A program made the position numbers and the translations under genes. From positions 1 through 38,239 of the forward strand of contig JWZX01003097.1 of assembly GCA_001275005.1 (NCBI GenBank): 38,239 nt of DNA, given 5' to 3'. Origin of the DNA: Chrysochromulina tobinii (lineage: Eukaryota). Under the pieces are notes generated by a model, which did not search any database, had not been told where the DNA came from, and was given only the letters and a program-made list of their open reading frames with translations. Shown one piece after another: positions 1 through 38,239 of the stretch; positions within the stretch are counted from its first letter, which is position 1; each line of letters starts with the position of its first letter.

Positions 1-1613
1 CGTGCGCCCCACGACGCCACCGACGGCGGGCCCGCAGTGGAGGCCGACGCGGATGAGCATGTTGCCCGAGTTGGGTAGCTCGTGGCGCCCGGCGCACTCG
101 ACCATTTCGAGCGCGCAGTGCGCTATCTGCAGCGCCTGCGCGCGCGGGTCGCGCTCGCCCGAGATGCCGGCCACGCCGACGAAGGCGTCGCCCACTGTCT
201 CGAGCTTCGTCACGCCGTGCCGCTGCGCGATCTCGTCAAAGTCCGTGAAGAGGTCGTTGAGCATGGCCATCGTCTCGCGGGGTGTGATGGTGCCGACGAG
301 GTCCGTGAAGCGGACAATGTCCGTGAAGAGGAGTGTCAGTGCTCAAAGTGCTCCGCAATGTGCTCATCGCCGGCGCGCAGCATCGAGACGATGCGCCGCG
401 GCAGCATCGAGTACAGGAGGTTCTCGTTCAGTCGCTGCTGCAGCGCGATGAAGACGATGAGCAAGGTAAGGAGCGTCGCGAGGATGACGACGCCCGCGAC
501 GGCGCCGTCCTGCAGCACGGGAGACAACGAACCCGTGCGCGGCTCGATGGTGATCACCCAGGCGGACGAGTAGGCGCGCACAACACTCGAAACGGCCCCG
601 GCGTCGTACGCGCTCGTCGGCAGCGAGCCGTCACTCGACGCGACGACGAGCGAAGGCGATGCGTCCGTGCCGTCGGAGGTCTCGTCGGAGCGCGCGATGG
701 ACCACTTGTACTCGGCGCCCAGACGCTCGATGCCGGCGAGCTCGAGCAACTGGCTCCACACGACGATGATGGTGAAGAAGCCCCAGAAGCGGCGCCCGTC
801 GCCCGTGGCATTGGTGTCGCAAAGGGACGCGCCCGCCGCGGCGCTCCGCACGGCGTCGCAGCCCGTGACGGCCGTGAACGGTCCCAGCGGCGGGCCACCC
901 GGCGCGGGCGCCCAGCGGTAGCCGAGCGACCACGGGTCCGCAGCGGCCGTCGTCGAAGCGAAGAGAGGGATGCGCGAGAGCAGGGCGCTCTGGCCATACT
1001 TGCAGGAGGCGGTGCACGTCGTGAGGGGCGACAGGATGTTCTTGGGCCCCTCGATATGCAGCTGCCGCGTCGTCAACGCGAGGATGGCCGCCTGGCGCCG
1101 GTTCGCGATGATCGAGCTCGCATTGAACAAGTCGTGCCCGCCGCCGAGTAGGATGCCCGTCGCGTTGCGCCGCGCCGACACGAGGGGGTAGACGGCCGCG
1201 ACGTGGCCGCACGGCGCAATCTGGACGTCGTCGATGGCCGGCGACGCCATGACGAGCGCCGGAGCCGCGCGCGTGAACCAGTTCTGCACTGATTCGTGCG
1301 TCGGCGGCGGCCCAGACTCGACGAAGGTCGCCACCGCGAGAGACGGGTTGAGTGCGCCGCGCAAATGCGCGCCGAAGGAGACCGCGACGGAGGAAACGAG
1401 CGCCTGTGCGCGCACCTGCTGCTCGCTCGCGTATGAGGATGCGAAGTAAGTAACGACGAAGAGGCCCCCGCCGGCGAGCACCGCGAAGAGGAACGCGGCG
1501 AGGCCCCAAAAGCGGCACGGGGCCGCGCGCAACTCGCGCCAGCCGCGCCACGCCGACACGCGCGCAATGCGGGCGCGTGCAGTGGGCTTCGCCGCGCCGG
1601 TGGCACGCGTCAT
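1..1613 (-). CDS. CHASE-domain receptor class III nucleotide cyclase (guanylate-type), 3'-partial, 1-nt frameshift at ~338
   Basis: ORF 336-1613 has TM-CHASE-TM layout (VQIAPCG..VYPL, GHDLF, EGP, RIPLF, FWGF) then LLYSMLPRRIV. Shifting frame at 336-338 gives TLLFTDIVRFT...KLETVGDAF...IRVGLHCGPAVGGVVG running off the window edge; the E in ETVGD is the GTP-specifying residue. Confidence 0.88.
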
Positions 1614-2254
1614 GCGCGTGGAGGGTGGAGAATCCCGTTCATTTGAGAATCTTTCCGCAGATTACCCTTTCGTTTGCACCTGGATTTCTCATCAGCGGAA
1701 TCTGCGGAAGCTGACTTCTTAAGGCCCAACGTGCCAACATTTGACGAAACTTGGTCATGTCTAGCAGCAGTGTTATTTGCAGGATTCCTTCCGCTAATGC
1801 ACGCCGTACAGCCGAATGCCGAGATGAATCGAGTGAGTTGACGAAGCAAGAAGGCGGTACAGTTGTGCAACTTTCCGCGCTGAGCGCTACTACCCACAGC
1901 CCCCCCAACGCCGACTCCTGGCACCTCGACGGAACACGACACAATTCCCCCGGCCACAACGCGGGCCAAGAACGTAAAAGTAGGCGTAACGCGACGCGAA
2001 CCACATGCCCCGTCGCCCGTGCCCCGTCCGCGAGATCCGAGAAGACGCTCGGAGGCCCTTAGCTTATAGCTCATCCGTCCGGGCGGCTCGGTATACTCGG
2101 CAAAAGCACTGTCTCGCCGCGGCGTGCCTCGCGTATTCAACCGTCGTCTAGCTCACGGCGCGCTTCCCACTTAGCTTCCCACGGTCTCTTCTGCGTCTTC
2201 GCTTCTGACTCGCTCTACCCTGCAAAAGGACTACAAAATCTGCCGATGTAGACA

Positions 2255-3062
2255 CTAGAGCAGCGGCAAATGTCTATGTGCCGAGCCGTCTTGCCGCCAC
2301 TGCTGTAGCTGCTGCTCGAGCAGCGGGTGTAGGGTGGGGGGCTCCAGTGCCGCGCCGCGCACGGCGACCCCCTCAAAGCGGAGCCTCGTTGGCATCGGGC
2401 CACAGCGTGGGCCGCCGCTCGGGGTGGCGTAGACCCGAGATTCGCTCGAGACGTCGAGCAAGACGCCTCGGTCCATTTGCGTACCGGTACGAGTCGCGCG
2501 AGCACCGTCGACTGGCGAGGCGTCCGGCGTGGAGCCTCCCAAGGCGGCTCGGCGCTGCGGACGCAACTTGCTGCCAGTGAGTGCTGCGGGCCCTCTAGGT
2601 TGCCACCAGCCTGGGGAGGTAGGCGACCTGCCGGCCTCTCCAAGCGTGCGACAGACTAGCCGCGGGGCGGACGGTGAGCTCGGTCCCTCGCACCACTGGC
2701 CCGGCTCACAGCTGACATTCCCGCCGGATCCCTCGCACCACTGGCCCGGCGGCTTTCCCATGAAGCTCTCGCCTCCGGTAAGGTTATCCAATGCCTCGCG
2801 CGAATCCGGGCGCGGCTGCGGGGGCGGCAGCGGCTGGGGCTGGGGTAGTAGTGACGAGGTAGTGGGAGGGCTCGCGAGCACAGGCCGCGGCGGCTGCAGC
2901 TGCTGCGGCTGCGGCGCCTGCAGCTGCAGCTGCGGCGGCTGCGGCGGCTGCGGTGGCTGCGGCGGCGGCTGAGGCGGTCTTGAACGCGGCGAAAGCTGCA
3001 GCTGCTGCAGCAGGCTCGCCCACTCAGGCGAAGGTAGCGGCTGCGGCTGCGGCTGCGGCTGC

Positions 3063-3102
<40 letters not shown>

Positions 3103-4045
3103 ACAAAGCTGCTGCTCGACTCCACAAAGCTGCTGGTTTCCTCATCCTCCAGGATCTCTCGAGATCCTGCCACACCATGATGAGCTGCAGTACCCACGGC
3201 GCCTGCTTCGGGTCATCATGGCACTCGCAGCAGCAGCAGTCCGTGGCAAAGTTGACGGGACCGCCGCAGCACATGTCCTCGTCCGCGTGCTCCAGCTGCA
3301 GCCCGCTGTACACGGCGCGCAGCGCGAGGACACGGCACGCGATTGCAAATGACATCATCACCTGTATCAGGCAGAACCCGATGCCGCAGTACGCGGACAG
3401 CCTGTCGGTGCGATTGCGTTCGATCGACAATTCGAGTTGGTCCTCGTCCGCCAAGGCTTTCTTATCTGAGTCGAGCGCCTCCACTATCTGCAGGTATCCT
3501 ATGTACTGGAACAGCACGACCATCACGGGCGCAAAGATAGCCCGGTGCAGGTAGTCCATGCGGCGCAGCCAAACTTCACGCGCGAGAGCGAGATCATGGA
3601 CGAGCATCACCACGCCGAGCGCCACTGCATACTCGAACGGGATGATGAGCCCGATGGCCACCTGCCCGCAGGACACCAGCGCGGAATGCAGCGTCGCAAA
3701 AATGACCTTGCGCTCCTCGATAGTAATCGGCACGACGACGACCGATCCGTCGCCCTTGCCCTTACAGATGACGATCGTCAGAATTTGCCACCAGTTGTGA
3801 AGCCTCTGCTGCCACATCGCGAGCTGCGCTCTCCAGCGCCCACTTGTCGATTCGCCTTCCAAAGTGGGCGTGGGCTCAATGCGCTCCCAGTACCGCTGCG
3901 TGAAGGGGCGAGCCATGTGCTCGAAGGCGAGATCATCGCGGCGCGAAAACCTCAAGGACGGCGGAATGGCCGAGGAGGGCCTGCAACGGGTGGGAGGCAA
4001 ATTGGCTGGGCTGCCCAAGACGCTCGGCACCCACGATGTCGCCAT
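2255..4045 (-). CDS. Hypothetical multi-pass membrane protein with polyQ/Pro-rich tail
   Basis: Long ORF (first ATG 4045) with about 4 hydrophobic segments, a CCCCEC cluster, polyQ/QP run and a duplicated PGQWCEG peptide; no family recognised. Confidence 0.6.
3040..3100. repeat. (GCTGCG)n/(CTG)n microsatellite encoding polyQ/QP on the minus strand
   Basis: Direct reading of the sequence. Confidence 0.9.
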
Positions 4046-4256
4046 CGGTGTATGTAGCGGGGTGTGGCATAGCGGAGAGCACACCTCTCGCGCTTTTGAG
4101 TGTCCTCTGTGAAGGAGCGTCCGAGTCCCACTCTATTACGCCAGTGTGTATGTTAATTAAGAAACGGTCCGTGTAATTTCGTAAAACAAAATGATGTGAG
4201 AGTGCGGCGCCGCCACCTGGCAGCAGCGCGTCTCGCTGCTCTCGTCCCCTCGGCGG

Positions 4257-5546
4257 ATGGGCAGAAAACACCGCTCCAAGGACCGGAGGCCGAAGAGCTC
4301 GTCGCCTCGGAGCACGGACGTGCTCAAGAAGCTCGCGTCCGCCATCGCGAAGGGCGATCGCTCAAAGGCGCGGGAGCTCATTGTGGCATGCGGTGGCAGC
4401 TCCACAGGCTTGAACGCAGCACTCTGTGCGCCTCTAGAGGAGCGGCCCCACAGGGGCATAGCCGCTGGCGAGACGGTGCTGCATGTGGCGGCACGCGCCG
4501 GCGACGCGATGCTGGTCGAGCTGTTGGTTGCAGCCGGCGCTGATGTGAACCTCAAGGACTTGCAGGAGCGCACGGCCATGCACGTTGCCGGCGGCGCTGT
4601 TGCGAGAGCGCTCCTCGAGTCAGCCGAGCGGCACGGGCAGCGGGTGGATCTGGACGTCACAGATGCGACAGGCTGCTCTGTCAACGATGCCGTCTTTCTC
4701 GCGCTTCGCGATGACGACGACGTGGCCGACGAGGGCAAGGACGCCTCTGAATGGCGCCAACGTGTCGAGGCGGCGCACTCTGGCGATTACGAGGGCCTGG
4801 GGCGGAAGCATCGGCCGCGCAGCTCAGAAGAGGCGTGGCAGTCGCGGCTGCGCGAGGAGAGCTACTTCGAGGAGGCGGAGCTGCCCGGGAGTTCTAGCGG
4901 CGCCCTCGGCGGTTGGGGAGATTCTCAGGGAGATTCTCAGGGAGGCGACGAGGCCGGTGGGAGGGACGCCGAAGGCGGCGATTGGTTTAGCGAGATTGCC
5001 GCGGCGATGGCCGCGCGCCAGGCGAAGCGCGCACGCGAGGCACGCGAGAAGGCGGAGGCGACAGCGGCCGAGCGTCGGTCTGAGCGCGATCGCGGGCAGC
5101 GCGATGCACACGCAGCCTCAGCCGAGCGTCAGAAGCAAGCCGAGGCAGCGTTCGAGCGCTTCGAAGAGGCGCGCAGGCGCGCGGACGCACTCGCGCAAGA
5201 CGAGGCGCGCGCGGAGGCCCGGGCGCGCTATTTGGCCGCGTGGGTGGCCCTCGCGCCCCGCGCAGACGGCGCCGGCGCCCTGAGCGCCTCAGAGGTGCCG
5301 TGGCCCTCGAGGGTCACGCCGAGTGCAGGTAGGCCGCTCGCTCTCGACGAGGTGGCGCTTCATGTGCTCTCGCCGGAGATGGACGCGGCGGCGAGGCGGC
5401 GTGCGCTCACGACGGAGCTCCGGCGCTGGCATCCAGACAAGTTCGTGTCACGCTGGGGCGCACGGCTCCTCCACGCGGAGCGCGACGACGTGCTCGTCCA
5501 CGTCAAGCAAGTATCGCAGTGCTTGACGGAACTGCTCAGCAAGTGA
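4257..5546 (+). CDS. Ankyrin-repeat protein with coiled coil and C-terminal J-like RWHPDKF domain (NFKBIL1/IkBL-like architecture)
   Basis: GETVLHVAARAGD..LVELLVAAGADVNLKD..ERTAMHVA ankyrin repeats; VPWP...LRRWHPDKF C-terminus. Confidence 0.8.
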   Translation: MGRKHRSKDRRPKSSSPRSTDVLKKLASAIAKGDRSKARELIVACGGSSTGLNAALCAPLEERPHRGIAAGETVLHVAARAGDAMLVELLVAAGADVNLKDLQERTAMHVAGGAVARALLESAERHGQRVDLDVTDATGCSVNDAVFLALRDDDDVADEGKDASEWRQRVEAAHSGDYEGLGRKHRPRSSEEAWQSRLREESYFEEAELPGSSSGALGGWGDSQGDSQGGDEAGGRDAEGGDWFSEIAAAMAARQAKRAREAREKAEATAAERRSERDRGQRDAHAASAERQKQAEAAFERFEEARRRADALAQDEARAEARARYLAAWVALAPRADGAGALSASEVPWPSRVTPSAGRPLALDEVALHVLSPEMDAAARRRALTTELRRWHPDKFVSRWGARLLHAERDDVLVHVKQVSQCLTELLSK

Positions 5547-5614
5547 TACTGTTGGTATGTTCGTGCTCACTTCAAACTTGACACACGCACACTCTCGACC
5601 TGCTGACTTTGGGA

Positions 5615-6046
5615 TCACAGCCCTTTGCATTCACCGTATGAACAATGGTCATGACAGCTCTCCGCGTAGTACGGGAGCATATTGAGCGCATCGCAAGCAG
5701 CATGGCACTTTGCCTCCGTGCCCTGGATGCATGACGTCTGCACGCATCCGCCCATGTAGTGGACCATGCACGGGTGAGGTTTCGTGAGCTTATGCGAACC
5801 GGCTACCGTGCCGTTCGACCAAACGGCGTCCCAGGAGGTGCCGTCCCTCAAGTTATTGCAATCTTCCATCGGCAAGTCAGACCCACCACACGTCTGTGAG
5901 AGCTTGCCGTGCGGCTGGTATTCGAAATAGTTGACAATGTAGCAAGGGAATCCAGGGCATTCCCAGTCGGCCCAGTCGTCGGTCAGGTGAGCAACAGCCG
6001 CACTAACGCCGGCGATGAGGGCAAAGAGGGCGGCTGCACGTTGCAT
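5615..6046 (-). CDS. Small Cys-rich secreted protein (143 aa)
   Basis: ATG 6046 starts MQRAAALFALIAGVSA (signal-peptide-like); about 12 Cys in the mature part. Confidence 0.6.
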   Translation of the reverse strand: MQRAAALFALIAGVSAAVAHLTDDWADWECPGFPCYIVNYFEYQPHGKLSQTCGGSDLPMEDCNNLRDGTSWDAVWSNGTVAGSHKLTKPHPCMVHYMGGCVQTSCIQGTEAKCHAACDALNMLPYYAESCHDHCSYGECKGL

Positions 6047-6278
6047 CCCCCTGGAAGCCTGGATTGTCGGAGGATCGGAGGTGTTGTCGAAAAGTCGGGG
6101 TGTGAAGCAGTGTGAAGTCGCCATTTCATACCCGGAGCTTGACGGTGAGACCTACCATAATTGGTTCCTTTCCGGACGTCTTTCGCGTGTGGACGTCGGA
6201 GAGTTCACAGCGACGCTCGCACGCGTTCTTGAGGTGTTCGTGTTGTGGCTGTCGCTGACTGAAGTAGAGCCGTGTGAA

Positions 6279-7817
6279 ATGGTGAAGATATCGCTCGTGT
6301 CTTCCAGTGACGGCCATACCTCCTATCTGAACGACGCCGGCCAGTCTGTAGGCGTGCACGAATCTACATCCAGGACTCCTGCTTTGCCCAGCTCTACGCT
6401 CAGTCGTCTTGCCTCGCTCGAGGAAGCGTGCGTAAGTCCACCCTCGGCTGAGACGTGGTGGCAATTCGCACGCCATCGGAGCCGTCGCTTGTCCAAACTA
6501 ACGATTGGCGTATTAGGCAGCAGCACAACGGCCGGCTGTGGAGCGCTCTCGCCCTCGATGCGCTGTTCGATGCCTCTCTCCTGGGGCCGGCACGCCCACG
6601 ATGCACTCGCTGCTGCAATGCGACCACGAGGCATAGCAATCCAGACCAATATTTACCAGAAGAACGCAGTCGAAGCCTCATTCTTCTTCGATTGCATGAA
6701 CCAGCTCCTCCCGAAGCACCCTGATGTGGTGATTCTCGAAGTTCTTCAGAACAGGTATTCAATGGATTTGTTCTCATCCTTGAATATGACGACCACAGCT
6801 GTCCGCGAAGTGCAACCAACTGCTGCCATCATGTTTGTGGTCTGGCTGAAGCCCCAAGTTGTAGAAGAACAGCCAGCTATGTTGAAGGAATTGAGAGGAC
6901 TTGCGAGGGCCCTTGGCATCGACTTGATAGATGCACCTTCGGCGATGGCATCTCTTGGCTTTCACGTCAGAGATGTATACGCGAAGACGCCCTCCGGGAG
7001 GACTGATCATCACCCCAACGGCATGGGGCACGAGCTTATTGGTGCACTGGCAGCGCAATGCATCACGCGACGTCTTGAGAGGCAGGGGTTTATACGTGAT
7101 ACGGAAGAGCCCAGCGAGGATGTACCTTCGAATGAGGAGGGAAGTGCCAGCAACAGGAGCTCCGGCAAGAGCCACTTTCCAGAGCTCTGCTTCAGCTCGG
7201 CAGACGAACTGCCCGTGCGCTCTCAGAGCGGCTTCGTCTTGCAGGATGATGGCAAGGCCAAGGGTGTCAAGAAGCTAGGCTACTCGTCCACGAGAGTCGG
7301 TGATCGGCTCACCATCGGACCAATCAATTTGCACGTGGAGAGCGAGGGTCGAGCCCATAGTCGAGCCGGCCTGCCTGCAGGCGTGCCTGTGACGGAACTG
7401 CCTGCAGGCGTGAAGGGCTCGTGCTACCAGCACGTGCGCGTGCGGCTGGGTTATCTCGTCTCGACCTCCCAAGGAATGGGCGAGCTCCACGTCAACTGCC
7501 GGGGCGGATGCGCGTGCAGGCCTTCGAAATCCAAACTCTTGCGCACCGTGCTGCCATTTCCGAGGCTGGACGGGGATGCACGTCGCCTACCGGAATGGGG
7601 TCTTGACTCTCGTGAGACGGTCACAATGACGGCGCACACTCTCTTTATTGCATCCCTCTTCAACTTCTCCAACCACACAAGTGCCACCGTGCTCGCCGGA
7701 GAGTCGGCTTGCTACCTCGAGCTGCTACATCGCACCAGCCACGATCGCTCCAGTCGCGTGCGCGTCGATTCCTTAGCCCTGCTCGTGCACGGAGACTCTC
7801 CTGTCGTGCCATGCTAG
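6279..7817 (+). CDS. SGNH/GDSL-like hydrolase
   Basis: Block I VLGSSTTAG, block III PDVVILE..QN, block V DHHPNGMGH. Start uncertain (ORF is open from 6015, overlapping the opposite-strand gene). Confidence 0.8.
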   Translation: MVKISLVSSSDGHTSYLNDAGQSVGVHESTSRTPALPSSTLSRLASLEEACVSPPSAETWWQFARHRSRRLSKLTIGVLGSSTTAGCGALSPSMRCSMPLSWGRHAHDALAAAMRPRGIAIQTNIYQKNAVEASFFFDCMNQLLPKHPDVVILEVLQNRYSMDLFSSLNMTTTAVREVQPTAAIMFVVWLKPQVVEEQPAMLKELRGLARALGIDLIDAPSAMASLGFHVRDVYAKTPSGRTDHHPNGMGHELIGALAAQCITRRLERQGFIRDTEEPSEDVPSNEEGSASNRSSGKSHFPELCFSSADELPVRSQSGFVLQDDGKAKGVKKLGYSSTRVGDRLTIGPINLHVESEGRAHSRAGLPAGVPVTELPAGVKGSCYQHVRVRLGYLVSTSQGMGELHVNCRGGCACRPSKSKLLRTVLPFPRLDGDARRLPEWGLDSRETVTMTAHTLFIASLFNFSNHTSATVLAGESACYLELLHRTSHDRSSRVRVDSLALLVHGDSPVVPC

Positions 7818-8160
7818 TGGTGTTGCCGTAATGCGTAAACGCGTCAGCTCTGTGAGCTGAAAAGCCACGAAATGAAGGAGCTGCGTGTGGTGAGTTGTAG
7901 CGATGTTTGACAGGTTCGAAGTTCAAGTTGGCGGCGTCACTGTAATTTTTACACAAATCACAGCGGCCGTTCTATTCAACTTCATTCGCATCTGCCGTGC
8001 CATTTGCATTTCACGCTGACCGTTCGAGATCTGGGACCATCGACGTCACACGGCGCGAATTCGACTCCGGGACATCACAAATTTGCTCCACGCATACTTG
8101 TGACTTGCGCATGGGCAATCAGAAAGGTAGCTGGTAGCTGGTAGGCGCTAGCCCATTACC

Positions 8161-9627
8161 CTACGGCGGCTGCCTCGCTGTTGCTGTCCCACTGTTGCGG
8201 TCCCGCCTGCTGCTGTCGAACGTCCTCCGGAAGGCCACAGAGAGTTGCCACGGCGTCTCGGTGATAGCGAGGGCGATGGCGAAGGCAGCCATCGGTGAGA
8301 GCGGCGTGGCCCAGTCGACTGTGAAGAGGTGGTCGTTGAGTTTCCCCATTTGGAATGTGGGCGCCGTGTCGGGCGTCGTGTCAACATCGGCCCCAGCGCC
8401 GCGCGCACCAGCGCCGCCGCCACCGCCGCCGCCGCTGCTGCTGCTCGTTGCGCCATCGCTCGAGCGTGCGGTGGCACTCTCCGTGGCGGCAGTTGGCGGC
8501 GCCACGTGCTCGACGAGCTGAACATTCTTGACCGACGGCTGCGCTGCTCGCCCTTCGTAAGCCAGAGTGAAGGTGTGCAGCTCGGCATTCCACAGGGGCG
8601 CTTTGTTCGTGAGCGGCAGGACGTGCGGCAGCTCGTGCCTGCGCCAGCGCTCAAGCAGCGGCCCGTCGGCCTCGCATGCGCCACGGTACACGGCGTAATC
8701 GATCTGCTCCATTCCGCTCGTCTCCTCGCTCAAGTCGTCGTCGCAACGCTCGTCGTTCTGGGCGCGTGGCGCCGCACGGCCGCCCGGAATGAGCGCCAGC
8801 AGCCGCGGTGGCCCCGAACCCGAGAGCAACCGCGGGAAGGCCGTGCCGTGCTCGAATGAGAGCGCCAGCAGCACGCGTCGAGCGTGCTGCTCTGCGCCGG
8901 CGCTATCCCGCCCTGCGACGGCGCTATCCCTCCGCGAGAGTCCGTGATCATAGAGGACCCAATCGACGCCTCCAACGTCGGTCGCTCGCAGCTTGCCGAG
9001 GTAGTGCGGCGAGTCGCGCGCCATTGCGTCCAGCTCGTTCTCGAGCGACAGCACGAAGTAGGTCGTCGTTGAGCGCCGGAGTTTGCGAGCAGCCATCAGG
9101 AAGAGCAAATAGCCCGGAAGCTCAAGCCAGAATTCTAAGAGGACGGCGCCTTGTCGGCGCACCCGTTTGATCAGCGCCTGCATTGTCGCAGCGTGCCACG
9201 GCGGCCGCCGGAGCGCCTGGCGCAGCCCATGGAATGGCCTCGCAAACGGCGAGCACGGCAGCAGAGGAGGCGGGAATGAGAATGTTGCCGTCGTCAGCCG
9301 CCTGTGCAACACGGCCGGCAACGGATCACCGCGCTGCTCGTTCCATAGTGACGCGTCTCGCGGGTCAAACACACGTCGGACCACCGATGCTGACTCCACG
9401 TACGAGCCCGCGGGCAAAGGAGCGGGTGGAATCGGCAATGAGCTGCTGCTGCCGCCGTTCAGCGCACTGGAGCTGCCGCCGCCCCATGCAAGCATGGGTG
9501 ATTTCGGTTGCCACGCCGCCACCGGCACCGCTGCCCCGACGGCCCCCGCACCTGAGTCTTCTGAACTCTCTTTCAAGGAGTCGATCTCCACGACTGGCGT
9601 CGACGAGCAGCTTTCGCAGCTCCACAT
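8161..9627 (-). CDS. Tubby-like protein
   Basis: NKAPLWN...FTLAYEGRAAQPSVKNVQLV and FQMGK...FTVDWATPLSPMAAFAIAL are canonical Tubby C-terminal motifs; first ATG at 9627 (the listed GTG start lies in the retroelement end). Confidence 0.92.
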   Translation of the reverse strand: MWSCESCSSTPVVEIDSLKESSEDSGAGAVGAAVPVAAWQPKSPMLAWGGGSSSALNGGSSSSLPIPPAPLPAGSYVESASVVRRVFDPRDASLWNEQRGDPLPAVLHRRLTTATFSFPPPLLPCSPFARPFHGLRQALRRPPWHAATMQALIKRVRRQGAVLLEFWLELPGYLLFLMAARKLRRSTTTYFVLSLENELDAMARDSPHYLGKLRATDVGGVDWVLYDHGLSRRDSAVAGRDSAGAEQHARRVLLALSFEHGTAFPRLLSGSGPPRLLALIPGGRAAPRAQNDERCDDDLSEETSGMEQIDYAVYRGACEADGPLLERWRRHELPHVLPLTNKAPLWNAELHTFTLAYEGRAAQPSVKNVQLVEHVAPPTAATESATARSSDGATSSSSGGGGGGGAGARGAGADVDTTPDTAPTFQMGKLNDHLFTVDWATPLSPMAAFAIALAITETPWQLSVAFRRTFDSSRRDRNSGTATARQPP

Positions 9628-9728
9628 GCAATCGAGAACCAGAGAAGTGTGCTGTGCCAGAAGACCCAAACAATTCCGGAAAAGGAACGTAAGTTCCAAT
9701 GGGCTGACGGTACTGTACCGGTAATAAG

Positions 9729-9745
9729 ACACCGGGGGGAGCCGG
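9729..9745. repeat. Left inverted repeat of the retroelement-containing unit
   Basis: ACACCGGGGGGAGCCGG; reverse complement of 15746-15761 except for one extra G. Confidence 0.8.
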
Positions 9746-9971
9746 TAGGGTTCGCTGGGGGTGGCCTCTTCTGAGTCGGCCGCGGGGAGCGGTCGGCTCC
9801 CCCGCGGGCCTGTGGCTGACTGGCTGTTGAGTCGGCCGCGGCTTCGGTCGTCGCGCTGACGTGTGCGGGATGTGTGTTGTTGGTGGGTTTGGATGGTTGT
9901 GAGGTTCGTCTGCGTGGTCCGTGTGCCTTTGTGCGACCGCGTGTCCCGTGTGTGTCCCGTGTGTTAGAAGT

Positions 9972-10007
9972 CACACAGACACACATTCACATTCACATAC
10001 ACACATT
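9972..10007. repeat. (CACATT/CA)n low-complexity tract about 30 nt downstream of the retroelement stop codon
   Basis: cacacagacacacattcacattcacatacacacatt; possible microsatellite-type 3' tail. Confidence 0.6.
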
Positions 10008-10038
10008 AACACCATGGCGGGTACCGCGCGGGGGCGGT

Positions 10039-13000
10039 TTAGAAGGGCGACATGCCCATGGTGAGCTTGAAGCTCATGGCGGGGGCGGCGAGGAGTATGG
10101 TAGTTGCGTCCGCGAGAACGACGGCTGCCGAGATAGCCGCGCGATGGTGCGCAAGGAAGGTGTGGGGGGAGGACCGCGAGAGGCCATACCGGGTGGAATC
10201 ATGGGTGGTCGGCGCGCGTGCGTGCTTACCAAGTGCTCGCAGCGCGCGGTCGAAGGTGGGGGAGAGCGCACCCGTGGTCTCGGTAACCAGGAGGGTCACC
10301 GGGTGACCACGGCGCTGGGCGTCGGCGTAGTCGTGGCAAGGAGTCGTGGTCGCGTGTCTCGCGGATCCAGCCGGTGCCTGTGACGCGGCGCCAAGGGCCA
10401 TCAGCCTTCGCGCCCCGCTCTGGTACGCCGAGGTTGGCGACGATGAGGGCTTCCTCGGTGTTACCCATGGCGAAGCGCCCGCCGTCCGCCGTGGAGGCGG
10501 CGCCGCCCTTGTCCGTCGAGCCGAGGCCGATGGCGGGGGAGACATGGAAGGGGGTGTAGCATTTAAGCTCGTAGCAGTGCGGCTTGACACCAAACCGGAT
10601 GAAGTCCGGAACGTGGCTAGCGTTGATGTGGGCGTAGCGTTGCCTGGCGGTCTCCTTGCCAGCGGCGGTGCCATCGCCACGGTCGCCAAGGCGCAGCATG
10701 CCGGGTGGCTCGTTGGCGATGCTCAGTGAGGTGAAGGTGGTGAAGGTGGCGCGCAGCACGGCGGCGTGGCGGTGGGAATGGTTGGCTGCGTTGATGGCGG
10801 CGTCACCGAGGCGGTGGTGCTGGGTGACGTGGTGACCGGCCGCGGCGGCGGTGTCGAGGGTGGTGGCGAGCGCGCTGAGGTGGAGGCCGACACGACGCTG
10901 GGCCTGCGAGATGAAAAATTGGGAGGCGACGATGGAGCCTCGCACGCTCGTGTCGGGGAGGCGGCGGAGCCAGTCACCCGCGCCAGGCTGAGAGCAGCTG
11001 ACGAGGCGGGCAGCCTCCCGGTCGCGGACGGTGGCAAGGGAGGCATTGGCGCGATCGAACGCGTCATGGGCGGCCTTGACCGTGAACCACAGATCGCTGT
11101 TGACGACAGCCGAGAGCGACCGCTGAGTGCAGCGGTACGGTGAGGTGCTCTCGGCGCCGCCGAACAGTTCGGCAGGCTCAGGTAAGACAAAGGCGGAGGA
11201 AATGCGCGGGTGGAAGGCGCCGTGGGTGGACCCGTCGACCCATACGCGGGTGTCGCGGTCGTATTCGGCGGAGCTCGCGCGCACGCTGCCAAGGAGGGTG
11301 CGTAGGAAGACCCATGCTGCATGGAAGGCGGCGACGGTGGGGGCGGGCGAGAAGGCGATGATGGGTATGGTGGCGAGGGCGGGGCAGATGGCGCAACAGG
11401 TGGGCCAGACGGTGCAGAATGTGGCGGCGAAGGATGGATGTCGCTGGGCGAGGAGAGGCTGGGTGCCGAGGCCGCCGATGGCGATGGGGAGGCCCGCGGC
11501 GAGGAGGGCGAGCTGCCGGCGATCTTCCGGGCTGTCCGCGAAGCGGAGGAGCTCGGCGAGCGCCGTTGCGATGGCCGCGTCGGCCCACGTTGCAGCCTCG
11601 GCCGTCTGGGCAGGCGGCATGTTTTGCAGCCAATATCCCGGTATGGCATGGGCGACGAGGCGAACGAGGGTGGTGCCGAGCTGGGCGGCATGGTGGACGC
11701 GGTCGGTGTCGCACATGGCGGCGACGTGCTGCAGCGGCTTCTCAAGCCGGAGTTGGACGACAGCGAGTAGGGTAGCCGAACAGGCGTCGTCGTCGCCGAC
11801 GAAGACACCCGCGACTGGGTAGCAGCGGACGCGAGCGCGGCCGGCGGCTTGGGCGATGAAGTCGGGGTTGGTGAAGTTCGGCGACCCGGGGATGTCGGCG
11901 GGGGCAGCGGTGAGATCGCCGGCCGGCGAGTACACGAGCGCCTTGGAGGGCGCGGAGTCGACGTGGCACATCTCGTGGCACAGGCGGCGTTTGGTGGCGA
12001 GGGCGGCGAAGACGGGAGGCAAGGTGTCCTCGACGGCGGCGACGGGAGAGCCGTTGCAATAGAAGTCATCCGCCGTGGCCGCCATCTCCACCTCTGGGTG
12101 GAGGCGTTGCGCGGCCGAGCAGGCCTCGTGGTAGGCGCCGACGCAGAGGATGGTCGAGCTACCAACACCCTGGCCACCCCCCTCAAAGGAGCGTAAGATG
12201 GTGGTGCTACCGGGGCACAGGACGGTGGAGCCGTTGCTGGCGGTGGCGACGGGGATGGTGCAACCTCCGAACCAGATGGCGGCGGCGATGGCGAGGAAGA
12301 ACCTAAAGATGGGGAGGAGGCGAGGGAGGCGGAGGCGGAGGAAGTCGAATCCTGACTTCCGACAAACGCGTTGGTACATCTCCTTCACATCGTCGGAGGT
12401 GGTGGCCGAGTTGGGGTCGCGCTCCGTCCAGCCACGCGCGAGGAACGCGAGCTTGGCGGTGCCCTTTGGCGAGTAGCAGAAGTTCGCCACGAACTTGAGC
12501 GGGCGCTTGGAGTCGGCAACCGATGCTTCGGCGGCCGTGACGGCCGCGCGAGCTGCGGCGACGGCGGTGGATCCGGTGCCGAAGGCGGCATCGTGCTCGA
12601 TGGTGGCGGCGGTGAGGCGCGTCTCCGCCGCCGCGATGCGAAGTTCGCGCGCCCGAACGTCCTCGGGCAGCGGGTGGGTGAGGTGGTGGTCGAGGTCCTT
12701 GCGAATTGCAAGATTGACGACGGCCCACACCAGGCACGTCCACTTCTCGCACATGCCCAAGGGGCGGTATCCCTTCCGCTCGCCGGTCACGGCATGGAGC
12801 TTGACGAGAAGGGCCGCTCGGATGGCGCCGGCGAGGAGGTCGCGTAGGAGCGAGTGGCCCACGCCGCGGGCGACTGAGTTGATCCACCCTGTGATCGCGG
12901 CGGCGCCGCCGTGGCGCACAAGCATCTTGATAAGGCGGTTGTCTTCCGGCAAGGTGCCGGGCGCCTTGAGGTCGTGCAGGCCCTCAGCTGCGCGTGTGAC

Positions 13001-15243
13001 TTGCCGCTCAGTAAACTGGATGGGCGCGGTGCCAGGCTCGTCGGCGACGTCGGCGGCGGCGAGGGGGCGGAACGGTGTCTGCGTCGTGAAGTTGATGACA
13101 GCCCGTTTGGCGTCATCCTCCCGCGGGTCGACGGCTGGCGATGGGGAGGCGCAGCCCCAGGCCCCGCGCCAGTCGCCGTAAGAGGCGCGAAAGGCCATCT
13201 TGCGCAGTGCGTCTCCCGAGGGCTGCGTCGGGCTCGGCGGTGGGATCGGTAGGCACTCGTAGTCGATCTCCTCTTCGTCGAGCGTGGCTAAGGTGACGTC
13301 GGACTCATCGGCGACCGGGTTGAGGAGGCGGAGGGGGGCGATGTAGGCGAGCCATAGGGAGTGTGCCGTGCCAGCGAGCACTGCGCGCACCCACACGGCG
13401 GTGCGACGCCGCAGCTGTCCAGTGGTGCGCGGCTCTACCTCCGACCGAGGACGGAAGAAGACGTATGCGACCCCGAGGGTGGCCATCAGGAAGCCGAGGG
13501 CGCCGTGCAGGGTGTCCGGGGCGACACTGACGAGGTGGTGGCCGACGATGTGGGGTGCCGATAGCTCGTCGCGCTGTCGGCGGCTGTCTGGCGGGGCTTG
13601 GGCGCGGAGGTGCCTCGAGATAGCTCGAACGTCCCGGTCTATATCGATGGAGGCAAGGCAGCTCACGTCGACGTCGGCGGGGAGGGCGGGGATGGGGTAG
13701 TTGGCATCGGGTTCATCGTCGTCGCCAGTGAGGGCGGTGGTGGCGCAGGTGGCGGCGGCGGCGGCGCCGATCATCGTGGCGGCGGCCGCTGCCGTAGCTG
13801 TGGGGTGGCGTACGGACGGAATGATGGCGAGAGCCGCGCCGACGGAGCCGGGTGGGGCGATGGCGACGGCGGCGCAACGCAGTGCCGTCTCCGCGGCGCC
13901 CCACGTACCCGTGGCGACTCCGTGGACGGAGGTGCGTAGAGCCACGTGTGCCGGGCATTCACGGCAGCTGCTGGTGTGGGCGAAGAAGGAGGACCAGCCA
14001 TTGGAGGTGTCCCGGGGGAGAATGCAGCAGACGGCGGCGCACCCGACCGCTGGGCAGCGAGCGAGGGCGTGGGTGGCGAGGAGCGTCGGTGTCGCCTCAC
14101 CCACCGAGTGCTTGGTGGCGAGATGCTTGGCGAGGCACGTGCGCGATTTGTAGGAAAGGGAGGTAGCGCAGCCGGGCACTGGGCAGATGAGGGACGAGCC
14201 GTGCGCGGCGGCGTGGAGGGGCGCCAGTGGGGATGGTACGGTGGCGACGACGACCGGGGCGGCGGCGACGGCGATAGGGGAGGTGGTGACGGTGGCGGCG
14301 GTGGCAATAAAAGCAATGGGGGTGGCGGTGACGGTGGTGGCGGTGACGGCGGCGAGGGAAGTGTTGCCATGCATGGCGTGGAGGGCGGCGGCGAGCTCGC
14401 GCTTCGGTCGAAACGGGGGTGGCGCTGGCCAAGGAGCGCCCGGGGTGGGCGAGCAGCCGGGCGTCATCGAGGGGGGGGGCGGGGGGGCGGTGGTGGTGGT
14501 GGCGTGGGAGGGGGCGGGGGCAGGGGTGGTGGCGTTGGCAGCGGTGGGGGTGGCGGTGGTGGTGGGGGGGTGGGCGGTGGCGGTGGGGGTGGTTGTGGGG
14601 TCGGCGGCGGCGGCGACATGAGGAAGGCGAAGAGGGCAGGTGCAAACTGTGGCGGGCAGGAGCCGGTGGGGCTGTTTGGGCGCTTCGGTCGGCGGGTCGC
14701 GGCATCGGCTGCGTGTTCGGCCGAACCCGCGGCGATGTTGCCAGCGGTGGCGGTTAGGGCGGCCGCAGCGGCTGGGTGTTGGGCAGCAACAGCGGGGGCA
14801 AGGGTTGCGGTGAATGCGGCACCGGGTTCGGCAGGCAGCTCAAGCTTGGCATTATTGGTGTCATCGGTGGAGATCGTGGGTGTGGATGCAGGCAGTTGCG
14901 GTGAGGCAGTGGCGAGGGAGCTCGCAGCACCGTGAGCGGCTGATGTGCCGGCGGACGGTCTGCCGGGCGGGGTATGGGGTCTGGATCGTTTGTACCATTG
15001 GTTGATCGTGGCGTCGGCCGGTAGGAAATGGCCGGCGGCGGCTAGGTAGGTGGCGCACTCTTCGCGAGAAGGGTGCCCCTTGTACATGCTCCCACTGCGG
15101 TGCGTGGTCCACCGAGAGCACAGCTCCCAGTTGTCAGCGATACCGACGCCCGGGCCAAATTCGAGCGCCCTGTTGCTTGGGAGGTCGGGGACGGCCGCCG
15201 AGTAGAGCGCCTTCGATTTTTTGCCGGCATCGACGCCGACCAT
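10039..15243 (-). pseudogene. Retrotransposon polyprotein (hybrid-binding domain, poly-Pro, C2H2, RT, RLE), ~1730 aa after repairing two frameshifts
   Basis: KAPG, RPLGMCEKW, DDVKEMYQ, GGGQG, ATADD (12065-12079), LPIAIGGLG, ARLVS..GAGDWL..LP, RHAAV, PDF..ELK, ETTG. Frameshifts at the G-run ~14470-14490 and at a 13-nt insertion 10337-10349 join ORFs 14464-15609, 10226-14467 and 10039-10689. Confidence 0.88.
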
Positions 15244-15745
15244 TGTGATCAGTGCGAGGAATGTAAGCGATGGGCGAGAGAGGCGCCGGGTGTTGCGGGA
15301 GGGTGGGACGGCAGGCGGAGGCGCAAGGCGCGACGAGGTGATCGGGTTCTGAATACATATCGGATTAGGATCATGATTCTGACTCTGAGTCCGCCGCTGA
15401 TCCGCTTGGCGCCGCTCCGGCGCGCCTCGATGAGCAGTGGATGTAGAACTGGTGCTAGATGAATCAATCGCACAGGGGATCCAGCAGGAGGCACCCAAAA
15501 GGGGCACCCCCACCGGCCGCCCGCACGCTGATCGAGCTCTCGCTTTGATAACGACTCGGGTTGGGAGTACGGGTCGGGCGCATACGGGTCGGGCACATAT
15601 GACTCGCAAAACTGAAGAGGGTAGGCGGACTGGTACCGGGACATGCAGGCGGCTGCAACGGATGCACAGTGACGTCTCGGTGCCCCGACGAAGCGTCAGC
15701 GGCGGTGCAGGGGGGTGCGCGTGCGCTGCGCCTCGGGCCCGTGTC

Positions 15746-15761
15746 CCGGCTCCCCCGGTGT
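15746..15761. repeat. Right inverted repeat of the retroelement-containing unit
   Basis: CCGGCTCCCCCGGTGT, followed directly by TACCGGTAA. Confidence 0.8.
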
Positions 15762-15938
15762 TACCGGTAACTGGTACATGCGTGAGTCGTCGGAAGCCGC
15801 CACGATGCGCGAAAAATGGTATGTTTCCATGAATTCGACGTGACTTGCATGCACCATGTATCCATATATCGAGACCGGTTTCATGATCTCACACACTCTG
15901 CGAAACATGAAAAGACTGCACGTCTCAGGAGGTTGTGA

Positions 15939-17616
15939 ATGTCGGAGTGCACGCACCCGATCCATGGCGCTCCTGTCGTCGAGCCACCGGCGGGAAACAA
16001 GTCGATCATCGACATGACCGCCTCCTTTGTCGGCCGCAACGGTCCCGAGTTCGAAACGCGCATCAAGAACGAGCAGAACAATTCCAGGTTCTCATTTCTG
16101 AAGCCCAACGACCCATTCAACCCATACTACCGCGCGAAGATCATTGAGCTGGCCGGCACCTTCGCGCCCATCGCCAGCAGCGGCGACGGTGGTGGCTCTG
16201 CGGACGCCCCCAGAGCTGCGGCCGCAGACGCGAACGACAGTGGGTATGCCGAGCGTTACGCCGAGGAGCTTATCGAGTCTCTGCGAACGACCGCGATGAT
16301 CGAGTCTCTGCGTGCGACCGCGTGCGCGCTTCAGTGCGCGCTGACGGCAACGTCGGCGGCGGAGGCGGAGGCAGTATTGGTGTCGGCGGAGGCAGAGTTC
16401 CGGCACATCGGCCCGAACGCACAAATCGGCCCGAGGCGAGTCTCTGTGACAAGCCAGATTATACAACAGCCGCAGCTGTTCTCCTCTCGCCCCGTCGGCA
16501 CCGTCCAGCAGTCGTCACGCCCGCGGCTCGTGGGCTCGTTTGATGAGAGCGTTTCCTTTGGCAAGTCGGGAGCCTCGGGAGACAGCGGGAGTGAGGGCTC
16601 GACGACACCCGACGACTGTGACGTCGAATCGCCGAGGGCGCCCTGCGCAAAGTTGACGCGGGTACCCGACGACTCGGACGACGAGCCGACTGCCGCCCGA
16701 CACGGCGCCGCCCGACACGGCGCCGCCCGACACGGCGCCGCCCGACACGGTCGTCGGGTACCCGACGAGCCGCCGACGTCGCCCTGGAGCAAGGATCGGC
16801 CGGACTCGCAACGCGTGCTGCCTCGGAATGGCTCGAGATCGTTATTGCCCTTGCCGCACCCTTCTCCGCCCACGGATGCGGCGGAGGAGGCCTCGGTAGA
16901 TGAGGCAGCGGCGGAAGAGCGAAGATACTTGGCTCTTCCGCCGGCCAAGGAGGCGGATCAACGGATCTCGCGCGCCGCTGAGCTCGAGGCAGAGATGCAC
17001 TGCCTCGAGGCGGCATTGGCCTCCTCGGCAAGTATGAGCCTTGCCAGCCTACATGCACCATCTTCGACGTCGGGTCGGCGAGAGGGCACGTCGGGTAACA
17101 CGTCGGACGGCGCTCCCACGCTCATGCGCCGCAATTCCGTCATCCTGCGTGACCTGCTCGAGCACGCCGAGAACACGCGAGGGGTCCAACATCTCTTCTC
17201 GACCGAGCACCCGCGCACCCGCGAGCGGCCCGCGCGACGCCCCTTAGGTAGTGAAGAGATTTCGCCACCGACGGTGCCGCGGCCAAGTTCGCAGTTCCTG
17301 GGCGAGGCTAGGAGCAAGGCTCGCCAACCAACCATTCGGAGGTTGAGTCAAAAGTCGGTCGCGCCCAGTGCCGCGAGCCAAACCAATGTGGCCAAGGCAT
17401 GCGACGAGATGCACAGCCTCCTCTACGCGCTCCAATCGCAGGGCGTACGAATGCCGGCCGTTCCGTGGCGGGAGGAGTCATGCTCGGAGCATCTACGCCT
17501 CTTTCGGAGGCACATGGGTAGAGCGCTCTACCTGAGCCTCGTGCCTGCCTCATGGAGGCCGAGGAGCAGCAGCAACACATGCAGCAGCAGCAGCAGCAGG
17601 AGCAGCTGCAACACAT

Positions 17617-17649
<33 letters not shown>

Positions 17650-20060
17650 GCGGCGGAACAACAAATCCCGGCGGCGCGGTAGAGCGTGGCGGCGGTGGCG
17701 GCGGCGGCCGCAGCAGCAGCGCGGGCGACAGCAACGCCTCGCTTGAGAGCTACTTGCACTCGCGTTGCCTGGCCATGCCTTCGGAGCCCCGGAAGGAGTC
17801 GTGGGACATGCTGATGCTCGTGCTCATCTTGTACTCGATGTGGATGGTGCCACTGCGCATCTGCTTCGACGAGGAGGCTACCGGCTGCTGGCTCGCCTTC
17901 GAGATTCTGATCTCGATCGCCTTCATGCTGGACGTCGTGATCACGTTCAACACGGTCGTCTACGAAGCAACTACCGGCACATGGGTGCTCTCCCGCCGAC
18001 AGATTGCCCAGCGGTACCTTGGTGGGTGGTTCTGGATAGACGCGCCCGCCTCGGTTCCAGTCGAGCTGATCGACATCACAATCGACAGGTTGAGCAACTC
18101 GGGCGATACCGGCTCGCTCGGGGCTCTGCGCATGCTTCGCCTCTTTCGGCTGTTTCGGCTGCTCCGCCTCCTCAAACTCGGCGACTACATTGAGGTGCTC
18201 GAGAGCGCCGCGGACATGAACCTGAAGTTTCTCAAGATTCTCCTGATGAAGTTCCAGCTCATCGCCATCGCGCACCTCCTCGGATGCTTCTGGTTCAGTA
18301 TGTATGTGCTCAACAGCGCCGACCCTGCGCTGACGACGTGGGCGGAGACGTACGACGAGGGGAGAGCCGTCAAGGAAGGGACGAGCACGAGTCTGAAGTA
18401 CATGTACTCGATCTACTGGGCAGCCATCACACTCACCACAGTCGGCTACGGCGACGTGGTTCCGGTCAACGACAGCGAGCGCATGTACACAATCGGCGCA
18501 ATGCTCTGCGCGGCCCTCGTCTTCGGCTACATGGCGTCGGGCATCGGCCAAGTCGTCGGTTCCATGGACCGCACTCGGGCGCTTGCCGACGAGAAGACTA
18601 GCCAAATCAAGGAGTACTTGGCGTGGCGCAACCTCCCGGTGAGCCTTGCCATTCGTTTCAGAAAGTTCTATCGAGGACAACACGCGCTGCAGAATGCGTC
18701 GGTCTTCGACGAGAGGAACGAGGTCCAAATTCTCGAGGGGCTCCCACCCATGCTACGCAAAGAGGTCGAAGGCTTTGTTCAGCGACAGACCCTCGGACGC
18801 CTCCCGTTCTTTGCTGGCATGCAGATGAAAAACTCGACCTTCCAGATGGAGGTCTTCGCACTCATTCGGAACGTCTCGTACGTCAAAGGGGAGGTTGTCT
18901 TCAAGCGCGGCGAGCCCTCCCGCGCCATCATGTTCCTCTCGTCGGGCGAGGTCGTGGTCTACTCGCCCGCATCCGTCTCACCTCTCGCGCGGATCACCCC
19001 CGACACAGAGATCACGCTCATGCACGGGAACGCCGACATGGAGGTGATGCGATTCAAGCACGAGGGCTGTCTCGGTGAGACTCTGCTCACGGGGCGGCGC
19101 CGGCCTGTAACGATAGTGGCCAAGGCACACACCGAGATGCTGCTGCTGACCAACGAGGGCCTGCTCAGTCTCTTCGAAAAGAACCCCTACTCGGCGTGTA
19201 TGCTCGTTCGTCCAATTCTCCGGGAGCTCGACAGGAAGACGCGGCACGAGTTGCTAAGGTTGCGCATCCGCATGTGCACAACGTCAATCTATTCGTTCGA
19301 GTACAATGTGCTCGTCATCCAGAAGCGCTGGAAGCGCTTCGCGTGCAACCACCCGCGAGAAACCTCGATCCTCGGACGCTACTCGAGAGAATCGATCATG
19401 GCGGGTGCCCCCAAAGGTGCTCCAGCACGAGGAGCGGTAGGGCCGATGGAGGTCGAAAAGGCGGTGGCGCTGGCCGCGATCGAAGCGGCAGAAGCACGCG
19501 TCGCCGCAATGCTCAGAGAGCTCAATGTCCAGCTCGCCCACGGCCCCACCACGCCGCTGGCCCATATCAGCGCAGATCCCTCACAAGTCACGTGCTCGAC
19601 TGGTTCACATGCACGGGACGGACTGCGACACACGAGACCTCTGAGGAATCCTCCCTGGTCAGAGCTCTCCTGCCAGAGTTCTGAGGAGACCTTTCACCTG
19701 AGCTCTGAAGGGCCCTCGTACCAGAGCTCTGAGGGGCCCTCTCACCAAAAGCAGCACAGCCCCCGAAGATTAGCCAGAGCCAAAGACGTTGGCAAAGACC
19801 TCAACAAAGTCATCCAAAGCAAAGGCAAAGACCTCGACGTGAAACAACTCATTCGTCAGAAAGTGGGGACTGGTCTGGGTTCACTTGGGAATTCGCTAGA
19901 GCTCGAGGAGCTGCGCGGGGACTATATGGAACGTGACAAGGACGCGCTCTGGGCAAAAGCCGGCCTCACAACCTTGGTCTCCAAGGCCATGGATGATCAC
20001 AAGCAATTTGCAAAAAACCGAGTAGTCGGCCTTGTTCATGGCGCACAATACCTGCCATAG
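15939..20060 (+). CDS. Cyclic-nucleotide-binding (EAG/HCN/CNG-superfamily) 6TM K+ channel with N-terminal SURP/SWAP domain and IQ-like motif
   Basis: S4 LRMLRLFRLFRLLRLLKL, pore TLTTVGYGD, C-linker, cNMP domain (GEVVFKRGE...CLGE...RPVTIVA), IQKRWKRF; N-terminal IIDMTASFVGRNGPEFE...FSFL.PNDP..PYY SURP motif. Confidence 0.92.
16692..16750 (+). repeat. 15-bp coding tandem repeat x4 (ARHGA)
   Basis: GCCGCCCGACACGGC repeated four times. Confidence 0.9.
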
Positions 20061-20649
20061 AGAGTGCACGCCTTATATGATTACATGTATATGAGGCTTG
20101 AGGGTGGCGACGGACATTATGGTAAAATTATGGGGACCTAGTTTGAAGTTTCTGGTCTAGCGTGCGCTGCGTTGCGGTGCGTCATACACCTGCTTCAGAC
20201 TGTATACTGTCTAGAACAGAGCAGAAAAACCGGATCACGAATTCACGTGCGACGTGGAGCTGCGAGCTGGCGACGAGAGCGCGCGCAGCAGGCCGCTATA
20301 CACACCTCGCGAACGCTCGTGGACCGTAGAGGCGGCGGGCCGGCGGCAAGACAACGACGGTAGAATTATGACGACGGTGACAATACCCTAACCCTACTTC
20401 CCCCTCCCCCACCCACCTGATTGCTAATCACAATCCTGCCCGTAGTTATACATGTAGGGCAGCGAGCATCAGAGATCACCCTGTGTGTGCTGGGAGAGAC
20501 CGACCTCACTAGCGAAATTGAGTAGCACGAGCGAGCGAGTACATACTCAGGGGGGAACCGCGACGAAACTGATGGTTGCGCGTCTGACGTGTGAACATTC
20601 ACGAGACCCCGCGACGAGACTCGCAACTTGCTTCTTCTCCGCCGCGAGA

Positions 20650-23032
20650 ATGCTGGAGGTTGTGATGAGGGATAAAACGGAGCCTTTGTTGCCAGCCTGC
20701 GCAGCGGACCAACACCGGTCCGACCATCACGATGCGCAGCAGTACTGGCGCCACGCGCTCGCTGCCTTTGCTTTTGTGTCGGCGTTGTTGTTGGTTGTCG
20801 GTGTGCCACGCAGCCATGCCGAGTCCGGGAATGGTCAGCTGGTGGATGGTCGAGCTCTTATGGCGTGGACGCTGCTCGATCCAGATCCTAGTGCGCTTCT
20901 TTGGAAGCTGCGACAAACGCGCCGGCAGCTGCTCTCTCCGAAGGCGCTCTCCAAAGCGCCCATCGCTGATCACGAGGTGCTCATGGGATACCTTACCGTA
21001 CCATTGGATTATGATGAGGACTCGCCGGCAAACAAGATTACACTCAAGCTACGCGTGACCGCAGTGCTAGCCTGTGGGCGCTCAGAAATGTGCCCGACAC
21101 TGCTGTATCACTGTGGAGGCCCCGGAAGCACGGACAGCTGCGCCTTTTTCCAGGACGGCTACGACGGCACCTATAACGCCATCGGCATCCAGCAACGTGG
21201 CGTGTTCGATGATGGCCGGGTGTATGCGAGCGGCGTCGAGAGCGTCAGCGTGCCCACCAACCCAGATGGGCAGCCCTTTTTCAACGACTGCCCGTCGGGC
21301 GAGCACAAGACGCCGGAACCTTCGGCTGGCAAGAGGTACACGCTGGGGGACTTGACAAGTTGCGCCTGCTGGCTTCCGGACGAGTCGTACTACGCGTCGG
21401 GCGGCGTGGATCCCGAACCGATCTCGGACCCGGCAGATGAGGCTGATGTGCAGAGATGGTTTGAGTTCTCGCGCGCTCGGAATCGTCGCTGCTACCACCA
21501 CGAGTACTTTCAGATGCGCAGCCCCGATGGATCGAGCTTCAACTTTCTGGACTACGCCGGTACCCTGCTCCTCTGGATTGCCTCATGATGACCTCATGAT
21601 GACCTCTTGATGACCTCTTGATGACCTCTTGATGGCCTGATGAGCACATCGGTACCCTGCTCCTCTGGGTTGCATCATGATGGCCTCGCGAGTGCCACTG
21701 AGTGCCACTGAGTGCCACTGAGTGCCACTGAGTGCCACTGAGTGCCACTGAGTGCCGCTGAGTGCCGCTGAGTGCCACTGAGTGCCACTGAGTGCCACTG
21801 AGTGACGCGGGCTGCCTCCCTCAACAGGCACGCAGCTTCTCTCACGAGATCTCGAGAGGCTACGCCTCGCTGTTGGCGCGCGCGTGCTCAACATCGACGG
21901 AGCCTCGTATGGGACGGGCGTCGGCTCTGCCTATGCGGCCGCGTTCCCTTCTACGACGGGGCGGCTGCTGCTCAACGGCAATGCAGTCGTCCGACCAAGC
22001 ACACGCGACTATTACGTCGGCTACGCGCACGCGACGCGCCATCTGCTCTTCAAACTCGAGAGCATATGCGAGGAGATGGCCACCGAGCCGGGCGGCAACC
22101 ACTCGTTCGTGCTGCATGCGAGGGGCGTGACTGGCCGTTACGAGCTGCCCTGTGGGCTGGATGGCGACGATTCCGTCGGGGATCTGATGACCAAAGCCGC
22201 GAGCGGCGCGTTCACAGCGCGCACTCAGCACGGCGAGCCGTTCACACTGCGAGCGCCCATGCTGTACAGCTACATCGTGGACGAGATCCAAGGGAGCAAG
22301 GCAGAGGACTCGATGCCGTGGCGCACCACCATCGGCGTGCTCTCGATGCTCAGCAGCAAGGAGGGCCCCGAGTGGCCGCGGCTCGCCACCGAGCGGGTGC
22401 TCGATCGAATCTGCACTGGGTGGTATGAGTACGGCCTGTATAAGCAGGCGTACACCCCGGCTCTCCCCGAGGCGGCGGTCAACTCTCTGGACTACGAAGG
22501 ACGATACTCAATCGCGGGGGCGATGGACCTCTACCATCAGCTCAAGCGCAACTACGGGCCGATTGAGGTCGCCGTCGCCAATCTCAATGGCTTCGACATG
22601 CTCACATGGCCTGCCAAGCCCGTGCCTCCAAATTTTGGTTGGCGCGCTGGGGTGCGGGCACTCGTGGTCAACTCGCTGTACGACGGCTCCACGCCGTATC
22701 TCGACGCGCGCTGGATGCGCTTCTCGCTGCCTGACGCCACCTTCCTCACATGGCAGGGCGTAGGCCACTGCGTCGGTTCTGCGGACTATGATCAAGAGGG
22801 CGTGCAAGCGTGCCTTAAGAAGATGCGGCATTACATGAAGACGGGCGAGCTGCCAGTCGACGGCGACGTCTGCCGCAACTCGCACGAGGTCGTCCAACTC
22901 GCGCACGTGCGACAGCGAGAGCGCGAGATCAAGGCCCGAGCGGCGCGCGAGGAGGCCAGTCAGTCTGTCAGTTCGTTCGCGGCCCTACCTGCGCGCGGGA
23001 ACAAGGAGACCGGGCTCCCTAGTTTCCCCTGA
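20650..23032 (+). CDS. Membrane-anchored alpha/beta hydrolase (TAP-like peptidase), 2 exons: ~20650-21559 and 21828-23032
   Basis: LTVPLDY, HCGGPG, IQQRG; splicing yields DYAGTQLLSRDLERLRLAVG...GASYGT (nucleophile), YDGSTPY (Asp) and GVGHC (His). Start could be 20650 or 20665. Confidence 0.88.
21560..21827 (+). repeat. GT-AG intron filled with tandem repeats (ATGACCTCTTG units; GAGTGCCACT x~11)
   Basis: GT at 21560, AG at 21826-21827; removal restores the hydrolase frame; 10-bp array at ~21690-21804. Confidence 0.88.
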
Positions 23033-23117
23033 GAACGAGCAGGCGTATCTATAAGGGCGTCGCGGATCTCGTGTGGGGCGAGCCGCACTGCAAACTTGAC
23101 GTGACTGTATTGTTTCA

Positions 23118-23669
23118 GTGTTCGGAGGAGAAGCGGTCGCGGGGGGCGGGGCCCTGGTGTGGCGGTCCTCGGGGCCGTATCGGGCGGCGGTGCTCGAGCA
23201 GGAGGACAACGAGTCCGAGAACGTGCGCCATGTTGGCAGCTCCGCGCCCGCCGGTGAGGAGTCTCCGCCGGCTGCAGAGTCACTCATCAAGAAGTTGACT
23301 CCCGAGCTGTTGGAGCTCGTCATCGAGTCCGCGATGCCTGGTCAAGGTCCGCTGGTGCCTGCGATGCACGAGCCGCCGCCGACCACGCTGGCACCGCCCG
23401 ACGCCTTCCGCGTCTTCGTGCATGTGCGCCCGCTCGAATTCGGGAATGGCTCCCTTGGCGGGGCTTGCAGCGAGCATGCCCTCCAAACAATGAAGCGTGA
23501 ACACATTCCTTCTCCGCGTAAAATCCCCTCCCAAGCCGGCGGGGGCTCGCGCCGGCCGGTCCGACTTCTCTCGAGCGGTGAAAACGGGGTGGAGTGTGCA
23601 GTGTGTCAAAGCCGCGCTCCGCGCGCCGTACCAGGCGCTCACACAACACACACTCGGGTAGCTCACTGA
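23118..23669 (+). CDS. Hypothetical ORF or gene fragment
   Basis: Coding-like composition (LIKKLTPELLELVIE) but no ATG at the listed start and no recognised domain. Confidence 0.3.
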   Translation: MFGGEAVAGGGALVWRSSGPYRAAVLEQEDNESENVRHVGSSAPAGEESPPAAESLIKKLTPELLELVIESAMPGQGPLVPAMHEPPPTTLAPPDAFRVFVHVRPLEFGNGSLGGACSEHALQTMKREHIPSPRKIPSQAGGGSRRPVRLLSSGENGVECAVCQSRAPRAVPGAHTTHTRVAH

Positions 23670-23693
23670 GCTCTTCCTCACTAGAAAAGTTTG

Positions 23694-23980
23694 CTTTTGG
23701 TGACCGGACCATACCTATACACGCACGCACCCTAGGGCCTCACTTGGAGAGCCCGAACGAGATGGGCGTATACTACGGTACAGTACAGTCTCGAGTCTGC
23801 AGTGGTGCACACTAACTAGACCCCCCTTAGTAAGAGAGAACCCACACCTCGAACCCCGCTTTTCCGACGGGGGGTGGGTTGGGAGGTTTCGTTTTCTTTG
23901 CTGTGTGGCGGTGTTGGTCGTCGCGGCCGCCCCCGTAGAGCGGGGTGGTCCCACTCTCCCCCTGTGGGGAAGGGTGGTGA
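23694..23980. repeat. Dispersed non-coding repeat, copy 1
   Basis: Shares blocks CTTTTGGTGACCGGACCA, CTATACACGCACGCA.CCTAGGGC, GATGGGCG, CTTAGTAAGA, AACCCCGCTTT..GACGGGGGGTGGGTTGGGA.GTTTCGTT and GGCCGCCCC with 29298-29690. Confidence 0.85.
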
Positions 23981-24763
23981 CGTTATTGGTTGTTTGCTTT
24001 GTTTTGCTTTGTTTTGAGAGTTGCGAGCCTGATTATAGTCAAGGCGACTCTCTGTAGAGGGGGTATTGATGGACTATCAAGTCAAATCAAAGATTGCATG
24101 GTGTCAATCAGAATTCCTCAAAATTCATCAAGGAAAAGACTTCGCGAAGTTTTTGTCGATTCACGAAGACGTCGTCGGCTCGAGAACAGGCCACCTGGGC
24201 TGAGCTCGGGCGTGCGCTGGCTGAGGTTGTTGAGGTGACAAGCGGAGTGGCGAGTGTCATAGGGAATCTGCTGGCATTCGGGCAGGCGCTTCGCGCATAG
24301 TCAGCGACTGCACGGCAAATCAAGGTGGCCGTGCAGGGCTCCGGATTCGTTTGTTGTTCGTGATTTGTCGTGCGCGCGCAGCGTGGGGAGGCCCGTCCAT
24401 GCTGCGTCTTCAAGAGGGTGCTCGAGAGAATCTTTGAAGGAGATGCTCGTCTGTCTGGTCATTCGTGATGGTGACCGCCATTCTGCGGGAGTTGGGTTGT
24501 AGAAGGGGTGGACTCGCGGCGATCTGAGAAAGGTCTCTATCCGGATAGGACCATAAAAAACCCAAAAAGGGTTTTCTTTACGCATCGTAGTACTAGACAG
24601 ACTATGTCAGGCATTGGGCAGTCCAAGGTCAACTTTCAACTTCGGGAAGAGCGGCAGCTGGGAGGCTTACCCTACCGACGAAATTCCACTGAAACTTGAG
24701 AGTGGAAACCTAAATGCAATGTGCCTAGCCCGCCTTCAGGAGCCCAGCGGACCTTCCTTATCC

Positions 24764-25391
24764 TCAAAAGATCCGGCGCCCCATATCATCCGTCTTGTCG
24801 CCAAACTCCTTGGCCTTCTCCATAATGCGGATCTCGTCGGCACTCAGCGCCGTCTTCTTCGTGTTCTTGGTGGCGAGGACGGCCTGGCGCGCCTTCTCGG
24901 CCTCCTTGGCCGCCTCGGCCGCACTGAGACCCTTTGCCAGAGCCATCTGCTTCTTATAATCTGCTTGGATGTTGGCGCCCTTGTCTGTAAAGTATGATGC
25001 CAGCTCTCCTTGAGAGCCCGCCTTGACGGTTCCCGCCTTGAAGGAATAGCCTGTCTCCGCACTGCCGACGAGCTCTGGACGCGGTGCATACTTGTACTCT
25101 TTCATCGCCTCCCCTGAGGCACTAAGACAGCGACCACGGAACGTGAGCTGTGCACCACTGCATGGTACAGCGAGTTCGATCGCCGGAAACGCACGGGCCT
25201 CCTTTGCAGTCGACTTTTGCAATGCCATCTGAGCTGCCTTCTCCTTGCTGCGCGCGAAGGCTGGCAGCGGCGCGAGCCCCAGAGGCTGCGGCGATGGCAC
25301 CACTGAGAACGGCGCGCCGGTCGGCATGCGTCGCTTGCGGAAGCCACGCCGCAGCTGCAGGCGTGGCAAGAAGCAAGCCGAGCGTCAACAT
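24764..25391 (-). CDS. Probable plastid (thylakoid lumen)-targeted protein, 2 exons with intron 25122-25194
   Basis: Signal peptide MLTLGLLLATPAAAA|W, then RRAVL twin-arginine-like motif and Ala-rich stretch; a 73-nt GT-AG intron joins KGGP to ASGEAMKEY in frame. Confidence 0.7.
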
Positions 25392-25491
25392 TGTTCAGCG
25401 ACGAGATATGTGAGATTCGTTGGATTTTTTCGAGGAAGTTGATGAAATTCTGAGTCCCAAGAAGTCTTGGGGGTACGAGGTTTGAAAATTC

Positions 25492-25521
25492 GACTTGACT
25501 TGACTTGACTTGACTTGACTT
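25492..25521. repeat. (GACTT)6 microsatellite between divergent genes
   Basis: Direct reading. Confidence 0.9.
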
Positions 25522-25599
25522 GTATTCATATTCATTCGCGCTCGTCTTTTTGGCCGTGCAGTCCTCTCATCGACATCTGCCTCTGTCTCTTCCGATCCG

Positions 25600-26073
25600 A
25601 TGTCGATCCACATCAAGCAAACCAGTGGCACGCCGACGGAAATTGTCCTCGATGGTAACGTGCTGCCACTTTACACCTATGAACAGGTGTGCATGGACAA
25701 CAAGAAGGCGCGGCTTTTCGCCACAACGCTTCGCGCTAAAATGGGAGGCTTTGCCAAACACGTCCCTCCTCTGCCACTCTCTGGTCCGATCGACGCGACG
25801 ATCATGTGGCTTCTCCTCACACAGTGCACAATCTGCTCGTACGCGGGCTTCGATCTGACTCCGCAGTCCTTCGGCGCTCCGCACGGCTACGGCAGACTCG
25901 AGCGCGAGCAATGGGAAAATGGCTCACCTTCGATGCAGCAGCACCACGAGTACGTGCCTGGACCGCGTGATATATATCCTGCCTACGCACTCGAGACGCC
26001 GTTCGCCATTGGCGAGGCTGTGGTCAAGAAGGCGCCTTATCGTCGTCCGCTGGCGATAGCGCCTGGCATGTGA
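25600..26073 (+). CDS. Hypothetical protein (157 aa)
   Basis: ATG-initiated ORF with normal amino-acid composition; no family recognised. Confidence 0.6.
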   Translation: MSIHIKQTSGTPTEIVLDGNVLPLYTYEQVCMDNKKARLFATTLRAKMGGFAKHVPPLPLSGPIDATIMWLLLTQCTICSYAGFDLTPQSFGAPHGYGRLEREQWENGSPSMQQHHEYVPGPRDIYPAYALETPFAIGEAVVKKAPYRRPLAIAPGM

Positions 26074-26684
26074 CCGCCCACCCGTTTATAGAGATGCCCT
26101 GTGCTCTAAAGTTCGGTCCAGGGTGATTCATTTTTATGTGAAAGACTCAACCCTGCACATCTGAGACCACCATGCTGTAGACACTGGGAGTCCTGGGGTA
26201 CCCTCTCGCTAAGACTTTCTAATAGTACACTGGATACAAGAGAGACGCAGAACCCCGACTCGCGACCCTATTTATGTCGCGAGGACTCTTTCAGTATGGT
26301 GTACGATATGGGTTAGCTTGTAGTTCAGGTAAAAGGCAGAGGTGTCCCGTGTGTGTCCCGTATGTGTGTCCCGGCTCGACCATGTCACCGAGATGAAGAT
26401 GCGCCTTATCAAGGACGCGCTTACAGTACATGTATGGCGACCGAGCGGGGCTAAGCGTTAAGCGGCCCGGCCCGGCGGCTGATCGAGTATGGCTGTGATA
26501 AGGGGGTCCAGGGGTCCCCGAGCCAGTTGTAACCGCACACGTATGTTCGCCGGTCCGGTATCTTGGGTGACGAGTTATTGGATGTGACGAAAGCGCTCGA
26601 AACGAATTTGCTGTCGGACGAGCGTCGGACCAACTCGCCGTTCACGCGCACCTCCACCTCCTACCGGCGCCCTGGCTGGATTGA

Positions 26685-29228
26685 GTGATGCGCGCCGCGA
26701 CCTCAGGGAGTACTGCACGCACCCTCTGCAAGGAGGTGCAGGCATTGCAGGGTAGCACCGGAAAGCACGTGGACGGCTCCATCCTTGAACCGTTGCAGGC
26801 GCGGCCCTTCCAGGCGCTCGTTCACCTGAGCGATCCAGCGCCGCCCGACGTGAGCGCACCCGCCGCCGATGCGATCGCGGACGGCTCGTTGCGGATACTG
26901 CCTGGCTTTCACGGCGTGGCCGCGCGCTACTTCCACCTCGCGGGGGTGCCCGCGCCCGCTGGTGGCTTCACGCCACTCATGCAGCACGCGGAACTGTCGG
27001 ACGAGGCTCTGTGGGTGCCCGCGCGCCGCATGCCCGCACGCTGGGCCGATCTCTACGCGCGCGGCCGGTTGCCGCCTGCGCCGAGCGCCACGCAGGTTCG
27101 CAGCATCGACGGGCTCGTCAAGCGGCTGCGCTCGCTCGCTGACGAGCTGCGCGACGAGCGCACGTTCGGTCCTTCGGCGCCAGCAAGAGCGGGCGACTAC
27201 ACGCTGTGGGACCCGCGGCTGCCGCACAGCACGGGCGAGTCAGACAGCCTGAGCGGTGGCGCGGCCGCCCGCCAGGTTCTCTACTGCGCCTTTATGCTTG
27301 CGAACGGCAACGAGGCACTTGCGGCGGAACAACGCGAGTGCCGCCAGAGTGGACGTCACATGCGATGGGCGCCGTCGGCGCAGCGCGACAACGAGATGCG
27401 CGCCGGGTACGAGCCCTCACACCTAAGCGCCCTCGGTCGCCAGCTCTACGGCTACTCAAATGGTCCGCGGCTGCAGGCACGCGAGCGCGGGGCGGCCACG
27501 GCCGAGGCGGAGGCTCAGGAGGCGGCCGTGTGGGCGGCGGCCGAGACGACCGAGGCGGAGGCCAAGGCTGCGGCTGCCAAGGCTATCAAGGGGGGTGGAG
27601 GCAAGACCAAAAGTACGCCCGCGCCGGCGGCCGAGGCGCCGCTGGCGTTGGCGGAGGCGGCGGCCGTGGAGGTGCCCACCCTCGCGTCCGTCGCGGCGGC
27701 GGCGGCGGCCGAGGAGGCGGCGGCCGCCGAGACGGCGCGCATGCTGCTGACCGACGCCCACGTCGCGTTCTTTGCCCGCTACGGCTACGTCGTGGTCGAG
27801 GGCGCGCTGTCGCGGGCGTTGGCGGTACGCGTGGCGGCGCAGGTGCGGGCGTACATCCGCGAGCGCCACGGGCTCGATGTGGAGTCCCTGCCAGGATCTG
27901 ATCCCAGCCTCGAGATCGGCACGCAGATCTCAGAAGATATCAGCCTCGAGCGCCTCAAGCGCGCATTCTCACCCGACGGCTCGGGCATGCTCGAGATCTT
28001 CTGGCTCTCTGCCATGGAGGAGGCCCGTCAGACGCCTGCCCTCATCGCCATCACGCGCCGACTGTATGCGCACACATGGGGCGCGCCCAGCGCGCTGTTC
28101 CGTATGGCGAAAGCGCCGTCCCGCCCACGCCTCTTGTTCTACATCGACCGTACCTCGCTGCGACTGCCGCGAGCTGTCCTGGCCCCTCTGCTGAAGAGCT
28201 GCCCGTGCGCACGCTGCACTGGCGACGTGCTCATTGACGAGCTGCACCCGCAGCCGCTCGCTTCTGCTTGCGGCACCATGCGTGGTGGCGACAAGCGCAA
28301 GGGTCGCGGCGGTGGCGGTGGCTGCGGCGGCAAGAGCTGCGGCGGTGGCGGCCGGGGCGGCGCCAGCGCGCCGACAGTCGACGATCAGGACGTCTTTCAG
28401 ATCGAAGGCATCGTGGGTGCCTCCAAAGTGCACGGGGTGGGCTGGCGGTACCTGGTTCGATGGTTGGGCTATCCACCCTCTGCTGACTCGTTCGTGAGCA
28501 AGGCTGACCTGATACCCCTCGACCACGAGATGCGAACTCGGCTCGCGAAGTGCGAGGCACAGGCTAAGGCGGCGCCCTCGCTCACGTGGGTGGACGAGGC
28601 GTATTGCCCGTTTGAGAGCGTCGTGCGGTGTCAAGGCGATCGTGGCGAGGCGAGGTCGCACGCGGCGACCGAGGAGGTCAAGGAGACGGGCGACGCTCTG
28701 GTGGGCCAGCGGATCAAGGTGCATTGGCCGCTGGACGAAGCATGGTACGTGGCGGTCGTGACTGGGTACAGCCACGAGACGAAGCAGCACGAGGTGCGCT
28801 ACGTGGACGATGACGTGGTCGAGGCCCTCGATTTGGACGAGGAGGAGTGGCGTCTCGACGAGGAGGTGTGGCGTCTCGACGGGCGGGGTGCGAGCGCTCG
28901 TGGGGCGGCTAAGGCCACGAAGGAGATGGCCGAAGCTGGGAGCAAAGGCGTGACGACTGCCAGCAAAGGATCTATCAGTGGCAGCGGCGCGGCGGTGAGC
29001 ATGGCAGCGAGCGCCTCGACCAGCGAAGGAGACCCGAGCGCTGCCGAGCTGACTGCAGATTGCCCTCGAAAGCGACTGCGCCCGGCCGAGGCCATGGCCA
29101 CCCCTGTCAAGGCCCCCGGCGATGAGGAGACTGGTGCGACGCTCGAGTCGCCAGCTGCCCAGATGCCGCGGAATGCACTCAGTACGGCGCTCGTTACGAC
29201 GGCCATGCCGAGCGCCGATGCAACGTAG
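26685..29228 (+). CDS. PhyH-like 2OG-Fe(II) dioxygenase-chromodomain-Tudor protein (5' end uncertain)
   Basis: HVD...QALVHLSD...GSLRILPGFH...AGDYTLWDPRLPH...RQVLY; later HVAFFARYGYVVVEGAL; chromo FQIEGIV..RYLVRWLGY...DSF; Tudor LVGQRIKVHWPLDEAWY...HEVRY.DD..E.LDL. Confidence 0.8.
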   Translation: MMRAATSGSTARTLCKEVQALQGSTGKHVDGSILEPLQARPFQALVHLSDPAPPDVSAPAADAIADGSLRILPGFHGVAARYFHLAGVPAPAGGFTPLMQHAELSDEALWVPARRMPARWADLYARGRLPPAPSATQVRSIDGLVKRLRSLADELRDERTFGPSAPARAGDYTLWDPRLPHSTGESDSLSGGAAARQVLYCAFMLANGNEALAAEQRECRQSGRHMRWAPSAQRDNEMRAGYEPSHLSALGRQLYGYSNGPRLQARERGAATAEAEAQEAAVWAAAETTEAEAKAAAAKAIKGGGGKTKSTPAPAAEAPLALAEAAAVEVPTLASVAAAAAAEEAAAAETARMLLTDAHVAFFARYGYVVVEGALSRALAVRVAAQVRAYIRERHGLDVESLPGSDPSLEIGTQISEDISLERLKRAFSPDGSGMLEIFWLSAMEEARQTPALIAITRRLYAHTWGAPSALFRMAKAPSRPRLLFYIDRTSLRLPRAVLAPLLKSCPCARCTGDVLIDELHPQPLASACGTMRGGDKRKGRGGGGGCGGKSCGGGGRGGASAPTVDDQDVFQIEGIVGASKVHGVGWRYLVRWLGYPPSADSFVSKADLIPLDHEMRTRLAKCEAQAKAAPSLTWVDEAYCPFESVVRCQGDRGEARSHAATEEVKETGDALVGQRIKVHWPLDEAWYVAVVTGYSHETKQHEVRYVDDDVVEALDLDEEEWRLDEEVWRLDGRGASARGAAKATKEMAEAGSKGVTTASKGSISGSGAAVSMAASASTSEGDPSAAELTADCPRKRLRPAEAMATPVKAPGDEETGATLESPAAQMPRNALSTALVTTAMPSADAT

Positions 29229-29297
29229 GTGAGTACGGTCGCCAGCACTGCGGTTGCCTTCCCGAAGCGAGAGGGACCCTCGTGAGCCGTGCACCTG

Positions 29298-29690
29298 CTT
29301 TTGGTGACCGGACCACTGGAGCCACTATACACGCACGCAACCTAGGGCGGTTAGCGTCCCTCGCAGCACGCAGGTTGAAACCTCCCCACGCGATGGGCGC
29401 GTACGTCGTACACGGTGCTCGGTGCTCGGTGGTGAGCGCCATACAGCCACAGTAGCCAGTATGGTACGGTGAACGGTCTGCAAATCTTGACGCTTCACGC
29501 TAACTTGACCCCAACACTTAGTAAGAACCCCGCTTTCATGACGGGGGGTGGGTTGGGAAGTTTCGTTCTTTGTTGTGGCGGTTTTGGAACGCATCGTGCT
29601 TCGTGCTTCGTGCATCGTGGCCGCCCCGCCTTTAAAGCTCGGGGCGGCCCTCGCGCCGTTTTTCCGTTTAGCCCTTCGGGGGGAAAAGTG
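29298..29690. repeat. Dispersed non-coding repeat, copy 2
   Basis: Diverged homologue of 23694-23980 in the same orientation. Confidence 0.85.
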
Positions 29691-29754
29691 CCTAGAACTT
29701 GATCACACGGCCAAGCATCCAATAGTAATAGAGAGTTCTGGCGTGTATCAGGTA

Positions 29755-29755
<1 letters not shown>

Positions 29756-29792
<37 letters not shown>
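29756..29792. repeat. (GCAC)n microsatellite
   Basis: Direct reading. Confidence 0.9.
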
Positions 29793-29793
<1 letters not shown>

Positions 29794-29916
29794 GCTGTGT
29801 GGGAGAACCAATCTCGACGCATTTTGGGTCCTCTCCTTCTTGCTTTTTTGGTTCTATTTTCGTCTCCGCAAACGCGAAACCGAACTTCCGTAATCCTTGG
29901 ACCTTGCACGTCGCGT

Positions 29917-31026
29917 ATGGAGGCTCTTCCACTTGGACGGGCGGCTGAAGGTGCGACGCCGGCGCCTGGACCAAGCTCCGAGGACACCCTTGCTTTTGAG
30001 GCGGCGTCAGAGCCGCTATCAGAGCAAGCACCGACGCTGGCTCCATATCCTCCAGCGTCGACTTCAGCCCAAGCAATGACACCTGGTGAAGTACTCGCAG
30101 CAGCAGCGGCTTCGACACCAGTGAGCCCAGTGAGCCCACTAAAAAGGCACGGGTATAACGAAATCTTTGGCGGGGCCGTGCCGCTGATGCTCGCTCGCCG
30201 TGCGCATCGCAAACATCGACCGCCACTCTCGCCCAATTCGCGTGCCACCCTTGAACGAGGGTGGAACTCGGCCCCATTCAGCCCAACGCCACCAACCTTG
30301 CAAGGCGTGAAGCTCGCACGCAAGGAACCATGGCACGACGACGCTGCCCATTTTGTGGAGCTGCTCAAAATGCAAGACCCCCCGTCGCTGAACAATACAA
30401 GACAAGCGCGCTTCTGGCAGAGCACTGCTCGCGATGTGTGGTCTGAGGAGAGCTGGAGCCACATGGAACGCCAGCGCGTTCAAGCTCGCAAGCCGGTGCA
30501 CGAGCAGCAGCGGCCATGGGACGACTCGGTCTGGCATGCGCAACCTTTTTCATTACGAGGCTGCAAGCCGGTGACGAAGGACGCGTGGTGGTACGAAGAT
30601 CAAAAGATTCGCCGGCGGCACGAGCCAGACCGTCTGCGGAGCGAGCGAATCAAGAAGGGCATGCCGAGCCCCTACGAGGTGCAAACGCGCGAGGCGGAGG
30701 CTAAAATTACCCCACGATTCGGGTGGTTTTCATCCGCGCCAGCGGCGGCGCCAGCGGCGGCGCCAGCGGAGGCGCCAGCGGAGCCGCCAGCGGCGGCGCC
30801 TCGGGATGCCTCTGCGCCACGGCCAGCTGCTATGCCGCCGAGTGGGCGGCGGGATGCCTCTCCGCCAACTGCTAGACCACCCGAGTCGGCGGAACCAGCA
30901 AAGGCGATCGCAGATGTCGCAGCCCATGGGAGTGGTGGCGGCGGCCTATTCAGCTGGTTCCGAGGGCACCCATCATCGCAAAGTGAAAAGGCTGCGGATG
31001 AGTTGGCTAGAAGGTTGACGTGTTGA
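29917..31026 (+). CDS. Hypothetical protein with two Trp-rich internal repeats and Ala/Pro-rich tail
   Basis: ATG 29917; the upstream part of the listed ORF runs through the dispersed repeat and microsatellite and is probably not coding. Confidence 0.65.
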   Translation: MEALPLGRAAEGATPAPGPSSEDTLAFEAASEPLSEQAPTLAPYPPASTSAQAMTPGEVLAAAAASTPVSPVSPLKRHGYNEIFGGAVPLMLARRAHRKHRPPLSPNSRATLERGWNSAPFSPTPPTLQGVKLARKEPWHDDAAHFVELLKMQDPPSLNNTRQARFWQSTARDVWSEESWSHMERQRVQARKPVHEQQRPWDDSVWHAQPFSLRGCKPVTKDAWWYEDQKIRRRHEPDRLRSERIKKGMPSPYEVQTREAEAKITPRFGWFSSAPAAAPAAAPAEAPAEPPAAAPRDASAPRPAAMPPSGRRDASPPTARPPESAEPAKAIADVAAHGSGGGGLFSWFRGHPSSQSEKAADELARRLTC

Positions 31027-31356
31027 ACATACGTAAATGTGTGCGTTCTACGGTTTGATATCGCACATTAATAACAAACACGGAAACTAGGTAATGGTAT
31101 ACGCGTATACTGCGTCCTACATCAGGCGTACACTTGTTCCTTTGTATCCAACACGATCCATAGCGCGACCGCCGCACAAACTCACGAAGGGAAGGTAGCG
31201 CGAACGAGCCGAGTTTTTTACGCATCCGGTGCACACGGGTGTAACACCACAAGGGTAGTGCATGACATGAGGTACAAAGTAGGAGGCCTTCACACACAAC
31301 GACCGTGTGATTCTCGAACTGATTCTCGGCGATTTGTCTGACTATTTCTGAACTCC

Positions 31357-32396
31357 ATGTCAAACTCCACCTCGCTACGTGCAGCGCGAATCGCCGCTTT
31401 GCTCCACGGCACCAGCCTCGAAGTCCGACCAAGTGCTCGGTGTGGCGGCGAGGAAGGCCTGTTCTCCACCGAGGCAGTCGAGGAGGGCATGGTGCTGCTC
31501 ACTGACTGCGCCTTGTGCTGGCTACCAGTCGAGGAGGGCGCGCCACAGAGCTTGGTTGCGGACGGTTCACGATCGAATTGCGAGCAGTGTGGCGCGTTCA
31601 TCGGTTCACCGGCAGCCATCCTTCAGAAGCTCGCCGGCGACGCCGAGCCGCTCAAGCTGCCGCGCCTGGGCGGTGCTGCGACGCCTAAGAAGCACGTGTG
31701 CCCGCGCCCTGCTCCCGAGAACCCACACGTTGGGCAGTGCCGGGTCGAACCGGACGACGCGTCCGGCCATCCAGTCGCTCGCGACGGCTTCGAGCAGGTG
31801 CAGATGGCGGCGCAGCTGCTCGCACGCATGGCACTGGAGGCGATGAGGGCAGGTGAGAAGGTCACGCCGTCTCTGCCAGATGCCGATTCACCATCGCTCG
31901 CGATCCTCGACGCGCTCGCCTCGCCCACGTGGGACGTTGTGTGCCGCTCGGACGGGGACGCCACCGAGGCGGCCGGGGCGCTTCCTCGCAACTCGCTGCC
32001 GGCGGTGCAGCACGCGCTGCGGAACCGCGCGTCGATCAGCTTGCAAGACGCATGGAGCGACGAGCTCACAGCCCAGCTGTACTCGCGTGCCCTTGGTTGC
32101 GTCGCGCGCAATTCGCTCTGGGTACAGATCCCAAACGCGGCCGTCTTCTATCTCTCAGCCTTCGACGAGGCGCTCGCGACGGGAGACAAGGCGTGCAAGA
32201 GGGCGCTGCCCGCCGTGTGTGCGCTCATCGAGCGGGTCCGGAATCGCCGTGCTGAGCTGGGCCTTGGGCGATGCCCCGCACCGAGGGCGGTGGATCGGCG
32301 CCGTGTCGGGCGGGCCGAAGGAGCTGGCGAGGAGAGCGAGGAGAGCGCGCAGGTCGACGACGAGGAGGAGGATGACGACGATGAGGAAGACGACGA

Positions 32397-32432
<36 letters not shown>

Positions 32433-32895
32433 AGGGAAGGAGGAGGAGGGCGAGGGCGAGGGCGACGATGAGGTGCAGAGTGAGGAGAGCGAGGAGGAAG
32501 ATGCGGAGGAGGAGCTCCACTTTTGCTGGGCAGTGCCGCATGCATCCCCACCTCGCGAATTGCGCTTCAGCTCCTCGCTCTTCCCTGCGCACAAGGGCAC
32601 CGCCCTCTACCCTCTCCTCTCCAAGTGTAATCACTCGTGTCGCGCCAACTGCTTCGTGCTGTGGACGGAAAGCAACACGGCGCAGCTGGTCTCGCACCGC
32701 CCAATTCACGCCGGCGAGGAGCTGTGCATCGACTACCTCGGCGGTAGTTCCGAGGGGCAGACCTCCAGAATCTATGGCAAGCGGCAACGCCGGACATGGC
32801 TGCGCGCGCAGTACGGCTTCGACTGCAGTTGCGAGGCGTGCGCACCCGAGCCTCGGCCGAAGACGAACAATAGAAAGCGGCGCAAGCGCAGCTGA
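31357..32895 (+). CDS. SMYD-like split SET-domain lysine methyltransferase with long acidic insert
   Basis: GLFST..VEEG.VL N-SET, CEQC zinc remnant, [26 protein letters not shown] post-SET, C-terminal RKRRKR NLS-like motif. Confidence 0.92.
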
Positions 32896-33117
32896 TAGAA
32901 GTCTCGATTTTTACGTATGGCGACATGAACGCGACGGTCTCTACACCGGTTTCCCACGCGTCATGGGACGTCTGCACATCGGAGTCGCACGACCCTTCCA
33001 GAAGTATCCATAATTGTCAAGTTCGCTGTGCACAAGTTCGCCTGCTGCTGCTCCAGCTGCTGCTCCTCTCCACTTGCTCTGGCTATCCAGGCAATTTCGC
33101 TGCACAAATTCGCGAGC

Positions 33118-34547
33118 ATGCTGCTCCAGGTGCTGCTCCTCTCCACTTGCTTTGGCTATCCAGGCAATTTTGCGCTCCAATTCATCGCCAAGGAAGGCGA
33201 TATCCTTCGCGTACCTCATGAGAGCTCGATGAATGGGCCTCTCATCGATTCCTTCACCGTCGAGCTGTGGCTCAAGGTGGAGCGAAATGCACAGCTTGAA
33301 AGCGGGCGAATCGTAAACCTGATCGGCTTTCCGGGGCGGCATCCCTTCCTCGGGCTCGCCGCAGACACCGGCTGCGCAATCGTCCAACTGAAGACGACCA
33401 ACAACACGTGGTACTCGTATGAGGGCACCACACAGCTGGATGATGGTCAGTGGCATCATGTCGCTGCGACATGGGATGGCACGAAGCAGCACCCGGCCGA
33501 CCGTGCGCTCGCGCTTTACGTAGACGGCATCCTGGAGGCCGCGGGAGGCGAGGACGACGACGCGACCGAGGTGCCCAAGACGCCGGTGCGCTACCACTGC
33601 CGCCTCGCCGCCGCCGATCGTGGCGCCGCCGCCTTGTGTGCTGTCGCCGCCGCGCGCGTCATCCCTGTGCCGCGCGCCACTGGCTCACGCTTCTCCGTGC
33701 TGGTGGTGCCTCCTGATACTTAGTGCAGGATGCAACGGGTCTAACGGTGGTCAACAAGTGCGAGACCGGTCTGTGCGAGGAGGGGATGCAGATCGGCGGC
33801 CTGTACTGCTGCTCGGGCGGCGGCTACACCGGGCGCTACTTTAACGGCACACTGGATGAGCTGCGCGTGTGGCGTGTGGCGCGTACGGAGGCGCAACTGG
33901 GCGAGTGGAGGAGCCTGCCTCTCAATTCCGGCGACTTTCCCGAGCTGCTCTTCTACTTTCCTCTGGATGAGGCCGGGATGGAGCTGGGTGCGAACGTAGT
34001 CGAGTCAAGGGCTCTTCCGTGGTACGCCATCCTTGGCAACGCCAAGGGCGCCGGCCGGCCGCATTGGGTGGTCTCGCACGCGCCTATGAGCTGCCGCCCT
34101 GGCAGCCGCGCCCCCATCTGCCGCCGCATCGAGAGCAGTAGCGTGTCGCTCGGAGGCAACTCGCTGAACAATGAGGAGGACCAAACTGACATCAGTCCTG
34201 CGGCGCTCCTTGGATGGATCCTCGTGTCCGCGCTCGCCTCCGCCCTATGTGCCTCCGTCCTCACCTACGTCCACCTGACAGGCACCTGCCCTCCTGCCTT
34301 GGCCGCCGCCGCCGCCACAATCCGCGGTCTCGCGAACAGCGCGCAGGGATACGTGCCCGCGGCCTTAGGCGAAACGGCCTCGTCTAGCCCACATGCTAGC
34401 CCAATGCCGTCAAATGCCGCCGCCGCCGCCGCCGACTGGCGCTGGGCGCAGCCGCCGCGTGTCAGTCAGCCAGCTTTCAGCTCGCCAATGCGTACGCTCC
34501 CCCCCGCCCCATCTCCTGCCACCCCCAAGTCCTACGGCGGCTTGTGA
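33118..34547 (+). CDS. LamG/concanavalin A-like type I membrane protein, 2 exons with intron 33586-33728
   Basis: Signal peptide; FTVELWLK, DDGQWHHVAATWDG, LYVDG, FNGTLDELRVW; TM near the C-terminus; phase-0 GT-AG intron joins KTP to DATG. Confidence 0.88.
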
Positions 34548-35822
34548 GCGCCGCGGAGAGCCGGTGACGGAGGATGCAGCACGAGCGGGGCTGCGACTCG
34601 GACTCTTGCTTCTCCCTTACGTGTGGGCTCCAGCCTGGAGAAACGAGAAGTAGCTTAAAAAGTTGCTATAAATGTCTAATGTGATCCGCGCACGGCTGCG
34701 GAAACCGCTCGGCGTCCTCGAGCGAGGGTGGACGCCCCTAGTTTGGCCGCCTAGAGCGATTTATGACGCCCCTCCCGCCTCCGGGCCGCGCTCCGAACCG
34801 GCCTCCAGAAAGACTGACATCCGGAACGATCCCGGCCCGCACGCCGCACTTGGCACGCGCACGGCCACGGGTCCCGCTCGGGTGCCGCGCCCGCCCTGCC
34901 CCCCCCCCGCCCGCGAGCGCGTCAGCCGTCAGGCGAGGCGCGAGCCGCCGCCCGGCGACGCGCGACGTGCGGCTGCGGGCTAATGGCGGGGCGCGACCTC
35001 GGACCTCGCCTGCCCACCTGCCTCTCGAGTCTGGCCGCGGTGCGGATTTTGGTTTCGTGCGCCCGCTCTTGTCGGCTGTGTGTGGTCACAGCTCACACGC
35101 ACCGGCCGCCGCGCGGACTAAACAGTATTATTTCGATAGCCATTGAGCTGCATAATCGATAAAATGAGCTCAAACCTCAAAGCAAAAACAGCACTCTCTG
35201 TCGAGTCGTACTGAACGGTAACTGACGTGGCGAACCGCACACGCCGCGACGCCGGCCGGGGGCGCGTCCACGCGCGCCGGCGCAACGCGCGGCGGCGCGC
35301 CCCATCGCGATCGGCGCCGTCCGCGGGACGCGGATAGCGTTAAGGTTAACGATAATACTTGACACACGATGTCCGCGACCATACTATGCTTCTATACACC
35401 AATACACGATACCGCGACCACGCTCCCCATCATGACGCATGCCCCGTCGCCACGAAAGCCGAGTCGTGCGGCGGTTTGATGCGTGGTTTGCCATGAGCTG
35501 CTCGGCACATCATGCTCCATCGCAGCTCGCCCGGGCATGCGCGCATGCCCGCCGAAGGCCGAACCCCACACTCTCCTCGTCCATGAACACAAGACGTCTG
35601 ACATGCACGAGTGCGCCCGATCGTAAAGAGTCGGGAATACCGTCCACGTCGCGTGCTATCGCATGCAGGGCACACATGGTGCGGCCGTGGTCTCGGCCGT
35701 TGCCCAGGGTGCCTCGACAGTCGCCACGCACGCGTACTCGCACTCGCTCTCGCGAAAGTGCGGCCGGTGCGGGGGACCGAGAAGGCGATGGGGGGGTCCA
35801 GGGGGGATGCGACGTGGGCCGC

Positions 35823-37517
35823 TCAGACGTAGGTGCACACGCCCTGCGCGCGGTTGCGCAGCTCGCCCATCTCGCAGCGTGCGCCCGAGGGGCAGTGCGC
35901 GTGCGCGACTGGCCCGCAATCCTGGCTGCTCATATCGTCGAGAGCGCCGGTGCACGGGCAGACGAGGAGGCAGTGGAAGAGGCCCTCGTCGTACGGGTCC
36001 ATCTCCTCGTGCGCGCCCTTGCCAACGCACACGGGCCACGCCTTCGAGTGCACGCTGACCGCAGCGTCTACAGGGCAGCTGTTCGCTGAGGGAGCTGCGC
36101 CGCCAACGAGGCACTTGGGGGACTTGTCATCGTTGATGCCCATCTTGGGAGCGCATACGGTCCCCGTGCCGGCCTCCACGACCTCTTCGTCGGCGCGGCA
36201 GCCATGCTTCGGGTTGCCGTAGTGCAGCTGGCGAATGGGCCCCTCGACCACCGCCGAGAGCGTCGAGTCGAGCGCGGCGAAGGCCGCCTGCGCCGTGATG
36301 GAGGACTCGTCGGGGTGAGGCACGCCGATCTCCGTGGTCCCGACGATGGTGACATCCCCGAGGAGAGCGATGCGGGGCTCGCCTCGCACGCCGTCAGCCG
36401 CGACGGTGTAGCCGTAGCCCAGGTGCGCGGGCTTCGTCCATTGGAAGAGGAAGTCGAGCACAAACGGGCCGTTCGCGGTGGCGCTGTTCAAGAGCCAATT
36501 GTGCCCGCCATTCCACGAGCATCGGACCACGTCGCCACCCGGGCAGTCACCCATCGAGACGCAATACATGCCCTGCTGCCCGTCCCACTTGGTCGGGTAG
36601 TGGGAGGAGGAGCCCTTGCACCCGTTCGACGTCATCCACCCCCGCGAGTACTGGTTGCCCCCGAAGATCTCGTCAGTGGTGGTGTAGTAGTACCCGTCGG
36701 CCGAGAGGGAGACGTTGGCGGGCACGGTAGTGTCCTTCGTGCCGTGCAAATCGATCACGGGCACCCCAACCGCGGGTGCCATCGCAAAGCCCTTGTGGAA
36801 CGACCCAAACTCTGGCGAGATCGCCGCGAGCCGCGTGGCCAGATCCACCCCCAGCTGGTACGTCATCATGCCGCCGTTGGACTCGCCCGAGGCATACTCG
36901 CGCGACGTGTCCACGCACAGCTGCGACTCAAGCGTGTCGTACAGCGAGGGGATGAATCCGCCCACGTTGCTGAGCCCCGTGCCCGTCGGCGTCGGCCCTG
37001 TTTCCTCGCACGTCGTCCAGTCGCACTGCGGGTTGTGGTTGCCGCACCCGTCGCAGCTCGTGTAGCAGTATTCAGGGTAGTTGGCCTTCTTCGTGCAGGT
37101 GTAGCCGCCGGGGCCGGGGGACTGGGTCGTGCCCACAGCATTCCACGAATACCACGGGCCGCCCCTGTTTGAATTGTCGTCGCCGCCCTGGGCCGTCACC
37201 GAGATGAATCCGTACGTGTCGGAAAGCGCGGTGATGCCTGCTCCGCTCTCCTCGGAGGCGGCCGACATGCCCCAGCCGGGGTGGTGGATGAGGAGCGGCA
37301 GGGGAGTCGTCGACTTGTACGCCTTGGGCACGTAGATGCGGTACGTCCACTTCACGCCCGCGTACGTGCCCGTCGCCACCGTTGTCTTCCCCAGCGTGTA
37401 GGGGGAGGACTTGCCGCAGCCGCTCGAACCGATGGCCACATGCGACGACGCGTTGTACCTGACGCTGTTGGCGAGGGTAGAGCTCGCGAGCATGAGAACA
37501 GCCATCGGCGAAGCCAT
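35823..37517 (-). CDS. Secreted PHB-depolymerase/feruloyl-esterase-type alpha/beta hydrolase with Cys-rich C-terminal domain
   Basis: SSGCGK, YRIYVP..Y...PLPL, YASGESNGGMM, HGTKD, GGHNW; C-terminal HYGNP..GC..DE Cys-rich module. Confidence 0.85.
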   Translation of the reverse strand: MASPMAVLMLASSTLANSVRYNASSHVAIGSSGCGKSSPYTLGKTTVATGTYAGVKWTYRIYVPKAYKSTTPLPLLIHHPGWGMSAASEESGAGITALSDTYGFISVTAQGGDDNSNRGGPWYSWNAVGTTQSPGPGGYTCTKKANYPEYCYTSCDGCGNHNPQCDWTTCEETGPTPTGTGLSNVGGFIPSLYDTLESQLCVDTSREYASGESNGGMMTYQLGVDLATRLAAISPEFGSFHKGFAMAPAVGVPVIDLHGTKDTTVPANVSLSADGYYYTTTDEIFGGNQYSRGWMTSNGCKGSSSHYPTKWDGQQGMYCVSMGDCPGGDVVRCSWNGGHNWLLNSATANGPFVLDFLFQWTKPAHLGYGYTVAADGVRGEPRIALLGDVTIVGTTEIGVPHPDESSITAQAAFAALDSTLSAVVEGPIRQLHYGNPKHGCRADEEVVEAGTGTVCAPKMGINDDKSPKCLVGGAAPSANSCPVDAAVSVHSKAWPVCVGKGAHEEMDPYDEGLFHCLLVCPCTGALDDMSSQDCGPVAHAHCPSGARCEMGELRNRAQGVCTYV

Positions 37518-37701
37518 CGCGGCGCTACTTCTCGGCCCCCAACAGCAAAAGACCCAGGGGCAGAGACGAGCGGACGACCTCTGCACGACCTGGCGGGCCT
37601 CCTCGGAGAGCCCGAAGTTGATTGGTCCTGCAATCAGTAAAAACGTGTACTATGTAAGAATGCACACGGCAGCAGCAACCTCGAGCGATGCGGTGGTCGA
37701 G

Positions 37702-38238
37702 CTATGCTGAGCTCGAGGTTGGGGCTGCTGCGCCACACCCATCACCGCCGCTGCCGCTGCCACCGGCAGCGCCGCGTCCGCCGCGCCCGCCACCCCCACG
37801 GCCACCCCTCCCACCCTTGCCGCCGCCTTTGCCCTTACCCTGGGCGCCGCCCTGGGCGCCGCTACGATCACCTCCGTCGTCGTCGACGAAACTGCCGCCC
37901 CCCCCACCAGCCTCGCCCCCCCCCCCACCAGCCTCGCCGCCCCCCCCACCAGCCTCGCCGCCCCCGCCGCCGCCCCCGCCAGCGTCCTTGTCTCGGTTGG
38001 CGCCGCCCTTGCCGCCCTTGCCGCCGCGCGGCCGCGCGCCGCTACCGCCGCCCCCAGCCGCCCCATCCTCGTCACCGCCGCCTCCGCCACCTCCGGCACC
38101 GTCCTTGCCGCCACCGCCCTTACCCCCGCCCTTGGCAGTCCGAGAGCCCTTACCGGTAGAACCCTTACCGCTGCCACCCTCCTTACCACCCTCCTTGCCG
38201 CCGCCGCCACCCTCCTTACCGCTCTCCTTCTGCGCTCT
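37702..38238 (-). CDS. 3' end of a gene with Gly/Lys-rich, RGG-containing tail (partial; not in the ORF track)
   Basis: Open frame from the window edge: RAQKESGKEGGGGK...GKGGRGGRGGGGRGGRG...PTSSSA-stop (TAG at 37702-37704). Confidence 0.65.
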   Translation of the reverse strand, partial: RAQKESGKEGGGGGKEGGKEGGSGKGSTGKGSRTAKGGGKGGGGKDGAGGGGGGGDEDGAAGGGGSGARPRGGKGGKGGANRDKDAGGGGGGGGEAGGGGGEAGGGGGEAGGGGGSFVDDDGGDRSGAQGGAQGKGKGGGKGGRGGRGGGGRGGRGAAGGSGSGGDGCGAAAPTSSSA

Positions 38239-38239
38239 C

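What the first reader, a model, noticed from the sequence alone, without database searches (positions are those of the whole stretch)
9716..15770. RT plus restriction-like-endonuclease retroelement with DNA-transposon-like ends
Seen: the RT-RLE ORF lies between 16-17 bp inverted repeats (ACACCGGGGG(G)AGCCGG at 9729-9745 and 15746-15761), and outside them TACCGGTAA (containing the palindrome TACCGGTA) is repeated at 9716-9724 and 15762-15770; there is no poly(A) tail. Known: RLE-clade non-LTR elements (CRE, R2, NeSL, R4) insert by TPRT and normally lack terminal inverted repeats. Inference: this is either an undescribed retroelement class whose RNA ends base-pair and which targets a palindrome, or a CRE-like element that inserts into a MITE family.
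Basis: partly seen in the sequence, partly recalled or inferred. Interest (0 to 1): 0.88.

Follow-up and report, generated by a model that had tools for sequence, protein, structure and literature searches.

The report
Retrotransposon nested in a miniature transposon
The mirror-image ends belong not to the retrotransposon but to a short, high-copy, non-coding element (likely a cut-and-paste miniature transposon) that it has jumped into, and a second copy starts at the same spot in that element, so this family likely aims for it.

Summary
The repeats are real and at the stated coordinates, but they are two things stacked. (1) A ~280-bp non-coding element with ~30-bp terminal inverted repeats (TIRs). 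TACCGGTA is the palindromic tip of that TIR, not a target duplication. Three empty copies without RT were found, and contigs join its two halves directly. (2) A 5.77-kb R2-like RT-RLE non-LTR retrotransposon (minus strand, ~9964-15737), frameshifted in this copy, with a short microsatellite-like tail and a 5'-truncation depth gradient. A second copy, 5'-truncated in mid-ORF, joins the same short-element end at the same site, so site preference is likely, but tails outside the element also exist and the fraction inside was not measured. LINEs that target DNA transposons are known among APE-type Tx1 families; I found no RLE-type case in the searches made. The lineage also lacks the CCHC zinc knuckle (0 of 51 rows). 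New variant of a known kind; interest 0.38.

The parts
9716..9745 (+). Left TIR of the short element (~30 bp, palindromic TACCGGTA tip; the outer TA at 9716-9717 is the likely target duplication)
9746..9963 (+). Body of the short non-coding element, with an internal hairpin (9780-9807) and GTGTCCC/GT repeats at its right side; continues straight into the right TIR in empty copies
   Evidence: depth peak; no Rfam family; modest folding z -2.2
9956..9962 (+). CCCGTGT, candidate target-site duplication of the retrotransposon (3' side); ambiguous because the site is itself repetitive
   Evidence: sequence, compared with empty copies
9964..10038 (-). 3' UTR (~75 nt) and GTGAAT/GT microsatellite-like tail ending CTTCTAA; no poly(A)
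   Evidence: relatives L008 and L011 have similarly short UTRs
10039..10338 (-). C-terminal end of the RLE domain (Y.DA, E..G motifs), out of frame in this copy; 13 extra bases near 10329 relative to other copies
   Evidence: (table 4)
10559..10777 (-). RLE core: RH, PD and E.K motifs; no CCHC knuckle in front of RH
   Evidence: R2 alignment extends over this part
12059..12766 (-). Reverse transcriptase core (RPLG, DDVKEMY, GGGQG, ADD motifs)
14039..14185 (-). N-terminal C2H2-like zinc-finger region
   Evidence: motifs by eye; weak C2H2 hits in relatives P0025 (E 0.2) and P0035 (E 0.011)
14464..15243 (-). Upstream frame from an ATG at 15243, with a weak RNase H1 N-terminal (Cauli_VI) match; either a separate ORF or the frameshifted start of the main ORF
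   Evidence: E 0.035-0.14, below Pfam's cut-off
15244..15737 (-). 5' untranslated region of the retrotransposon; deeper than the ORF behind it, so present in several copies
   Evidence: tables 2, 4, 8
15738..15769 (+). Right end of the short element: CCCGTGT (candidate duplication, 5' side), then the right TIR 15746-15769, about 6 bases shorter than in other copies; a degenerate extra terminal unit follows to 15776

Best explanation
A reverse-transcriptase retrotransposon of the R2-like (RT plus restriction-like endonuclease) type sits inside a separate ~280-bp inverted-repeat element that also exists empty, and it likely got there by target-primed reverse transcription at a preferred site in that element. 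Shown: the nesting, the empty copies, the RT-RLE fold, a second copy with the same 5' junction, the 3'-to-5' depth gradient. Inferred: the endonuclease nicks at the GGGACACACACGGG stretch just inside one TIR; the RT copies the RNA from its CTTCTAA tail; the second cut about 7-8 bases away leaves a short duplication; early stops give 5'-truncated copies that still abut the same end. Inferred also: the short element is a MITE moved by an unseen transposase, probably duplicating TA at GTAC, and its many copies give the retrotransposon a renewable harmless target. The preference is probably not absolute.
For: Empty elements: L019, L022, L024 run from the right TIR straight into window 9964 and inward, 78-93% alike, with no retrotransposon DNA or protein; contigs of two DNA runs join 9927, 9933 and 9961 to 15741-15743. 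Summed depth in run X2 is about 44 on the flank, 11,196-21,502 over the short element, 1,942 at 10055-10325, 265-320 to 10867, about 94-205 to 13306 and 26-43 in the unique bins beyond (not a copy number). 5' junctions read at sequence level: 2 of 2 (window; L004-L007, one copy 95.5% alike, truncated at 13122) lie at the same site. A joint 9997 to 15741 (1 contig in X2, 2 in X11) fits tail-only insertions at that site, and an X13 contig with 32 differences runs from the ORF 27 bases into the element body. Protein: AlphaFold model of P0006, pLDDT 91; the top 7 Foldseek hits are R2 structures, E 1.8e-7 to 6.2e-5; R2 aligns over residues 5-933, Z 16.2, rmsd 6.1, 602 aligned; RT motifs align with an annotated RT at 97.5%. 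Relatives L008 and L011 have ~70-80-nt 3' UTRs and nothing like the short element behind them. In 6 of the 10 TIR-like ends printed the outermost TA follows G.
Against: Only two 5' junctions were read in full, and the second copy also has an internal deletion at a microhomology, so it could be a deleted derivative of an older composite rather than an independent insertion. Tails outside the element body exist: L018 (possibly a sister family) and one X11 contig where the tail lies 21 bases outside a TIR. The share of 3' ends inside the element was not measured; one search showed only 15 of 65 joints and 24 of 1023 loose ends. The duplication cannot be fixed because the site is repetitive. No transposase and no empty pre-MITE site was seen. 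Two solo ends (L021, L027) break 3-4 bases past the insertion point with no retrotransposon behind them, which the model does not by itself explain.
Confidence: 0.68

Rival explanations
1. The endonuclease recognises a short CA/TG-rich motif (about ACACAC) anywhere in the genome; the short element is simply an abundant supplier of that motif, so the nesting is frequent but not element-specific.
For: The L018 tail is followed by CACACGTG, sharing CACACG with the window's CACACGGG but outside the element. A 48%-identical 5'-truncated relative in L010 begins just after ACACACAC (exact junction unknown). RLE families specific for (TG)n are known: Togen (PMC4640811, passage read).
Against: Both full 5' junctions fall at one position although the element offers several CACAC units; one tail is followed by DNA without CACAC; the relatives L008 and L011 end next to CTGTCAC-type sequence instead.
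Confidence: 0.17
2. One chance insertion into a MITE made a composite, which was then copied as DNA through the MITE's ends (or by segmental duplication) and eroded by internal deletions; there is no targeting.
For: The second copy carries an internal deletion at a CCTTCCACCC microhomology; the 5' UTR is deeper than the ORF behind it, as deleted derivatives would give; solo ends break near the same point.
Against: A smooth fall of depth from the 3' end is the usual mark of repeated reverse transcription (established knowledge); the truncation starts exactly at the element boundary; the window's right TIR is damaged while the second copy's is of the common type.
Confidence: 0.1
3. One reading: the TIRs and the 220-bp body are the retroelement's own ends, and the short copies are its deleted, SINE-like derivatives moved by the RT.
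For: The short element carries both ends of the composite; every full 5' junction seen carries the TIR end; the body has hairpins.
Against: The tail occurs without the body; protein relatives have short UTRs and no such body; the palindrome is part of the TIR; the body joins the right end seamlessly through its own repeats in copies 78-93% alike. The relatives' contigs lack 5' ends, so unrelated TIRs on them are not excluded.
Confidence: 0.05

Closest known systems
Tx1L of Xenopus laevis, inserted in the non-autonomous DNA transposon Tx1D (PMC4494074 and PMC6719617, passages read)
   Same: A non-LTR retrotransposon nested at a preferred site in a non-autonomous TIR element, so that the composite looks like a retroelement with DNA-transposon ends.
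   Different: Tx1 families use an apurinic-like endonuclease (PMC4640811 introduction); this one has a C-terminal RLE. Specificity here rests on two full junctions, with no biochemistry.
Tx1-Mar (targets Mariner-N4_AMi) and Tx1-9_AMi (targets Harbinger elements) of crocodilians (PMC4494074, abstract passages and section 15 read, supplements not read)
   Same: Preference, not absolute specificity, for a DNA-transposon family.
   Different: APE-type, animal; here RLE-type in a GC-rich microbial eukaryote that was not identified.
R2 retrotransposon proteins (PDB 8gh6, 9nl2, 9nl3, 8ibw)
   Same: Whole RT-thumb-linker-RLE architecture aligns; 5'-truncated copies; likely target-primed reverse transcription.
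   Different: 11-13% identity; no rDNA target; no CCHC knuckle; a long helical insertion in the RT region (residues about 66-118 of P0006).
CRE-related elements CRE1/2, SLACS, MoTeR1, FoTeR (PMC12857005, passages read)
   Same: N-terminal C2H2-like fingers, RT, then RH ... PD ... E.K; many truncated copies; insertion in a repeat.
   Different: Their REL consensus begins with CCHC, absent here (0 of 51 rows); targets are spliced-leader genes (recalled) or telomeric repeats; no tree against these elements could be built here.
Togen, (TG)n-specific NeSL-related families (PMC4640811, passage read)
   Same: RLE type; target rich in TG/CA.
   Different: Fish elements in pure microsatellites; here the site is a short CA-rich stretch in a TIR element.

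Membership tests
RLE-type non-LTR retrotransposon (R2/CRE groups broadly) | Non-LTR-type reverse transcriptase | tested here: met
   Motifs conserved in 24-30 rows; profile match to PF00078-bearing P0190; RVT_1 hits in 3 of 19 family members, 2 above cut-off; Atlas neighbours carry RVT_1 in 33-50% of members; R2 top fold hits
RLE-type non-LTR retrotransposon (R2/CRE groups broadly) | C-terminal PD-(D/E)xK endonuclease with RH motif | tested here: met
   R 0.93, H 0.98, D 0.94, E 0.90, K 0.85 conserved over 66-80 rows; structural alignment to R2 reaches residue 933. Activity not tested
RLE-type non-LTR retrotransposon (R2/CRE groups broadly) | 5'-truncated copies and no LTRs | tested here: met
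   Depth gradient; copy truncated at 13122; no long direct repeat between the ends
CRE clade (CRE1/2, SLACS, MoTeR, FoTeR) | CCHC zinc knuckle in front of RH(D/N) | tested here: not met
   0 of 51 spanning rows of alignment A3 have CCHC, 7 of 51 have two or more cysteines; consensus from PMC12857005
CRE clade (CRE1/2, SLACS, MoTeR, FoTeR) | RT phylogeny groups with named CRE elements | not tested
   No named CRE protein was returned; the CRE-like look of the linker motifs is recalled
MITE (non-autonomous TIR DNA transposon) | Short, non-coding, terminal inverted repeats, many copies | tested here: met
   About 280 bp, ~30-bp TIRs, three empty partial copies; depth some hundreds of times the flank
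MITE (non-autonomous TIR DNA transposon) | Constant target-site duplication | tested here: inconclusive
   TA at both ends of the window copy; G before the outer TA in 6 of 10 ends; TA versus GTAC cannot be told without empty sites
MITE (non-autonomous TIR DNA transposon) | An autonomous transposase element with matching ends | not testable with these tools
   No whole genome held; the assignment to Tc1/mariner rests on TA and recall only
   Repeats occur without RT; the tail occurs without the repeats

The most novel reading that the evidence does not exclude
A large, undescribed lineage of RLE retrotransposons in microbial eukaryotes has lost the CCHC zinc knuckle yet keeps transposing, and this family has become a dedicated parasite of a MITE: it cuts at one fixed site just inside a TIR, rides on the MITE's spread for new targets and may take its promoter from the MITE end. 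That would be the RLE counterpart of Tx1L/Tx1D, reached independently, with a short non-rDNA target.
Probability: 0.4. Interest if true: 0.55.

Novelty: new variant of a known kind. Interest (0 to 1): 0.38.

Why it matters
It removes an apparent new retroelement class: the DNA-transposon-like ends come from a host MITE. What remains is modest but testable. Retrotransposons that target DNA transposons are on record for APE-type Tx1 families; an RLE-type case would show that the strategy arose separately in the older branch. RLE proteins are being developed for site-specific gene insertion (PMC13586686, search listing and start of abstract only), so a young family with a short new target and no CCHC knuckle would help to show which parts read the target.

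Tried and rejected
No whole genome is held and the loci could not be searched as genomes, so there is no genome-wide copy census. Viral contigs: no relative of the protein, no match to two TIR patterns. Genome contigs: 9 matches, of which 4 (L020, L023, L025, L026) share only the pattern and were dropped as chance; the other 5 are short contigs in bacterial bins that I take to be stray eukaryotic DNA (inference). L001-L003 are the window's own locus and were not counted as further copies; L003 runs into unrelated DNA at the poly-G tract, probably a misjoin. L004-L007 were counted as one copy. Pfam: nothing on the three window frames; PDB sequence searches: nothing useful. First structure model from 10 sequences failed (pLDDT 35) and was not used. 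Rfam: no ribozyme or RNA family in the element or in 9 loci. The inverted repeat in L013 looks like a sequencing adapter (recalled) and was ignored. Joints that touch low-complexity tracts (13741-13763, 13038-13051) were disregarded. RNA runs X13 and X14 are contigs with small shares and do not show transcription. DIRS-like or Penelope-like readings were considered and dropped: the fold and domain order match R2. Literature: searches for an RLE element targeting a MITE or DNA transposon returned none; subscription papers and Repbase Reports are not in the library, so this is not proof of absence. The host was not identified; a haptophyte alga is my guess from recall, and searches did not test it. 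Earlier-findings look-ups by sequence found nothing.

Full report
Observation. TACCGGTA occurs 4 times in the window against 0.09 expected. The coding region lies on the minus strand in three frames: an upstream frame from an ATG at 15243 with a weak RNase H1 N-terminal match (E 0.035-0.14), the long frame 14839-10226, and the last 100 residues in a third frame after 13 extra bases near 10329 that other copies lack (table 4). The element sits between a Tub-domain frame and a Surp/ion-channel frame of a GC-rich eukaryote; the host was not identified and no whole genome is held.

The protein. Pfam and PDB sequence searches miss it, but relatives exist at 91, 49 and 42% identity, and a profile finds 221 cluster representatives at E 1e-30 or better. 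In a 109-row alignment the RT motifs (DD..MY, GG.QG, ADD) and the RLE motifs (RH, PD, E.K, Y.DA, E..G) are conserved. The profile aligns with an annotated RT at 97.5% probability. A model of P0006 from that alignment has pLDDT 91; its top seven Foldseek hits are R2 retrotransposon structures, and R2 aligns over nearly its whole length (Z 16.2, rmsd 6.1, 602 residues), whereas other RTs cover only the N-terminal part. So it works like R2. It differs in one defining feature: none of 51 rows spanning the region has the CCHC knuckle that opens the CRE/SLACS/MoTeR endonuclease consensus (PMC12857005, passages). I therefore do not file it under CRE; no tree with named elements could be built.

The ends belong to another element. 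Contigs of two DNA runs laid on 8700-16800 give summed depth of about 44-55 on the flank, 11,000-32,000 over 9513-10054, about 1,900-2,600 at 10055-10325, 260-390 to 10867, about 90-240 to 13306 and 26-53 in the unique bins from 13307 to 15203, rising again to 450-1,100 at 15204-15745. The tool warns that this is no copy number, but the shape is clear: a very abundant short repeat at the left end and a fall from the retrotransposon's 3' end, the usual sign of 5' truncation. Contigs join 9927, 9933 and 9961 directly to 15741-15743. A pattern scan gave 9 matches: 4 chance matches in bacterial DNA, 3 partial empty copies (L019, L022, L024) that run from the right end straight into window 9964 and inward at 78-93% identity, and 2 solo ends (L021, L027). 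None of these 5 contigs holds retrotransposon DNA or protein. Aligned ends read TACCGGTAAAAAGACACCGGGGGGAGCCGG: one TIR of about 30 bases. Its palindromic tip reads the same both ways, and the window's right arm has lost about 6 bases, which produced the look of a repeat plus a 9-base duplication. The empty element is about 280 bp, non-coding, with no Rfam match. It begins and ends with TA, preceded by G in 6 of 10 ends; a MITE duplicating TA at GTAC is the likely reading, though no transposase or empty site was seen.

Where the retrotransposon ends. After the stop at 10039 come about 75 bases ending in GTGAAT/GT repeats and CTTCTAA at about 9964. Relatives L008 and L011 have equally short UTRs and no similarity to the short element behind them; their contigs lack 5' ends, so unrelated TIRs are not excluded for them. 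The same tail occurs next to other DNA in L018, possibly a sister family, and in one contig 21 bases outside a TIR. CCCGTGT at 9956-9962 and 15738-15744 is a candidate duplication, uncertain because the site is repetitive.

Targeting. The metagenome scan returned 18 loci: 3 are the window's locus, 4 are one further copy (95.5% alike, 5'-truncated at 13122), 11 are distant relatives. That second copy begins right after TIR-GGGACACACACGGG, the same site as in the window: 2 of 2 full 5' junctions. A joint 9997 to 15741 in both DNA runs fits tail-only insertions there, and an RNA-run contig with 32 differences continues from the ORF 27 bases into the element body, short of the 31 the tool asks for. 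Against: the second copy has an internal deletion at a microhomology and might descend from an older composite; tails outside the element exist; a distant relative in L010 also starts after ACACACAC, which suggests that a short CA-rich motif may be the real target; one search showed only 15 of 65 joints and 24 of 1023 loose ends, and the share of tails inside the element remains unmeasured.

Mechanism. Most likely (0.68) the endonuclease nicks the CA-rich stretch inside one TIR, the RT primes there on the RNA's tail, and a second cut 7-8 bases away leaves a short duplication; incomplete copying gives truncated copies against the same end. The nesting itself is common to the first three.

Comparison with what is known. 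Tx1L inserts into the non-autonomous DNA transposon Tx1D (PMC4494074, PMC6719617; passages); crocodilian Tx1-Mar and Tx1-9_AMi prefer Mariner and Harbinger elements (PMC4494074 section 15; supplements not read). These use an apurinic-like endonuclease. RLE elements target rRNA, snRNA, tRNA and spliced-leader genes, telomeres and microsatellites, among them (TG)n for Togen (PMC4640811; abstract, introduction, first results and passages; its supplements not read and they list further targets). Six searches found no RLE element targeting a MITE, but the library lacks most subscription papers and Repbase Reports. An earlier scan note describes a Tx1 element inside a MITE end in another genome; it is an unchecked lead.

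Verdict. Real feature, misparsed: an R2-like retrotransposon nested in a MITE, probably by preference. New variant of a known kind; interest 0.38.

Noticed in passing
L004:2385-2470 (same in L005-L007): Three TIR ends are stacked before the truncated copy, two of them forming a perfect 60-bp palindrome centred on TACCGGTA; this is what insertion of one element into the inner TA of another's TIR would give.
   Followed up: partly
L021:1580-1640 and L027:480-540: Solo 45-48-bp right ends that break 3-4 bases past the retrotransposon's insertion point, with unrelated DNA behind; L021 has TA on both sides. Could be abortive repair or scars of endonuclease cuts.
   Followed up: partly
window 15321-15737: The 5' untranslated region is several-fold deeper than the ORF behind it, which is single-copy; suggests internally deleted two-part derivatives.
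   Followed up: no
window 2481-2490 and 38151-38158: Solo TACCGGTA palindromes; the first reads G-TACCGGTA-C, as an excision footprint at a GTAC site might. Untested.
   Followed up: no
window 26342-26378: A decayed fragment of the short element's GTGTCCC repeats and the first bases of its TIR.
   Followed up: partly
window 15762-15777; L019; L027: Three of six right ends carry a partial extra copy of the terminal CCGGTA unit.
   Followed up: no
window 21570-21810: Adjacent 11-mer and 10-mer tandem arrays lie between two frames (20458-21588, 21806-23032) that look by eye like halves of one hydrolase gene; possibly a repeat-filled intron.
   Followed up: no
L007:1-3520: A ~1.2-kb tandem repeat, 89-97% alike, lies upstream of the truncated copy; no Rfam match.
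   Followed up: partly
L015:1056-1511: A ~450-bp AT-rich insert with inverted ends interrupts the RT of a distant relative: the reverse nesting.
   Followed up: no
L019, L021, L022, L024, L027: Short contigs filed in bacterial genome bins carry this eukaryotic repeat, which points to stray eukaryotic DNA in those bins.
   Followed up: no
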